The notes under the pieces: generated by a model
What the model was told of the DNA's origin: nothing
Databases searched by the model: none
What the model saw: only the letters and a program-made list of their open reading frames with translations
IMG/VR virus record: IMGVR_UViG_3300044718_000018
Coordinates: 1 to 50,582 of that record
Direction: 5' to 3' (one strand)
DNA: 50,582 bases
Origin: a virus
Taxonomy: Duplodnaviria; Caudoviricetes
Part shown: positions 1-50,582 of the stretch, piece after piece
How positions within the stretch are numbered: the first letter of the stretch is position 1
How the letters are laid out: each line of letters begins with the position of its first letter
Made by a program: the position numbers and the translations under genes

Positions 1-2
1 CG

Positions 3-236
3 GGAATCATTAAGCACTGGGAGGGGAATCATGGCCTGCCTGTGCGGGTTCCGGTAAGCCCTTTCATTTGGGTCAGCGCGCAAGCTGAATATATCCGCGC
101 AACTGGCCCTCATCGGGCATGGAAGTATCTCTACTTTTTGGAAGTAGATGGCAAGAAGTCAGGCGGCTATGATCGCCGGGATTCGTTCGTATCATGGGCC
201 ACCCCCAAAATTAACGAAAGAATGGGTGCACTATGA
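3..236 (+). CDS. hypothetical protein, 5'-truncated by window edge
   Basis: Frame is open from position 3 to TGA at 236; ATGA overlap with next ORF. Confidence 0.55.
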   Translation, partial: GIIKHWEGNHGLPVRVPVSPFIWVSAQAEYIRATGPHRAWKYLYFLEVDGKKSGGYDRRDSFVSWATPKINERMGAL

Positions 237-391
237 GAAATCTACTCACTGAAAGAGAAATAGATTTACTGTTGGCCGCGATTAAAGGGCACCAATGTCC
301 AGAAGGAAAGCGCTGGGTTGCTACATTCTCGGTTAGCGAAGTTGCCGAAGTACAGCGCAAGCTCGAAGCCAAAAAACAGGAAGGAGCATAA
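233..391 (+). CDS. small hypothetical protein (52 aa, MRNLLTEREIDLLLAAIKG...), not in ORF track
   Basis: Manual translation; ATGA-coupled to upstream ORF; its 3' end supplies GGAAGGAG RBS for next gene. Confidence 0.65.
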   Translation: MRNLLTEREIDLLLAAIKGHQCPEGKRWVATFSVSEVAEVQRKLEAKKQEGA

Positions 392-393
392 AC

Positions 394-597
394 GTGCAAA
401 CGAAACCTAGAGCCAAGAAGCGAGGTCGCCAGCACGTCGGCTCGCTCACTCGTACTCTGGCGTGGGAATGGGTCAAATTCAACCATTCCAAGATCGCAGA
501 GAGAATCAAGGAGGTTGCCTATAAGGAATGCGGACTTGAACCGCCTAAACCGAAAGGCCCTGATGCGGCCATGCGCGAGTTGCTAAAGAAGATATGA
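394..597 (+). CDS. hypothetical basic protein
   Basis: GTG start after AGGAG; ATGA overlap downstream. Confidence 0.65.
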   Translation: MQTKPRAKKRGRQHVGSLTRTLAWEWVKFNHSKIAERIKEVAYKECGLEPPKPKGPDAAMRELLKKI

Positions 598-857
598 CTA
601 TTGCTGTAAAATCCGAGGTCATGACCCCAATTGTTGAAGAGACAGTCCAGAAATGGAAATGCCGCCACTGTAAGCATCGGTGGCCAATTGACAACCCGGA
701 AGCCATTACCAACCCGGAACTTCGCCCAAAGCAGTGCGCGAATCGAGATTGCAGAGCGATGGATTGGGACAGGCCTAAGAAAAAAGAGGGCAGACCGTCA
801 AAGCGCAAGAAGGCCGTGGTTCGCCCCAAGGGAACCAAGAAGAAGAAAGGAAAATGA
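594..857 (+). CDS. zinc-ribbon protein with basic tail
   Basis: CRHC...W...P..C....C....WD pattern; coupled start. Confidence 0.7.
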   Translation: MTIAVKSEVMTPIVEETVQKWKCRHCKHRWPIDNPEAITNPELRPKQCANRDCRAMDWDRPKKKEGRPSKRKKAVVRPKGTKKKKGK

Positions 858-858
858 G

Positions 859-1140
859 ATGCCAGACGGAACAAGTTGTATTTGCCAGTATCCGGGGGCG
901 TGGTCTATCGGGTTGGTGCCTCTGTATTATGGCAAAATCCGCGACAAGGCTTGCCCGGTTCATGGCGACAGGAAATTACGTCGCCTGTGTCAGGAGCATT
1001 TCGACGAATACGTCAAAGGTTATGGCAATGATGGCGAAGCAGTTTTTGATGCGGATAACTGCCAAGATTGCGAACGACACCAATCCGGCTGCATCTGCGC
1101 GGACTGCTCAGGCGCGGAACTGACAGCAGATAACGATTAG
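859..1140 (+). CDS. Cys-rich hypothetical protein (MPDGTSCICQ..., 93 aa)
   Basis: ATG at 859 after AAAGGA; CIC, CPVH, CQDC and CADC motifs; upstream part of the 631 ORF shadows gene 594-857. Confidence 0.6.
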   Translation: MPDGTSCICQYPGAWSIGLVPLYYGKIRDKACPVHGDRKLRRLCQEHFDEYVKGYGNDGEAVFDADNCQDCERHQSGCICADCSGAELTADND

Positions 1141-1170
1141 CCGATTTGCGGGCGCATAGGAGGGAAGCCA

Positions 1171-1356
1171 ATGGCGAAAAAGAAGATAGTTGAGACTTTT
1201 CAGGCGCGAGTAGTGGGCGGAATTATTACAGGCCCGGAACTTAATCGCATCTATTTGACTGCACAAAAGGGTTGGGCGCTCGGCGATTCCGTCCGCATTA
1301 CTGTTGAGCGCGTACCACCAAAACCAAACGAATCCACCAAGGAAAAAACACGATGA
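1171..1356 (+). CDS. small hypothetical protein (possibly AbrB-like beta fold)
   Basis: Strong AGGAGG RBS; GWALGDSVRITVE motif. Confidence 0.6.
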   Translation: MAKKKIVETFQARVVGGIITGPELNRIYLTAQKGWALGDSVRITVERVPPKPNESTKEKTR

Positions 1357-1374
1357 AAAATCAGCAGCTTGCGG

Positions 1375-1389
1375 TAAAATACGGGCATG
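1375..1389 (+). promoter_or_regulatory. putative leaderless promoter (-10 TAAAAT 6 nt before ATG 1387)
   Basis: TAAAAT at 1375-1380, no SD before ATG. Confidence 0.45.
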
Positions 1390-1527
1390 AAAACTCGTAT
1401 TTTATTCGCAATCATAATTCTCGCCGCCGTGAGCTTTGGAACCTGCAAAGCCTCAAAAACACGTCAACTCAAACAGTCATTCGACGGGCCACCCTGCATT
1501 CCGCACATGATCTGCCCTGTGGGGTAA
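1387..1527 (+). CDS. small secreted peptide precursor, 46 aa: MKTRILFAIIILAAVSFGTCKASKTRQLKQSFDGPPCIPHMICPVG
   Basis: Manual translation; basic N-region, hydrophobic core, C-terminal Pro/Cys motif; double stop TAA TAG, then ATG of membrane protein. Confidence 0.75.
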   Translation: MKTRILFAIIILAAVSFGTCKASKTRQLKQSFDGPPCIPHMICPVG

Positions 1528-1531
1528 TAGC

Positions 1532-2197
1532 ATGACGGCGGCTTATCTCGCATGGGCCGCCGAGTTGCTCCTTGAATGCGCCGGGGCATACTGCAACCTT
1601 AAACGCTCCAAACTTCTCTCGCTGATCCTGATTCTCTGCGCCATCTCAGATATGGCCACGTTCCTGGTCTTCCAGTTTTTCAGCCGCACGGTTTACGCAT
1701 GGTCTTATTGGGGTGCGCACGCTCTCAAAGGCTTACTGCTGATCTGGCTGGGCTGCTCCATCTGTGGCATGTTCGTTGCCGAGCGCGACAAGATCAAAAC
1801 TGTCTTTATGTCCGGCTTCGTATCCGTTGCCAGCATATCTTTTGTGATGTTCGCGTTTTTCCGTGGCGACTCGCTGAAAGATCGGCTGCTTGATGCGGAG
1901 ATCGTCGCCAGCATGATTCTCTTGGGCATGATCGCGCTGGGCTGGCTGGGCAGAAGCTCCTACCTCTCGCCAGCGTGGAAGATCATCACGGCGGGATTCG
2001 TGCTCATGGTGGGCAGTGATTTGATTTTCACGGTGCTCTGGAGCTTCTGGGATGGAGCGCGGCACTGGTATCCAATCGGCACGATTGCAGCGTTAGGTGT
2101 TTGGGTAGCAGGGCCATTGATGCCACACAAGCTGAAGGATTGCCGCCTGAGCCTAGGCCGTAAAATAGTGGAAGCGGAAAGGGTTAGTGTGTGCTGA
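1532..2197 (+). CDS. multi-pass (~7 TM) membrane protein, no cytoplasmic domain
   Basis: About seven hydrophobic segments over 221 aa; YAWSYW aromatic motif; starts 4 nt after peptide gene. Confidence 0.85.
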   Translation: MTAAYLAWAAELLLECAGAYCNLKRSKLLSLILILCAISDMATFLVFQFFSRTVYAWSYWGAHALKGLLLIWLGCSICGMFVAERDKIKTVFMSGFVSVASISFVMFAFFRGDSLKDRLLDAEIVASMILLGMIALGWLGRSSYLSPAWKIITAGFVLMVGSDLIFTVLWSFWDGARHWYPIGTIAALGVWVAGPLMPHKLKDCRLSLGRKIVEAERVSVC

Positions 2198-2198
2198 T

Positions 2199-2573
2199 AT
2201 GAGTATTTATTGCAGCATTTTCGGATTTGGAGATGAGCATTCCCTCCGCTGTAAGCGCATGAGCAAGATGCGCAATGGCATGTACAGACAGGACGATTCA
2301 AGGCCATGCACTTGTAAAAGTTCCCCGATCAAATACCAGCACAGCGGGATTCTGCCATCAGGCAAAGACGAGCGCGGCGGCATCTTGGGGATTGCCGCAA
2401 TACCGGGTCATATAAAGCGCAGAGGGCGCAAAGCATTGAGCGATGACATGACCCCTTGGCATCCATGGCTGAGAATCAGCATGTTCGAGGCTGATGATTC
2501 AGTCATTCTCGCCAAAAAGCAGGTTGAAGAGTTGAGGGATGCCCTTAATAACTGGCTGGAAAAGTCCCAATAA
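2199..2573 (+). CDS. hypothetical protein
   Basis: ATG 1 nt after upstream TGA; 124-aa open frame. Confidence 0.65.
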   Translation: MSIYCSIFGFGDEHSLRCKRMSKMRNGMYRQDDSRPCTCKSSPIKYQHSGILPSGKDERGGILGIAAIPGHIKRRGRKALSDDMTPWHPWLRISMFEADDSVILAKKQVEELRDALNNWLEKSQ

Positions 2574-2607
2574 ATCCAATTTTGGACGTGAGAGAGGCGG
2601 TGCGGAT

Positions 2608-2757
2608 GTGACGGCGTGGATTATGTTCAACGAAAAGGGTGAGCCGGAATTCATAGATGCCACCCTGAGCGAAGACAAATTCAAATCGTGGTATGCAAAG
2701 TACATGGATCAGGGCTGGAAAGCTGAGCTCTGCGAAATAAAACCAGTTGCAAAATAA
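2608..2757 (+). CDS. small hypothetical protein (49 aa)
   Basis: GTG start after GAGAGGCGG. Confidence 0.55.
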   Translation: MTAWIMFNEKGEPEFIDATLSEDKFKSWYAKYMDQGWKAELCEIKPVAK

Positions 2758-2774
2758 ACAGAACGTGCTAGTTT
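2747..2774 (+). promoter_or_regulatory. sigma70-like promoter candidate upstream of methyltransferase
   Basis: TTGCAA-16 nt-TAGTTT with extended TG. Confidence 0.4.
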
Positions 2775-2838
2775 AAATCCCAGAGCTTCCCGGCTCCCTT
2801 TTTAAAAGCAAGTCCACTTCAGGCAAACCGAATCAGGT

Positions 2839-3507
2839 TTGTCGATGCTCCCGAACTCACAAAACGGAATTAAGCCGCGCATGGTTGACATGTTCTGCGG
2901 TCGTGGTGGCTGGACTAAAGGATTCCAAGCCCATGGCTGGCATTGCATCGGCATTGACCTGAATCCTCAGCCTGATTATCCGGGCGAAGAATTTATCCAA
3001 GCCGACATCGCGCAACTGATAGAGCTTCCGCCGGCAGATTTCTACTGCTGCTCAAGTCCATGTGAGAACTTCAGCATATTTGGAATGCCCAAGGGCTTCC
3101 ATAAAAACCCAAAGTGGCCTTGGATTGGCATCGCCCTTTTCAATCACGCCAGAGAGCTTCTTGAAGCAACTGGCAAGCCGTACGTCATGGAAAACGTGCG
3201 CTGCGCTGAGTGGTTCGTCGGACAGTCCATAAATCACTGCGGACCGTTTTACCTTTGGGGCAGCGGAGTGCCAGCAATATTCCCCGGCGAAGCCTACAAG
3301 GTCAAGAAAGGCCTTTACATCGGCGCTGGCAAGCAGGTTAGGACCATGACGCGGGAACAGCTACGAGAAACCCGCAAGGCTGCCAGAATCGCGGCTGGCA
3401 ACTGGACAAGCTCAAACAGCAAGGCCAGAAAAGAAGAAACGGCACGGCTGGCCGAAATACCGACTCTGGTTTCCTCTCACATCGCTCTAATGGCAGGTGC
3501 CCTATGA
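2839..3507 (+). CDS. short C5-cytosine DNA methyltransferase-family protein (start uncertain)
   Basis: Motif I DMFCGRGG, catalytic SPC (IV), ENV (VI). Confidence 0.85.
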   Translation: MSMLPNSQNGIKPRMVDMFCGRGGWTKGFQAHGWHCIGIDLNPQPDYPGEEFIQADIAQLIELPPADFYCCSSPCENFSIFGMPKGFHKNPKWPWIGIALFNHARELLEATGKPYVMENVRCAEWFVGQSINHCGPFYLWGSGVPAIFPGEAYKVKKGLYIGAGKQVRTMTREQLRETRKAARIAAGNWTSSNSKARKEETARLAEIPTLVSSHIALMAGAL

Positions 3508-4013
3508 AGCGCATAGCCGGCATGAGCGCGCGCAAGTTGGCAGAGTACAAGGCCAAACACGGTCGGCTTCCCTATTCCACGATTCAGCGAAAGGAAAAGC
3601 CATGCACCAGCACTGGTGTCCGCTCTGCGAAGAGTTTTGGATGTGCAGCGAAGACGGCCACGCTTGGACAAAAATCACGGATCTCATTTGCGAAGACTGC
3701 GAAGACGAAATCGCCAATCCGCAAGCGTAAGCCCATCCCATCCCGCAAGAAGCGCCCACGTCCTGTTTCTAAAACTCAGCGCCTTCGCCTGAAAGCTCTC
3801 AAGCTCATCCGCGATAGATGGTGGGCAGAGGGTAAGCGTACCTGCGGGATCTGCGGGAAAGAAATCCTTGAGCGCAGCGAATACACGCTAGACCACATAG
3901 AGCCAGGATCGGCGAAGTCAGACGCGGAAGACAATCTCCAGCCTGCTCACTGGCTCTGCAATCACATCAAGGGCAGTCGCAGAAATTTTACCTTGAAAGG
4001 AAAACGGCCATGA
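3504..4013 (+). CDS. HNH endonuclease
   Basis: CGIC...TLDHIEP...NLQPAHWLCNHIKG. Confidence 0.85.
   Translation: MKRIAGMSARKLAEYKAKHGRLPYSTIQRKEKPCTSTGVRSAKSFGCAAKTATLGQKSRISFAKTAKTKSPIRKRKPIPSRKKRPRPVSKTQRLRLKALKLIRDRWWAEGKRTCGICGKEILERSEYTLDHIEPGSAKSDAEDNLQPAHWLCNHIKGSRRNFTLKGKRP
3602..3730 (+). CDS. small Zn-binding protein nested in another frame of the HNH gene (MHQHWCPLCEEFWMC...CEDC, 42 aa)
   Basis: AAGGA RBS before ATG 3602; CxxC...CxxC. Confidence 0.5.
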   Translation: MHQHWCPLCEEFWMCSEDGHAWTKITDLICEDCEDEIANPQA

Positions 4014-4050
4014 GCAAAGAGCCCGGTATCACGCCCCGAAAAGGAGATTT

Positions 4051-4239
4051 ATGCCGCGTTACAAAGTAGGTGGGCAGTTAAGTTTTATTACTGAAGTCCG
4101 CGCAAAAAACCCGATAGAAGCCGAACAAAAAGGACTCAGGAAAGCATGGCGGGAAGGCTCCTGCTATTTGGACGTTTCTTCCGTGCAGCGGATTGTGAAG
4201 CGCGACGGCGAAGACGTGGAATTGCCAGATGGAGAATAA
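4051..4239 (+). CDS. hypothetical protein
   Basis: AAGGAG RBS. Confidence 0.7.
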   Translation: MPRYKVGGQLSFITEVRAKNPIEAEQKGLRKAWREGSCYLDVSSVQRIVKRDGEDVELPDGE

Positions 4240-4243
4240 AACC

Positions 4244-4606
4244 ATGAAACCCTCAATTCCCGGTATCACGCCCACGCCCGCGAAAAGCTTCTCTGAATTA
4301 TTAGCAATGGCTTTGGAGTGTGCCATGCGATTCGGGCAGGGCAAGAGTAGTAACGAATCCAAGGCCAAAGAACTTCAATCCCAAATACTTGAGCGTCATG
4401 CCTCTCTGGTATCCCGCGTCACTGAGCTGGAGAAGGCGCTGCGGGAATGTCTGAGCTGGATTTGTAATACGCCAGCGGTAGGTTCGGCAATGGGTAGAGA
4501 GAAATTCAGAATCGTTACCCGTGCTGAATCCGTTCTCTCCTCTGAACGCGCGATTAAGCATGCGCTTGGGGCCGAACCTGCCCCGCATGAGGAGGGAAGA
4601 AAGTAA
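4244..4606 (+). CDS. hypothetical coiled-coil protein
   Basis: GGAG RBS before ATG 4244; RVTELEKALRE coiled coil. Confidence 0.65.
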   Translation: MKPSIPGITPTPAKSFSELLAMALECAMRFGQGKSSNESKAKELQSQILERHASLVSRVTELEKALRECLSWICNTPAVGSAMGREKFRIVTRAESVLSSERAIKHALGAEPAPHEEGRK

Positions 4607-4845
4607 TGGGAGTACATGAAAATATTGGGCTAGATAGGTTTCCGAAGCAAGGCATATACCTGAATGCGGAAGTTGATGTTTGCTTTAACTATCAATCTCA
4701 TCTTAGCATCCCCGGCGTGATTGTCCGCGATGACATGGAAGAACCATACCGCACGATCATCAAATTGGCGGACGGAAGATTTATAGAGGCCGTTGAATGC
4801 CAGTATTCATTGCGGGGCGCGGCCACTCAGGGAGATACGGAATGA
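4606..4845 (+). CDS. conserved-looking phage hypothetical protein
   Basis: TAATG coupling; FPKQG...VCFNY...G.IVRDD.EEP...II.L.DGR...ECQY. Confidence 0.75.
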   Translation: MGVHENIGLDRFPKQGIYLNAEVDVCFNYQSHLSIPGVIVRDDMEEPYRTIIKLADGRFIEAVECQYSLRGAATQGDTE

Positions 4846-5009
4846 GCCAGACAACACAAGCCGAACGACTTATTGAACTCAACAAACAGGACGCAGAGGG
4901 CGAACTTATATGCCCATTTTGCGGCGATGACGATTATGACCGTATCGGACTGAAAGCACACTTACAGAGAGGATTTTGCGATGCCTACGAAAACACAGAA
5001 CGAATCTGA
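4842..5009 (+). CDS. small zinc-finger protein
   Basis: CPFC...LKAHL...C; GGAG RBS, ATGA overlap. Confidence 0.65.
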   Translation: MSQTTQAERLIELNKQDAEGELICPFCGDDDYDRIGLKAHLQRGFCDAYENTERI

Positions 5010-5295
5010 AGCAACTTGCAAGCACTGCGGCGAACCTATAAGTGATGCTCCCGGAATTTTTATACATATCCGCGATGGCGAGAAATTTGCCAATGAAACT
5101 ATTCCAGAAAAACGGCGGTGTTTTTTGTTTGCGCAGCGTGCATCGCAGCCAAATAGTTTAGATGAAATCGCGGAATATCTTGACGAGCAGCGCATACCGG
5201 GATTCGAGCCGTTGCAGGCTGATTCTTGTCCAATGGCATATACAACGCTTGAGCGCGTAAAAATTCTCAAGGCAAGAAGTAGCGAGGATATTTGA
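4981..5295 (+). CDS. hypothetical protein with CKHC motif
   Basis: GAGGA RBS; CKHCG..I. Confidence 0.6.
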   Translation: MPTKTQNESEATCKHCGEPISDAPGIFIHIRDGEKFANETIPEKRRCFLFAQRASQPNSLDEIAEYLDEQRIPGFEPLQADSCPMAYTTLERVKILKARSSEDI

Positions 5296-5296
5296 T

Positions 5297-5719
5297 ATGG
5301 CGACTACACCGGAGCAGAAAAATATGGACGCAATCTTAAACGCAATACCGTGGCGGTGCTTTCATTGTGACTTCATTACGGCAGACCCACTAGAGGCGCA
5401 AGCACACTTTGGCGACAGAGATGACGCGGAAGAGTTCAAGCCAATCTGTAAATGGTGGGCTTCGATGACTGCCGATGAAAAGCTGTTTCACTTCCAGCAG
5501 GCGCTAAAGGATTTGGAAGCGGAGCGGAGAGAAACAGACCGGCAGCGGGTTGCGATAGAAGGCTTGGAGTATCAGGTCGACTCATTCCCGCAGCAGATCA
5601 AAAGCTACAAGCCTTTTCGCGGCTGCAATTCTATCTATGACGTGTTCTGCGTTTTCGATTCAATGGAAGGCAGAGCACTCGCCGCAGAAGAAAAGTTAAC
5701 TCTGGAGCGTGAACCATGA
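5297..5719 (+). CDS. hypothetical protein (WRCFHC...HFG zinc motif plus coiled coil)
   Basis: GAGGA RBS; motif typical of phage accessory proteins. Confidence 0.75.
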   Translation: MATTPEQKNMDAILNAIPWRCFHCDFITADPLEAQAHFGDRDDAEEFKPICKWWASMTADEKLFHFQQALKDLEAERRETDRQRVAIEGLEYQVDSFPQQIKSYKPFRGCNSIYDVFCVFDSMEGRALAAEEKLTLEREP

Positions 5720-5952
5720 CGCCGGAGCAGATTGTGCAGAAGTGGGCCGAGCGGCTAATTGAGCGGGTCAACTTCCAGAGCGCCAAGGAAACTGAAGCCA
5801 GATTCAAAACCGAACTTCAACCCCTGGCTGATTTGATTCGAGCAGCGCAGGGAGTTATGGCGGATGCGTATGACTTTGACGGGATGTACTTGTGCGATCC
5901 CGATCCAATCAATTCATTACGGGCCGCGCTGGAAAAGCTGGCGGGAGAGTGA
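5716..5952 (+). CDS. hypothetical protein
   Basis: GGAG RBS, ATGA overlap. Confidence 0.7.
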   Translation: MTPEQIVQKWAERLIERVNFQSAKETEARFKTELQPLADLIRAAQGVMADAYDFDGMYLCDPDPINSLRAALEKLAGE

Positions 5953-5961
5953 AGGGGGATT

Positions 5962-6252
5962 ATGGCAATACGAATACAGCGCAAGCGGACTAAGGGCTGG
6001 AAGATGCCGCCAAACACGGGCTACGTTGGCAGGCCGACGAAATGGGGAAATCCGTATCTGGTAACGGAAGGCGGATATACCCGCGAGGCCGCTACTGAAC
6101 TATTCCGCAAGTTCATGGAAAAGTGCGGCGGCTATGTCGGCAATGAAGAAGTGATCGCCCAATTGCGCGGCAAAGATCTTGCGTGCTGGTGTCCAATTGG
6201 GCAGCCATGCCACGCAGATGTACTGCTGGAAATTGCGAACAAAACCGAGTAA
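5962..6252 (+). CDS. DUF4326-family protein
   Basis: YVGRPTKWGNPY and LRGKDLACWC...CHADVL. Confidence 0.9.
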   Translation: MAIRIQRKRTKGWKMPPNTGYVGRPTKWGNPYLVTEGGYTREAATELFRKFMEKCGGYVGNEEVIAQLRGKDLACWCPIGQPCHADVLLEIANKTE

Positions 6253-6269
6253 GGAAAAGGTGATTACCT

Positions 6270-6509
6270 ATGGCGACGAAACGGGCGGCGCGAAAGAAAT
6301 ATAAGGCGGATGAAAATCGAGCGGCCATAAGATGCGTGGATTGCCCTACCTGCGGAGCGGTTAAAGGGAACCAGTGCCATTACGTAGGATTTGATCCATT
6401 GGTTTATACGGTTAGCAATGTGACCACTACCCACAGGCACAGAGTGGACAAATATTATTCACGAGACATTTCAGAAATCGAGAAGCGGGAGGCCCGTGAT
6501 GCCGGATGA
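6270..6509 (+). CDS. zinc-finger hypothetical protein
   Basis: CPTCGA..G..C...H..R. Confidence 0.7.
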   Translation: MATKRAARKKYKADENRAAIRCVDCPTCGAVKGNQCHYVGFDPLVYTVSNVTTTHRHRVDKYYSRDISEIEKREARDAG

Positions 6510-6675
6510 ACGCCGCGATTGGGAAGTTTGGCAGAATGGCCGCGCTGTGTGCTGTGGCATGACGAAAGCAGCAGCCGAAAACAAGGTCGAGAATGAACGG
6601 CGCTTGGGATGGATCATGGAAGTACGCCGAGCCGCTAAACCTCAAGTATGGGTGGAGGAAGTTTGTGAAGACTAA
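6499..6675 (+). CDS. small hypothetical protein (MPDERRDWEVWQNG..., 58 aa), not in ORF track
   Basis: GGAGG RBS before ATG 6499; manual translation. Confidence 0.65.
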   Translation: MPDERRDWEVWQNGRAVCCGMTKAAAENKVENERRLGWIMEVRRAAKPQVWVEEVCED

Positions 6676-6676
6676 C

Positions 6677-6988
6677 GTGCCGGATGAACGCCTGAGAGCC
6701 GCAAGAGAGTTTGCCAAGGAACTTGAGGAAACGCTGTATTGCGGAAGCGGAGACGCCGCATGGAAGCATGAAATCCAGGCTGACAAGATCATTGCTCACG
6801 ACCAATCAGTTTACGACTCCGCTCTGCTGGAAGCAGCGGGGCTGGTGTGCGGATTGTGTAAGAAGGGTATTCCGGTTAAGCGCATGACCGTAGAAGATCG
6901 TTATTTTTGGCACCACACAGGCAAGGAATGGGCCGACAATGACGATTGCGAGGCTGGCCCGATCCACGAGCGGCTGGCGCAGAAATGA
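6677..6988 (+). CDS. hypothetical protein (MPDERLRAAREF...)
   Basis: GTG 1 nt after upstream TAA; CGLC...H...C motif. Confidence 0.65.
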   Translation: MPDERLRAAREFAKELEETLYCGSGDAAWKHEIQADKIIAHDQSVYDSALLEAAGLVCGLCKKGIPVKRMTVEDRYFWHHTGKEWADNDDCEAGPIHERLAQK

Positions 6989-7386
6989 GCGACTTCGGTA
7001 ATTACTCTAATCCGGTTGCCGCGAAAATCCATGTCTGCGAATGGTGCGCCGGAGAGATCAACAGAGGCGAGAAGCATGTGCAATTCAAGGGCATGTTCGA
7101 GGGAGATTGGCAGAACTGGAGAATGCACAACGAGTGCAAGGCGGTGGCGGAAGCAGATGACTCACTGAATGAAGGATTTGCGTTTGGTGCAGGCGAGATG
7201 CCGGAAGCAGTAAAAGCGCGACAGAAAGGAACCTCATGCAGTAGCCATACGCAGTCTGGGGCGCGGAGAGAAGGGGAAACAATCATGAAGCGTAAATGGT
7301 TTAAGTGTAATGAGTGCGTAAAGGGAAATCACGCCGAATGCATCATGCCTAAAGCGTGCGGATGTAAATGTGAGGGGAAACAATGA
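6985..7386 (+). CDS. Zn-binding hypothetical protein, fused in frame to a 33-aa Cys-rich module with its own RBS (ATG 7285)
   Basis: H.CEWC...I..GE...H.EC; second module CNEC..GNH..C....C.C.C. Confidence 0.65.
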   Translation: MSDFGNYSNPVAAKIHVCEWCAGEINRGEKHVQFKGMFEGDWQNWRMHNECKAVAEADDSLNEGFAFGAGEMPEAVKARQKGTSCSSHTQSGARREGETIMKRKWFKCNECVKGNHAECIMPKACGCKCEGKQ

Positions 7387-8450
7387 TTTGTAAGAATTGC
7401 AAGCTGGCAATAAAACTAATTGGCGAGAACTACTACGCCGTGCGGTTCAATCACGGACGGGGGCATGGTTGCTACAACAGTGATTCAGGAAAGCACGAAC
7501 CAGCGGGGCCAGTAGTAGTCGTACCGCAAGATTACTGTCCCAATTGCCTAAGTGCTAGCCGTGAGGCGCGTTTGCAGCCGATAGCAACGATGCAACGGCA
7601 TAATCCTCCGAGAACTCCATGCACTGACTCTTGGCATGAGCAGGCAGCCCCAGCCGATAGTACGCCGCCCAAGGGGAATAGGACTGCTTCGGGAATTGAA
7701 GCGTTCAAGCAACAGCAATATCTTAAGCCCGAGTCCGGGAGTACGCGCCCAGAGTCCGATTATGAATTGGACGATAGAAATGCCGGCAGTAAGCGCACGC
7801 ACAAAGTAGTTTTTGATGGAATGTCGGAGCCGGTAGAAAATACGCGCACGGAGCCGCTGAGTGGAAATTATCAATTGCTTCAAGATTCAACAGATGATGC
7901 TGCACGAATGGAAGCAGCGCGCTTAGATCGCTACATGCGCTATGCCGCAGCGCCACGTACTCAGGGGAGCGAACCGGAACACGCGCATCCGCCGATTCCT
8001 GCATACCTGACCAATCCAACAGTATTTGCTGATGCCAATTTAGGCACTGCAATGATTGCGACTTGGAATAAAGAGCAGTGGGTATTCAGGATCGTTAATG
8101 GCGGCTGGGTGTCTTATCGCCGCACAGACCCATGGTTCATTGATACTAGCTGCCCCGGATGCATAAGCGATAACGCACCGCATTTCGCAAAGTGCACAAC
8201 CCCCAAAAAGCCCGTCAATACCGATACCTCTAGCGGAGATTTCCAGAAAGCGGTTGCGGCCCAGCCTCAGCCAGCTCCGCGTCCAAACTTAGAATTGATT
8301 TCAGCGGCGATATGCAAAGAGGTTTACGGCCCATACATGGCAACGGTGGATGCTGGACACCGTGAAATCGCCGTCAAGTCCATAGTAAAAATCTTGGAAC
8401 CGTTCTTCACCGCCATCCCAGCCCAAAAAAGAGGAGAAATAATTGAATAG
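7383..8450 (+). CDS. mosaic accessory protein with Ala/Gln/Pro linkers
   Basis: 355-aa ORF; several short Cys/His modules separated by EPAGP, QAAPA, AAAP and AAQPQPAP linkers. Confidence 0.75.
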   Translation: MICKNCKLAIKLIGENYYAVRFNHGRGHGCYNSDSGKHEPAGPVVVVPQDYCPNCLSASREARLQPIATMQRHNPPRTPCTDSWHEQAAPADSTPPKGNRTASGIEAFKQQQYLKPESGSTRPESDYELDDRNAGSKRTHKVVFDGMSEPVENTRTEPLSGNYQLLQDSTDDAARMEAARLDRYMRYAAAPRTQGSEPEHAHPPIPAYLTNPTVFADANLGTAMIATWNKEQWVFRIVNGGWVSYRRTDPWFIDTSCPGCISDNAPHFAKCTTPKKPVNTDTSSGDFQKAVAAQPQPAPRPNLELISAAICKEVYGPYMATVDAGHREIAVKSIVKILEPFFTAIPAQKRGEIIE

Positions 8451-8649
8451 ACTCGTTGCTTTTTGGAAAGCAGATATAGCTCTGGGTAAGCGCCAATTTT
8501 GGCAAGTAATTCACCACATAGTTGCCCATCCGCTCATCGGTTTATCCGGTGGCAGGTTATGGGCCTGGAAGTTTCACGATTGGACTTTGCCGAAAGCATG
8601 GCCTGATCAAAAACATGAAGTTGCTCAGAGATGGGCGGGACTGGAGTAG
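8443..8649 (+). CDS. hypothetical protein
   Basis: TTG start after GAGGAG; H..VAHPL...HDWT...AWP. Confidence 0.7.
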   Translation: MNRLVAFWKADIALGKRQFWQVIHHIVAHPLIGLSGGRLWAWKFHDWTLPKAWPDQKHEVAQRWAGLE

Positions 8650-8651
8650 AT

Positions 8652-8900
8652 ATGTCGTTTTTATCGGAATATCGTCGAGAAATTAAGCCCAGCAGTAGCA
8701 AAATAGATGCCTTTGGGCGTATGCATTATTACGCTGCCAACGGGGAAGAGGTAATCCGTGTTCTAAGTATAGCTGCTTGGGCCGGGGAAGGCGGGATGGT
8801 CAATTCCAATTATGGAACCTATCCCGGAGAATGGGTTTACAAAAGTACTTTTCATTACCGGGATAAAGGAACGCAGGGAGTCAACCGCGACAGAAAGTAA
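8652..8900 (+). CDS. hypothetical protein
   Basis: GGAG RBS before ATG 8652. Confidence 0.6.
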   Translation: MSFLSEYRREIKPSSSKIDAFGRMHYYAANGEEVIRVLSIAAWAGEGGMVNSNYGTYPGEWVYKSTFHYRDKGTQGVNRDRK

Positions 8901-8988
8901 AAAAAGTTTAGCTAATCCAAACCACATGGCTCCGCGTGTTGTGTTTGACGCACTCCGTTTCGCGGCCTGTAGGCACAGATGAGGAGAA

Positions 8989-9456
8989 ATGGAGCAAATG
9001 AACTTTGAATCGATTGCAAATGAGATTATTGACCTCGATTGCATTGTTGAAGTACGCGATTATGCAAGTGCAGAGATTGTTTCTGTGCTCAAGAAGCATT
9101 TCTTGGCCAACCCAGCCGCACAGCCCGCGCCGGGGTGGATCAGCGTGAAAGAAGTAAAGCCGGAGCGCGGAGAGTGGTATTGGGTCGTAATCGGCGGACA
9201 CGTCCAACATCAGGCCGCAAAGCTATTGCTCAATGATGAAGATGATTTGATATGGGCATGGGCCGATGAAGACGCGGATTGCGCTCCGGGTGAAATAGTC
9301 ACGCACTACAAGCCCATTGGCGCTGCCCCACCTGAGCCCGCGCCGGGGGACACGAAGTGTAAATGTACGCATAGCTGGGGCGATCATGGCGTTACGAATG
9401 GCGGGCCTAAGCCATGCTCTCTATGTGGCTGCAAAGATTACGCAATAAATAAATAA
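8989..9456 (+). CDS. mosaic protein with DUF551-like (WISV.E..P...VTHY) domain
   Basis: GAGGAG RBS; WISVKEVKPE...VTHYKPI; C-terminal C.C.H...H...C..C.C module. Confidence 0.7.
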   Translation: MEQMNFESIANEIIDLDCIVEVRDYASAEIVSVLKKHFLANPAAQPAPGWISVKEVKPERGEWYWVVIGGHVQHQAAKLLLNDEDDLIWAWADEDADCAPGEIVTHYKPIGAAPPEPAPGDTKCKCTHSWGDHGVTNGGPKPCSLCGCKDYAINK

Positions 9457-9514
9457 AAGTAGCGCGTTAATTCTGGCGGCTATGCGCAGTATGGTCAATG
9501 TAGAGGTGCTGAAA

Positions 9515-9757
9515 ATGTACTGGTTTGTGTTCGAAGCTGGAGAAGAAGACGAGTATAAGGTAGACCATCTGCATTCCTACTCAGATGCGGTTAAGGATGC
9601 GCAGGCAGCAGGGCAAACTAGCCGCCGACCTAAGCGATTGACTGCTGGATTTTATGAGCTTAAGGGCGCTTCCCGCAGCTACTACATTGCCACCGAACAG
9701 GGTATGCGGCAAAACGGGTATGGCGATCTATTGCTAAACAAAGGCGAGACACATTAG
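9515..9757 (+). CDS. hypothetical protein
   Basis: GAGGTG RBS before ATG 9515. Confidence 0.65.
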   Translation: MYWFVFEAGEEDEYKVDHLHSYSDAVKDAQAAGQTSRRPKRLTAGFYELKGASRSYYIATEQGMRQNGYGDLLLNKGETH

Positions 9758-9782
9758 TGTGCGCGCCGGGGGAGGAGTAACC

Positions 9783-9998
9783 GTGAGCGAGATAGAAGAA
9801 CTTTGTATGCAGCTTGAGATTAAGGCCACTGGTGCGAATGCCCACACAGCGAGTAAAGCACGTACCTATCTACGTAAGTTTGCGACATCTCCTGATTTGT
9901 CGGCAGGGGCGCTAGATAGATTCGTTGTGTTGGTACGCAAGGCGATTTACAGCGGCGAATGGCAAGCCTTGAGCGACAGGATGGCTAGATGGTGGTAA
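9783..9998 (+). CDS. hypothetical protein
   Basis: GGAGGAG RBS before GTG 9783. Confidence 0.65.
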   Translation: MSEIEELCMQLEIKATGANAHTASKARTYLRKFATSPDLSAGALDRFVVLVRKAIYSGEWQALSDRMARWW

Positions 9999-10039
9999 GC
10001 GAGGCCGCACCCCCAGGAGCCCACAAGGATGGCGAGTAA

Positions 10040-10342
10040 ATGGACTTGTGGAGAAGTTCTCAAAGTCCGTGCCATGACTGGTATTGGCACTATCCTGAAT
10101 TTCCTAACGGCTGGTCGCCACTGGTGAGCGATCATTCACAGGCAAGCGCTCCCACGCGGCCCACGAGCTATCAGGTATCGGCGGCTTCACGGCATCAACT
10201 TGTGCAGAGCGCGGCATATCCAACACTGGCAGAGGCCAAGAGTGCGGCAATTCTATTCGCCATGGAGCAGAGAGACGCGGAAGAAGTATATGCCGAATGG
10301 ATTCGATTTCACGAGGAGCGGAGGAAACCGAGCGATGGGTAA
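10040..10342 (+). CDS. hypothetical protein
   Basis: 100-aa ORF; YPTLAEAKSAA motif; overlaps next start. Confidence 0.6.
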   Translation: MDLWRSSQSPCHDWYWHYPEFPNGWSPLVSDHSQASAPTRPTSYQVSAASRHQLVQSAAYPTLAEAKSAAILFAMEQRDAEEVYAEWIRFHEERRKPSDG

Positions 10343-11330
10343 CCCAAAGTGCCACTACCAGGGAGCGGATGGAGTAGTCTGCGGCCAGCCGAAAGCACCA
10401 ATAGACAGACGGCATAACTTTGTTGAGGCATGGGAGGTGACGATAGAGAATCACCCATTTCAGCCCGAGCCAGCCGCACAAAGCGGAGAACAGCCGTGCA
10501 GGTTCAAGATTGGTGAGCGGGTGCAATGGCGTGGGCAGCTTGTTGACATGTGCCAAGGAACCATCATGCGGATTACCCATCCTGAAAACAGCGGTTACGT
10601 GCTGCATTTGAAAATAAGTGATGACGTTGACGATTTCCCGATTTCTGAACAAAGTGTAGAACTGTCTCAAATGTGCCCACATGGCCATACAGCGGATATT
10701 CCCTGCATTGAATGTGAGCCTGCCTATCCAACACGAAACGAAGCGCAGCCGGAACCTTCCGCTCCCGATGCCACAGCAGAGCGTTTGCAGCAGATCGCAG
10801 AACGGGAAGCCCTCGCGACCAAGGGGCCATGGGCTGGCGACAGCGTTACTGTTAACAATTGGCCGAGCGACGTAGATCAGCCAGAAGTATTGATGGAATG
10901 GCTTTGTAATGGCGATGGAGTTGTGCACACAGGCGACGAGCCATATGCCAATGCTGAACATGATGGTCAATTCATCGCCCATGCACGCTCCGACATCCCC
11001 TACCTGCTCAAGCTGGTAGAAGAGCTGCGCCAGAAAATTAACGAGAATCGCGGCAAGCTGATTTGCTCATTCTGCGGAACAATTCATAGCTACGATCCAG
11101 AACAGGAGCACGGCATGGTGGATGCTGTTCTGGCACACATCGAAATTTGCGAAAAGAGTCCGCTTGTGCAATTGCTTGATGCGAACCGAGAAAACCTGAA
11201 CTTGAAGGCCCGAGCAGAGAAGGCAGAAGCAGAGCGGGATTCTCTATACAAGAGAGTTGAAGAATTGACGCGGCAGCCTATTACAGCAGAGGAAAACGCG
11301 AAGCTGGTCACCCCGCCGGCAAAGCCCTAG
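10335..11330 (+). CDS. mosaic protein with Ead/Ea22-like module and coiled coil
   Basis: GGAGGA RBS before ATG 10335; ATKGPW...DGQFIAHARSDIPYLL; CSFC...H...C; AEKAEAERD. Confidence 0.8.
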   Translation: MGNPKCHYQGADGVVCGQPKAPIDRRHNFVEAWEVTIENHPFQPEPAAQSGEQPCRFKIGERVQWRGQLVDMCQGTIMRITHPENSGYVLHLKISDDVDDFPISEQSVELSQMCPHGHTADIPCIECEPAYPTRNEAQPEPSAPDATAERLQQIAEREALATKGPWAGDSVTVNNWPSDVDQPEVLMEWLCNGDGVVHTGDEPYANAEHDGQFIAHARSDIPYLLKLVEELRQKINENRGKLICSFCGTIHSYDPEQEHGMVDAVLAHIEICEKSPLVQLLDANRENLNLKARAEKAEAERDSLYKRVEELTRQPITAEENAKLVTPPAKP

Positions 11331-11662
11331 TGCCAAACAAACTTAAACAGCAGTTGAATTGAAACCTGAAGCGCAGCCAGTCCGCCGGCTGCCCATGCAA
11401 TGTTTCGCTCTACGCTCCGCAATCGTCGTTCATGGTCCTGAGACGTGGCCAGGTCTGCCTTATGTGAGCGCATGTTCTCCATGGTGGCCCTCAGTAGCGT
11501 TAGATCGCTCTGGGCTGCCTTTTCTGACCATAGGCGCGCACAATCTGAGCGAAGGCCTTGAATATCGGTTGTTTGGACTTCTTGCAAGGTGACAATGCGG
11601 ATGAGTAAATCGTGGTCTGTGTAGCCGTCGAAGTTGCGCGCTGTTTTCTGTCCGGTTTCCAT
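11327..11662 (-). CDS. coiled-coil protein with C-terminal TM helix (XhlA-like/holin-associated candidate)
   Basis: DHERRLRSVE followed by hydrophobic IAWAAGGLAALQVSIQLLF. Confidence 0.7.
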   Translation of the reverse strand: METGQKTARNFDGYTDHDLLIRIVTLQEVQTTDIQGLRSDCARLWSEKAAQSDLTLLRATMENMRSHKADLATSQDHERRLRSVERNIAWAAGGLAALQVSIQLLFKFVWH

Positions 11663-11760
11663 GGGCTGTAGGGTTTCCTTGGGTTTTGAGAGTTGCTGGA
11701 ATTGGGTTTCGCTTTTAATTCGGTATAATCATCGGCCCGTGGGTTACTTTGGGCTGAACT

Positions 11761-12006
11761 CTGAAATACGGTACCTGGTCTGTCACCTGTAAACGGTGCC
11801 GGGAAGCAATCAACTTTGCGCTGTATGATTCGGATGGCCGGCAGTATGACAAGATCGCCTGCGTGGTGGCAGTTGAATGCCCCAGGTGTCACGATCGGCG
11901 GCGCTATCTGCACACTGAAATATGGAAACACAGGATTTCTGAGACTTCCAAAATATCCCTGAAGTATGTGGTTACCGAGCCGCTGTTTATTAAGATTGGG
12001 CAATGA
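11761..12006 (+). CDS. zinc-ribbon protein (81 aa) with CTG start or frameshifted 5' end, not in ORF track
   Basis: LKYGTWSVTCKRCREAINF...VECPRCHDRRRY...KIGQ*; TATAAT at 11724-11729. Confidence 0.6.
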   Translation: MKYGTWSVTCKRCREAINFALYDSDGRQYDKIACVVAVECPRCHDRRRYLHTEIWKHRISETSKISLKYVVTEPLFIKIGQ

Positions 12007-12030
12007 AAAACCCGCCGTGATTTGGCGGGT
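12006..12030 (-). terminator. intrinsic terminator between convergent genes
   Basis: ACCCGCC-7 nt-GGCGGGT stem with U-run on minus strand. Confidence 0.7.
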
Positions 12031-12056
12031 GGAAAATCGTTTGTTTGTTAAATGTT

Positions 12057-12401
12057 CTATGAGGCGTGCGCGTGCACGTGTCCCGGCCTGCGCTCTTCTA
12101 TCTTCAGTCCTGCGCATATGGAAGCCATTACAAGCTCAAGGGCGTGTTTCGCGCTTGCCATCCGATAGCGCCAAAGCAGCTTCCTTTTAAAACTACTTGC
12201 GTTTTGAATCGTCAGTCCGTAAAGGACTTCATTTTCATAATCGACACGTGCCAAAATCTGTCCAGGGAATCCGAGCATCTCCCCGACATCAATGGTTGTT
12301 ATTTTGGTGCCGGGCGCTGGAATTTTTATATCCACAAACATAAGATCCGTGGATTTGTTGTGCTCCAGGGTCATGTCCTCGCGTTTTATTTTTTGGGCCA
12401 T
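12057..12401 (-). CDS. DUF2283-like putative antitoxin
   Basis: GGGAG RBS before ATG 12401; (H)NKSTDLMFVD...RVD....LYGLTIQNAS. Confidence 0.65.
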   Translation of the reverse strand: MAQKIKREDMTLEHNKSTDLMFVDIKIPAPGTKITTIDVGEMLGFPGQILARVDYENEVLYGLTIQNASSFKRKLLWRYRMASAKHALELVMASICAGLKIEERRPGHVHAHAS

Positions 12402-12739
12402 AACGTTCTCCCTTTGGGATAGCAACCCTTTTCTATTCCATATATCGTCGAAATCTGGCGGCGCTTTAACCATCCGTGCTTAATGGCAACCAAGGTCCAA
12501 GGATGTTCGCCGCAGGCCAGATTGTAAATCGCGTTCTCAGAACGCTGCTTTTTATTTTCAATGACAATATGAGGTTCGCTGAGTGATGCTTTAATCGCAT
12601 CAACAATAAAGGCAGCCTCATAATGATACCGGAGAATATGATCCTTAAGCGTCTGCCGGTCAAGTGTTACTTCTCGGCCTTCCCAATCACGCGTTGTCCA
12701 AACAATTTCCTTCTTCTTCAGACGTACTAACCCGTGCAA
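12386..12739 (-). CDS. PBECR2/RelE-like (BECR-fold) putative ribonuclease toxin
   Basis: D.EGR.V.L......HI...H.E.....I...L.EP..V...Y...T.Y...KG..LW.K pattern; overlaps partner gene. Confidence 0.65.
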   Translation of the reverse strand: MHGLVRLKKKEIVWTTRDWEGREVTLDRQTLKDHILRYHYEAAFIVDAIKASLSEPHIVIENKKQRSENAIYNLACGEHPWTLVAIKHGWLKRRQISTIYGIEKGCYPKGRTLWPKK

Positions 12740-12751
12740 GGTTTGTATGCA

Positions 12752-12779
12752 ATTATAGTGCCCAAACGTGATCCCTTAA
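12752..12779 (-). promoter_or_regulatory. promoter candidate for TA operon
   Basis: TATAAT (minus strand, 12757-12752) 12 nt upstream of TTG 12739. Confidence 0.5.
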
Positions 12780-12984
12780 TTGTCATACACTTAGACACCT
12801 TAGCAGGGCGCAATAATAACAGAAAATGTGACAATTTGACCATTTTGGACAATTGTTTTCCCCGGCGAATCAAAAATACGACCAGGCACGGTGGGGTTTC
12901 ATTTTTGGGAACTTTTTGATTCTCTAACAATCCAGAGACAGCCGCTTACCCTTAATTTGCTCTGCCGTGCTATCATTTCGCCCC

Positions 12985-13143
12985 ATGAAAGCCTTGATCG
13001 TCTTTGTGCTCTGCCTGGAATCCTTTGTGCTCGCTCCACCACGTAAGGTCTGTACTCACGGTTGCGAATCCAAATATTGCAAGAAAGCCAACTGCGGAGA
13101 TAAGTGCAAGGGTAATCCGTGCCATGGGTGCTGGAAAGAGTGA
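12985..13143 (+). CDS. small secreted Cys-rich peptide, 52 aa: MKALIVFVLCLESFVLAPPRKVCTHGCESKYCKKANCGDKCKGNPCHGCWKE
   Basis: Manual translation; extended -10 TGcTATCAT 8 nt upstream; hydrophobic N-terminus. Confidence 0.65.
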   Translation: MKALIVFVLCLESFVLAPPRKVCTHGCESKYCKKANCGDKCKGNPCHGCWKE

Positions 13144-13184
13144 GGTGAAATCAGCTACTCACCTGTGATACCATTCCCGGCGCT

Positions 13185-13400
13185 ATGAAAGCTCGAGTTT
13201 TGGTAGTTCCATGCAAAACGCCCGGTTGCACTACTGACCTTTCTCTTCAAAAAACCTTGCCAGCATTTGATTCAAGTCAGGCGTATAAGGTGCTGGTTAA
13301 AACCATACTTCCACATCCTGGTCAACTGCTGTGCCCAACGTGCGGCCAGATTCATGAATATGTTAATGAAGAAATTACCGAGAGATTGCAAGATCTATGA
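13185..13400 (+). CDS. zinc-ribbon protein
   Basis: CKTPGC...CPTCG..H.Y; TGaTACCAT 10 nt upstream. Confidence 0.7.
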   Translation: MKARVLVVPCKTPGCTTDLSLQKTLPAFDSSQAYKVLVKTILPHPGQLLCPTCGQIHEYVNEEITERLQDL

Positions 13401-13582
13401 GCCCATGGAAAATAATTCAATCAACCGGGCCAGTAGGCCCACGCGCTGAATCTGGCAATGCTCCTAGCCGCATGTTTAAAACTAGAGAAGAGGCCGAAAC
13501 CGCGAGGACTGAAGAGTACGGCGATCCGAAAGGCGAACGTTACAGCATCGAAGAAGTTGATGAAAACGGCTTCCTCATATAG
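13397..13582 (+). CDS. hypothetical protein
   Basis: ATGA overlap; FKTREEAE motif. Confidence 0.6.
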   Translation: MSPWKIIQSTGPVGPRAESGNAPSRMFKTREEAETARTEEYGDPKGERYSIEEVDENGFLI

Positions 13583-13586
13583 TTGG

Positions 13587-13982
13587 CTATTTCAAATTCC
13601 AGTGCCACGATTCGTCACCGTTCGTATACTTCAATTCTCTAAAGCCGAGCGCGATCATCTCAGCCCTAAGCACAGCATTTTGCCCAATCTCGCGTGCGCG
13701 GACTCTTCCGGCTAAAGCGTCTTCAATTACCAGGGTGTCTGCTTTTACTCCCGTTGTCACGGTGCGTGATTCTATTTTCATATCAAGCAACTGGCTGTCT
13801 AGTTTTTTGGCGTAGGCTTTTCGCGCTGCTATCTTTTCCGGCTCAGTCAGTTTGGGGAGTGGCGCTGATGCCGCATTTGCTGTAGCTATCTCCACCTGCC
13901 TGTTATTGAGGCTGTTTTCGACTATCACGCCCAACCCAACCACAAGCACGATGCCCATGCCGAGAAACCCTAAAATCTTCAT
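13587..13982 (-). CDS. membrane-anchored exported protein
   Basis: GGAGGA RBS; N-terminal TM helix. Confidence 0.8.
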   Translation of the reverse strand: MKILGFLGMGIVLVVGLGVIVENSLNNRQVEIATANAASAPLPKLTEPEKIAARKAYAKKLDSQLLDMKIESRTVTTGVKADTLVIEDALAGRVRAREIGQNAVLRAEMIALGFRELKYTNGDESWHWNLK

Positions 13983-14028
13983 TTCTTTCCTCCCGAAGTC
14001 CAGTAGCTTACATCAGAGTACCGGGAAT

Positions 14029-14229
14029 TTACACGGCAACTTTTACGGCAGCGGATGATTCCACGGGATCGCTCACCGTGATTGTGCCAACCTGGACGGT
14101 CTTAACCGTCTGGTAAATGGTGAACGGCAGCTCGCCGGGGCGGCCCTGACAGTAGGCAATTGCCGCGTCAACTGTGTCAAACTCATCAGGATAGAGAAGG
14201 GCTTGCGCTTTGCTGGATACCTTGAACAT
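14029..14229 (-). CDS. hypothetical protein (MFKVSSKAQ...)
   Basis: AGGAG RBS before ATG 14229. Confidence 0.65.
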   Translation of the reverse strand: MFKVSSKAQALLYPDEFDTVDAAIAYCQGRPGELPFTIYQTVKTVQVGTITVSDPVESSAAVKVAV

Positions 14230-14297
14230 ATAGCTCCTAACGGGCGAACAAAAATAGAGGCTTGACCTATACACCTAAAATGCACATACTATGCACC

Positions 14298-14435
14298 ATG
14301 AAACGGGTTCCTTTTAACGCTAACGAAAAAGATGAGTCGCGGCTAGAAGATCTGACAAAGAAGCTTGGAATTACCGTGACCGCTGTTATTCGTGAAGCAA
14401 TTCGAGATATGCACAAGAAAGAGATAGGCAAATGA
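14298..14435 (+). CDS. ribbon-helix-helix (CopG-like) regulator, 45 aa, not in ORF track
   Basis: MKRVPFNANEKDESRLEDLTKKLGITVTAVIREAIRDMHKKEIGK; TACTAT 5 nt upstream; ATGA-coupled to next gene. Confidence 0.8.
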   Translation: MKRVPFNANEKDESRLEDLTKKLGITVTAVIREAIRDMHKKEIGK

Positions 14436-15115
14436 AAGTTATACGTGCAGTGCTGCTCATTCTGTTCTCGTCTCTGAGTCTGGCTGCTCAAAACCTATAT
14501 TGCACCGGTGATACCTGCACGTCTTCTCTGCCGGATGGAAACGTTATTACATGCCGCCACTATCCAAATGGTGAGCTAGAATGCTTCGACTCTACAGCCG
14601 ATGTTAATTTTCAGGCATGGCGGAAGCGACAGATTGAATCATTCCGCAAGCCAGGCATGACTGACAAACAAGCTGAAGCGGCTTTTGAAGCAGCTATGAA
14701 CAAAGAGCCAGCATCCGTTCTCGCGGCACGCCATGAGTTATGCAATAAAGGCATCTTAAAAGCTGACCGCTGTGATTTCTCAGAAGATCACTCTCTGGGA
14801 TACAAAAAGCTTGAAACCCCGTCGCCTCGCTATTCTGAAGGAACGCCGGATGAATTAGCAGCAGCAGAGAAAGACGGGAAGGCGTCCAAATGCATCATCA
14901 ATATCTATCCAGACGGTGCCGATGTTTATCTGGACGATGTGAAGATCGGCGTTTCTCCGCTGCCACTTCTTACGCTGACTCAGCATGAAAAGCCGAGAGC
15001 ATTGCTTATCAAGATGACCGGCTACAAGGATGAATCTCTAGCAATCAACCCCGATGGGTCCATTAAATCTATCGGAGTTTCTCTAAAAAAACAGCAAATT
15101 GCAGACCACACCTAA
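14432..15115 (+). CDS. secreted protein with C-terminal PEGA domain
   Basis: Signal peptide ...SLAA|Q; I...PDGADVYLDD..IG.SP...IK..GY. Confidence 0.8.
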   Translation: MKVIRAVLLILFSSLSLAAQNLYCTGDTCTSSLPDGNVITCRHYPNGELECFDSTADVNFQAWRKRQIESFRKPGMTDKQAEAAFEAAMNKEPASVLAARHELCNKGILKADRCDFSEDHSLGYKKLETPSPRYSEGTPDELAAAEKDGKASKCIINIYPDGADVYLDDVKIGVSPLPLLTLTQHEKPRALLIKMTGYKDESLAINPDGSIKSIGVSLKKQQIADHT

Positions 15116-15191
15116 ACAATAACGGCCAGCCCGGATGCTTCAACATCCGAACCGGCCTAACCGTAACTCGGGGTGATAAGGACCCCAAATC

Positions 15192-15779
15192 ATGGCTAAA
15201 AATATTTTACTCGCTCTTGTCATTTCTTCCGCGCTGTTTCTTGGCTGCGGATCATCTACACTTTCACAACTCAATCCAATCAACCCACCAGCCGTTAGCG
15301 CGTCATCTCTGCCCGTTGGCTGCGATGCGACAGGAACCTGCGTTGGCACCGTGAACCACACCTGGGGGTATTGCCAGTACAGCGTCTATCAGACTGCTCA
15401 AACTTTTGTTCTTGCACTGGAAATCGGCATTTCTTCCACTCCAACAGACCCCAGCGATTCACTCTGCTATGTGCCGATGGCTACAGGTGGAATCATAAAA
15501 TCAATCAGCGGCAATACAAACTATGTGCCGTGGACTGCCAACCTGAGCAGCATGTTCCTTGACGTTCGCGCCTGCACAAATGTGGGCTGCACATGGCCAG
15601 CCGGACAAGAGCACATTGCCTCTCAGAAATATATGGTGAAAGGCGCGCCACAATCTTTGCCTCTATCTGGTTCATTCACAAATGGCATCAGCACAAATGG
15701 CTTCATGGTGGTTTTTAACGATGATCTTAATGTTAAGCCCACAACCATCAGCGTTGCTTTTGCTGGAACTTTTCAGTAG
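15192..15779 (+). CDS. lipoprotein, Cys-paired beta-rich
   Basis: Signal peptide with LFLGC lipobox. Confidence 0.8.
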   Translation: MAKNILLALVISSALFLGCGSSTLSQLNPINPPAVSASSLPVGCDATGTCVGTVNHTWGYCQYSVYQTAQTFVLALEIGISSTPTDPSDSLCYVPMATGGIIKSISGNTNYVPWTANLSSMFLDVRACTNVGCTWPAGQEHIASQKYMVKGAPQSLPLSGSFTNGISTNGFMVVFNDDLNVKPTTISVAFAGTFQ

Positions 15780-15790
15780 CATTCTCGACA

Positions 15791-15925
15791 ATGAAATGGC
15801 TGCTTATTCCCGCCGTGATTCTGTCTTATGGTGCAGCCTGTTCCGCATTTCTCAAGCTCCGCTTCGCTCTGATAAAAGACGAAGCGGAGAGGATTGAATC
15901 TCTCGCAAGGTTCGGTGGCAATTGA
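15791..15925 (+). CDS. small membrane protein (MKWLLIPAVILSYGAACSAF..., 44 aa), not in ORF track
   Basis: Manual translation; TAGCAT 8 nt upstream. Confidence 0.5.
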   Translation: MKWLLIPAVILSYGAACSAFLKLRFALIKDEAERIESLARFGGN

Positions 15926-15943
15926 CAAAAACAGGTATTAAAA

Positions 15944-16150
15944 ATGAAAGAAGCACCAAAGGACGGGGCAACCGTAACCAAATTTTCGGATGGCTCACTG
16001 CATGTGGTCTGCAATCAATGTGGTGCTGATTTATTTATGGTTGAAAGCGTGAGAGGCGCAATCTTCAATATTGGCCGCGTTTCAGATCATTACCACGATG
16101 TTCACGGTAGACCCTACCAGAATACAGCCATTATACCCCCTCAATCTTAA
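15944..16150 (+). CDS. C2H2-like zinc-binding small protein
   Basis: CNQC...H...H. Confidence 0.6.
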   Translation: MKEAPKDGATVTKFSDGSLHVVCNQCGADLFMVESVRGAIFNIGRVSDHYHDVHGRPYQNTAIIPPQS

Positions 16151-17784
16151 TTCTCTCGCGTCAGCCAAGCATCACAGGCGTAAACCGATGTTCCGAACGT
16201 TCCTGACACATTCAGGTTAACCGCGCCTGAAGTTGGATGAATCGGGAATATTCCGTTGTCGTAGCCCGTAATGGTCGTTGAATTTAGGGCGATGGCTGCC
16301 AATGTTAAAGTTTTTGTTCCGCCCGCGTCTGTCCATGAAATCGTAGGCGTTGCTGTTGTCCCGGTGCCACTGGTGGTGGTTATACAAGATGCATGAGCGC
16401 TGTATGTTCCCGCAGAAATGTCCGTTCCAATCGTGCCAATCGCCGAATTTGTGATAGCTGCCGTTTGGCCAGTAAGGTGTTTTGGGGTGCCTGTTATAAC
16501 CTGAATGCACAGATCCGCGCAGGTGATTCCTTGCAGCGGCGTAGCAAGGGTTTTGGCGCTTAAGATCTGCGTAAGGCCGTCTTCAATGATGGTGCCAGAG
16601 CCTACTGGGAAAGTTACAACGCTTGTACCAGCTGCGGCTCCAGACTTAACCGTTGTGGTGCCAGAGGTTGAACCATTAAATACAAGCCCCGTACCTGGTA
16701 TTGGTGAATTGGTGGTTCCGCATGAAAAGCTATCAGAGCTTTGAGTGTAATTGAGATGATTTCCGGATGAGTCCTGGCAGTCTGGAATCGTTTTATAGGT
16801 GACCACGTTTGCAGCCGTGGCCACACCAACTTGATGAGCTGCTACACCCACCGGATAACTTACTCCATTGAGTGAACCAACCCATACGGGCTGTGCAGTG
16901 CCGCCCGCATCAAACATGAAAAACTGCATAGTGCAGGACAATGCCGCGCCGGGAATGGTAGTCCATCCGCCAACGTTTGCTGGGGGAACGAAGGTGCGTC
17001 CACCGGTGGCATCCTGACAAACCTCTATTGCCAAGGGCTCACCCGCAACGGCGTTAGAAAGCGTTGAACTGGTAACGTTGGCCGTCAAGGTGATCTTGAA
17101 CGCTGAAGAGACAGAAGCGTCAAAAGTGGGAGTGGCAGAAAAGGTAACTGTGGTCATTCCGCCGATGCGGCAATCCGTGCGCGAAGTCCCGGCATTATCA
17201 GAGCAGGTGATTCCAGCGGTGACGTTGAAGGCAGTTCGCTGTGTAAGCCCCGTACCGCCGCTGAAAATCTGTTGAAGGATGCTTGATGGAATATTTGAGC
17301 CTGTCACGGTCCCCGTGGCTGCCACGTTACCAGTAACACTCAGATTGCCAGTGACAGAGTTTCCGGTGAGCGGAGCCGGACTGCCCAGATTCAGAGGCGC
17401 GTAGTTATCAAAATTGAACGTTGCTCCTGTGAAAGAAACGGTCGTATAGCGCAGCACTTCCAAGCCTGAGGACGAATCTTTCACGGTGACGCGATAATAG
17501 ATGCCGCTGGGCAAGGTGGCTGAGGGATTCGGCACGGTAAAGCCGGTAATGACTCCTGCAGTTACAGGAGAGCAGTATCCCCGCTTGAGCGCCTGGCCGC
17601 CGCCGCCGATGGATACTGAAATGGGCTGATCGCTCTGGTCAGTGATGAGAAAGCACACCTGCCCCGCTGCCAGTTTGGTTCCGTTGATGTCAGTGATGTT
17701 TGAGCCTGAAACCGTGGTCAAATTCTGGCCGCGCGCGCCGATAGACAGACACACGAATGCGACGAATACTAGAAGTTTTTTCAA
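16147..17784 (-). CDS. tail fibre / receptor-binding protein with N-terminal signal peptide
   Basis: Follows tail-tip gene; GGGAG RBS plus TTG; Stf-N-like VSG..TD..G start, GNLSVTGNV repeat, TLTANVT..SN...G...QDATGGRT fibre domain. Confidence 0.75.
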   Translation of the reverse strand: MKKLLVFVAFVCLSIGARGQNLTTVSGSNITDINGTKLAAGQVCFLITDQSDQPISVSIGGGGQALKRGYCSPVTAGVITGFTVPNPSATLPSGIYYRVTVKDSSSGLEVLRYTTVSFTGATFNFDNYAPLNLGSPAPLTGNSVTGNLSVTGNVAATGTVTGSNIPSSILQQIFSGGTGLTQRTAFNVTAGITCSDNAGTSRTDCRIGGMTTVTFSATPTFDASVSSAFKITLTANVTSSTLSNAVAGEPLAIEVCQDATGGRTFVPPANVGGWTTIPGAALSCTMQFFMFDAGGTAQPVWVGSLNGVSYPVGVAAHQVGVATAANVVTYKTIPDCQDSSGNHLNYTQSSDSFSCGTTNSPIPGTGLVFNGSTSGTTTVKSGAAAGTSVVTFPVGSGTIIEDGLTQILSAKTLATPLQGITCADLCIQVITGTPKHLTGQTAAITNSAIGTIGTDISAGTYSAHASCITTTSGTGTTATPTISWTDAGGTKTLTLAAIALNSTTITGYDNGIFPIHPTSGAVNLNVSGTFGTSVYACDAWLTREN

Positions 17785-17802
17785 TGTTTTCTCCCTGAAA
17801 AA

Positions 17803-20694
17803 TTACATGCCCGGCAGCGGACGCCCCGGAGCGCCTGAGCCGCCACCTACGCCGCCGCCCTGACCGCCGCCGGTGCCACCTGTACCACTGGAATTGACTG
17901 TGGTAACGATGCTTAAGCGCATCTGGCCGCGACCCACAGCTTGAACGTAATTGTTGTATTGCAACCAAGCACGGTGAGTGCTTTGGTCAAAGTCATACGA
18001 AACCCAATAGGTAGTTGAAACTTGCGGGGCGGCGCCAGTCTCTTCAACTACCGTGATGGTCTGCGCTGGAATCGTGCGCGTGGTCTGATCCCTTTTCCAT
18101 GCGGTGTATGAAGCTCCCACCGAAGCGCCATAAACCCGGATGCTATCCGCCGAACCTGATACAAAGACTGAATCCACGGTGGCATTGTTCGCCGGCGGAT
18201 CGCCGATGTTTCCAAAGGTCCCATTGAATCCGAAGCTGTACGGCGTGGCATTGGCTAAAGATTGTTCCATCAGCCCAAAAGTATTAAAACTTGTGAACTT
18301 GAAAGAGATGGTGGTTCCTACCAAAGTAGGATCAGCTTCCCAGACGAAAACGCCGTCGTCCAAACGAAGGAATTGAGCGCCGATGTTATGAGTGGTAATC
18401 GGCGCGCCAAAAACGCCTCTGCGCAACCGAGTTCCCAGGTTGTAATGAAAAGAACTAGTCAGGCTGGCTGTCTGGAAGCTGACTAATTCTCCATCAACAA
18501 AGCAGATGGTTCTAAAGTTGTCCGCGTCGGCTGCCAGGCCGCCCGCCAGGGTGCCCAGAGATTGAGTAACGTCTACTGCCAACGTGTGAGTGGTATCAGG
18601 GTCAGCGGAAGAGACAAGCTGCGCTGTAAGCGCTCCCATACGCGAAGGGCCGTATATTGTGCCAACCTTCACATAGTTGGTTCCGTCCGGAGAAACCCAA
18701 ACCGAGCAACCGCCCCAGTCCGCATTGACGGCCACGCCGCCCGAGGTGTAAGCGCCTGAGCCCACGGAATTATTCAGCGTAAAGTTGCTGGAATCTACCG
18801 CTGTAACCGTCCAGTTACCGTTTGCCGCGGTATTCCCGCCAACCGCGGCAATCGTCACTTTTTGGCCGTTCTTATAGCCGTGGCCTGCCGCCGTGATCTG
18901 GATAGGCGTGGCATTGGAAGCCGCCGTAATGGCCACGGTGGGCCCGCATGCGCCAATCCATACCTCATAGTTGCCAGTGAGTGAGAGCCGATCATTCGCC
19001 TCAAAGATAACGGGCGTTGAAATAGAGCCCGGATCAGAATTGGCTTGGGTGACGAATCCAGCGCCTGTCTGATGCGGGTAAAGCGTCGGGGTAGCAGTGC
19101 CCCACGGGAAATCTTCCGCATCAATTTCAATCTGTCCGGAATCGTCTTCGCGCATGGCTGTGATGCGCACCGGCTTTTTGTTGTAGCCCAGTTCTGGAAT
19201 GGTCAGCGTTACCAGGTCCATCGGCTCAAGCAGGTTAAATTGCCAGCCCAGAGTGAACGTGTAGGTTGCCCTGATTTCAACATTGCGCTTGCGAATGAGG
19301 TTGGCCGCGAATTTTGCCACTGCGGCAGTGGTGATCTGATGCGCCGTTATGGGGTCGGCTTTTCTCAGCCCATATTGCGCAATCATGGCATCATCTTTAT
19401 CTTCGGCAATGTCCGGGTTGTAATCGAGCGCGCGATTAGAGAACTCAATACTCACATCGTTCATTACGTCTGCCACGGATGGCCGCTTAATCAACACCTG
19501 GGTTAGCAGATCAGAGGTGGTCAGATCATAAATGGGCGTGGTATTGGGAATGAATGTTGCGCCGTTGCCCACGGCAGTTGTGTCCGCATAAGGAATGATC
19601 TTTAGAACGCCTTCACTCCACACTGCCGCCGCATTGGTAACGTCAAGAATGCTCTGTATCCATGCACTCGCGGCTTGCTGAGAATCAAGCACGGGCGACA
19701 TAAACAGCCCGTTTGCTGTACAGAAGTTGCGGTATTGCGTGAGGTCGCCGGGAGTGATTACGCCACCCATGGCATAGAACGGATTGGCCAGCAGATCAGC
19801 AACTATGGCCGATGGTTCCGCGTCGGTAATTCCGGCGCCAAACGGAAGCAATCCTAAAACTTCAAAGCTAAGATTTGGTAGCGTGCCTGATTCGCCTAAA
19901 TCCATCGCAGAAGCGGCAACGTAAGCTATTCCGTTATAGCCAAGATCCTGACCGGGATGCGCCGAGGTGAGATAAGACCATGGCGTCTGTGGACGTGAGC
20001 CAGTAAAGAGCGTCAGGCTCAATTTGCTTACCGGATCGCCGTTAGAGTTGGAATCAGGAACGGAATAAACGTAACTTATCGTCATCTGCTTTCCGGCATC
20101 AGCAGCAGAGAAAGTAAACGTTGCGCCCGATTGTGTATACTGCCCCGCGCCGGGAGAGCTTCCAACCAGCGCCATGCGGGTTTGCTGATTGCCGATGAAG
20201 CTTTTTGAGCCGTCAGAGCCAAAATCATTCTGACTGAAACTGAAAGCGTCCAGCCGTCCAATGCCGGTATGCAACTTGAAGATTCCCGTACCCGGTGGCG
20301 CAATGGTGGTCGAGCCCCCCGGACCAGGCACGGTAAATGTCTGCGTAGTGGAAATGAGCGTCAGTTTGCCCTTGGTGTCCCACACGTTGCCGATGTTGAC
20401 GATTTGCCCAACACACAGGCCCATGGCCACAGCAGTCTGATAGGTGTACGTGGTGTTTGAGATGGCATTGCCGCCGCCCGAGCCCAAGCCCTTGCCGCCC
20501 ACTTTGGTTGTGCTGGTGTGCGGGATGGAGGTGAAATCACCAGCCCAGAGCAGCCGCGCAGCAATGCGGAACTGGCCATAGCCAATAGGCATTCCTTGAC
20601 CATACGAGCTGGTCTGAACATTCAGCGCCTTTAAAATATTGGGAGTTGAGGCGAGAGCATTCTTGCCCCCGCCTTTCCCGCCAGTCATTCCCAT
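17803..20694 (-). CDS. large tail tip / baseplate protein (GTA-type, phage-tail_3-like)
   Basis: QTSSYG..MPIGYG, AYVAA..MDLG....LPNLSFEV, LEPMDLVTL, LRRGVFG...H..GA.F.RLD; synteny. Confidence 0.9.
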   Translation of the reverse strand: MGMTGGKGGGKNALASTPNILKALNVQTSSYGQGMPIGYGQFRIAARLLWAGDFTSIPHTSTTKVGGKGLGSGGGNAISNTTYTYQTAVAMGLCVGQIVNIGNVWDTKGKLTLISTTQTFTVPGPGGSTTIAPPGTGIFKLHTGIGRLDAFSFSQNDFGSDGSKSFIGNQQTRMALVGSSPGAGQYTQSGATFTFSAADAGKQMTISYVYSVPDSNSNGDPVSKLSLTLFTGSRPQTPWSYLTSAHPGQDLGYNGIAYVAASAMDLGESGTLPNLSFEVLGLLPFGAGITDAEPSAIVADLLANPFYAMGGVITPGDLTQYRNFCTANGLFMSPVLDSQQAASAWIQSILDVTNAAAVWSEGVLKIIPYADTTAVGNGATFIPNTTPIYDLTTSDLLTQVLIKRPSVADVMNDVSIEFSNRALDYNPDIAEDKDDAMIAQYGLRKADPITAHQITTAAVAKFAANLIRKRNVEIRATYTFTLGWQFNLLEPMDLVTLTIPELGYNKKPVRITAMREDDSGQIEIDAEDFPWGTATPTLYPHQTGAGFVTQANSDPGSISTPVIFEANDRLSLTGNYEVWIGACGPTVAITAASNATPIQITAAGHGYKNGQKVTIAAVGGNTAANGNWTVTAVDSSNFTLNNSVGSGAYTSGGVAVNADWGGCSVWVSPDGTNYVKVGTIYGPSRMGALTAQLVSSADPDTTHTLAVDVTQSLGTLAGGLAADADNFRTICFVDGELVSFQTASLTSSFHYNLGTRLRRGVFGAPITTHNIGAQFLRLDDGVFVWEADPTLVGTTISFKFTSFNTFGLMEQSLANATPYSFGFNGTFGNIGDPPANNATVDSVFVSGSADSIRVYGASVGASYTAWKRDQTTRTIPAQTITVVEETGAAPQVSTTYWVSYDFDQSTHRAWLQYNNYVQAVGRGQMRLSIVTTVNSSGTGGTGGGQGGGVGGGSGAPGRPLPGM

Positions 20695-20937
20695 TTATTT
20701 CAGGTAATCCTTTACGGTTGAATCCGCCGGCCACTCCCAATAAGACGGAGCGCCAGACCTGGATTTGTGAGAGAACGTGTTCAGAACATCATCCACCTTC
20801 ACAATCACGGCGGGTGCGTATGGGCTGTGCAGATCGGCTTGCGGGGAATCGCCTACCACTTCCGCTGTAATGGTGCGATTGGGCAATATGATGTTTACAG
20901 TGTCGCCTGCTTCTGGTTTGCGAACCTCGCTCATCAT
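20695..20937 (-). CDS. hypothetical protein (SH3-like beta fold possible)
   Basis: KPEAGDTV...WEWP; abuts neighbours. Confidence 0.7.
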   Translation of the reverse strand: MMSEVRKPEAGDTVNIILPNRTITAEVVGDSPQADLHSPYAPAVIVKVDDVLNTFSHKSRSGAPSYWEWPADSTVKDYLK

Positions 20938-21123
20938 TTATCCTTCCTTTTCCTGTTTCTTACCTGCTGGTTTGGAATTGGGCATGGTGGCGACCTGAGT
21001 TGCAAGTTCGCGCATCATTTCCGACATTTCCATGAATGCCTTGGCCCAGCCAAAACCTTGATTGGCATGGACTTCAGACATCTCTTTTTCGAACTGGTCG
21101 ATTCTGTTAAGCAGTTGTTCCAC
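20938..21123 (-). CDS. small helical hypothetical protein
   Basis: GAGGTG RBS plus GTG. Confidence 0.65.
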   Translation of the reverse strand: MEQLLNRIDQFEKEMSEVHANQGFGWAKAFMEMSEMMRELATQVATMPNSKPAGKKQEKEG

Positions 21124-21550
21124 TTTTCACCTCAAAAAATTTCATTTCCCTGCCAATCAATTCGCCGTCTCGGAGCGCGTCGCCCAGCAGAACTCCGTGC
21201 GGGATGTAGCTGTGAATAATGATTGGCCAGTCCACCACGATTGCGCCGTGAGAAAATGCGCGCCCGAATTTGAAGACAATGAAATCACCGGGCAGTGGCG
21301 ATTCTGTTTTCTCAACACAAAAAGGTTCAATCGTCTGAAGATACTTTTCTTCAGAATGGTGCAGGTGCCATTGCATGGAATAATCCGGCGGCACGAAATC
21401 AGCCGGAAGAATGCCGCACTCCTGATACACGGCCAGCGGAAACATGGCGCAATCCACGCCACAGCCTTTTACTTTGCCCATGTGGTGGTAGGGCGTGCGC
21501 AACCACTCTTTTGCTGCCTTGACCACTTGCGCGCGCTTATCGGCTGTCAG
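21107..21550 (-). CDS. NlpC/P60 tail-tip peptidase (probable CTG start at 21550)
   Basis: W..TPYHH....G.GVDC...PGD...F.....H.AI......IHS; GGAG RBS before CTG overlapping upstream TGA. Confidence 0.9.
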   Translation of the reverse strand: MTADKRAQVVKAAKEWLRTPYHHMGKVKGCGVDCAMFPLAVYQECGILPADFVPPDYSMQWHLHHSEEKYLQTIEPFCVEKTESPLPGDFIVFKFGRAFSHGAIVVDWPIIIHSYIPHGVLLGDALRDGELIGREMKFFEVKSGTTA

Positions 21551-22413
21551 ATTGCCGTCTCCGGAACAGGTATGTACGGGAAGCCCTCAAAGTTCACCAG
21601 ATTGGAAAACTTGTTCGTGCAGGTGGCCTGTGTTTTGTCGCAACCTGGATAAGCCGTGAACAAGTCGCCAGCACTGGGTGTGAACGGCAGCGGAGAATTG
21701 AAAGTGAACTGCTGCCCCAGATATTGCTTGACGGCTTTTACCAGTCCGGCATTTGCGCCGGTGGTAAAAACAAGCTGGCCGTTATCGTAATAGTCATCGG
21801 CTTTGGCAGAGAGTGAAATCAGTTTGTTGACCGTGCTTCCAGCTTGTACCGTGTTCGCTTCCGCGAAAGCTGCTTTGCTCAATCTACAGCGCGCATCAAA
21901 GAGAGTGTTTGTGCAGCCCGGCTGAAGAATGATTTGCGGCAACTGCATCGTCAGAAGTTCAGTACCGGAGTTCACTGTGATCTTGGCATAGCTCCTGCTC
22001 AATTCATCCACTGGCCCGACGAAGCCAGAGAAGCGGATCACCGTACCGATCTGCACGCCGGTTGCATCCATGAAGAGCCGCTCAACCTTGAAGGCAGCGC
22101 CATCAAATAGCCCAAGCCCGATGGCCTGAAGTATGGGAACGCCGTTCAGAAGATCAGAGAGGCTGGCCAGAATCGTAACTTCAATGGTGGAAACATCCAT
22201 ACCGATCTGCTCTTCAATGGCAGTGCGTGAGATGTCCGGAGGCCCGGTCAGGAACTTATTGCCCAGCACGGTAAGCGTAGTGTCCCATGTGGTGTATCTG
22301 AGCACCGTTCCGCCAACCAGAGTGATGGTGTAAAGGTCAGCCATGCGGAACTCAGTATTGTTGGCGAGGAACGTGATCAGGTTGTTGCCGCCGATGTTGG
22401 TGGGGGTCTTCAA
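21547..22413 (-). CDS. baseplate hub protein (DUF2163 / BR0599 family)
   Basis: C...LFD..C and PGCDK...TC..KF.N..NF.GFP.IP motifs. Confidence 0.9.
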   Translation of the reverse strand: MKTPTNIGGNNLITFLANNTEFRMADLYTITLVGGTVLRYTTWDTTLTVLGNKFLTGPPDISRTAIEEQIGMDVSTIEVTILASLSDLLNGVPILQAIGLGLFDGAAFKVERLFMDATGVQIGTVIRFSGFVGPVDELSRSYAKITVNSGTELLTMQLPQIILQPGCTNTLFDARCRLSKAAFAEANTVQAGSTVNKLISLSAKADDYYDNGQLVFTTGANAGLVKAVKQYLGQQFTFNSPLPFTPSAGDLFTAYPGCDKTQATCTNKFSNLVNFEGFPYIPVPETAI

Positions 22414-22414
22414 T

Positions 22415-23086
22415 TTATTTCCTCACGCTGATTAGCTGCACTTCTTTGCACTCATAAAGCTGGTAATAGAAGTTGGAAAACTCAATTCCTTCACGCGTCC
22501 CGCTGGAGGCTGAAGAGTTGCTGCGGGCTGTGCCCAGATCGAAGCGGACACGATGCAGAAAAGTAAAATCTGCTGTGATGGCTGCGTTCAAAGCTGGTGC
22601 CACGGTGAAGGTAACGAGCCCCAGAGAAACGGTGTAATCCGTGGTTGGAGTTTTCTTTACCCCTGCCACATAGACCGTTACGCCCGCTGGATTCTGGCAT
22701 GCTTCCAGAAAGCCGCCGAAGTTACGAACAAGTTGAAAGTTGAGCGTAACGCCGTCGCCTATCCCTATCGGCTGGCCTGAAAAAACAGAGTCCTCTAAGC
22801 GTTGCGTGAGGTCGCTTTCATTCAAAAGGAAATCATCAAACTGTCCACCGCGCGAAAGGAAAAAGCCGACAAGCTGCTCCAGTGGAGTAGAGCCTGTATC
22901 ATCTCGAAACCGGGGATCATTTAAAAGGTATTCGTAAGTGAGAGTAAATTCCCAGATGGGATTCTGAAAGTTCTGGATTCTCACCTCGCGTCCGGCAAGC
23001 GAGATTTGAATATCGGTTGAGAGCGTAGGATTCTTAACCACTTCCCATCCCAGGCCACGAATTTTGGGGAAGAGAATATTGCTCAC
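22415..23086 (-). CDS. distal tail protein (DUF2460 family)
   Basis: GRE.R, FF....GQ...F, IG.GDG....FQL.R, ITADF.F...RFD. Confidence 0.9.
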   Translation of the reverse strand: MSNILFPKIRGLGWEVVKNPTLSTDIQISLAGREVRIQNFQNPIWEFTLTYEYLLNDPRFRDDTGSTPLEQLVGFFLSRGGQFDDFLLNESDLTQRLEDSVFSGQPIGIGDGVTLNFQLVRNFGGFLEACQNPAGVTVYVAGVKKTPTTDYTVSLGLVTFTVAPALNAAITADFTFLHRVRFDLGTARSNSSASSGTREGIEFSNFYYQLYECKEVQLISVRK

Positions 23087-25254
23087 TGGCCAAAGCCTTT
23101 TTTCTTGAGCACCTTTGCCACCTTATTCCCCAGCATATTGCTGTGCCGATCAATCACACTTTCGAAAGAAGCTGCATCCATAGCCTGAACATTGTGGTGA
23201 ACAACTACGGTTATTCCGCCTCCTGACCCGCTGTAAGCTGCGCCCTGTTTACTGGCTGGAATCACCGTTTCACCTTTGTGAAGATAGGCAAGTCCATCCT
23301 GGGGAACGTAGTTGGTGCCAACGTCGTAAGAGCCCATAGACTCAACAGCGATGAAGGCGGCAGCTGCGATGGGAGCGGCCAGGACAGGGCCAACATATTG
23401 CGATGCCCAATCGAAGGATTTCTTGGCTGCATCATAGGCGGCACGCATGCCGCTTTTTGCATAGTACGCAGCATCCACAGCCTCTTTTGTGGCTGCATGC
23501 GCAATCATCTCAACCAACTGGCGCGCCAGCGATGCGATAAATTTAGCGGCCATGTTGTCAGCCATTTTTGCCCACGCCTGCCCCATGGTTTCAGTCCCTT
23601 GCAAAATTCCAGTGGCAAAGGTGCTGAACTCAGAAGAGATGCCCTGCACCATTTTTTGATACTGGGCCTGCGTTGCCTTTGTCTGATCCGTTACAGACTT
23701 GGTCGCGACCAGATTCCCCTGGGCAACTATCTTGTCAATCTGCGCCTGAATTTCAGCCTTCTTCTTTACGTCGCCATCCCAGAGCGCAAAACGCAACTGC
23801 TGATAACTTCTTTCTATAGCCAGTTCTGTTTCTTTGGCACCAGCAATCAATTTAACTTCCTGCTGCTGGGTGATCTGGCCCCTTTCAAAGCGTTGCTCGA
23901 TTAACTGAATCTGAATATCGCTATTTGTTTTGGCGGTAGCAATCTGCCCCTTATAACTTTCGTCCCACGCCTCAAGCTGTTTTTCGCTGCCTTTGAGCGC
24001 GGCTTGGTTCTGTTTCTCGATGTCGGCAATTGCTTCTTTGCTGGCACGGTCCGCCGCTTCCGTCTGGGCCTTCTCTCCGGATTCAGCTTCCTTGCGGATG
24101 GCCTGACCAGCCTGGCCTAGAACGTCCTGCAGTTTGCGCAGTTGTTCCGCTGCTGATTCCGCGCCCAGTAAATCGGAATGCTTAGCAAGTTCGGCTTGAG
24201 TTTTGCCGAAATTGGTCAGCATGATCTGAAGGCTGCGAAGCGTTTGATCTCGCTTGTCGTATTCGTTATTTACGTTCTTGAGCTGGGCTTCTAGCCCCTT
24301 TTCTTCCTCCTTTAGATAGGACGTTTGCTTCGCAGCGTTTTTGTCCGCATCAATAAACCCTTGGATCGCGCTGGCCTTTGTCTGCTGTGTTTTGGTATTG
24401 GCAGCAATCTGGTCATTCAAATATTTCTGGTAAGCTGCCACCTGCGTATTCAGTTCAGCCTGAAATTCCGCAGTCTGTCCTTTATTGTTCTGCGCCTGCG
24501 CAAGACGAAGTTTGGTCAAGGTTTCATCGACCTGCCCCTGATACTCTTTTACCTTGCTGAGGATGTCATTGATTCCAGAATCGCCAAACAGCAGCTTATT
24601 AAAAAGCCCCTGCTCCTGACTGGTAAGGAGTTCGTTTTCTTTTCCAATGGCATCCTGAAATGACTTGATCAGCTCTTCTACGGCACGCTTGCCTTCCATC
24701 GCGGCAATTGCAACGCCATTCTGGGCTGGTTTGCGCTCCAGGGTGCTGATATGATCCTGCAGTTTGAGATTACTGATCTGTACAGATTCAGCTTGTTTAT
24801 CGAACGAGAGGGAGAGGTCGAGGCTTTCACGAACGGCCTTAGCCATCTTCTCGCTGTGTGAATCCATCTTTTCCCCGGCCTTAAAGATGGAATCAGCAAA
24901 AGAGATGATGGCCACAACAGGAAAAGCAAGAGAGAATGCAGCGCCAAGTAAAGGCAATTCAGCCAGCCAGCGCGCAACATGACGGTTGACGGCAATGCCA
25001 GTGTCTTCAAATGCCAGCTTTAAGCCCCCTACGGCCTCGCTAGAGCGGCCAACATGGGCACGCGTGGAATCTTCAAGTTCAGCAAGTCGCACTTCTAGCG
25101 CGGAAATCTGGGCAGACGTATCGGCTTGCAACTTTGCAAAAGCACCAGTTATGTCCGCAAGGGCCTTTTCGGTAGCTGCCGCTGCCGCGTCCATCGCGGT
25201 TTTTAATTGTGAACCGTCAAAAACCGCTCCGACTTGTATCAGATTATCTGGCAT
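23083..25254 (-). CDS. tape measure protein
   Basis: 723-aa Ala/Gln/Lys-rich helical protein; C-terminal YDVGT.YVP.D....LHKGE.VIP. Confidence 0.9.
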   Translation of the reverse strand: MPDNLIQVGAVFDGSQLKTAMDAAAAATEKALADITGAFAKLQADTSAQISALEVRLAELEDSTRAHVGRSSEAVGGLKLAFEDTGIAVNRHVARWLAELPLLGAAFSLAFPVVAIISFADSIFKAGEKMDSHSEKMAKAVRESLDLSLSFDKQAESVQISNLKLQDHISTLERKPAQNGVAIAAMEGKRAVEELIKSFQDAIGKENELLTSQEQGLFNKLLFGDSGINDILSKVKEYQGQVDETLTKLRLAQAQNNKGQTAEFQAELNTQVAAYQKYLNDQIAANTKTQQTKASAIQGFIDADKNAAKQTSYLKEEEKGLEAQLKNVNNEYDKRDQTLRSLQIMLTNFGKTQAELAKHSDLLGAESAAEQLRKLQDVLGQAGQAIRKEAESGEKAQTEAADRASKEAIADIEKQNQAALKGSEKQLEAWDESYKGQIATAKTNSDIQIQLIEQRFERGQITQQQEVKLIAGAKETELAIERSYQQLRFALWDGDVKKKAEIQAQIDKIVAQGNLVATKSVTDQTKATQAQYQKMVQGISSEFSTFATGILQGTETMGQAWAKMADNMAAKFIASLARQLVEMIAHAATKEAVDAAYYAKSGMRAAYDAAKKSFDWASQYVGPVLAAPIAAAAFIAVESMGSYDVGTNYVPQDGLAYLHKGETVIPASKQGAAYSGSGGGITVVVHHNVQAMDAASFESVIDRHSNMLGNKVAKVLKKKGFGQ

Positions 25255-25256
25255 TT

Positions 25257-25846
25257 TTATTTGTCTCTGTACACTGCTGGCAACGGTCCGCGCACTGAGC
25301 CGCCAAGGGCCATGACTTCACTGCGGAGTTCATCTGCCATGTTGGGCTGTTCAATTGATTTTCTTTTTTTACTGCGTTGCGGCTTCATGTGGACCGCCGC
25401 GAGAATGATATGTGCAGGCGGGTGATCGGCAAGATACTCCATCAGTTCGTTTACATCCCAGAGAGTGAGCGCGTCTACCTCTCTGGGCGTGTAATGAAAT
25501 GAGGCGGCGAGGTGGCCATAGAGGAAAGAAAACTCTATGCCGTCGCCGCTGGTGCTTCCCCCGGCGTGGCCTTTTTGATCCCAGAAATTTCAATAATCGC
25601 CCCGAAGCATGCAGTAAAATCTTCACTGTCAATGCCGTTTTCAAGCTGCTCTGATGTCATGTCCTGATGAACCTTGCGAACACTGCAAAGGACTATTGGC
25701 AAATATTTGAGGATTGCGCCAACGCCCATATTCTCATCTGGTGGAGTTTCTTTAAAGAGCGCGTCGAGTTGTCGGAGTTCGCCCAGATTGAGCGATGTAA
25801 AGGTAAGGTCGCCCATAGAAGTTTTGACGGTTTGCTGTTTCTTCAT
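25257..25846 (-). CDS. tail assembly chaperone, long (GT-like) form via -1 frameshift at GGGGGAA (25562-25556)
   Basis: -1 frame after CCG GGG GAA is open to 25257: GSTSGDGIEFSFLYGHLAASFHYTPREVDALTLWDVNELMEYLADHPP... Confidence 0.8.
25535..25846 (-). CDS. tail assembly chaperone, short (G-like) form
   Basis: AAGGAGG RBS; between tail tube and tape measure. Confidence 0.85.
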   Translation of the reverse strand: MKKQQTVKTSMGDLTFTSLNLGELRQLDALFKETPPDENMGVGAILKYLPIVLCSVRKVHQDMTSEQLENGIDSEDFTACFGAIIEISGIKKATPGEAPAATA

Positions 25847-25878
25847 TTTATTGCCTCCTTGAATTTTGTGAAGTGGAA

Positions 25879-26631
25879 TTATTCGTTCGAGTAGATGTCG
25901 ATAACCTGGCCGCCAGCATTGGCGAAACAGGAAAAATCAAATTCGGGAATAATGAAGTCTTCCTGCTTGGTGGCAATCGAAAGCTTGGAAGCCACTGCCT
26001 GATACAACAGCACGTTCATCTGTTGCAAGTTGTAATTCGTGGTCAGAAGCGCCTGAAACGTGGGAGCGAAGCCCATGAATTGATTTGTAATATTCAACTG
26101 AGTCCCGGCAGCCGAAAGCGTGTACATGTAACTGATCAGTACCGCCGTGCCTACATCGGTTGCGTTAAAGGTGTAAATACCGGTTGACGTGGCTACTGAA
26201 TACTGACCTACGGCTGGCGCTGAAGCCACCTTAACTAGTGGGATACCGGTAGCCTGGTAAATCACGCCCTGATCTCCGCGAGAATCATTCACAAATACGC
26301 CAGAGCTGGGCGGCGTGATGGTGACTGATGTGGCAACAGTATGCAACTCGTCAACTGCCGTGGCCTTCATGCCGGTGCCCATGGTCTGTCCAAAGAACAG
26401 ATCATTGAGCATCTTCCCATTGATGCGTGCGAACTTTGCTTTTCCGGTGAGTTTGATTTTGCCGCGAGCAACAGCCTCTGGAAACTGCTTCTGGCCATAC
26501 AGTTCCTTGATGTCGCCTGAGATGTCCAGTGAAACATCCTGCAAGGTGCCAAATTTAATGGGCGTTGGATTGGCAGCTGTGTTGCCACTGACCGGAAATC
26601 CAAAGAGTGAACCTGAGCCAAACTCAAACAT
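25879..26631 (-). CDS. major tail tube protein
   Basis: FG.G.L, FGTLQDVS.D.S...KELYG..QFP..VARGK; synteny. Confidence 0.85.
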   Translation of the reverse strand: MFEFGSGSLFGFPVSGNTAANPTPIKFGTLQDVSLDISGDIKELYGQKQFPEAVARGKIKLTGKAKFARINGKMLNDLFFGQTMGTGMKATAVDELHTVATSVTITPPSSGVFVNDSRGDQGVIYQATGIPLVKVASAPAVGQYSVATSTGIYTFNATDVGTAVLISYMYTLSAAGTQLNITNQFMGFAPTFQALLTTNYNLQQMNVLLYQAVASKLSIATKQEDFIIPEFDFSCFANAGGQVIDIYSNE

Positions 26632-26653
26632 GATGTTTCTCCTGAACTAGAAT

Positions 26654-27103
26654 TTAAGAACCTTGAACCAAAATCACTGGTATTACAGCCATTGCCATTG
26701 CGCCGGCAACGTTTTCCACGATTTCTACCTTGCCATCAATGCGCGCGGTGTAAACCTTGCCGCCGAGCGTCTGCGCAATGCCGCGAGAGACGTTAGGCAG
26801 TGCATTCTCTACCGCATCAAGCAAGGCGTTTAATTCAGTGGACGGCACCACGCCGGGATCTGTTGAGCCCGTTGTGTAGAGAACCAAATCAACCTTGGCA
26901 TCCCACTTGACGGGCAGCCCAGCAATCTTTTGTGTGGTTGTGCTGACTTCACCGGTCTGTACCTGAAAGAGCGCGGGCCGGTCTGGTGGCGCAACCTGAT
27001 CCGGTGGCAACCAGTGGCGGCTGCTGGTTTTTACAGCGGAGCCAAGTGCGGTCTGCCATTGCGTGAACAATGCGGCATAAAGTGTTTCGCGGGGAACGAT
27101 CAT
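26654..27103 (-). CDS. tail terminator / completion protein
   Basis: RE.LYAALF...PALF..Q...LN.LLDAVE.AL...TLGG.V; position. Confidence 0.75.
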   Translation of the reverse strand: MIVPRETLYAALFTQWQTALGSAVKTSSRHWLPPDQVAPPDRPALFQVQTGEVSTTTQKIAGLPVKWDAKVDLVLYTTGSTDPGVVPSTELNALLDAVENALPNVSRGIAQTLGGKVYTARIDGKVEIVENVAGAMAMAVIPVILVQGS

Positions 27104-27310
27104 TTACATGTACACGTTCGGCGCGAAAGTTCCGCCGGTTAGCCCTGTTCTGTAAACAGGATCGCGCTTCCAGCGCAATACGTTTGCGACAAGCTCACCA
27201 GTTGGCGAGAGGATCACCGTTTTGTTCTGACGTTGCGCAAGGTATGCGACAACCTGTCCACACTCGCCGCGAATTGGCCGTCTCTGCGGCTGCTGAATAA
27301 AACCAATCAT
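27104..27310 (-). CDS. small hypothetical protein
   Basis: GGAG RBS; abuts next start. Confidence 0.6.
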   Translation of the reverse strand: MIGFIQQPQRRPIRGECGQVVAYLAQRQNKTVILSPTGELVANVLRWKRDPVYRTGLTGGTFAPNVYM

Positions 27311-27325
27311 TCCGTGTCTCCCTGC

Positions 27326-27787
27326 CTATGCTGCTATGGCCTTGTCTACTGCTTCCTGAATCGCTGCCATGAGGTCAGGCCGTACATCGTTCAGTGCTGG
27401 CCCAAGGTAAGGCCGTGGCGGGATGTAGGCAGCGTGGTTTCGTCCTGCATAGCCGCCATATTCTTGAATCCGCGCGTAAGGAGTAGCAGCGCCCCAAATC
27501 TGAGTTGCTGTGGTTTCAGTTTCGGAATAGCCCGGCGCAACGGATGCCGTGATTGAACGCGTGAGTGTGCCAGTTCGAGAAAACAAAATGCTGCCGGTAT
27601 TGCGTGCGCCTTTTTTTACCGATTGTCCAGCAGCAAAGTATTTCGTAACGCTGATATTTGCGCCCTTGTAGCCCCATAGCTTGAGAGCCTGCTTTATGTT
27701 GGCGAATATGCGCGGAGAAATAGCTGAGAGATAGAGCACTACTTTCTGATCGCTCTGCTGAACGATGGAGAAGGTTACGCCGCTCAC
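27326..27787 (-). CDS. neck/tail completion protein (HK97 gp10 / Mu gpG-like)
   Basis: RTG.L.RSI...YA.I.EYGG...IP.RPYL.PA. Confidence 0.85.
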   Translation of the reverse strand: MSGVTFSIVQQSDQKVVLYLSAISPRIFANIKQALKLWGYKGANISVTKYFAAGQSVKKGARNTGSILFSRTGTLTRSITASVAPGYSETETTATQIWGAATPYARIQEYGGYAGRNHAAYIPPRPYLGPALNDVRPDLMAAIQEAVDKAIAA

Positions 27788-28353
27788 AGAGCCAATCTCC
27801 GATACTGGTTAAAGACATTCAGGCTTCGCTTTGGTACATCGCTCATATCGAAACTCACCGTTACCTGTCCGCCCATAGAATTTGATTTCTCGCCAATGTG
27901 ACCGCGCTGGCGATAGGCCAGAGCAAACGATTCGATGGCCGCCTGCTTCAAGTCCAGCGGTACAGATGTGTAGCCAGCCGTGTAAGTCAGGACAATGTTT
28001 TGCAGGCCGCGATTAAAGCGGAAGCCGCGCAACATGACACGGCGCTTATCAAAAAGAAATCCTGGCACAAAAGGAGCAGACGAAACGGGTAACGATGCGC
28101 CATCAACAGAGACGGCGGTTACAGAGATAATCGGATAAAAGTGAGGCAACAGCCGGTCCGCGCCATTACCGTCATAGGTTTCAGTCAGATCGCCAATAGC
28201 GTCGGCCAGAATGTGAGCGCGGCTCAGGTATTGCAGAATCTGCGCACTGCCGTTGGTAATCAAGCCCTGAAGCGCAGCATCCGTATTAGTCAGGCCGGGA
28301 AGCCATGCTTGTAAGTCCGCAACTGTACAGAAATCATCAGGACCAGTGGCCAT
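27784..28353 (-). CDS. head-tail adaptor
   Basis: TVADL..WL, ETYDG.G, YP..SV..V, YTAGY..VP.DLKQA. Confidence 0.85.
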   Translation of the reverse strand: MATGPDDFCTVADLQAWLPGLTNTDAALQGLITNGSAQILQYLSRAHILADAIGDLTETYDGNGADRLLPHFYPIISVTAVSVDGASLPVSSAPFVPGFLFDKRRVMLRGFRFNRGLQNIVLTYTAGYTSVPLDLKQAAIESFALAYRQRGHIGEKSNSMGGQVTVSFDMSDVPKRSLNVFNQYRRLAL

Positions 28354-28383
28354 CGGTCAACCTTTCCGGTATGTTGAGGGATC

Positions 28384-28464
28384 AAAATAAACATGCGGGG
28401 CGCAATGAAGGAGGGACATTGCAGCCCCGCGATTCAGCAGTCTCCGGGCTGGAAAGCTGCTGAA
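28384..28464 (-). terminator. tandem hairpins after capsid gene (terminator/stabiliser)
   Basis: TTCAGCAG/CTGCTGAA stem (28433-28464) and GCGGGGC(T)GCAATG/CATTGC-GCCCCGC stem (28395-28430) followed by U-rich tract on minus strand. Confidence 0.65.
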
Positions 28465-28467
28465 GAC

Positions 28468-29931
28468 TTACCCGTTAAGTACGTTTTGGATCAATCCGCA
28501 GGCAAACGGCGCGCGGCAGACCAGGACTTCATCGGCATACACGCCATAGACGTACTGGCGTGAGACGATGGGCCATTCGATCTGGTAATAATCGCGCCGG
28601 CACTGGATGTAATTCACCTTATCCACGCCAGACAGCGGGTAAGGAATCTCATCCGTGGTGAAGAGGATTGTTCCGGCAACCTGGTTGGGATGGATGTTGA
28701 GGCTCAAGTACTGCTGGGTGTACTTGTTCCAGTATTTGGCAGTGGAGGTGCCGCCCATGATTTGCGGAGTAGGCCCGTTGCCGCCGATTTCCTGCACAAA
28801 GCGGAACAGGGGAACGCCGCCATTGTTGACAATCTTCTTATTGATGTTCTGGGCTTCCTGCGAGTTCACCCAGATATCGGTTGGGCTGAGGCGTTTGAGA
28901 TCCCAGAAGGATTGCAGCGCAGCGTCAATTTCCTTAACTCCGTTTGCGCCATCTGACGTGAGCGCAGCGCCATCCAGCGATTTGATGTAAGCGCCGGAGC
29001 CGGACTTTGCAGCCTGGCTGGCGAATCCATCAAAGATGGTGTTATTGGTGGAGTGATCGCTGGAGATGGCAGCAGCGTTTGCGGCCTGTGATCCAGTTGG
29101 GTTGGCCAAGAAAGTCTGAGTGTTGACCGTGGTGATGGAGTGAAGCAATGCTGTACCGGCGGCATTGCCGATATACCACGCATAAGCCACAGCGCCGGGA
29201 ACAGAGGCGACAGTAGCAGACACGCCAAGGTTTGAGCCCGTGGTGGTTACGGCGTTTGAGCCAGCGCTTACCTGAGATGAACCGCCGCCATAGGTCAAGC
29301 TGGTGCCATCAATGTTGGCGCGCGTCACGGAACCTGGTACGCCACCAGCAACAGTTGCGTTGAGGAACCCGCGCGCGGTCAAGGCTACGCACCACACCTG
29401 AGTTGCCTGTGCGGTAAGAGCGCCCTGACTGGTAAGAAGGGTGGCAACGGGAGTGGGGCAGGTTCCGAAAGCAACAGAAGCATTGCCGTTCAGAATGATG
29501 CCTTCCTCGCCAATCATTACAGAGCGCAGCAGCGAAGTTGAAAGAGTCGCCTTATTATCGAACTCCTGACCGCCAGACCAAACGGCCTCCCAGTCGATTG
29601 AACCTTCAAGGCCGATTCCTGCGTATGCAGCCAGAAAATCTGCCTCAGTGATCTGGACTTCAGCGGAGCGCCGTCCGCCAGCCACGCCGATATCAAGATT
29701 GGTTGTGTTAACGCCGGTGACTGCTTTCCAGCGGGTTGCCGTGTCGCCACGGTCACTCAGCACGCGCGAAAGTTTATTGCGCAGTGGCGTGAGAACGGGG
29801 TAAAGCTGCAATGCCGGGCCGCGAAGATCGAAGGCATTAAAGGCGTTGCCAGGTGTGGTCTGGGTAATGGTGGTCTTTGCCAGTGACCGTTTGAGCAATT
29901 CTTCTGTCTGTTGTGTGAGGTCGCCAAACAT
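28468..29931 (-). CDS. major capsid protein
   Basis: Follows protease/scaffold; AAGGA RBS; DL..PA..LYPV.TPLRN and RRDYYQIEWP...R.Y.YGVYADEVL. Confidence 0.85.
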   Translation of the reverse strand: MFGDLTQQTEELLKRSLAKTTITQTTPGNAFNAFDLRGPALQLYPVLTPLRNKLSRVLSDRGDTATRWKAVTGVNTTNLDIGVAGGRRSAEVQITEADFLAAYAGIGLEGSIDWEAVWSGGQEFDNKATLSTSLLRSVMIGEEGIILNGNASVAFGTCPTPVATLLTSQGALTAQATQVWCVALTARGFLNATVAGGVPGSVTRANIDGTSLTYGGGSSQVSAGSNAVTTTGSNLGVSATVASVPGAVAYAWYIGNAAGTALLHSITTVNTQTFLANPTGSQAANAAAISSDHSTNNTIFDGFASQAAKSGSGAYIKSLDGAALTSDGANGVKEIDAALQSFWDLKRLSPTDIWVNSQEAQNINKKIVNNGGVPLFRFVQEIGGNGPTPQIMGGTSTAKYWNKYTQQYLSLNIHPNQVAGTILFTTDEIPYPLSGVDKVNYIQCRRDYYQIEWPIVSRQYVYGVYADEVLVCRAPFACGLIQNVLNG

Positions 29932-29998
29932 GGTGGTGCGTATCCTTCTCAGCCCGGAGAAAAATATTGGTTAATGGTTTATTTGTGGGGTTTCGATC

Positions 29999-31582
29999 TT
30001 AAGCGTACTGGCGCGGGTTCTGCGGAGTCTGCAAGGCGGTTTTCATGGCCGTATGCGCGTCTTTCGCCTCGGCCTCTTTGTTGACCACAGTGTCATCGCG
30101 CTTGAAAACGGTTGGATTCAGGTCAGTGCGTGCCACACGCTGCTCTGAGCTGTCTGCCTTGGGTGCCAGCGTTTCCAAAAGCTTCAGGATGTTGCCCAGC
30201 GTTTTACCGATTTCGCCGTTGTTTTTTTCGGTTTCGGCTTTCAACTCGGTCATTGACGCTTGCACCGCAGTGACCGTCTTTTCCACTTCCGCGAATTTCG
30301 AGAGCGTGGAAGCGGAATCGGCGGCTGCCTTTTCCAATTGCTTTACTTGAGTTTCATTCATGTTGCTCTCCGTTGTTTCGATTTTCGGCTCAACATCAGC
30401 CGGAACTTGTTTGGCTAGTTCTGCCTTAACATCATTTGGCAGTGCTGCTCTAATTTCAAATACCGTGACGCCACTCTTTAGCGCTTTTTGATAAGTCGCT
30501 TGGCTGATGACGCCGCGTTGGTGGGCAGAGGATGTATCGATAACTTCGCATGGAAATTCAGGCTGCCAATCCTTCTGGAACTTTGTTAGCAGTGGGCCAG
30601 GCTCAATGACTATATCGTTATTGGCAACAGTTGCTTTTGTTGCTGATGGCATCGCCGCTGAATCCATGTCTTTGCCCATCAGTGCATCGCAATGGTTCTG
30701 AGCTGTTGCAGCGGCTCTGCTGATTGTGCCCATACACTTTGCAATCGCCGCGTGGTGGGCCTTGGTTTCAGCAGAATGCTTTGCGCCGACCTTTTCAAAA
30801 GGGCCGAACGATATCAAATCTATGCCAACGCGTTCAGCGCCATGTTTTTTACCAATTTTGTCTGTAGCTGCTTTCATGCGCGCGGTCAGTTCGTTCAATT
30901 CTTCCTCGGTCATGCGCGCCAGAATGTCCGCGCCCAGCTTGACCCAAGTTTTCAGGTCTTCGGGAATTTTGGAATCGTCTGCCTCGTATTCCGCTTCATA
31001 CGTGGCATCCATTTGTAAGTAAACGGCTGATTGCAAGAGAGACGCTAGGCTCGAAACTGAGTACATGTCTTTCTTGAGTTCGCGCGGTGCAAATTTGCAA
31101 ATCTCGATTGAGCCGTCCAGCTTGACTGCGGTAAAGTGCGCAGTTGGAACGCAGGGGTTATCGACCACGGAAATCTCCACTGGTTTTGCAGTGAACCTGA
31201 TGGCCTCGCCATCCTTCCACGCTTTCACGTATGAGCCACCAATAGAGAAACCGGTGTACACGCCCTGCAAGCATTTTTGCCATGCGGCCTCATCCACGAT
31301 CTTTGCCACAACCTGAATCTGTTTGAGGTCGTCATCGAAAGTGATATCCGTTAGTTTGCCCACGGCTGACGGCTCATGCATCTCGCGGATATTGCCAAGA
31401 GACTTTCCGTCAGTGGCCTTGGAGATTTCATCACTCCAGTTTTTGAAGTAAGGGACGGAAGAGGCGTAATCAAAAATCTCGCCTTCTTTGTCGATGACTT
31501 CTGCCGTGGCAATGCCGGATACCTCGCGCTTGGCATCATCGCGCTTGGCAATTTGTACGAACATCGAAAGAGCTTTTGACAT
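29999..31582 (-). CDS. prohead protease-scaffold fusion (XkdF/HK97-like protease)
   Basis: GAGGT RBS before ATG 31582; D..GE, REMH...AVGK, GVYTGFSIGG, EISVVDNPC; helical C-terminus. Confidence 0.85.
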   Translation of the reverse strand: MSKALSMFVQIAKRDDAKREVSGIATAEVIDKEGEIFDYASSVPYFKNWSDEISKATDGKSLGNIREMHEPSAVGKLTDITFDDDLKQIQVVAKIVDEAAWQKCLQGVYTGFSIGGSYVKAWKDGEAIRFTAKPVEISVVDNPCVPTAHFTAVKLDGSIEICKFAPRELKKDMYSVSSLASLLQSAVYLQMDATYEAEYEADDSKIPEDLKTWVKLGADILARMTEEELNELTARMKAATDKIGKKHGAERVGIDLISFGPFEKVGAKHSAETKAHHAAIAKCMGTISRAAATAQNHCDALMGKDMDSAAMPSATKATVANNDIVIEPGPLLTKFQKDWQPEFPCEVIDTSSAHQRGVISQATYQKALKSGVTVFEIRAALPNDVKAELAKQVPADVEPKIETTESNMNETQVKQLEKAAADSASTLSKFAEVEKTVTAVQASMTELKAETEKNNGEIGKTLGNILKLLETLAPKADSSEQRVARTDLNPTVFKRDDTVVNKEAEAKDAHTAMKTALQTPQNPRQYA

Positions 31583-31593
31583 TTGATTTAACC

Positions 31594-31728
31594 TCACCAG
31601 GGATCTAATCCCCAAAGTTTTATAAGTGCTTCCTTGATGGCCAGCTCGCCGCCTGCCTTGGCTGCGGTAATCACAGGTGGCGTAGGCGGTGCAGATTTTC
31701 CTTTAGCCGATAGAAGGTCGAGCAACAT
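31594..31728 (-). CDS. small hypothetical protein (MLLDLLSAKGKSAPPTPP..., 44 aa), not in ORF track
   Basis: TAATG coupling to upstream gene; fills gap. Confidence 0.55.
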   Translation of the reverse strand: MLLDLLSAKGKSAPPTPPVITAAKAGGELAIKEALIKLWGLDPW

Positions 31729-33500
31729 TAGTAAGCGTTGACCTCACTCCAATCAACCTCAAGGTAGGTCTGCTGGGTAAACCCTGTTGGCATCGTGTCT
31801 TTTCCGACGCGAACAATAAAGCCTTCATTCTGTGCAAGCACCAGAGGATAAGTTTGCCCGTTGGTGGCGTTGAGCAAATCAATCCAGTTTCCGCCTACAC
31901 ATACCCATCCGGCGGCAGTTGCAGAAGATCCTGCCCCGCCAATATCCACACCAGTAAAGTTAGGGCCAAGCCATGCTACTGCGCTGGCAATCGGGTTGGC
32001 ATCAAGCGTTCGCGTACCGGCTGTGATTGTGGTGCCGAAGCGCATATCTGTTACAAGGCTGGTGCCCTGGGACGTGCGCATTTTTTGATTGTTGCCAGTG
32101 AGCGTAACCGCAGTGCCACCTGTATCTGAGGCGGTAAAAGCACGGGCGACAATTAGTTCACGTTCAACCTGCCCCGAATTGGTGGTTGACGTTACAGTGG
32201 TGGCCACCATGACACGCACGCGCATAATGACAGCCAAGCGGGTTGCGTCTGCCCATCGAAAAGAAAACAGCGGCGTTCCGGCGCTCAACCCGGCATATGT
32301 ACTGGTTCGTCCGTTCACCATGTAAGCGCCCAGAACATTGGGCGGATGGCCATAGATGCGGAGATTTCCCGCAAGATCCATTGAAACTGCTTGCTGGTCG
32401 CCTTCCGTCAAACTCTGCGGAGCAGCATTTGCGACGGCTGGCAGCGTTCCAAAGTTTGTGGAGCCGGGCGCTGCATTATTGTTAGTTTTCGCGCCCTGCA
32501 TGTTAAGCGGAGTGGTAAGCGCCGGCTGATTTGGTGAAATCTGGATTACTGAACTTGTATCTGTTGAGGCCGCCGCCGTTGAAGCCGCTTTAACTGTGGA
32601 TTGATTTGCCGAGCTCGCCGCCCCGGTTGGTAATGGTAATGAGGCCGCGCTTACTGCAAAGGTCCCTGTTCCTGCATTCGCGGTTACAGTTCCGTCAACA
32701 GTGAGCGATCCGCTATTGTCATCGACGCTGATAACGCCGGTTGAATCACTTGCAATTGTGACGCGCTGCGCGGTGGCTTCTGTGCCTCCACCTACAACCT
32801 TGACTGATGCCAGAGAAGCATCTAGCGCCAAGCTCCCTGATGTTCCAATGTTTGCGGTGACTGTCCCGCTGACCGGCTGCGTGCCTGGGAAATTATTTAC
32901 AGCAACCGTTCCTGACACCGGCTGAGTGACTGCCGATCCGTCCACCTTGAGCGGTGTCATTCCCGCTTCGCCCTGAATGCTTATTACATCCGCGCTGGGC
33001 GTTCCTGCTGTTCCTATGGCTGGCTGCTTTGCTGCCGTAGCGGCACCGGACGGGAGAGGCAGAGCTGACGCGCTAACAGCCATCGTCCCAGTGCCAGCGT
33101 TGGCCGTCACTGTACCCGATACAGGTTGCGTTGTCGGGAAATTGGAAACAGCCACGTTGCCACTCACGGGCTGAGTAGTGGGAAAGTTTGAAACCGCAAC
33201 AGATCCCGAGAGTGCCAGAGATCCCGTTACCGGAATAGCGCTTTGATCTGAGGCAAGGACAACCGGCTGAGAGTTTGCCGATGTCTGCTGGCCTTTTTGC
33301 GCCTCGCGCACAACCAGGCCCATTTCCGTTCCGGCCGGCTGCGCTGCCTGTACTGCTGCAATCGCCTCAGCATCCGTGGTCTGAGGGCCGCCAATTACGG
33401 TGGCTTGGCGCTTATTGCCACTTACGTCAACGTTGTCAACGGGAACGACTGTTACCCCGTCGGCATCTGTGACGGTAATGGTGCTGTGAGCAATTGTCAT
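31728..33500 (-). CDS. repeat-rich fibre/decoration-like virion protein
   Basis: 590 aa, Ala/Gly/Ser/Thr-rich; G.VAV.NFP.TQPVSG x3 and GTVTANAGTGT.AVSA..LPLP.GAA x2; beta-rich C-terminal domain. Confidence 0.7.
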   Translation of the reverse strand: MTIAHSTITVTDADGVTVVPVDNVDVSGNKRQATVIGGPQTTDAEAIAAVQAAQPAGTEMGLVVREAQKGQQTSANSQPVVLASDQSAIPVTGSLALSGSVAVSNFPTTQPVSGNVAVSNFPTTQPVSGTVTANAGTGTMAVSASALPLPSGAATAAKQPAIGTAGTPSADVISIQGEAGMTPLKVDGSAVTQPVSGTVAVNNFPGTQPVSGTVTANIGTSGSLALDASLASVKVVGGGTEATAQRVTIASDSTGVISVDDNSGSLTVDGTVTANAGTGTFAVSAASLPLPTGAASSANQSTVKAASTAAASTDTSSVIQISPNQPALTTPLNMQGAKTNNNAAPGSTNFGTLPAVANAAPQSLTEGDQQAVSMDLAGNLRIYGHPPNVLGAYMVNGRTSTYAGLSAGTPLFSFRWADATRLAVIMRVRVMVATTVTSTTNSGQVERELIVARAFTASDTGGTAVTLTGNNQKMRTSQGTSLVTDMRFGTTITAGTRTLDANPIASAVAWLGPNFTGVDIGGAGSSATAAGWVCVGGNWIDLLNATNGQTYPLVLAQNEGFIVRVGKDTMPTGFTQQTYLEVDWSEVNAY

Positions 33501-33515
33501 TTTGGTTGGTGCAAC

Positions 33516-33545
33516 AGAAAAGGCAGCCCATTCAAGAGCTGCCTT
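33516..33545 (-). terminator. intrinsic terminator-like hairpin
   Basis: AAGGCAGC-10 nt-GCTGCCTT followed by TTCT on minus strand. Confidence 0.6.
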
Positions 33546-33566
33546 ACGCTTTAAACTTTTGATTAT

Positions 33567-33740
33567 TTATTGAACGGTTTTCTTTAACTCGCGGTCAATC
33601 TCACTCTGCTTCACTGATAAGAAAATCACTCCGCATTTACAAAAGTGTGATGGGCCTTTGTGGCCTGAATCCTGGTTGCAGATGTGCATATGATCTGCGT
33701 TTTCGTCTTCCGCTGTGGCGTTACAGAGTGCCTTTTGCAT
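33567..33740 (-). CDS. small Cys/His protein (MQKALCNA...HICNQDSGHKGPSHFCKCG..., 57 aa), not in ORF track
   Basis: Manual translation; C...C....GH.G..H.C.CG motif. Confidence 0.6.
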   Translation of the reverse strand: MQKALCNATAEDENADHMHICNQDSGHKGPSHFCKCGVIFLSVKQSEIDRELKKTVQ

Positions 33741-33768
33741 TTATGGTATACTCGCAATTGAGGGTACA

Positions 33769-34446
33769 ATGCCAAGATCGCTAACGGACGAACAAGTTAA
33801 AGAGTTGCATCGCGAATATATGGCTGGTGCCAGCAGCACTGAACTCGCCAATAAAACCGGACTGGCCAACTTGACCATACGCAGAAATTTCCTTCGCCTC
33901 GGACTAACTGTACGCTCACACTCTGATGCGCGCAAGAACATGTGGAAATCGGTAACGCCAAAAGAAAAGGCACACTATGTTAAAGCTGCGCATGATAAAG
34001 TTCGCGGCCAAAAACGGTCGATGGATGAACTATGCAAACGCGCACTCACTCGCGAAAAATGGCCTACTGCCTTCAGTGACCAAGAAAAACATCTGGCGAG
34101 AAGCTTAAAGCTTTCCACGCTTGAGCACTCTTTCCAAAAAGCTTGCGGGCCGTTCAATATTGATTTTGCCGTTGAAGGCAAGGTCGCCATTGAAGTATTC
34201 GGCGGCAACTGGCACGGAACCGGGCGACATGCGCAGCGATTCAAGCGCCGTAGTGAATGCCTACTCAAAGACGGTTGGCACATTATCATCATCTGGCTAG
34301 TGAAGCAGCGCCACAAACACTGGCCAGCAATTCTCCGCAATATGTACGCACTGATTGACGAATTAAAAAACGATAAGACTCCATCAATCAGAACTATCCT
34401 TGCTGACGGAAAATACAAGGGTACAGGCGCAGTTAGGATGGAATAG
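33769..34446 (+). CDS. free-standing endonuclease: N-terminal HTH plus Vsr/DUF559-like nuclease
   Basis: Y..G.S..ELA...G HTH; E..L...L...FQ.....FNIDFA...VAIEVFGGNWH...GW..I.IW; TGgTATACT and GAGGG upstream of ATG 33769. Confidence 0.8.
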   Translation: MPRSLTDEQVKELHREYMAGASSTELANKTGLANLTIRRNFLRLGLTVRSHSDARKNMWKSVTPKEKAHYVKAAHDKVRGQKRSMDELCKRALTREKWPTAFSDQEKHLARSLKLSTLEHSFQKACGPFNIDFAVEGKVAIEVFGGNWHGTGRHAQRFKRRSECLLKDGWHIIIIWLVKQRHKHWPAILRNMYALIDELKNDKTPSIRTILADGKYKGTGAVRME

Positions 34447-35145
34447 AGGAGCATCGTCGCCGCTGGAAAAGTCCTCATCCAGTCCGATTTCTCCATCATC
34501 TTCATTGTCGCCGCAAATGTCACAATCATTATCTTCTGAGCCGCGAACTACTGATTTTACCAGATCAAGGCCAGATGCTTTTGCACCTTCGAGTGCCCCG
34601 GCCATGTGAGCGTTGCCAATCTCAGTCCGCGCTATCATCTCCGCGCGATCAGCCGAAAAAGCCTCACTGTCTTCAATGGCTGATTTTAATTCGTTAACGC
34701 CGTCCGCGTTTTGGATGGCATCGCGCACCAGCACTTGCAAGCGTTCCCGTGTGGTTTCTGTGATGCCGGTTACCAGTTCCGCGCCGGATTCAGCAGCATA
34801 CTTTACTGAGTCCTCATTAACCAGATCAAATACGTCTTGATCCGTGATGCCCAGCTTGCCCAGAATCACTTGCGCCGTCTGCTCGTATGCCCCGCCCAGA
34901 TCATCTGCCAACTCTTCTGAGATGATGTCCCATGCTTCCATGTCAGTCGAATCTACAATAAGCTTGGCTTTCGCTTCGGGATCGTCGGCCTTCTTTGTGG
35001 CCGATTCGTAAGCCTTCGATACCTGTGCCGCAATCTTTTTGCCCTGCTCTGCAAAGAACTTCGTCAGGTAAGCCGTGATGTTGCTGACGGACTTACGCTG
35101 TTCTTTTGATAGGTCACTGACGGGATGGACGCTGACCGGCTTCAC
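34384..35145 (-). CDS. minor head protein (Mu gpF / SPP1 gp7-like)
   Basis: RAEMIARTE, CDIC..N, F.SGDDAP.HPNC.C. Confidence 0.9.
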   Translation of the reverse strand: MKPVSVHPVSDLSKEQRKSVSNITAYLTKFFAEQGKKIAAQVSKAYESATKKADDPEAKAKLIVDSTDMEAWDIISEELADDLGGAYEQTAQVILGKLGITDQDVFDLVNEDSVKYAAESGAELVTGITETTRERLQVLVRDAIQNADGVNELKSAIEDSEAFSADRAEMIARTEIGNAHMAGALEGAKASGLDLVKSVVRGSEDNDCDICGDNEDDGEIGLDEDFSSGDDAPLFHPNCACTLVFSVSKDSSD

Positions 35146-35345
35146 GATTGCGCTCTCAATGAATATCTCTTAACGCGATCCCACCACTCACCCCATTCCG
35201 CAAAGTGCCATCCACTCCATTGCTTTGTGTTGAGGCACGATAGGCGGTCGTTGCCGTCGATGTAAAACTTCCATCCGTCAGGGAACACCCTCAGGCGCGT
35301 AGGTAAGCAGGAGAAAAGCAATCTTTTGAGCTTGCTCATCTTCAT
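35142..35345 (-). CDS. small hypothetical protein
   Basis: ATGA/GTGA coupling on both sides. Confidence 0.55.
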   Translation of the reverse strand: MKMSKLKRLLFSCLPTRLRVFPDGWKFYIDGNDRLSCLNTKQWSGWHFAEWGEWWDRVKRYSLRAQS

Positions 35346-36877
35346 TGACCGCGTGGCTCCGTGTACCCACGAAACGCCTTGCGCGCATATTTCTTTTTCG
35401 GTGGCTTGGCTGGTGGCTTGCCGTCTTCGTGATCTTCATGCGGCGCTATTGGCTTACCGTCCGGGCCGACTTGCTGCACGGTTGGCGGTTCTGGTGGATT
35501 GTCGGCATTCTCAATCACCTTATCCACCGGAACAGCGCCCATTGCTGTGTAAATCATGTTGCGCGCCCCTGTGCCGTTTGGCAAAGGTTCATAGCCCAGC
35601 GTATCTGCGGCCTGGTCAATCGTCATGGAACCGTTGCGGAGATATTTGTCGATAATCTCAGCCTGCTCTACCGGGTTTTCGTCCTTCGCGGCAACAAAGG
35701 AAAACTCAATGTCATTCCAGCCAAAATACCGCAGCACCAGCGTGTTGACCGCGTCTTCAAACCACAGCATGATTGGCGATAAGCCTTCTGCCGCTGCCTG
35801 CTCAACTGAAGTCTCAGCCGTTGCCCGGTTCATCTGCGTAATAAACGGTTGTGGGCTCAAGCTGAAGCCATAGCAAACAATTCTCGCTAGCCATTCGTCC
35901 AGCGGGTCTTTCAACTCCGGGGCGCGGGTAAACGTAAATTCGCCGGCCTCTGGGATAAACGTAATCTTCCGGCGCTGGGCAAGGTTGCCGGAAAGCGAAG
36001 CGTCAAACCAATCCTGAAATTCCTTGATCTGATCAGCACCCCATGATGCCGGGGTTTGTGCGATGGCTTCCGGTATGTTGCCTTCCGTGTAATAGTTCAG
36101 CAGATGGATTTGCCGACGCAGACCAATATTGATGGTCATGATGATCTGCTCAACTGGCGAGTATCCGAAAAACTTGTGCGTGCGGAGATTGCGCGGCTTA
36201 AAAAGTAACTGTGAGCGCATGAAATCTACCGCCGGCAAACCTTTGATGATCTGCTGGTAGGCAACGGCTGGCTCTGCTGGCGTGCGGCCCTGCGTGTCAA
36301 TCTTGCGAGCAATGGTCGCGCCGTCAATTACGTCCAGCCCGTAAAGCTTTTTGCCCTTTGTCCATAGCGTGCCGTTTGCGTCTGTAGTCGGAACAATTGC
36401 AGCCGCATCAATCACCAGCATTTCCTCAAGCAGCATGCGCGCCCATTCCGCCCATGTGTGCTCTTTGTCAGGCGAAGCAAAGAAGTCTATCAGTTGTGCG
36501 ATGCGGTCATCAGATCCTGCCCGTGCTTTGTATTCCCCGTTTTTCTCGTTGACGTTACGCTTTACCGTGAACTGCCATTGCATTTTGGCGAGCTGGTCTT
36601 TGCGTGTTTCAATGCACAGGCGTACCAAGTCGAAAGAATCAGCCAGGTTCCGCATCTGGTGGTAGCTGACCGACTCCAGATTGTGGGGCTGGATGTTGAG
36701 GTTGTAGCCAGTCGGATAATCAAACTGGCGTGGTGGCGTTCCTGATGGCGCACTGATGCCTTGAGGGGAATCAGGCCCAAAGAACGCGTTGAGCGCAGAG
36801 CGGAATCGCGAGGCCACGCTGCGCCCTTGTTCAATCTTTGCGCCCCCAGCGGGAGTGTTAACTGGTTGATTAGGCAA
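35342..36877 (-). CDS. portal protein
   Basis: Follows TerL; LRN/VRLCIETRKDQ, P.N.R....GYSPVEQ, YYTEGNIP, NRATAE. Confidence 0.92.
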   Translation of the reverse strand: MPNQPVNTPAGGAKIEQGRSVASRFRSALNAFFGPDSPQGISAPSGTPPRQFDYPTGYNLNIQPHNLESVSYHQMRNLADSFDLVRLCIETRKDQLAKMQWQFTVKRNVNEKNGEYKARAGSDDRIAQLIDFFASPDKEHTWAEWARMLLEEMLVIDAAAIVPTTDANGTLWTKGKKLYGLDVIDGATIARKIDTQGRTPAEPAVAYQQIIKGLPAVDFMRSQLLFKPRNLRTHKFFGYSPVEQIIMTINIGLRRQIHLLNYYTEGNIPEAIAQTPASWGADQIKEFQDWFDASLSGNLAQRRKITFIPEAGEFTFTRAPELKDPLDEWLARIVCYGFSLSPQPFITQMNRATAETSVEQAAAEGLSPIMLWFEDAVNTLVLRYFGWNDIEFSFVAAKDENPVEQAEIIDKYLRNGSMTIDQAADTLGYEPLPNGTGARNMIYTAMGAVPVDKVIENADNPPEPPTVQQVGPDGKPIAPHEDHEDGKPPAKPPKKKYARKAFRGYTEPRGQ

Positions 36878-38612
36878 GCCCCACCTGCACCCCAGCGGCC
36901 GCGCTGCTCCATTTCATCTCAATATCCAGCCGGTTTACTTCGGCTAATGCGGCTTCACTCCCAATATCCAATAATGCCTGCCTGACTTCCTGGTATTGGC
37001 GTGCGCTGCATGAAATCCTTCCACCATTGGCCATAGTTTCTTTCGCAATATTCGTTAGGCCGGTTTCCGGCACGCGCTTGCCATCTCTTTTGGGAACGCC
37101 CTTAACCTTGTCAGCGGCTTCTTTCAGTTGGCTGGCTTGCGTGCGATAGAAGTCCATGATGCCCGCGCCCATTTTGTGCCGAATATAAATCAATGCTTGA
37201 CTGGTTGCGTCCACGTCATCGTCATGCGCAGCTTTTGGGAAAGCGCAGAGGTTATGAATGTAGTCATCCATCCAAGGAACGTTAAACACCTGAGGATCAG
37301 GCAGTTCAATAGAGCCCGCCTCAAATAGAGGCGATATGCCCTGCAAGCGTGAAAATTTGTCGCCTTCAGGATTGACCGCAACCACGCCAGACAATTCCTT
37401 CCGCAGTTCACTGATGATTGCAGGGCCATTGGCCTTATCTTCAATCAAGATTGCGTGGGCTTGTGGAAACTTGGCGCGGCAACTCTTTATGGCATCCTTC
37501 GTGGGGCCAAAGTCTAACTGGTCATATGTACGATGCGGCAACATCAAAAGCTTGCCACCGGCCTTTCCCCAAACTTGTCCAGCCACGTAATCATTGGTTG
37601 CGCCACCCTTGAACGTGCAATCCCAGCTCTGCACCATTAAGTCAAATTTCTCAGGTAATTCCCTATAAAACCGAATCCAATTGCGCTTAATGATTCCGCC
37701 TTCAATAGCGGAAGGGCGTTGCTGATAGAGCGATGCCCACACCTGGCTGCCCACGGCAGTCTTGATTGCGTTTAATTGCTCAAGAGGGAAACGTTCAGCA
37801 TGCAAAGGCTCACCGTTTTTGCGGTGCTTTTCGTCTTTTTCAGCTATGGCAGGGTAGGTGACCACTTTCCATTTGTCCCCACCAACCAATTCACGCTGAA
37901 GTAAGCGCCCAGCCAAATCATCTTCATGCCAGCGCGTAAGCACGATAAGTATGCCGCCACCAGATTCAAGCCGCGTGTAGGCTGTGGACGTGAACCATTC
38001 CCAAACCTTATCGCGATAAACCTCCGAATACGCCTGCTCAGCATCCTTGATCGGGTCGTCCACGATGAGGATATTGCAACCCATGCCCGTAATGCCACCA
38101 CCGACGCCAGCAGAGCGGTAACTTCCGCGATGGCCAACAATTTCAAAAATCTCAGAGTTGCGGAGAAATGATCCATTGGCAATTGTGCGTATGTTCTTTC
38201 CGAAAAGCTCAGTCCCCGGAAATATCTCACCATATTGAGGCGCTTCTATGATCCGCTGTACATCTCTATTCATTCTCGATGCAAGATCAGCGCCGTATGA
38301 AGTACTGATTATCTGTAGCTCAGGGTTGCGACCAAAAGCGTATGCCGGGAATCGCCGGGAAACCAACTCGCTTTTTCCGTGGCGAGGCGGCATAAATAAC
38401 ATAAGCCTTGGGCTCGCGCCAGCTTCAACGGCGCGAAAGAACTCATCGAGTTCGGAGCATATCTCTTTGTGTACCCATCCAGCCCTGTAGCGAGAGTTGG
38501 TAAAGCGAGTAAACGACTCGATACTTCGGCGCGCACGTTCAGCCTTAATTTGCTGGAGGGGCGGGAGTTGCTGTCTCGACAAGATATTCGAGTTCGGCGA
38601 GCTGCTCATCAT
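36870..38612 (-). CDS. terL: terminase large subunit
   Basis: Walker A MPPRHGKS, GGGITG.G, DDPIKD, TRWHEDDL, YQQRP, EDKANG, HDD.VDA. Confidence 0.95.
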   Translation of the reverse strand: MMSSSPNSNILSRQQLPPLQQIKAERARRSIESFTRFTNSRYRAGWVHKEICSELDEFFRAVEAGASPRLMLFMPPRHGKSELVSRRFPAYAFGRNPELQIISTSYGADLASRMNRDVQRIIEAPQYGEIFPGTELFGKNIRTIANGSFLRNSEIFEIVGHRGSYRSAGVGGGITGMGCNILIVDDPIKDAEQAYSEVYRDKVWEWFTSTAYTRLESGGGILIVLTRWHEDDLAGRLLQRELVGGDKWKVVTYPAIAEKDEKHRKNGEPLHAERFPLEQLNAIKTAVGSQVWASLYQQRPSAIEGGIIKRNWIRFYRELPEKFDLMVQSWDCTFKGGATNDYVAGQVWGKAGGKLLMLPHRTYDQLDFGPTKDAIKSCRAKFPQAHAILIEDKANGPAIISELRKELSGVVAVNPEGDKFSRLQGISPLFEAGSIELPDPQVFNVPWMDDYIHNLCAFPKAAHDDDVDATSQALIYIRHKMGAGIMDFYRTQASQLKEAADKVKGVPKRDGKRVPETGLTNIAKETMANGGRISCSARQYQEVRQALLDIGSEAALAEVNRLDIEMKWSSAAAGVQVGLA

Positions 38613-39000
38613 TCAATCTCTTAAGGTCAACTACTTCATGTTGTATCGGGCCACCGTCTGGGCCGCTAACTTCATGCTTGTCCCTCTGGCCGAGGTATTG
38701 CTTACCAAGCCAAATAAGCATCGTCACGCTTGCGGATTCTTTATCTTTGCTGCCTTCGTTGGCCACCTTTAATTGCTTGCGCCGAAGGCTCATTTTCATT
38801 TCTTCGCGGCCTTTTTCTATGACATCCGCAAAATTGCGCTCCAGGGTGTCTACTGAGCACTTGCAAATCTTCGCAATCTCAATCATGGTGCAGCCAATCC
38901 CAGCCAAGTCCTCGATAAGTTCGGGGTTGAGGTCAAGCTTGGGACGGCCTACCGGGTTGGTATTTTCTATGCTTTCTTCGTTATGCACGTTTTTATTCAT
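38545..39000 (-). CDS. terS: terminase small subunit
   Basis: GRPK..., LA..GCT..EIA....CS..TL HTH, MLIWLGKQYLGQRD, EVSGPDGGPI. Confidence 0.9.
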   Translation of the reverse strand: MNKNVHNEESIENTNPVGRPKLDLNPELIEDLAGIGCTMIEIAKICKCSVDTLERNFADVIEKGREEMKMSLRRKQLKVANEGSKDKESASVTMLIWLGKQYLGQRDKHEVSGPDGGPIQHEVVDLKRLNDEQLAELEYLVETATPAPPAN

Positions 39001-39103
39001 ACAAGTACGTGTTTTAGGGTACTTTATGCACTCACCTACTGCATAAATGCATAAATATGCTGTGTTTCCTTACCCTGCAATCTGCAACTGAGGGAAGCCC
39101 CGG

Positions 39104-39811
39104 TTACTTCTTTCCCGTGAATGGGATAGAGATGCCCAGAATTTTTGCCTTGGGAACTGCGATCTTGGCTTTCTCCTGCGTGCTGCAAAGTTTATTCCAG
39201 TGCTTTGCAATGTCACGCGCTGAGAATTTGGGCTTGACGGAAGTTTTGATTACCTGCCCTGCCGGAGTTCCTTCAATGGCGATCATGTCTGTGCCCGAGA
39301 TGTGCCAGCCGTAGATGGCCGGAAGTTGCGTTTGCAGATTGAGTGCTACTGCCGCTGGCTGCTGGTTGACCAGGATGACGATGTTCTGCGCGATCAGGCC
39401 GATCAGGCCAGCGAAGCCGTTGACGATGCCTGCGGTCTTTGCGTCTTTGATTCCCACTGTTGAAACAATGCTCTGCAAGTTCGTCTGAATATCCAGCCAT
39501 GCCGCGTTGATCTTTTGCAGCACAGTGGGATTCGGGACTGCTGGGTTATAGCCGGCGATCAGTGACTCCAGTAGTTTGCCGTCTGCCGCAATCAGTGCCG
39601 CTGCTGGCCCGATGGCTGGCGCGTATTCCGGCGCAACCAACAGAGTGAGCCCGGTTGCCATCTGTGCGATCTGCGGAATCTGCTGGTCCAGGGTATCAAT
39701 CACCTGCACGATCTGGGCTTGTGAGCATCCGGCCATGGGGACAATGAGGCTGAAGATGGCGAGGAACAATGCCAATGAGCTGAGTAAACACTTATTTGCT
39801 GACGTTTTCAC
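39104..39811 (-). CDS. lipoprotein, helical (spanin-like role possible)
   Basis: Signal with MAGC lipobox; AGGAG RBS; located in lysis region. Confidence 0.7.
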   Translation of the reverse strand: MKTSANKCLLSSLALFLAIFSLIVPMAGCSQAQIVQVIDTLDQQIPQIAQMATGLTLLVAPEYAPAIGPAAALIAADGKLLESLIAGYNPAVPNPTVLQKINAAWLDIQTNLQSIVSTVGIKDAKTAGIVNGFAGLIGLIAQNIVILVNQQPAAVALNLQTQLPAIYGWHISGTDMIAIEGTPAGQVIKTSVKPKFSARDIAKHWNKLCSTQEKAKIAVPKAKILGISIPFTGKK

Positions 39812-39850
39812 GTTGAATAATCTCCTGAAATTGAATTTGTCTTGAATGAG

Positions 39851-40045
39851 TTAGGCCGGGTTGACGGTGGCGAGAATGCCTTCTTTTTCTGTCTTCAGTG
39901 CTTCGATGGAGGCATCAACTTCTGCATTCGCCGCCTCGAAAGCCTTCTGTGCATCTGCCGTGATCTGCCGCTTCTGCAATAGATCGGAAGCCGCGCTGTT
40001 CATTACATCCACTGCCGCTTTTGCTCTGTCGCTTGCTGTGCTCAT
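39851..40045 (-). CDS. small coiled-coil protein
   Basis: GAGGAG RBS; Ala-rich heptads. Confidence 0.75.
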   Translation of the reverse strand: MSTASDRAKAAVDVMNSAASDLLQKRQITADAQKAFEAANAEVDASIEALKTEKEGILATVNPA

Positions 40046-40075
40046 GAAATTTGCTCCTCTGAAATTAAAGATTTT

Positions 40076-40214
40076 GCTGGGCTTTCCTCATCCCAGCGCG
40101 ACGGCCCCTCAGGCTGTACTAGCGTTTTGACGTACCATGATTCCTAGAATCCTGTCGTTTCAAACCGCTGAAGTGATCTAATTCACTTCCATCTGAATGC
40201 CGCTACCCGGCCTG
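40076..40214 (-). ncRNA. candidate structured non-coding RNA B
   Basis: ORF-free; nested stems CAGGC/GCCUG, UAGCG/CGCUA, UCAGAU/GUUUGA, GAAGUGA/UCACUUC, GAUUC/GAAUC, then GCUGGG/CCCAGC. Confidence 0.4.
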
Positions 40215-40223
40215 TTATTGAAC

Positions 40224-40415
40224 TTATTTAGCGGGAACTCCGCCGTCCGGGTGTACTCCGCTTGTGTCCGCTGCTTTGTGGGTCGCCAGTGCGCTCAAAA
40301 TTCCGCCACCAGTACCGACAACGCTGCTGTACTTTCCAAATGCTCCGTTGGCCGCGAGTCCGGTGATTGCTGCTCCCACCCACGCCAGAATCTTTGCCCA
40401 TGTGTTCTTTGTCAT
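40224..40415 (-). CDS. holin candidate (two short hydrophobic segments)
   Basis: WAKILAWVGAAITGLAA and VVGTGGGILSALA; lysis region. Confidence 0.55.
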   Translation of the reverse strand: MTKNTWAKILAWVGAAITGLAANGAFGKYSSVVGTGGGILSALATHKAADTSGVHPDGGVPAK

Positions 40416-40439
40416 CGCGTTATTCGTCCCATCCTTGTT

Positions 40440-40715
40440 TCATTTGGTTCCCTTCACAATCTTGATTGGCGCATCCTCTGAGCTGCCATCCCGTACCACC
40501 ATGGTTTCGCCTACGCCCAGCCGGTCTATTTCCGCTTGCGCTTTCTCGCGTGAATCGAAGTTGGTAAAAACCAGATAAGCCGCTGCTGGCGGTATCGTGA
40601 TTCCGTCTTTAGGGGATACGTGGAAGGTCATAAGTTTTCTTAAATGCTTTCCGCAGGTTGAGCAGCAACCCGCGCCAGTTTTGGATTCGTCATCTGGAAC
40701 CATCCGGCAGTACAA
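40440..40715 (-). CDS. hypothetical protein with Zn-binding N-terminus
   Basis: C...CSTCG.H; TTG start. Confidence 0.6.
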   Translation of the reverse strand: MYCRMVPDDESKTGAGCCSTCGKHLRKLMTFHVSPKDGITIPPAAAYLVFTNFDSREKAQAEIDRLGVGETMVVRDGSSEDAPIKIVKGTK

Positions 40716-40740
40716 GTTTTGCTATTCCAGCCTTTTGTTT

Positions 40741-40899
40741 GCGGCCACTCCCCGAGAGGAATGGTCATGCTTACGGCGCTGCCGACTTCACCCTCTGCTG
40801 ACTTCCAACGCTCTGAACATTGGCGGCCCTATGGCGCGTTTTCGGACTTCAAAGCCTTGCGGCTCCATCCCGGCTAACTGCCACAACCGTTACGTCTGC
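40741..40899 (-). ncRNA. candidate structured non-coding RNA A
   Basis: ORF-free; GGAGCC-GCAA-GGCUUU GNRA hairpin inside CGGUUGUGGC/GCCAU..GGCCG; CCAAUGU/GCGUUGG; CCAUUCCU/GGGAGUGG; many G-U pairs. Confidence 0.5.
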
Positions 40900-40912
40900 T
40901 TTTTGCGGAAAC

Positions 40913-41107
40913 CTATTTCGCGACGAGGGCTCTAGCTTCTTTGTGGGTGGCCCTGAATGCCTGAAACTGAATGAAATTGCGCCCGCGCTTATCTCGCACA
41001 ATTCGAAAATTCATCCGATGCAGCAGCCCACAATCGCAGCACTGCATGATGTAATTCTTCCGGCGGGGCTGAACCCACTCTCCCGGCTTCACCTGAGTGC
41101 ACTTCAT
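40913..41107 (-). CDS. small CCDCGL.H protein, paralogue 2
   Basis: GEWVQP...Y...CCDCGLLHRMNFR; ATGA overlap. Confidence 0.75.
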   Translation of the reverse strand: MKCTQVKPGEWVQPRRKNYIMQCCDCGLLHRMNFRIVRDKRGRNFIQFQAFRATHKEARALVAK

Positions 41108-41886
41108 GCGCTCGCCGCCTGCTTCTTAGCCAGAAAGCCGCATACCACTTCCCAGCACGCCCCTGATCTGAAATAGTCGCCATGCAGATCAACTGGATTC
41201 AGCTCTGCTGGTAGCAAGCCAATACAGTTAACCGATTGGCAGTTCTCAGGTGCATGTCCCGCGCCCACCAAGCCAAGCCTTGCGCCAAGGTGAATAATTC
41301 CTGAGCCCAGCAACGCGCCATCCGCCGGGCAGTACATCACCAGAACTTTGTTGCTCATCTCTGCGATGTTTGAGGTATTCAGCGCATCAAAGGGAACGTC
41401 TGCCGCCACCATCACAAGTTTGTCCACACACGGCGCTGTGCCGGCGGATTCCAGGGCTTTCTGTAACAGGAAATTGCCCATGCTGTGAGCAATTACGTTC
41501 GGGCATTCCAGATCCCGCAGGCATTGCAGCAAGTCTGTTGCGCTGCGCTCTGCTTGCACGCGATCCTCAAGGTATTCGAGAATGTTGCCCTGAGATGGCC
41601 ACGAATAGCCGACGAGCGTTACATCTGGGCCCAGTCCATCGAATACAGCCTGCATCACGTCCATATCTCGCTGCCACGATTCGTTGAAGCCGTGAATGAA
41701 AAGAACGACTGGCTTGCCTTGGGCCTTGATGTCCGCAAGTGCGATCGATCGATCTACGGGCATCCAGTCGATTGTCTGATCGAAAGGCTTACCCGGGGCG
41801 CTCCACCATGTATTCCCAAAGGCGTTACGCTCTGAGCTGAATTGTCCCGGCTGGTACTTCCGGTTGGTACAGAGAAAGATGCTCAC
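41104..41886 (-). CDS. alpha/beta hydrolase (DUF900-like esterase/lipase)
   Basis: LFIHGFN, YSWPS.G, AHSMGN nucleophile elbow, AADV, D.AL..S, H..YF. Confidence 0.88.
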   Translation of the reverse strand: MSIFLCTNRKYQPGQFSSERNAFGNTWWSAPGKPFDQTIDWMPVDRSIALADIKAQGKPVVLFIHGFNESWQRDMDVMQAVFDGLGPDVTLVGYSWPSQGNILEYLEDRVQAERSATDLLQCLRDLECPNVIAHSMGNFLLQKALESAGTAPCVDKLVMVAADVPFDALNTSNIAEMSNKVLVMYCPADGALLGSGIIHLGARLGLVGAGHAPENCQSVNCIGLLPAELNPVDLHGDYFRSGACWEVVCGFLAKKQAASA

Positions 41887-41891
41887 GGAAG

Positions 41892-42092
41892 TTAGAATTT
41901 CCCACCCTTGGTGCGATGTTTTATGCGGAATGCCTGCATGAGAACACGTGCTTTACCCTCGCTATCAATCCTCACGCGAAAGTTCATGCGATGGACTAGG
42001 CCGCAATCACAGCAAGCCAGCAGATAGCCTTTCATTTGCGGCTGCACCCACTCTCCCGCTTTCACCTTCTTGAACTTCTTTGGAATCTTCAG
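41892..42092 (-). CDS. small CCDCGL.H protein, paralogue 1 (66 aa, CTG start), not in ORF track
   Basis: KIPKKFKKVKAGEWVQPQMKGYLLACCDCGLVHRMNFRVRIDSEGKARVLMQAFRIKHRTKGGKF; CTG overlaps upstream TGA. Confidence 0.75.
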   Translation of the reverse strand: MKIPKKFKKVKAGEWVQPQMKGYLLACCDCGLVHRMNFRVRIDSEGKARVLMQAFRIKHRTKGGKF

Positions 42093-42493
42093 GCTTCCGC
42101 CTCTGTGTACGTGATAGTGATTGCTTCCCCGCGCTCTACTGCGTCTGTCATCAACAAAAAGAGCCGATCAAATGCCTGCTTACTGCCGCCGATGAAGTCA
42201 GGGTTTGGGCCTGGACCATAGCCCACAAGTAGACATCCTTCCGTATCTTTCGGGAAGTTGCCGATGTGAATTTCTATTTCTTCAAAGCCGGGGACATTGA
42301 GCACATGAGGCAGCAATCTTTCGTGCTTCGGACTCCACAGAATCTCTACGTCATAGCTGCCCAGTGGTATGCAGCAGGGCTTTTCGTCGCGCTTCGGAGG
42401 CTCAAGGCAAAAGCCGAACTGCTCTCCATTTACGGCCAAATTGCCGACAGTAGAGAGCGCTGTAAATGTGTGCCGCGTGACAAGAAGGTTCAC
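42089..42493 (-). CDS. DUF5675-family L,D-transpeptidase-like protein, endolysin candidate
   Basis: T.G.L...G.....LE, CIP.G.Y, SPK, VPG...I.IH.GN...DTEGCLLVG. Confidence 0.85.
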   Translation of the reverse strand: MNLLVTRHTFTALSTVGNLAVNGEQFGFCLEPPKRDEKPCCIPLGSYDVEILWSPKHERLLPHVLNVPGFEEIEIHIGNFPKDTEGCLLVGYGPGPNPDFIGGSKQAFDRLFLLMTDAVERGEAITITYTEAEA

Positions 42494-42750
42494 TACTGCT
42501 TTACTCTCGCCTCATATTCAGCAATGGGAACTTCTGTCGCGTGAGCCTTTTGGATTTTATTCCTGCACTTTTCGCAAGCATTTGGGCGAACTTCAACATT
42601 CCTGTGGCTTTCCATGCAGCGGCATTGCGCGATTAAATCGCCACACGAACAAACTATTTTCCCGTGACCTAGCATATTTTTTATACACTCCAGTTTTGTC
42701 AGCTTGCCTGCTAAGTGCGCTGCGTGCCGTAGTGCGCTCTCGAAGTCCAC
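42493..42750 (-). CDS. Cys-rich hypothetical protein (start uncertain)
   Basis: H....CSCG..IAQCRC...CEKC. Confidence 0.6.
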   Translation of the reverse strand: MDFESALRHAAHLAGKLTKLECIKNMLGHGKIVCSCGDLIAQCRCMESHRNVEVRPNACEKCRNKIQKAHATEVPIAEYEARVKQ

Positions 42751-42754
42751 ATCG

Positions 42755-43750
42755 TTAAATCCAGTACGTCTGCATATCCCAGACTTTGGTTTTCATGGAA
42801 AGAGCTTTCAGTGGATCCATCTGCCAGCCTTGCTGAATGTATGGATCCCAGGTCGTCACCTTTGGCTGTGTGGTCTTATTGAGCAGATGAGTTACGCCGT
42901 TGATGGTCAGATTCAGGTTTGTCATGCTGCCGTCCGGATTTTCCACGAACTCGCTGATTAGTTGGATCCGCTTACCGGTGCCGAACATTGTCCGATCCAG
43001 CGGGATACCGGTATAGAACCAGTGGCCGGCTGAAATGTCGTAATAGCGCCATTGGTTTGAGACGATCGCACCGGTTACAGCGTCTTTGTCCTGTCCCAGA
43101 AGGGCTTGGATCCCTGCATTTCTACGCGTGAGGCTGATTGAATGTTCGAAGTTGGTTTCAATACCGGTCAGGTTCGGTAAATCCTCATCTGCCACTTCGA
43201 ACACTGTCACCTGAAAAGCGTGCTGCAATGGCACCGCTGATTCAGTGAAGTTCAAGCCCCAGATGTAATCATCGAACGGAGCAACCGGCGAGATTGCGTA
43301 ATCCGTGGATCCGTCCGCATTCTGAGTGATTGTCCATAGTCCGTGAGTCGCTGCGCTTGCGCCGCCGGTGTTCCCTGAGTTCCCAGGCTGAAACCATTGC
43401 AATATTGGCCGCGCATTGGGATCCGCGACATTCGGCAACCGGTGCAGACCGGTGTGACAATTAACCAGCTTCTGAAGCAGTGCGGATGGGGCTGCGGCCA
43501 ATTGCGATTGCAAAGCTGCTACCTGAGCTTTAGCGGCTGCCAATTGAGGCGTAAGGCTCGCTACCATCGCCTGTGCCGTTTCGTCATCCAAGTTCAGCGC
43601 CGTAATTGTGTTTTGGAGCGCGGCCACTTGCTGCTGCGCTTTCCCAAGCTGGTCAGTCAGGTCGGTAATCTGCGCGCCCCGAGCGTCATCTTGGGCGCTC
43701 TGCTGCGCTAGTGCTGCTGAAAAATCATTGAGGTTTTGAACTAAAGCCAT
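42755..43750 (-). CDS. coiled-coil plus beta-sandwich (lectin-like) protein
   Basis: About 90-aa Gln/Ala heptad N-terminus; Trp/Tyr-rich beta C-terminus ending Q.GWQMD. Confidence 0.75.
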   Translation of the reverse strand: MALVQNLNDFSAALAQQSAQDDARGAQITDLTDQLGKAQQQVAALQNTITALNLDDETAQAMVASLTPQLAAAKAQVAALQSQLAAAPSALLQKLVNCHTGLHRLPNVADPNARPILQWFQPGNSGNTGGASAATHGLWTITQNADGSTDYAISPVAPFDDYIWGLNFTESAVPLQHAFQVTVFEVADEDLPNLTGIETNFEHSISLTRRNAGIQALLGQDKDAVTGAIVSNQWRYYDISAGHWFYTGIPLDRTMFGTGKRIQLISEFVENPDGSMTNLNLTINGVTHLLNKTTQPKVTTWDPYIQQGWQMDPLKALSMKTKVWDMQTYWI

Positions 43751-43751
43751 A

Positions 43752-43982
43752 TCAGTTTTGTATCCAGTATTCGACGCGCGGGTGATTCAGCGGCAGGTTG
43801 AAAAAGAGAAAGAATTGCTGCCTGTCTTCAACCCCAAACGCTTTGTAAAGCTGTACGGCCATTGCTTTTGTTGTCACTACCGATAAGCCGATCTCTTCCG
43901 CGATTGCTGCCATGCTGGGCTGAAGATCAGACTTCAGCAGCCGTGCAAGATGCTTTTCCTTTGGGCTCAGAGCCAGAGGCAT
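43752..43982 (-). CDS. stand-alone LuxR/GerE-like HTH protein
   Basis: LSPKE....LL...IAEEIGLS..T.K.....LYK.FGV..R. Confidence 0.7.
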   Translation of the reverse strand: MPLALSPKEKHLARLLKSDLQPSMAAIAEEIGLSVVTTKAMAVQLYKAFGVEDRQQFFLFFNLPLNHPRVEYWIQN

Positions 43983-44209
43983 TATTTCGGCACCGGCAGG
44001 AAGATCGGGACTAACTGCACACGCTTACACTCAAGTCCGGGCTGAAAGTTCGGCAACGGCTTACATTCGTTGAGGTTATAGTGCGCTGTTACCGGGCCCT
44101 GTATAGGCTGCAATGGCTTCTTGGCTGCGCAGCCGGTCACAGTTCCTATCGCGAGCACTGCCAGCCCGATTACGGCACCTGTGAGGGCATGTGTGACTGC
44201 CTCTCTCAC
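43982..44209 (-). CDS. small lipoprotein (o-spanin-like candidate)
   Basis: Hydrophobic signal, VTGC lipobox, Pro-rich, two extra Cys; GTG 44209 overlaps upstream TGA. Confidence 0.6.
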   Translation of the reverse strand: MREAVTHALTGAVIGLAVLAIGTVTGCAAKKPLQPIQGPVTAHYNLNECKPLPNFQPGLECKRVQLVPIFLPVPK

Positions 44210-44331
44210 GGAATCACCTGCCAACCCAGAGGCTTAGTTATCATCTGCCACACGCTTATGTCTGCTGCTGGCAAGCCCTTACGTTTGCAGTCTGCTACAT
44301 ATTCGAGATAGGCCCGTTCGTCGTGGCTCAT
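44206..44331 (-). CDS. small hypothetical protein (MSHDERAYLEYVADC..., 41 aa), not in ORF track
   Basis: ATGA and GTGA coupling on both sides. Confidence 0.6.
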   Translation of the reverse strand: MSHDERAYLEYVADCKRKGLPAADISVWQMITKPLGWQVIP

Positions 44332-44660
44332 AGTTCAAACTGCTGCATCCGGTCAAAGTTACTCAGCCTGCGGAATCGCGGCATGGTTGGAAGCTTATTG
44401 GGGTCTTCAAAGCGCACGCCCAGCCGTCGGTCGATTACTGGCGGCATGTCCACAGGGATGTAGATTGTGGGCGCAGGCTGGCGCTCTACGTGGTTGCGTG
44501 GTGCCATGGCGCGAACGTCCACCATTTGCAGCAGCACGTTTTCAATAATCCAGAAGGCCTTCATCTGCCGGACAAGGCTCTGCCCTCCGGAGCGTTTTAT
44601 TCTCCGCGCTGGCTTATCTGTAGGATTTTGAGAGGCTTCTAAGACGTTGCAGTTAGCCAT
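44328..44660 (-). CDS. hypothetical protein
   Basis: 110-aa ORF in operon orientation. Confidence 0.6.
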   Translation of the reverse strand: MANCNVLEASQNPTDKPARRIKRSGGQSLVRQMKAFWIIENVLLQMVDVRAMAPRNHVERQPAPTIYIPVDMPPVIDRRLGVRFEDPNKLPTMPRFRRLSNFDRMQQFEL

Positions 44661-44684
44661 GGATGGAATTGTCCGCTGGCAGCA

Positions 44685-44939
44685 TCAGTTACCAGCGGGT
44701 GACGCATCATTGTTCGGGGCATATCCGTCAGAAGTAATCATCCGTTTCGCTTCAAGTACTCGCTGATACCCGAGCATCGCCTGAATGTCGGTCACTCTCG
44801 CCTTCTGCCGGTTGAGTGACATGTAAACCATCGGAATTGCCGCCCCTTCTTTGGGGTATTTCAAACTTTTGGCGACACTTACCCTACCCGTTACCGGGTC
44901 TACCCGCTTTATTCTGTGCGGTGCAGATATTGCTTTCAA
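44685..44939 (-). CDS. hypothetical protein, first gene after putative late promoter
   Basis: TTG start; AAAGG RBS lies within a hairpin. Confidence 0.55.
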   Translation of the reverse strand: MKAISAPHRIKRVDPVTGRVSVAKSLKYPKEGAAIPMVYMSLNRQKARVTDIQAMLGYQRVLEAKRMITSDGYAPNNDASPAGN

Positions 44940-44999
44940 GCGCGGAACCTTTTACAGTCCCGCGCCCCTGAGTTCAGATCAAAGGAATGAGATGAGACA

Positions 45000-45049
45000 A
45001 CTATAGGCAGGTACTTAGAAAATGCAATAGAGTTACGTAACAAACGTTT
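45000..45049 (-). promoter_or_regulatory. promoter (TTGCAT-16-TATAGT) with adjacent palindromes GTTACGTAAC and AAACGTTT
   Basis: -35 at 45027-45022, -10 at 45005-45000; palindromes at 45032-45041 and 45042-45049. Confidence 0.55.
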
Positions 45050-45059
45050 CTCGTGGAAC

Positions 45060-45245
45060 CTATTCGGCGGGTACAGAGTTCTTTTCGCGGCGCAGCATGT
45101 GGTTTATGACCGCCGCCATTGATACCTTGGCCTGAGCTGCCAACCGATAGAGAATGTCATAGTTCTCAGTCGTGAGTAGGCATTCAAAGCGCGCCTTTTC
45201 TGCACGCTTACCTTGGCGGCGAACCTTTTCCGGCTTCTCGCTCAT
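45060..45245 (-). CDS. ribbon-helix-helix (Arc-like) regulator
   Basis: AGGAG RBS; RFECLLT.E.Y..L..LA.....SMAAVI..ML. Confidence 0.7.
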   Translation of the reverse strand: MSEKPEKVRRQGKRAEKARFECLLTTENYDILYRLAAQAKVSMAAVINHMLRREKNSVPAE

Positions 45246-45343
45246 ACTCGATACTCCTAAGGCTAAAATCGAAAAACTGTACAAAATGCATATTTGCAAC
45301 ATTTTTGGTACTTTAGCCCTTCATACCCTGTACTCCCTCACGG

Positions 45344-45736
45344 TCAAACTTCTTTAATTTCAATGCCATGGATGGCCTTCATTAGTTTGCGTTTTAGGCG
45401 ATATGCCGGAGTTTTGAAGCCCTTGGAATCTTCAATCACTTTTCGGACTTTGCCCACATCCGCCGTTTCGATGATGTTGCCGCGTATGATTACTTTCAGC
45501 GTTTTGCCATCGACATGCACCCAATAAGAGAAGTCTGCCTCATAGGTGCAAATCAGTTCGCCATTGACCGCTAGAGGCCAGCGCAACTGCTTTTTGTCAT
45601 ACACCAGCCCAGCGATCTGACCGGCGCGCTCCAGCAGCTTCAAATCCTGGTAACGTTTTGCTTCCCGCTTGCTGGCGAAGCGAATCCCGTCCACCACGGT
45701 TGGCACTGCTCGATATTTGCTGCGGTTAGAGGGCAT
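45344..45736 (-). CDS. DUF1064-family PD-(D/E)XK nuclease
   Basis: SKY.A....VDGIRFASKREA.RY..L, YEADF.Y, IEDSKG.KT..YRLKRKL. Confidence 0.9.
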   Translation of the reverse strand: MPSNRSKYRAVPTVVDGIRFASKREAKRYQDLKLLERAGQIAGLVYDKKQLRWPLAVNGELICTYEADFSYWVHVDGKTLKVIIRGNIIETADVGKVRKVIEDSKGFKTPAYRLKRKLMKAIHGIEIKEV

Positions 45737-45995
45737 AGGCTCCTTCGTCTAGGTCGAGGCAATCAAGAGCACATTATCCGCCTCTGGTTGTATCCAGAAC
45801 GCCATATAAAACGCCGTGGGGAGTTTTGCAGTACATGCAGCGCATCACTGCCGAATCGGTGTCCGCCAGATCGACAACTATCTCGCCGATACTCTGATAT
45901 GCCTCTCCAAATGCAGGGCAGCACTTCGCCCATTCCGGCAAATGCTCAAGCGCTTTTGGCCTGGCCTTCACAAGCTTCCGCGTCTCAGTGGGCAT
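45726..45995 (-). pseudogene. hypothetical gene with probable premature TAA at 45776-45774
   Basis: Frame continues CALDCLDLDEGAYAL* after the stop and ends overlapping the next start. Confidence 0.5.
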
Positions 45996-46299
45996 CCGTG
46001 GCCTCCCGTTGATTCGCAATTTCCAGCAGCACATCTGCATGGCACGGCTGCCCGATTGGGCACCAGCACGCAAGGTCTTTGCCGCGCAGTTTCTCCCGTA
46101 TGTACCCATGCTGATGGGGCTCTCGCCACATGCTGCGGAACCCATCTACTGCTTCTTGAGCAGTCGCCACCACTCCCAATCCCGTTCCCGGAGTTCCTAC
46201 TACATAGCGATTGCCCCAGACTGTGGGCCTGCCAACGTAGACCGCGTTATCTGGCATCTTCCAGCCCTTCGTTCGTTTGCGCTGAATCCTAGTGGGCAT
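45985..46299 (-). CDS. DUF4326-family protein (second copy)
   Basis: YVGRPT.WGN, LRGKDLACWC...CHADVL. Confidence 0.9.
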   Translation of the reverse strand: MPTRIQRKRTKGWKMPDNAVYVGRPTVWGNRYVVGTPGTGLGVVATAQEAVDGFRSMWREPHQHGYIREKLRGKDLACWCPIGQPCHADVLLEIANQREATDAH

Positions 46300-47122
46300 G
46301 GGAGGGCTCCGCTGGCCACTGGCGTATTTGTAAGCCGGTTGGAAATTGCTTTATGTCGCCGCGTTTATCGGCTTTGCCGCCAAGTTGCTTCATGAAAAAT
46401 GGGGTTTTAGCCTCAATGCATTGTTCGGCAATTTGATGCGCCCATATCATTTCCATTGGCCGCGATTCAGAGCCGCTCTCGCCGCCGACCACGATCCAGT
46501 CAAGCATCCTTAGTCCGTCCAAATGGTCAACTGCGCCCGCAATAACTTTTCCGTCACGCTCCACATTGGCAAGTTGCTTCACCCGCCGGGAATGAGTTTG
46601 ATGCTTGTCCCATGCTGCCCACCTGAAAGTTATCGGGCCCAGCAATGGCTCTGCGCTGACCCACCGCACCGCCGCTGGGGTATTCAGAAGAATTGGGATG
46701 CGCTCATCCGCATACTCTTGATTCTCAGCGCTCACGCCCAGCCACACGTTTTTGTAGCCTTGGCCCCAATCTGCGGGAAGATGCTCAAGCACGCGATCAG
46801 GCCGCTTTGTGAGAATCTGATATGTGATCTGTGGAGTCGCCGCGATGATTTTCCACGCCTCTGCGCGCCATTCATCTGCCTGCTCAATGAAGAAATCGGA
46901 CCATGAGCACGTAAAGCAGAACTTGGGCTCATTGCCAGCCTTCACCCATTTCAGTGGATCATTGAACTTGGTTTTGGAGCGTGTCACCGTGCGCGGATCG
47001 CGGCCATAGCGCGCCATCTCGCGGTACATGTAGCAAAGTTTGCAGCCCGGCGAAACCTTCAGGCACCCATACCAGGGGTTCCATGTCGCCTCAGTCCATT
47101 CGATGTTTGATTTCTCAGCCAT
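46289..47122 (-). CDS. DUF5131 (gp37/gp68) radical-SAM-like protein
   Basis: IEWT..TWNP..GC.KVSPGC..CY, SD.F, LTKRP.R, WLGVS.E.Q, S.EPLLG, W..VGGESG, FFMKQ.G. Confidence 0.92.
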   Translation of the reverse strand: MAEKSNIEWTEATWNPWYGCLKVSPGCKLCYMYREMARYGRDPRTVTRSKTKFNDPLKWVKAGNEPKFCFTCSWSDFFIEQADEWRAEAWKIIAATPQITYQILTKRPDRVLEHLPADWGQGYKNVWLGVSAENQEYADERIPILLNTPAAVRWVSAEPLLGPITFRWAAWDKHQTHSRRVKQLANVERDGKVIAGAVDHLDGLRMLDWIVVGGESGSESRPMEMIWAHQIAEQCIEAKTPFFMKQLGGKADKRGDIKQFPTGLQIRQWPAEPSHAH

Positions 47123-47169
47123 TACCTTCCACCTTTCTCCCGCTCTCTAAAACTGGAATACCTCTTGGC

Positions 47170-49362
47170 TCACTGCGCTGCAAATAATCCGTGCTCATTC
47201 ACCATCTCTGCCGCCTTTAGGTTGGCCGTGGCCTCTTTCCAGTACGATTCCTTTAGCTCACATCCTATGAATTGCCGACCCATTTTCACTGCCTGGTAGC
47301 CTTCCGAGCCGATTCCCGCATATGGCGAGAAAACCGTATCGCCCTCATTCGTCCAAAGCCGGATGCCGCGCTCGATCACTTCTAGTTGCAGTGGGCAGAT
47401 GTGGCGCTCGTCTTCGTCCTCGCGCGCACCCTCTTTGTTGAGCGTGTTCGATGGGTTGATGTCCATCCAAACCGGCGAAGCGTAACGTTGCCAGACCTGG
47501 ACCGGGAAAGATTCGTTTGTGTTTGTCACGCGCTCAAGGTTTTCCCCTGGCTTGCGCATTGTCACCAGATAATCTGGTATCCCCTGGCGGCTCATACACG
47601 CGTCTTTCTTGAGTTGCTTGTGCAGCAGTCCTAGAGCCTTCGTGCGCTGCATTGCCGTAACCGGGTCTTTCCAGATACAGACTTCAGAATGGAAGATGAA
47701 TCCAACCTCTTTAAAAATGCGGATGAGTTCGCCGCGAAAGTCTGAAATTCCTATAACGCCATCCCGCTCTTTGGATGTGGGCAGGTTCATGCAATGAAAA
47801 CTCATCAGTCGCCCAGGCTTAAGGATGCGCAGCAATTCAGGGGCGAGAAAACGGAAGTGCTCATAAAATTCTGCGTGGGTCCGGCAGTTTCCCATGTCGC
47901 GCTCGCTCGCGGAATACGTGTACAGGCTGGCGAACGGCGGAGAATAAATCTGGTAATGCACTGAGTCCGTGCGTAGGTCTTTGATCTTCTCAACCGTATC
48001 CGCGCAGTGAAGTGTCCATGTTCGGCCAGCGGACATACGTGGAATGTAAATGTCTCCTTTTCTGCTCTGGCCGTGAATTTCTGCCTGATTCAAATCGTGC
48101 ATATTGTTGACCATCTCCTCTGCCATCTTTTGTGCGTCCGCTTCTTTCCGCTTGATATTGGCCACTACTTCGCCCTCGCCCGTGCTCGTCACGATGTAGC
48201 AGTCAACCGGCGACTTCTGCCCAAATCGCCAGCAACGCCTAATCGCCTGATAGAACTGCTCATAAGAATCAGAGAGTCCGAGAAAAACCACGTTATGACA
48301 CGATTGGAAGTTGAGGCCGAAGCCACAAATGGAAGGCTTGGAAACCAGCACGCGAATGTTCCCCTGCGCGAAATCCAGCATGGCCTTTTCTTTGAAGGCT
48401 GATGAATCAGAACCGCAAACCTCAACCGCGCCCGGTATCAACTTCGCCGCTGCATTCGATTCGCTATTAAGGTTTGTCCATATCAGCCATTGCTCGTCCG
48501 GCTTCATGGCGGCGATTCTGGCGACCTCGGCGGCCCGTTCATCGGTACTGCCTGACCGCGCTCTCTGGCGCTCTTGTAGCGTCACAGCAGGCAGGGCAAA
48601 CAATGCTCCCTCTGGTGCGCGGTCAACTTCTACGGTGCGTTCGTGAATGGTCAACTCAGGCAGAATGAAACCGGCATCGTCATACCCCAAATCAGAGGGC
48701 TTGCGAATCATCACAGCCCAGGAGCAAACCCACTTCCAGAAATCTTTTTGCGCGTGACCTTTGAGCCGCCATTTGGAAGTGTCCCCGCCATCATGCACAA
48801 AGAATGTGCTCAACATCTCCGTGCGCGTGAGATTTCCCAAAAACTCTGAGTGATTGCCAAGTTCCATGTAATCGTTTGGCGAAGGGGTTGCCGTGCATTC
48901 CAGCTTGTATTCTGTCGCATGGAAATCTTCAACGATGGCGTTTTTGAATTTACCTTCAAACGATTTCAGGATGCTGGATTCATCGAGCACTATGCCGGCG
49001 TAATCCGATGGCCGAAAGTGGTCAAGCATCTCGTAATTGGCGATCGTGATTTGAGCGTCAACCGACTGGCGCGCATAAACTACTTCAATGCCAAGCTTCT
49101 TGCCTTCGCGGACGGTCTGCGGGGCTACAGCCAGCGGAGCAAGGATTAATACCTTGCCCGGTATCTGGCGCGCCCATTCAAGCTGCATAAAGCTCTTGCC
49201 CAATCCGCAATCAGCGAAGATGGCCGCTCGGCCTTTGCGCAAGCACCAGCGCACAATATCCCGCTGCACAGGAAACAACATCGGATTGATTGGTCCAGGC
49301 TCAATGCCACTGGCCAACACGCGAATCCGTTTAGAGTCTAAAAATTGCTGGTACGCAACCAT
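47170..49362 (-). CDS. SF2 (SNF2-like) helicase fused to N4-C/N6-A DNA methyltransferase
   Basis: ADCGLGKS, DESS, TATP, QAIRRCWRFGQ; then YSPPF, HICPLQL, FSPYAGIGS (beta-class order). Confidence 0.9.
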   Translation of the reverse strand: MVAYQQFLDSKRIRVLASGIEPGPINPMLFPVQRDIVRWCLRKGRAAIFADCGLGKSFMQLEWARQIPGKVLILAPLAVAPQTVREGKKLGIEVVYARQSVDAQITIANYEMLDHFRPSDYAGIVLDESSILKSFEGKFKNAIVEDFHATEYKLECTATPSPNDYMELGNHSEFLGNLTRTEMLSTFFVHDGGDTSKWRLKGHAQKDFWKWVCSWAVMIRKPSDLGYDDAGFILPELTIHERTVEVDRAPEGALFALPAVTLQERQRARSGSTDERAAEVARIAAMKPDEQWLIWTNLNSESNAAAKLIPGAVEVCGSDSSAFKEKAMLDFAQGNIRVLVSKPSICGFGLNFQSCHNVVFLGLSDSYEQFYQAIRRCWRFGQKSPVDCYIVTSTGEGEVVANIKRKEADAQKMAEEMVNNMHDLNQAEIHGQSRKGDIYIPRMSAGRTWTLHCADTVEKIKDLRTDSVHYQIYSPPFASLYTYSASERDMGNCRTHAEFYEHFRFLAPELLRILKPGRLMSFHCMNLPTSKERDGVIGISDFRGELIRIFKEVGFIFHSEVCIWKDPVTAMQRTKALGLLHKQLKKDACMSRQGIPDYLVTMRKPGENLERVTNTNESFPVQVWQRYASPVWMDINPSNTLNKEGAREDEDERHICPLQLEVIERGIRLWTNEGDTVFSPYAGIGSEGYQAVKMGRQFIGCELKESYWKEATANLKAAEMVNEHGLFAAQ

Positions 49363-49508
49363 CTGCTGTTTTTCTCCCGCTCTCTCTGCACCACACACGC
49401 CGCACATGGGCAGTAAATAGCGTGCAACTCCACCATGGGCTCTCGCTGCTGGTCTTGTATCAGCGCTATCTCATCTAATTTCTGCTGCCCGTATGTTTCA
49501 AAGCTCAT
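49338..49508 (-). CDS. small hypothetical protein (MSFETYGQQKLDE...H...CPCAAC, 56 aa), not in ORF track
   Basis: ATGA coupling; manual translation. Confidence 0.55.
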   Translation of the reverse strand: MSFETYGQQKLDEIALIQDQQREPMVELHAIYCPCAACVVQREREKNSRWLRTSNF

Positions 49509-49687
49509 GCGTGTTTCGCCGCTCCGCCTTTAACCTGCGCCAGCGTCCAATGCCCGTCAATGTCTTTGGTTTTTATCGCTCCACATTGGCAGCGATAGAG
49601 AACCGTTGTGACCAAGCCGCCAAATATCTGATAGGTGTAGGGCTCAGCAGCCGCAATCTCCCATTTGTGAAAGTGAAACCATTTCAT
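49505..49687 (-). CDS. small Zn-ribbon protein (H.H.W...C.CG)
   Basis: GAAGG RBS; HFHKW...RCQCG. Confidence 0.7.
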   Translation of the reverse strand: MKWFHFHKWEIAAAEPYTYQIFGGLVTTVLYRCQCGAIKTKDIDGHWTLAQVKGGAAKHA

Positions 49688-49710
49688 AAGACCTTCTCTC
49701 CTGTGCCCCT

Positions 49711-49935
49711 CTATCTCGCTCCCGCTGCCCGCCCGCGTATTCTGTTCATGGCCCTGTAAACCGTGGTCGGGTCTCTGCCTAAGTCCTCAGCGGCCTTGTA
49801 ATAGCTGCCGCCGCATCTCTGAATTGCTGCTAGAAAGAACTGTCTCTCCATCAGGTTGAGCATTTCATCCATCGGCATATGTGCTGAATGTGCCGCTATT
49901 TCCAATTCACGAAGTTTCTGTTGTATGGCATCCAT
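49711..49935 (-). CDS. Fis-like HTH protein
   Basis: AGGAG RBS before ATG 49935; ERQF..AA...CGG....AA..LG....TVYR. Confidence 0.8.
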   Translation of the reverse strand: MDAIQQKLRELEIAAHSAHMPMDEMLNLMERQFFLAAIQRCGGSYYKAAEDLGRDPTTVYRAMNRIRGRAAGAR

Positions 49936-49963
49936 GGCTGGTGGACTCCTGTTTTGGTTTTTG

Positions 49964-50554
49964 TTACTGGATTCCTTTCGCTTCCAAGTCGGCCTTCTGG
50001 CGCTCAAGTTCAACCTGCCGCCGCCGGTGGTCAGCCTCTGATTGCTCCTGCCTGGGTGGGAATCCTTTGGCCGCTATCCCGATGCCTGTTTTGGCAGCAA
50101 CCCGTTTCAGCAATTCCGCCGGCTCAATTTGTGCCGCTGGCAATGCCTTTTGCTCTGGCTTAAACTTCTGGCCTTCATATTCGATTGCCACGCAATAGCA
50201 ATCTGTCACCCGCTGCGCTTTCTGGCCTTCGTGGATCAAGCTATCCACCAGGATCGTGCGGAATCCAGAACCTGAACAATCTGGGCAGTCCGGATTTTTC
50301 ACCTTGCGCGGTTTGTCTGTGGCTTCTGGCGCATTGGCGATGATGTCCGCTGGTGTAGGCTTAAAACTTCCGCGCTCTGATTTCATGTACAAGAGCAGAC
50401 CTTCACGTATTTGTTGCGGACTTTGCTCCTTGAGGGCTTCCTTCCAAAACGACACCAGCCCCGGTGTTAGTTCCACTCCGTTGTACGTTTGGCTCACAAT
50501 GTCCAGCAGGTGCGCAATCGCCCTGGCCTGTGAGTCCAAGTACAATTGCTTCAC
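49964..50554 (-). CDS. replication-associated protein (helicase loader/inhibitor-like N-terminus plus Zn ribbon)
   Basis: W...L........GL..Y......F.PTPADI; CPDCSGSG...C.C. Confidence 0.65.
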   Translation of the reverse strand: MKQLYLDSQARAIAHLLDIVSQTYNGVELTPGLVSFWKEALKEQSPQQIREGLLLYMKSERGSFKPTPADIIANAPEATDKPRKVKNPDCPDCSGSGFRTILVDSLIHEGQKAQRVTDCYCVAIEYEGQKFKPEQKALPAAQIEPAELLKRVAAKTGIGIAAKGFPPRQEQSEADHRRRQVELERQKADLEAKGIQ

Positions 50555-50582
50555 GGTTACGATTGAGTTTTTCCCCTGCGGC

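Follow-up and report, generated by a model that had tools for sequence, protein, structure and literature searches.

In arbitrium/RRNPP systems (AimP/AimR), one of two adjacent phage genes encodes a short pre-peptide exported by Sec (PMC10075063 for the definition of RRNPP). Their peptide returns to the cell interior, and a TPR protein of the cytoplasm serves as its receptor. In lambda Rz/Rz1, the gene of a small, proline-rich, Cys-bearing pre-lipoprotein lies wholly inside another ORF, in the +1 frame. In the agr system, the peptide has about 46 aa, its ring is closed by a cysteine, and a polytopic membrane protein is encoded next to it; AgrD carries no Sec signal peptide, and AgrB and AgrC belong to defined peptidase and kinase families, respectively. 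T5 Llp and Cor are small phage lipoproteins with a functional disulfide, which act in the envelope, alone on an outer-membrane receptor and with no obligatory 7TM partner.

Then, how does a phage peptide gene beside the gene of a seven-transmembrane (7TM) protein compare with these systems? The window analysed here is the whole stretch of 50,582 nucleotides of the virus record IMGVR_UViG_3300044718_000018. A first-pass annotation of it had interpreted a hidden pre-peptide gene and a 7TM partner as a candidate two-gene ligand/receptor (or peptide/processing) module, used for phage communication or for interference with a host peptide circuit. The features of the locus are as follows.

1339..1343, + strand, Shine-Dalgarno-like AAGGA, 9 nt upstream of the carrier-ORF ATG across an A-rich spacer
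1353..1535, + strand, carrier (outer) ORF, 60 codons (60 aa), product not conserved
1375..1380, + strand, TAAAAT hexamer, not conserved in relatives and without support as a promoter
1387..1527, + strand, pre-peptide gene, 46 codons (46 aa), +1 frame inside the carrier ORF
1387..1443, + strand, signal peptide by rule-based reading, residues 1-19, basic n-region and hydrophobic core, F-G-T and then Cys20
1444..1446, + strand, Cys20 codon, lipobox-position cysteine, presumed lipidation site
1483..1524, + strand, conserved core D-G-P-P-C-I-P-H-M-I-C-P-V-G, with a presumed C37-C43 disulfide loop
1532..2197, + strand, 7TM protein gene, 221 aa, beginning 4 nt after the peptide stop, predicted N-out/C-in
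2783..2806, + strand, terminator-like hairpin and T-run in the gap before the methylase gene

We tentatively read the locus as three frames with two products, in which a host-derived peptide/7TM pair would act in cis at the periplasmic face, and give this reading a probability of roughly 0.4.

The peptide gene and its product

The sequence confirms the ORF 1387-1527 and the gap of 4 nt to the 7TM gene that the first-pass annotation had reported. On inspection of the DNA upstream of 7TM homologues, a homologous small ORF was found directly upstream in all 26 viral or metagenome loci, of which 24 are complete (L021 and L025 are cut by contig ends). The pair also occurs in L030, an integrase-flanked prophage-like locus in a Terriglobales MAG (Acidobacteriota), and a peptide ORF precedes the 7TM gene in the two best chromosomal matches too (L033 and L034). 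Judged from these sequences, peptide ORF and 7TM gene form a tight and universal pair.

In the 46-aa product, a basic n-region and a hydrophobic core precede Cys20, and a basic spacer separates it from C37-x5-C43; the signal peptide, basic spacer and C-x5-C core noted earlier are thereby borne out. Five residues (D33, P35, C37, P39 and C43) are invariant among 22 aligned sequences, giving a family-wide core of D-x-P-x-C-x-P...C, and in the alignment these residues and the signal peptide are retained in the peptide frame despite indels. The mean pairwise nucleotide difference in this frame is 0.395, 0.281 and 0.576 at codon positions 1, 2 and 3, respectively (21 sequences), a pattern which argues that the frame is translated and under protein-level selection. 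By this comparative evidence the small ORF 1387-1527 is a genuine conserved gene, with selection acting on the peptide frame at the protein level. As for known families, the peptide matches none in Pfam or PHROGs at E <= 1, and shows no sequence relation to the Llp/Cor, bacteriocin-release or entericidin families there; the one NCBIfam match, to the PG1828 lipoprotein, lies in the signal peptide and below threshold (E 0.026, 15 bits, cut-off 50), and an ESM Atlas search gave no usable match.

Most lineages (20 of 24; 20 of the 22 aligned peptides) carry a lipobox-like Cys after the hydrophobic core, and because of this cysteine the peptide is read as lipid-tethered; most likely, as far as sequence can tell, it is held at the membrane and is not diffusible. 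The lipobox of the window peptide is non-canonical, F-G-T-C versus the spanin-type consensus [LVI][ASTVI][GAS]C; the consensus small residue (A) at -1 is found in 12 of the 20 Cys-bearing peptides, and the equivalent of Cys20 is missing in four lineages (L026/L027, L030, L033 and L034). Because of these three features, the peptide may instead persist as an uncleaved signal-anchor or be cleaved by signal peptidase I. Deviant lipoboxes such as AWAC are described as functional in phage lipoproteins in PMC6139136. Across relatives, precursors are 42-60 aa long, and about 22-40 aa would remain after maturation, in a basic, proline-rich and non-amphipathic peptide.

A diffusible peptide for phage-phage or phage-host communication, with the 7TM protein as its receptor, would also pair a pre-peptide with a dedicated partner. 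The lineages that lack the lipobox Cys would release a free periplasmic peptide, and among ESM Atlas clusters those nearest to the 7TM protein that bear a Pfam family are 7TM sensor domains (scores 0.82-0.84, leads only). We regard such communication as very unlikely, since the lipobox-position Cys is present in most lineages, the 7TM protein has no output domain, no fused longer form of it was found among proteins of 547-2000 aa (weak evidence), and a TPR or kinase partner is absent. For the host, the one lead points to Terriglobales (Acidobacteriota), to which the MAG with L030 belongs; a terminase search gave no information on the host. Acidobacteriota is a diderm phylum, in which a peptide of 2-3 kDa would not be free to leave the periplasm, and this also makes phage-to-phage communication unlikely. 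Consequently, the conserved pair of the earlier proposal stands and its phage-to-phage communication finds no support, while interference with a host peptide circuit may still apply because homologues of the pair are found on chromosomes in Terriglobales, the order of L030. It should be noted for annotation that a signal peptide and cysteines beside a membrane protein are not to be taken for phage communication when a lipobox-position cysteine is present.

The enclosing reading frame

In the window, the ATG of the outer frame overlaps the stop of the upstream gene (ATGA, 1353-1356) and its TGA overlaps the 7TM start (ATGA, 1532-1535). The frame is stop-free across the entire peptide ORF and has a start upstream of it in 24/24 loci, and in 22 of these 24 its stop falls on the 7TM start codon (ATGA or GTGA). 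GGAG or AGGA with an A-rich spacer stands before the ATG or GTG of the outer frame in most related loci. The gap between peptide and 7TM genes is 4, 7, 10, 13, 16 or 19 nt, congruent to 1 mod 3 in 23/24 loci. At third positions where a T would create a stop, T was found in 0/90 cases in peptide ORFs versus 120/500 in 7TM genes. The 24 carrier ORFs form 19 clusters at >=75% nucleotide identity, and the product of the per-cluster chance values is 6e-11, a figure that treats the clusters as independent and thus overstates significance.

The outer-frame products of different lineages have no recognisable sequence in common, and that of the window is hydrophilic, without a hydrophobic stretch, TM helix or coiled coil. 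Because the frame is maintained while its product is not conserved, we read 1353-1535 as a putative carrier ORF, whose translation would be coupled to that of the 7TM gene. The case for nesting is made by the stop-free frame, the indels in steps of three in an otherwise non-coding gap, the ATGA junction and the conserved Shine-Dalgarno sequence. For this frame translation matters, and the protein product appears irrelevant. The frame had been named earlier as an alternative to the peptide frame; it is indeed maintained, not instead of the peptide frame, which is selected too. The comparative evidence suggests that both are kept: what counts in the peptide frame is the product, in the outer frame the act of translation. 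To our knowledge, nested designs of this kind are rarely documented in phages outside spanins.

Could the peptide ORF be a shadow, with 1353-1535 as the true gene? The better Shine-Dalgarno sequence, the ATGA overlaps at both ends in the window and the frame open in every locus would suit that reading. It is nevertheless extremely improbable, considering that the third codon position of the outer frame is the least variable (0.281) and the first the most variable (0.576), that no recognisable sequence is shared by the outer products of different lineages, and that the signal peptide and the five invariant residues survive indels in the peptide frame. Returning to the carrier reading, we also considered a -1 frameshift joining the carrier ORF to the 7TM protein, and rejected it, as it would add a non-conserved hydrophilic extension to an N-out protein. 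The nested, phase-locked arrangement is confined to the phage-type branch and L030, L033 and L034; the chromosomal relatives L040, L043, L045, L051 and L053 have large gaps without it.

The present peptide gene resembles Rz1 in its place inside another ORF and in being routinely missed, as Rz/Rz1 is, by gene callers. Unlike Rz/Rz1, the enclosing ORF has no TM helix, coiled coil or conserved sequence, the partner is a downstream 7TM protein without a periplasmic domain, and the cassette lies outside any lysis cassette. A spanin was therefore rejected: there is no i-spanin-type TM helix with a periplasmic coiled coil, no holin or endolysin neighbours are present, and L003 and L018 have a separate lysis cassette. 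That of L003 holds a holin-like gene and a u-spanin-like gene (lipobox N-terminus, C-terminal TM helix); L018 has a homologue of the latter without an evident lipobox Cys.

The leaderless-type start proposed earlier from TAAAAT found no support. The hexamer is present at 1375-1380, at chance level (3 promoter-like sites found vs 3.0 expected, TAAAAT being used by just one); the strong Shine-Dalgarno sequence and the start of the 1353 frame, 34 nt upstream, argue for an mRNA that extends upstream and is not leaderless.

The 7TM protein and its chromosomal relatives

The AlphaFold2 model of the 7TM protein has seven long helices and a short C-terminal helix (mean pLDDT 85.8, pTM 0.79), with short loops only and no extra domain, and as a prediction it agrees with the earlier description of a partner of about seven TM helices without an output domain. 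Over 71 relatives, loops 1, 3 and 5 have a mean K+R of 2.83, 2.48 and 3.08 and the tail one of 5.34, compared with 0.01 for the N-terminus and 0.79, 2.00 and 1.13 for loops 2, 4 and 6. This distribution points to an N-out/C-in topology, which would place the conserved acidic residues of the periplasmic half (E11, E15, D40, D117, D121, E123 and D163) on the side reached by the peptide. E15 and D40 lie inside helices and are kept in 90% or more of 50 distant relatives. For co-folding of the pair, suggested in the first-pass annotation, 71 rows of the 7TM alignment were combined with 22 rows of peptide residues 17-46; the ipSAE was 0.00 in both runs, which, made without controls, give no verdict on contact.

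The protein has 76 close relatives, with 60 representatives among 1.84 billion proteins, and matches no family in Pfam, NCBIfam, PHROGs, PADLOC, PDB or BFVD, in keeping with the earlier statement, which ruled out a TPR protein or a kinase as the partner. When 26 distant relatives were included, again no Pfam family was found at cut-off; single distant relatives reached DUF6962 (22.1 bits, cut-off 27) and YhhN (17.6 bits, cut-off 25.6) below it, and the window protein itself matched neither in Pfam. Foldseek against PDB gave a best E of 3.5e-2 (TM 0.46). In VIA-align, the best Z was 11.8 (191 residues aligned at an rmsd of 4.8 Å), and rhodopsins and GPCRs scored alike at Z 9-12, a range uninformative for helical bundles; nothing was found in BFVD at E <= 1e-3. 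These fold searches return generic 7TM bundles only. In the ESM Atlas, the nearest clusters are unnamed, and the neighbours by structure (TM 0.75-0.78) are Acidobacteriota proteins labelled hypothetical. No match was found by tblastn against 50,697 GenBank phage records, nor by a genome-contig profile search with the close 7TM alignment.

Membership of arbitrium/RRNPP was rejected, since the partner is a 7TM protein and neither it nor its neighbours match a kinase or TPR family in Pfam or NCBIfam; in addition, a lipid tether is probable for the peptide here, and the host lead lies outside the Firmicutes. The likeness to agr, a 46-aa peptide with a presumed Cys-closed ring and a polytopic neighbour, is offset by the signal peptide and by the lack of AgrB- or AgrC-family matches. 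Membership was rejected here too, on the same Pfam search of the 7TM protein with its 26 distant relatives and, as weak evidence, on the lack of fused longer forms. Mer-type or copper handling was also rejected, as the CxxC of helix 3 is limited to the close family and lost in the wider one.

The 7TM protein might instead work inside the membrane as an enzyme on the exported peptide, by trimming, cyclisation or another modification, following AgrB/AgrD logic, with a product acting elsewhere. Conserved charged residues within helices (E15, D40) and the invariant D-x-P-x-C-x-P core as a possible recognition site would fit. A processing pair is decidedly unlikely, however, in view of the lack of any peptidase or transferase match in the family libraries, the generic bundles returned by fold searches and the conservation of just two polar residues over the wide 7TM family.

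The phage-type and chromosomal 7TM profiles align by hhalign with a probability of 98.4% (E 6e-15, 203 columns), and this profile comparison makes the phage protein a homologue of a large family in Terriglobales that is uncharacterised. The chromosomal clusters number at least 461, all named hypothetical except one with the JGI label 'small-conductance mechanosensitive channel'; matches occur in 20/401 genomes of the order Terriglobales versus 2/401 of the phylum. Like the phage locus, some chromosomal loci combine the homologous 7TM protein with an upstream exported mini-peptide bearing a C-terminal Cys pair (seven of 21 loci; in the chromosomal search an upstream peptide was picked out in 8 of 22 rows, by Cys filter and then by eye); in 14/22 rows the Cys filter found none. 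Unlike the phage locus, the chromosomal ones have larger gaps and, except for L033 and L034, no phase-locked carrier ORF; the protein is longer (about 255 aa) with an extra C-terminal tail, and is followed by a third gene, for a single-pass protein, that is missing from the phage copy. This third gene is conserved, and the chromosomal copies adjoin housekeeping genes. The model of its product (pLDDT 79.5) has no PDB match at E <= 1e-3.

Two unannotated families are thus linked: a mini-peptide often skipped by gene callers, and a 7TM protein whose uncharacterised chromosomal relatives number in the hundreds in Terriglobales, a soil group both dominant and poorly studied. The phage link offers a way to approach a possible envelope pathway of peptide and 7TM protein in Acidobacteriota, and its manipulation by temperate phages. 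No description of the peptide motif, the 7TM family or the carrier-ORF design was found in the open-access literature searched.

How the pair may act

In the window, the cassette is surrounded by small early-type genes, a methylase and an HNH nuclease, and the flanking genes vary from locus to locus. A tyrosine integrase lies within 2.3 kb of the cassette in L001, L026 and L030. The differing flanks and nearby integrases suggest an accessory, mobile cassette of temperate soil phages.

Such a place, with variable early genes and an integrase nearby, is typical of superinfection exclusion, for which the flank variation also speaks; small disulfide-bearing phage lipoproteins and inner-membrane exclusion proteins are known in that role. 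The lipopeptide would then mask an envelope receptor or inhibit the entry machinery, and the 7TM protein would block DNA passage at the inner membrane, both directed at the superinfecting phage and not at each other. This explanation is rather unlikely, because it has no PHROGs or PADLOC family on its side, leaves the homologous pairs with a third gene in housekeeping chromosomal contexts unexplained, and sits poorly with a strict two-gene coupling over 19 or more lineages, which suggests joint action. The PADLOC search gave 0 families at E <= 0.01 for 14 proteins, comprising both window frames, the 7TM protein, chromosomal relatives and third-gene products.

Toxin/immunity or lysis timing has to be weighed as well. 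Here, a membrane-active lipopeptide of the bacteriocin-release or entericidin type would be countered by the 7TM protein, which protects the producer, and the carrier ORF would secure an excess of the protector. The sizes of precursor and mature peptide resemble those of such small lipoproteins, the nested design favours the 7TM protein over the peptide, and endolysin-type genes lie 1.4-1.8 kb from the cassette in L003, L008 and L018. However, these genes are on the opposite strand in a cassette of their own, no Pfam match to lysis or entericidin families was found at E <= 1, and a basic, proline-rich mature peptide that is not amphipathic does not fit, so that we consider it unlikely. No holin, endolysin or spanin family was found in the window among 36 + 43 ORFs and 22 ORFs, the sole match being a tail-module glycoside hydrolase (22415-23086), and tblastn with the lysis proteins from L003, L008 and L018 gave nothing there.

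Under the preferred reading of a pair acting in cis, ribosomes would initiate at the strong Shine-Dalgarno sequence and the ATG at 1353 and translate a carrier ORF free of sequence constraint. Termination on the ATGA that doubles as the 7TM start would couple 7TM synthesis to the upstream genes, and a weaker second start at 1387, in the +1 frame within the carrier ORF, would yield the pre-peptide; the nesting would thereby set the ratio of peptide to partner. The pre-peptide would be exported by Sec and, in most lineages, lipidated at the Cys after the hydrophobic core, giving a lipopeptide of about 27 residues in the periplasmic leaflet. Its two invariant cysteines may close a proline-rich loop of 4-8 residues, and the loop and basic linker may engage the acidic, periplasm-facing half of the 7TM protein within one cell, serving it as tethered ligand or small subunit. 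More speculatively, the phage copy might plug into or jam the host's own peptide/7TM pathway, and the envelope of the infected or lysogenic cell might thereby be held in a state that favours the phage. This host-pathway role is speculative, its basis being the homology and the missing third gene.

A more specific version, which we regard as rather improbable, is that the phage carries a copy of an unrecognised bacterial signalling device. In that device, a 7TM receptor without output would be gated by the linked, tethered Cys-loop peptide and read out on chromosomes by the single-pass protein, with the ratio set by the carrier ORF, and the ligand-receptor half would have been captured to control the host pathway.

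At the RNA level, no Rfam family was found at gathering score in the whole window, and no RNA runs are listed for window positions 600-2800, with small-share soil DNA runs only. The hairpin at 2783..2806, a kind of site whose count is at chance level and for which the position alone is suggestive, may mark the end of the operon that holds the cassette.

Gene layout at the left end of the window

The 50,582 bp of the window are a linear IMG/VR virus record, estimated to be about 90% complete, whose structural genes (terminase, portal, tape measure and tail proteins) are of siphovirus type. The cassette, that is, a small peptide gene and the gene of a seven-helix membrane protein (7TM) together with an outer frame around the peptide gene, sits in a tightly packed plus-strand gene block at the left end. 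The 46-codon ORF that the first-pass annotation had placed before the 7TM gene was correctly described.

Genes of the cassette region in the window
1171-1356, + strand: 61-codon gene, whose TGA stop overlaps the ATG of the 60-codon frame
1353-1535, + strand: 60-codon outer frame, whose TGA overlaps the ATG of the 221-codon gene
1387-1527, + strand: 46-codon peptide ORF, inside the 60-codon frame and in its +1 frame
1532-2197, + strand: 221-codon 7TM gene

Just upstream of the cassette, two small cysteine-rich proteins (594-857 and 859-1140, +; zinc-finger-like, CxxC-rich, with no family) are encoded, and a long alternative-frame ORF (631-1140) covers both genes. A C5 cytosine methylase of 222 aa (2839-3507, +) looks truncated, the Pfam model being matched in its N-terminal half only, and is followed by an HNH nuclease (3504-4013, +); the syntenic place in the related locus L001 holds a full-length methylase of 490 aa. 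A helicase-methyltransferase fusion (47170-49407, -) lies at the opposite end of the record, and a DUF900 alpha/beta-hydrolase gene (41104-41886, -; E 1.3e-21) among minus-strand replication/early genes. A small ORF (14262-14435, +) that weakly matches a phage transcriptional repressor family (E 7.5e-5) forms a divergent gene junction with 13587-14274 (-), which may be the lysis/lysogeny switch region.

The peptide gene and its outer frame

Viral contigs (3 + 3 loci), metagenome contigs (19 loci) and protein databases (76 close matches, and 60 representatives among 1.84 billion proteins) supplied relatives of the 221-aa protein. In all 26 loci with upstream DNA, two of them cut by contig ends and near-duplicates included (L014=L016, L008=L019, L026~L027, L010~L025), a small ORF ends 4-16 nt ahead of the membrane-protein start, so that the peptide ORF, whose absence beside such homologues had been named as evidence against the pair, is there in every one of these 26. 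The peptides share a common plan, in which the N-terminus is basic and is followed by a hydrophobic core, in most cases a cysteine, then a basic stretch and the C-terminal motif D-[GI]-P-x-C-[ILVF]-P, followed by 3-7 residues, C and usually P; D33, P35, C37, P39 and C43 are invariant in the 22 aligned sequences.

The first-pass annotation had also named the overlapping 1353-1535 frame as a possible refutation. This frame is indeed present, but the mean pairwise nucleotide differences at codon positions 1, 2 and 3 of the peptide frame (0.395, 0.281 and 0.576) argue that the peptide frame is selected for its protein, and are the reverse of what a selected outer frame would give. By comparison of the loci, the peptide is evidently under protein-level selection. 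That the peptide ORF is a mere shadow, as the enclosing frame might suggest, is scarcely credible with this codon-position pattern.

The outer frame was examined in 24 loci, that is, 21 phage-type loci, the prophage-like locus L030 of an Acidobacteriota MAG and the Terriglobales chromosomal loci L033 and L034. In all 24 it has no stops over the whole peptide ORF and an in-frame start ahead of the peptide ATG, and in 22 its TGA overlaps the membrane-protein start (ATGA or GTGA), the exceptions being L013 (TAATG) and L007, where it stops 5 nt upstream. The spacings between the peptide stop and the membrane-protein start (4, 7, 10, 13, 16 and 19 nt) are all congruent to 1 modulo 3, with L007 (12 nt) as the sole phase exception among the 24. 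Since this gap is non-coding for both genes, lengths stepping by three are predicted by a third frame read through it. Under synonymous reshuffling of each peptide ORF, the chance of the outer frame staying open is 0.03-0.6 per locus, and the product of the largest values per cluster (19 clusters at >=75% nucleotide identity) is 6e-11, a significance that is overstated because the clusters are treated as independent. A T in third position would make an outer-frame stop at 90 codon junctions; there C occurs 53 times, G 28, A 9 and T 0, compared with T at 120 of 500 same-context sites in the membrane-protein genes and at 242 of 714 other peptide-ORF positions.

In most loci GGAG or AGGA and an A-rich spacer precede the outer start (AAGGA at 1339-1343 in the window), and the peptide ATG is often preceded by nothing but a G-run placed too close; in L012, L013 and L018 a single Shine-Dalgarno precedes both ATGs, which are spaced by 4 nt. 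The outer-frame products have no recognisable sequence in common between loci. Our reading is that the outer frame is a putative carrier ORF, maintained for being translated. Ribosomes would load at its strong start, or arrive from the upstream gene, reach the ATGA and there resume translation with the membrane-protein gene, while the embedded weaker start would give the peptide; the nested design would set the ratio of the two products, probably favouring the membrane protein. Translational coupling at the outer-frame/7TM junction would be expected from established knowledge of ATGA junctions. The flanks of the cassette differ even between the window and L001, which is 87% identical, and comparison of the loci establishes, at the level of sequence, a conserved, mobile and translationally interlocked cassette. 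Embedded spanins are like it in gene architecture, whereas the i-spanin partner and the placement differ, and a spanin identity fails on both.

Five phage loci (L008, L017, L020, L022 and L028) share a nearly identical leader, situated some 50-60 nt before the peptide ATG and comprising the Shine-Dalgarno, the outer-frame ATG and the next ~15 codons, although their peptides and 7TM proteins have diverged. The cassette could have a recombination boundary here, or the leader could be a regulatory RNA stretch that is conserved.

The membrane partner and the fate of the peptide

The AlphaFold2 model of the 7TM protein (71 relatives; pLDDT 85.8, pTM 0.79) shows seven long helices, followed by a short one at the C-terminus, and the Lys+Arg counts per loop in the 71 sequences place the N-terminus outside and the tail inside. 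The residues conserved in the close family (E11, E15, D40, K66, K116, D117, D121, E123, D163 and the W-x-G-A-R-H-W-Y-P loop) lie in outer helix halves or outer loops; the comparison shows that the conserved face is periplasmic. Only W8, L14, E15, G18 and D40 are kept at >=90% across 50 distant relatives, and the C-x-x-C of helix 3 does not extend beyond the close family.

The 7TM protein, 26 distant relatives and the chromosomal relatives gave no match at cut-off in Pfam, PHROGs, NCBIfam or PADLOC, and Foldseek of the model against PDB and BFVD gave nothing at E <= 1e-3; with an exhaustive structural aligner, GPCRs and rhodopsins tie at Z 9-12, an uninformative range for helical bundles. Exclusion of other phages is an unlikely role, and neither the peptide nor the 7TM protein is claimed by any protein family, defence model or solved fold searched. 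No description of the peptide motif, the 7TM family or the carrier-ORF design was found in the open-access full text searched. Arbitrium and agr resemble the cassette in logic; membership of either fails on the receptor or processing partner. A processing enzyme with the peptide as its substrate is rather improbable. We would file the pair under the broad kind in which a small exported peptide has a membrane partner dedicated to it; the nested device for its expression is unusual.

A cysteine ends the hydrophobic core in 20 of the 22 aligned peptides.

Tetrapeptides ending in the core-closing cysteine
W-G-A-C: 10 peptides
F-G-T-C: 2 peptides, that of the window being one of them
V-G-V-C: 2 peptides
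L-A-I-C: 2 peptides
F-A-A-C: 1 peptide
Y-G-A-C: 1 peptide
F-G-V-C: 1 peptide
L-A-L-C: 1 peptide

The lipobox consensus in a spanin survey is [LVI][ASTVI][GAS]C, and the same survey notes that deviant lipoboxes occur in phage lipoproteins, A-W-A-C being functional (PMC6139136). The consensus small residue at -1 is present in only 12 of the 20 Cys-bearing peptides, and L026/L027, L030, L033 and L034 have A-x-A-like sites instead of the core-closing cysteine. The product is a predicted lipopeptide in most lineages, with about two chances in three; cleavage by signal peptidase I or an uncleaved anchor are the alternatives. We infer export, lipidation and a disulfide loop. Our tentative preference, with a probability of roughly 0.4, is for a cis-acting pair, in which the peptide would act on the 7TM protein within the same cell. 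Diffusible communication, for which the first-pass annotation had proposed the pair, is very unlikely.

Phage and chromosomal neighbourhoods

The 78 neighbouring ORFs at 15 loci include two sets of opposite-strand genes: integrases up to 2.3 kb upstream (L001, L026 and L030), and endolysin-type genes 1.4-1.8 kb downstream (L003, L008 and L018).

Compact lysis cassette
L003 4221-5538, - strand: M15/VanY-type peptidase, 72-aa holin-like protein and 193-aa spanin-like protein

The 193-aa protein has a lipobox at its N-terminus (L-L-A-C) and, C-terminally, a glycine-rich TM helix, the layout of a unimolecular spanin; its homologue in L018 (2627-3406, -) has no evident lipobox Cys. Therefore, L003 at least has its own lysis genes. 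Lysis genes were not recognised in the window, and a role of the pair in toxin/immunity or lysis timing is improbable. The window gave no integrase either; judging from the synteny with L001 (integrase, cassette, methylase, HNH), its integrase may lie past the contig end.

A Candidatus Angelobacter MAG encodes a distant 7TM relative (29% identity), named hypothetical, at a locus (L030) with a tyrosine integrase 0.5 kb upstream, the same nested layout and a Cys-less signal peptide. A profile of 50 relatives has matches in 2 of 401 genomes sampled from the phylum of this MAG and 20 of 401 from its order. The two best chromosomal matches, L033 and L034, have the nested, phase-locked layout and peptides ending in C-C-...-P-C-P-...-C-type motifs. 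Five weaker ones (L040, L043, L045, L051 and L053) are preceded by a gene for an exported mini-peptide whose C-terminal part holds a Cys pair; their peptide-7TM gaps are wider and follow no phase rule. None of the other 14 chromosomal rows has a mini-peptide by the filter used (an ORF whose end lies near the 7TM gene and whose length is >=25 codons, with >=2 Cys in the last 30 residues, then judged by eye for a hydrophobic N-terminus). Profile-profile alignment of the phage-type proteins with nine chromosomal ones (probability 98.4%, E 6e-15, 203 columns) identifies the phage 7TM protein as an evident homologue of the chromosomal Terriglobales family. This family comprises at least 461 clusters at E <= 1e-5, named hypothetical except for one JGI label, 'small-conductance mechanosensitive channel', with source names including Terriglobales and Terracidiphilus. 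Chromosomal loci adjoin housekeeping genes, namely GlnRS (L055), dihydrodipicolinate synthase (L056), and IF3 and ribosomal protein S1 (L060). In four chromosomal loci a conserved third gene overlaps the end of the 7TM gene.

Third gene in chromosomal loci
L056 7406-7957, - strand
L057 7300-7842, - strand
L058 6846-7418, + strand
L059 8743-9249, + strand

In its product of 168-190 aa, a single N-terminal TM helix is joined to a helical cytoplasmic part. Fold searches as well as Pfam, NCBIfam and PADLOC gave no match for this product, which may be a read-out partner absent from the phage cassettes. Speculatively, the phage copy, lacking this gene, would mimic or jam a host pathway. The phage cassettes are without the third gene, and their downstream neighbours are all different. 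Just downstream of the cassette in the viral contig L010, a 172-aa ORF (3653-4171, +) has PCRF and RF-1 domains and is release-factor-like (E 4e-30).

Follow-up and report, generated by a model that had tools for sequence, protein, structure and literature searches.

The question raised by this locus is where a phage tail fibre is made. In the textbook view all parts of a tailed phage fold and assemble in the reducing cytoplasm, and the 50,582-nucleotide stretch of virus DNA analysed here (IMG/VR record IMGVR_UViG_3300044718_000018; hereafter the window, meaning the whole of that stretch) carries, directly after its tail-tip gene, a gene for a fibre with a Sec-type signal peptide and six pairs of cysteines. 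The first-pass annotation had proposed that this fibre is exported, disulfide-bonded in the periplasm and docked onto virions only at lysis, or that it doubles as a periplasmic receptor blocker.

The phage, which comes from soil and is uncultured like its host, is best explained as a temperate siphophage of RcGTA type that infects Candidatus Angelobacter-like Terriglobia (Acidobacteriota). Its RcGTA-type tail-tip module (21547..25254 plus the 'megatron' gene) has DUF2460, hub and megatron in the expected order, and the fibre gene was placed by ORF calling at 16147..17784 (minus strand, TTG start, 545 aa). The features on which the argument draws, in the order of transcription, are these:

23083..25254, minus strand, tape measure
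22415..23086, minus strand, DUF2460 distal tail protein (PF09343, 1.1e-30)
21547..22413, minus strand, BR0599-type baseplate hub (PF09931, 4.6e-31; PF09356, 2.9e-25)
17803..20694, minus strand, tail-tip 'megatron' gene, 963 aa (PF13550 Phage-tail_3, 1.4e-23; PF23666 Rcc01698_C, 1e-10)
17791..17795, minus strand, Shine–Dalgarno-like GGGAG, 6 nt 5' of the TTG start
17728..17784, minus strand, leader, residues 1–19, predicted Sec/SPase I-type signal peptide with predicted cleavage between ARG and QN
17410..17727, minus strand, domain 1, residues 20–125, beta-sandwich with invariant C44/C71 (AF2 pLDDT ~85)
17173..17409, minus strand, linker or shaft, residues 126–204, rich in G, S and T, ending in a hairpin with C194
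16885..17172, minus strand, domain 2, residues 205–300, beta-sandwich with invariant C256/C284 (AF2 pLDDT ~90)
16498..16884, minus strand, mosaic middle, residues 301–429, with the pairs C336/C355 and C422/C426
16150..16497, minus strand, distal tip, residues 430–545, C1q/TNF-like jelly roll with the pair C467/C537

The megatron is presumed to be the docking partner of the fibre on the particle; domain 1, lying directly behind the leader, is presumed to be the docking domain and the distal tip the receptor-binding head.

The TTG at 17784..17782 is the first possible start of the fibre gene, since the TAA stop of the megatron gene (17805..17803) lies upstream in the same frame and the six intervening codons include no start. 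As the first-pass annotation had it, this start follows the tail-tip gene and its ribosome-binding motif (17795..17791, then 6 nt, then TTG), and the next ATG does come some 200 codons later, the first internal methionine being residue 210. Eighteen nucleotides separate the fibre gene from the megatron stop, and promoter- and terminator-like signals in this gap number no more than chance predicts. A megatron–fibre fusion, or read-through of the stop codon, was considered on account of the shared frame and rejected: the sole apparent fusion among the relatives (P0107) ends in frameshifted junk. No RNA run with sequence of the window was listed, and a single DNA run contains one in four of the words sampled.

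The position of the gene is shared by its relatives. Of 22 viral loci, 17 have it on the same strand behind the genes for tape measure, DUF2460 protein, hub and megatron, and two more carry two or three fibre paralogues in tandem. Among 45 genome and metagenome loci, some of which repeat IMG/VR contigs, a megatron stands upstream in 27, and 11 of the other 18 have less than 2.5 kb of upstream sequence; some relatives have other genes inserted between megatron and fibre. A distant leader-bearing group (38–50% identity; L107–L112 and L020–L022) does not adjoin a megatron, and in two of its loci (L110 and L021) the fibre gene lies in the interval from terminase to portal, accompanied by two further ORFs with leaders, an arrangement that looks like accessory cargo. 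The window shows no recognisable lysis cassette, and the endolysin-, holin-, integrase- and HNH-like ORFs of locus L001 have no match there.

The fibre protein itself falls into no family of Pfam, PHROGs or NCBIfam, while PF21722 (Gly_rich_2) was found in two of the eight relatives scanned (P0009 and P0017) and PF26209 (Phage_phiTE_241_C) is carried by other relatives in precomputed annotation. Neither a Foldseek search of the whole model against the PDB (nothing at E<=1e-3) nor a PDB sequence search (a chance match only, E 0.45) placed it, and the nearest ESM Atlas clusters are viral, with scores of 0.85–0.88 that lie below the 0.9 mark and serve as leads only. Against the BFVD there are 86 matches at E<=1e-3, many of them named tail fiber, fiber or minor tail protein. 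Taken separately, the tip model aligns best with C1qA (Z 9.1, rmsd 3.1, 108 aa) and also with the Pan3 needle of a cyanopodophage (Z 8.3) and with PRD1 P5 (Z 8.2), 13 chains in all reaching a Z of at least 8; domains 1 and 2 reach only moderate VIA Z-scores (5.7 and 7.1). The family has a conserved N-terminus and a mosaic, exchangeable C-terminus: the tip is common to fibres with other N-termini, and the middle region (301–429) holds one copy of a common fibre repeat motif. The modules of the mature part are fibre-like, as first described, to go by the jelly-roll tip and by a match between domain 2 and a T7-type fibre that we describe below. Homology between domain 1 and the N-terminus of a leaderless fibre (L060) was rejected for want of support, BLASTP giving E 0.031 and hhalign aligning the fibre repeat motif alone. 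NxS/T sequons are not enriched (10, against 7.1 +/- 2.2 in shuffles; at least 10 in 286 of 2000 shuffles).

The leader reads MKKLLVFVAFVCLSIGARG and is followed by QN. It has two lysines (an MKK start), a hydrophobic core free of charge, Ala at −3, Gly at −1 and Gln at +1. Signal-peptide and cleavage-site calls, here and for the relatives, come from heuristics of our own making rather than from SignalP. Of the best 120 relatives, 118 have the motif that opens the mature protein, and 114 have at least 15 residues before it; in all 114 with such a complete N-terminus a hydrophobic leader is kept, with a 10-residue Kyte–Doolittle maximum of 2.0–3.4. The residue at −1 is Ala in 89, Gly in 8, Ser in 8, Cys in 5 and Pro in 4, that at −3 is Ala in 54, Leu in 20, Gly in 15, Ser in 12, Val in 11 and Met in 2, and Gln (Q20) occupies +1 in 114/114. 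Pairwise identity is 27% over the last 20 leader residues versus 83% over the first 60 mature residues. Metagenomes supplied 36 loci, of which 34 could be read upstream: the leader is present in 33 and broken in L112, and L085 and L113 contain a stop or frameshift. The leader has no RR, hence no Tat motif, and no lipobox ([LVI][ASTVI][GAS]C), C12 following A-F-V and occurring in only 50 of 115 relatives. Gene and relatives agree with the signal peptide first described from its n-region, h-region and A-x-G cleavage site before Gln, and homologues that lack the leader, which would have spoken against that description, are not the rule: the leader is there wherever, among these 114, the N-terminus is complete.

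The protein has 13 cysteines, one in the leader (C12) and the other 12, no more and no fewer, in its mature part (44, 71, 194, 205, 256, 284, 336, 355, 422, 426, 467 and 537), which fall, just as had been read from the sequence, into six local pairs. Their density is 2.28 per 100 aa, as opposed to 0–1.39 in TerL and seven virion proteins, the eight further phage proteins of the window used for comparison. C44, C71, C256 and C284 are found in 115/115 aligned relatives and make up two pairs, each within a single domain. Other positions come and go with a partner: C194, in the hairpin that ends the linker, is accompanied by C205 here and in 50 relatives altogether and by C188 in 64 others, never by both, and the single relative without C188 and C205 also lacks C194; of C336 and C355, 27 relatives have both and 88 have neither. 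The count of mature cysteines is even in 106 of 114 relatives (binomial p 6e-23), and in the AF2 model paired cysteines sit in strands of the same confident domain. Judged on this sequence evidence, the fibre cysteines behave as disulfides.

Leaderless relatives provide an internal control, for in every full-length one, and for all three domains, the cysteine pair of the domain concerned is missing. Domain 1 keeps its pair in 199 of 206 leader-bearing copies, and the three full-length leaderless proteins (P0166, P0182 and P0229, from contigs of 45.8, 32.7 and 10.4 kb) all lack it (Fisher p 8e-5, a kind of value that overstates independence, since the leaderless forms of a domain may represent few evolutionary events). 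For domain 2 the pair is kept in 149/153 leader-bearing copies and absent from all seven copies in four leaderless proteins; for the tip it is present in 8/10 leader-bearing and 0/2 leaderless proteins, one of the latter (P0277) having no cysteine at all. The exceptions on the leader-bearing side are seven copies of domain 1, four of domain 2 and two of the tip. Leaderless, Cys-free domain 1 retains 67–71% identity to leader-bearing forms; such forms were not found in viral contigs, metagenome contigs or the 401 genomes of the host's order. Because a form of this kind exists, the partner of domain 1 must be one that can be reached from the cytoplasm, and these sister fibres leave us evenly inclined for and against the idea that the docking domain can switch between a cytoplasmic and a periplasmic route.

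On the host side, PF13462 (Thioredoxin_4, DsbA-like) scores above cut-off in all three host MAGs, and a crude scan of one of them has Gln as the commonest +1 residue (17/61 versus a background of 6.6%). Domain 1 itself occurs in 6 of 401 genomes of the order (one of the six, G236, unpublished), and this sporadic distribution is the pattern of a mobile element and not that of a core surface-protein family.

Taking the conserved leader, the even parity of the cysteines, their co-occurring and alternating partners, the loss of pairs in leaderless relatives and the DsbA-like genes of the host MAGs together, we regard the export and oxidative folding of the fibre, as the first-pass annotation had proposed, as strongly indicated by sequence comparison; given a genuine leader combined with paired cysteines, the periplasm rather than the cytoplasm is very probably where the protein folds. 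That the fibre is a component of the virion is suggested, with rather less force, by the place of its gene, by its modular build and by the folds it resembles.

We therefore favour a route in which a receptor-binding side fibre is made as a Sec precursor, and to this whole chain of events we assign a probability of roughly 0.6. Translation would begin at the TTG within the late tail operon, as the spacing suggests, and the unfolded fibre would very probably pass through Sec, whereupon signal peptidase I, to go by the −3/−1 pattern, would cut after ARG and expose the invariant Gln, which can cyclise. In the periplasm the fibre would fold and presumably trimerise, and its six local disulfides would in all likelihood be closed by DsbA-like enzymes of the host. 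At lysis the holin would join the two compartments, so that domain 1 could attach the fibre to the baseplate of particles assembled in the cytoplasm and the C1q/TNF-like tip could then bind the host receptor, a final step that we lean towards rather than insist upon. A fibre awaiting lysis in the envelope may also occupy receptors from within. Extended to the lineage, the proposal would be that Acidobacteriota siphophages of this kind build their particles in two compartments, with periplasmic fibres, Dsb-oxidised, trimerised and starting with (pyro)Gln, that would meanwhile blind the receptor and snap on through domain 1 at lysis; for the lineage as a whole we consider this an even call.

This route depends on the leader being real and being removed, and two other readings of the N-terminus can be set against it. 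That the leader is an artefact of annotation, with the true start at codon 22 or elsewhere, is barely credible: codon 22 is indeed a TTG, but it has no Shine–Dalgarno-like motif 5' of it, whereas GGGAG stands 6 nt before the first TTG; many relatives have Trp there (QNW), so that it is not conserved as a start and the internal TTG, once seen as a threat to the leader, does not undo it; and the leader frame is open and hydrophobic in 114/114 relatives and 33/34 metagenome loci. It is also improbable, if less so, that the hydrophobic N-terminus stays in place as a signal-anchor or buried assembly helix of a fibre that folds in or at the cytoplasm. The AF2 model does make residues 2–15 a helix, and the 4/114 relatives with Pro at −1 would agree with an uncleaved N-terminus; yet the segment has drifted to 27% identity while its pattern and small −3/−1 residues are kept, where the sequence of a docking helix would have been conserved, and conservation begins exactly at the Gln at +1. 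Moreover, the leader tracks disulfide-type cysteines in three domains, a link that a cytoplasmic protein would not give.

A more serious alternative, possible though in our judgement not probable, accepts export and disulfides, which fit it equally well, and holds that the fibre never enters the virion. It would then be a trimeric adhesin or receptor-binding protein that the phage encodes and that acts in the envelope of its host, during infection or in the lysogen, with domain 1 binding a surface or periplasmic element of the host rather than the baseplate; it might mask or clog the receptor, giving superinfection exclusion and keeping progeny off debris, or might instead bind or loosen capsule or serve the lysogen as an adhesin. 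For adsorption a megatron or J-type tip protein can be enough, so that side fibres are no necessity for this phage; the downstream neighbours of the gene in the window are exported cargo genes, and the distant relatives share their terminase–portal island with other leader-bearing ORFs. The tip model aligns with the C-terminal domain of the Bd2133 fibre of Bdellovibrio (Z 8.6, rmsd 3.6, 116 aa), and one report (PMC10769870) describes the same layout for the mosaic adhesive trimer (MAT) proteins of that predator. Against this, the gene lies on the late strand, 18 nt past the end of the megatron gene and without promoter signals in excess of chance, in a synteny seen in 17/22 viral loci, and a leaderless, Cys-free domain 1 would be pointless if the domain bound a surface element from outside. 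Domain 2 and the tip also occur in leaderless proteins, domain 2 in a bona fide T7-type fibre, and the beginning of the leaderless, tip-bearing P0277 resembles, by eye only, that of the leaderless fibre-like ORF in L060. Domain 1 is, finally, sporadic (6/401 genomes), as against 21 MAT paralogues per Bdellovibrio genome. We accordingly hold to the virion fibre as the preferred reading.

This large natural family of fibres with export signals and disulfide-type cysteines, accompanied by leaderless, Cys-free controls, implies, as far as its sequences go, a periplasmic route of maturation. Should the fibres become part of the particle, its morphogenesis would be spread over two compartments and finished at lysis, host Sec, signal peptidase and Dsb would become host factors of the phage, and disulfide-hardened fibres would suit a harsh soil habitat. 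Should they stay off it, these phages would carry MAT-like envelope fibres, which are likewise undescribed. Such fibres would misfold when expressed in the cytoplasm, and annotation pipelines that count a signal peptide against a virion protein would mislabel them; conversely, a leader combined with paired cysteines could pick out receptor-binding proteins of uncultured soil phages.

Several tailed-phage proteins are known to be exported, namely signal-peptide and SAR endolysins, the T4 antiholin RI and the lipoproteins Llp and Cor. These are, like the fibre, late or accessory products that leave the cytoplasm through the Sec system of the host and have their action in the envelope, but they are small lysis or exclusion factors, neither fibre-shaped nor modular nor encoded in the tail-fibre position. 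A literature search, with subscription-only papers and supplements outside its scope, found no description of a tailed-phage fibre with an export signal; passages of PMC3556154, PMC12210884, 10.64898/2026.09.13.751334, PMC8143477 and PMC5723332 mention no exported tailed-phage fibre, and a figure legend in 10.64898/2026.09.13.751334 gives the P22 tailspike as having no export signal.

The only match to a cultured phage is the T7-type fibre of Macromonas phage BK-30P (OR420333.1, Autographiviridae), whose C-terminal ~95 aa share homology with domain 2 (residues 214–269 at 56% identity, E 9e-7). As this fibre carries PF03906 (Phage_T7_tail, 2.3e-14), a genuine virion fibre has domain 2 among its modules. 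The BK-30P fibre differs in being leaderless and without the C256/C284 pair, and in that domain 2 forms its end, followed by a gene for a GP38-like adhesin (PF05268), whereas here it lies mid-protein.

Siphophage side tail fibres are encoded after the tip protein, as lambda Stf is after gpJ, and baseplate fibres of RcGTA type likewise. The present fibre shares with them the place after the tip protein or megatron, an N-terminal docking part and a mosaic receptor-binding C-terminus, and some of its relatives occur as tandem paralogues, as siphophage side fibres do. To our knowledge, however, side fibres have no signal peptide and few cysteines, fold in the cytoplasm and often have a chaperone gene downstream; the fibre described here has a leader and 12 mature cysteines, and no chaperone gene was seen with it.

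In overall design a close counterpart is provided by the MAT fibres of Bdellovibrio bacteriovorus (e.g. Bd2133 and Bd2439), which are described as having a signal peptide, a conserved beta-rich N-domain of ~110–130 aa without PDB homologue, a fibre with phage-tail-fibre-like modules, and swappable tips that include TNF-like jelly rolls with disulphides (PMC10769870). The succession of leader, beta-rich N-domain, fibre and variable tip is the same, a likeness of design only. The MAT genes belong to the chromosome of a predatory bacterium, which has 21 of them per genome, and their products are located on the cell surface (PMC10769870), whereas the fibre gene described here belongs to a phage, where it immediately follows the tail-tip gene, and occurs only sporadically in host genomes (6/401).

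The fibre gene of the window is the one directly after the megatron gene (16147..17784, minus strand, 545 aa), and its start site, a Sec-type leader and disulfide-type cysteines are shown or strongly supported by the analyses described here. In keeping with the first-pass annotation, GGGAG lies 6 nt ahead of the TTG start, which is itself 18 nt past the megatron TAA with no possible start codon between them, while the internal TTG (codon 22), which had been named as an alternative start that would remove the leader, corresponds to Trp in many relatives. The megatron TAA and the fibre TTG share a reading frame with six sense codons between (17782–17805), so that stop read-through would fuse both proteins; the sole apparent database case of such a fusion, the relative P0107, is a frameshifted gene call.

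Residues 1–19 have the make-up of a signal peptide, as had been proposed (two Lys, then a hydrophobic core free of charged residues, with Ala at −3 and Gly at −1 ahead of Gln20), with neither a twin arginine nor a lipobox. A word-index search gave 486 relatives at E≤1e-3 among 8000 candidates scored, and of the best 120, which were analysed, 118 have the mature N-terminal motif, the exceptions being P0104 (whose leader is followed by a variant of the motif) and the frameshifted P0107. Leader statistics were taken on 114 relatives, four with clipped N-termini being set aside. It had been considered that homologues might lack the leader; the stretch ahead of the motif is hydrophobic in 114/114, position −1 is A89/G8/S8/C5/P4, position −3 is A54/L20/G15/S12/V11/M2, and +1 is Gln in every one. 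Pairwise identity is 27% in the last 20 leader residues versus 83% in the first 60 mature residues, and judged from these sequences the pattern is the behaviour of a signal peptide and not of a structural segment.

The names on relatives and 12 genome loci place the host among Candidatus Angelobacter and other Terriglobia. The invariant Gln agrees with host usage, since a crude heuristic scan of 400 kb of one host MAG (G001, loci L040–L059) found Gln directly behind the predicted cleavage site more often than any other residue (17 of 61 leader-like ORFs versus 6.6% at +4 to +8). The mature parts of the phage's own exported genes likewise begin with Gln. This crude scan of one genome suggests that a ‘Q-rule’ may operate outside Bacteroidota; the available portion of the Bacteroidetes ‘Q-rule’ paper (PMC5837995) does not mention Acidobacteria.

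The mature protein does contain exactly 12 Cys (2.28 per 100 aa); in seven virion proteins of the window and its large terminase, eight in all, the density is 0–1.39 per 100 aa. Within an alignment of 115 relatives (the 120 less four near-duplicates and P0107), every sequence has C44, C71, C256 and C284. C194 occurs in 114 sequences, partnered by C188 (64) or C205 (50) but never both, and is missing from the single sequence that has neither; C336 and C355 are both present in 27 and both absent from 88. The mature Cys number is even in 106/114 relatives (binomial p 6e-23), and PF13462 (DsbA-like) matches above cut-off occur in all three host MAGs.

Searching 1.84 billion representatives with a profile yielded 7982 hits at E≤1e-3, 150 of which were examined, and the fibre protein emerges as a set of modules that are independent of one another and have one Cys pair apiece. 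HMMs for domain 1 (residues 20–125) and domain 2 (205–300), made from the alignment, were run on 265 proteins. The domain 1 pair C44/C71 is kept in 199/206 leader-bearing copies, and both Cys are missing in all three full-length leaderless forms (Fisher p 8e-5, although the leaderless forms may represent few evolutionary events, so that p-values overstate independence). These three (P0166, P0182 and P0229), the only such forms among the 265, have Met exactly at the mature-protein start; the remaining leaderless-looking rows are clipped gene calls. Similarly, C256/C284 of domain 2 is kept in 149/153 leader-bearing copies and missing in all seven copies of four leaderless proteins, with two apparent exceptions, P0181 (an uncharged leader) and P0207 (a fragment). 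The tip (430–545) keeps C467/C537 in 8/10 leader-bearing relatives and in neither of two leaderless ones, one of which (P0277) has zero Cys. The same leader–cysteine rule holds in three unrelated domains. The leader pattern, the Cys pairing and the leaderless, Cys-free counterparts bear out the proposal of export and periplasmic disulfide formation, to which we give a probability of roughly 90%.

The IMG/VR record is linear (50,582 bases; CheckV completeness ~90%). On its minus strand a replication block precedes a late operon of the standard kind: small and large terminase, portal, Mu-F-like, protease-like, major-capsid-like, adaptor and Neck1 genes, followed by a tube-like protein, tape measure, DUF2460 distal tail protein, BR0599-type hub and megatron (963 aa; Pfam PF13550 Phage-tail_3 and PF23666 Rcc01698_C). 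The distal tail protein, hub and megatron form an RcGTA-type tail tip. Endolysin, holin and integrase genes of the relatives' type were not found anywhere in the window; a lipoprotein-like ORF lies at 39104–39811. Further features are:

42089–42493, DUF5675 gene, upstream of the terminase
41104–41886, DUF900 gene, upstream of the terminase
14432–15115, plus strand, 227-aa cargo protein, leader ending LAA/QN, weak PEGA match, convergent to the fibre gene
15124–15157, 15-bp hairpin between the two cargo genes
15192–15779, plus strand, 195-aa lipoprotein-like cargo protein (LGC), convergent to the fibre gene

Neither cargo protein has a relative in 22 viral loci. In locus L060, from a phage of unrelated type, a leaderless fibre has as its neighbour a 185-aa ORF (8646–9203, minus strand; leader ending AFA/QN, several Cys). 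It may be that fibres have exported partners more often than this one family would indicate.

Tape measure, DUF2460, hub and megatron stand ahead of the fibre gene on the same strand in 17/22 IMG/VR loci, and two further loci have two or three tandem leader-bearing paralogues. Every one of these tandem fibre genes (L018, 5101–9725; L019, 7114–11879) has a leader and domain 1 of its own, the distal parts differ, and L018 has a 221-aa leader-bearing ORF between them. Among 45 genome and metagenome loci, several of which repeat IMG/VR contigs, 27 have the megatron upstream, and 11 of the 18 without it have <2.5 kb of upstream sequence. Locus L110 (3000–11800), like L021, has a 9-kb island between large terminase and portal with a 691-aa leader-bearing fibre relative, two leader-bearing Cys-rich ORFs and, on the opposite strand, a 425-aa phrog_14837 gene.

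The N-terminal half is conserved among relatives and the remainder mosaic. No curated family matched the protein; in BFVD, 86 entries reached E≤1e-3, and names such as tail fiber, fiber or minor tail protein are frequent among them. In the AF2 monomer (mean pLDDT 63.5) only domain 1 (~85) and domain 2 (~90) are modelled with confidence, and their VIA-align matches, to a neck fibre (Z 5.7) and a tailspike (Z 7.1), respectively, are middling. Modelled alone (mean pLDDT 69.6; ~80 for residues 30–146), the tip is predicted to be a C1q/TNF-like jelly roll, with 13 chains at Z≥8, including C1qA (Z 9.1), the Pan3 needle (Z 8.3) and PRD1 P5 (Z 8.2). Such jelly rolls typically cap trimeric fibres. The window protein has one copy of a short fibre motif (profile positions ~413–481); P0123, P0168, P0178 and P0179 are giant leaderless proteins (2100–3600 aa) with 25–49 repeats of it.

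Sequence and models lean towards the fibre protein being part of the virion, albeit less firmly than towards its export. Domain 1 also exists leaderless and Cys-free, which argues for a partner reachable from the cytoplasm; that partner would be the baseplate. Counted against virion membership is the alternative of a cell-surface device like the Bdellovibrio MAT fibres, which, in the available part of their description (PMC10769870), are surface structures sharing the same layout of signal peptide, conserved beta-rich N-domain, trimeric fibre and swappable disulphide tips. The tip model matches the Bdellovibrio Bd2133 fibre tip at Z 8.6, and a distant leader-bearing group sits between terminase and portal, next to other leader-bearing ORFs.

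The portion of the literature searched for exported fibres of tailed phages yielded no description of them; new here are a host in the phylum Acidobacteriota, a tail region of RcGTA type and the leader–cysteine link across three domains. Among 50,697 cultured-phage records a single match turned up, and it counts in favour of a virion fibre: domain 2 in Macromonas phage BK-30P, where it ends a leaderless T7-type fibre (PF03906, 2.3e-14). In that unannotated record (L115, OR420333.1, 4642–7043) the gene behind the fibre encodes a glycine-rich GP38-like adhesin (PF05268, 4.1e-10), and T-even phages are known for this pairing. We suggest that cleavage would occur ahead of Gln20, that the protein would trimerize in the periplasm, that domain 1 would dock it once holin joins the compartments, and that the tip would bind the receptor. 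Finished T4 and P22 particles take up their fibres and tailspikes in vitro, which makes such late docking mechanically plausible.
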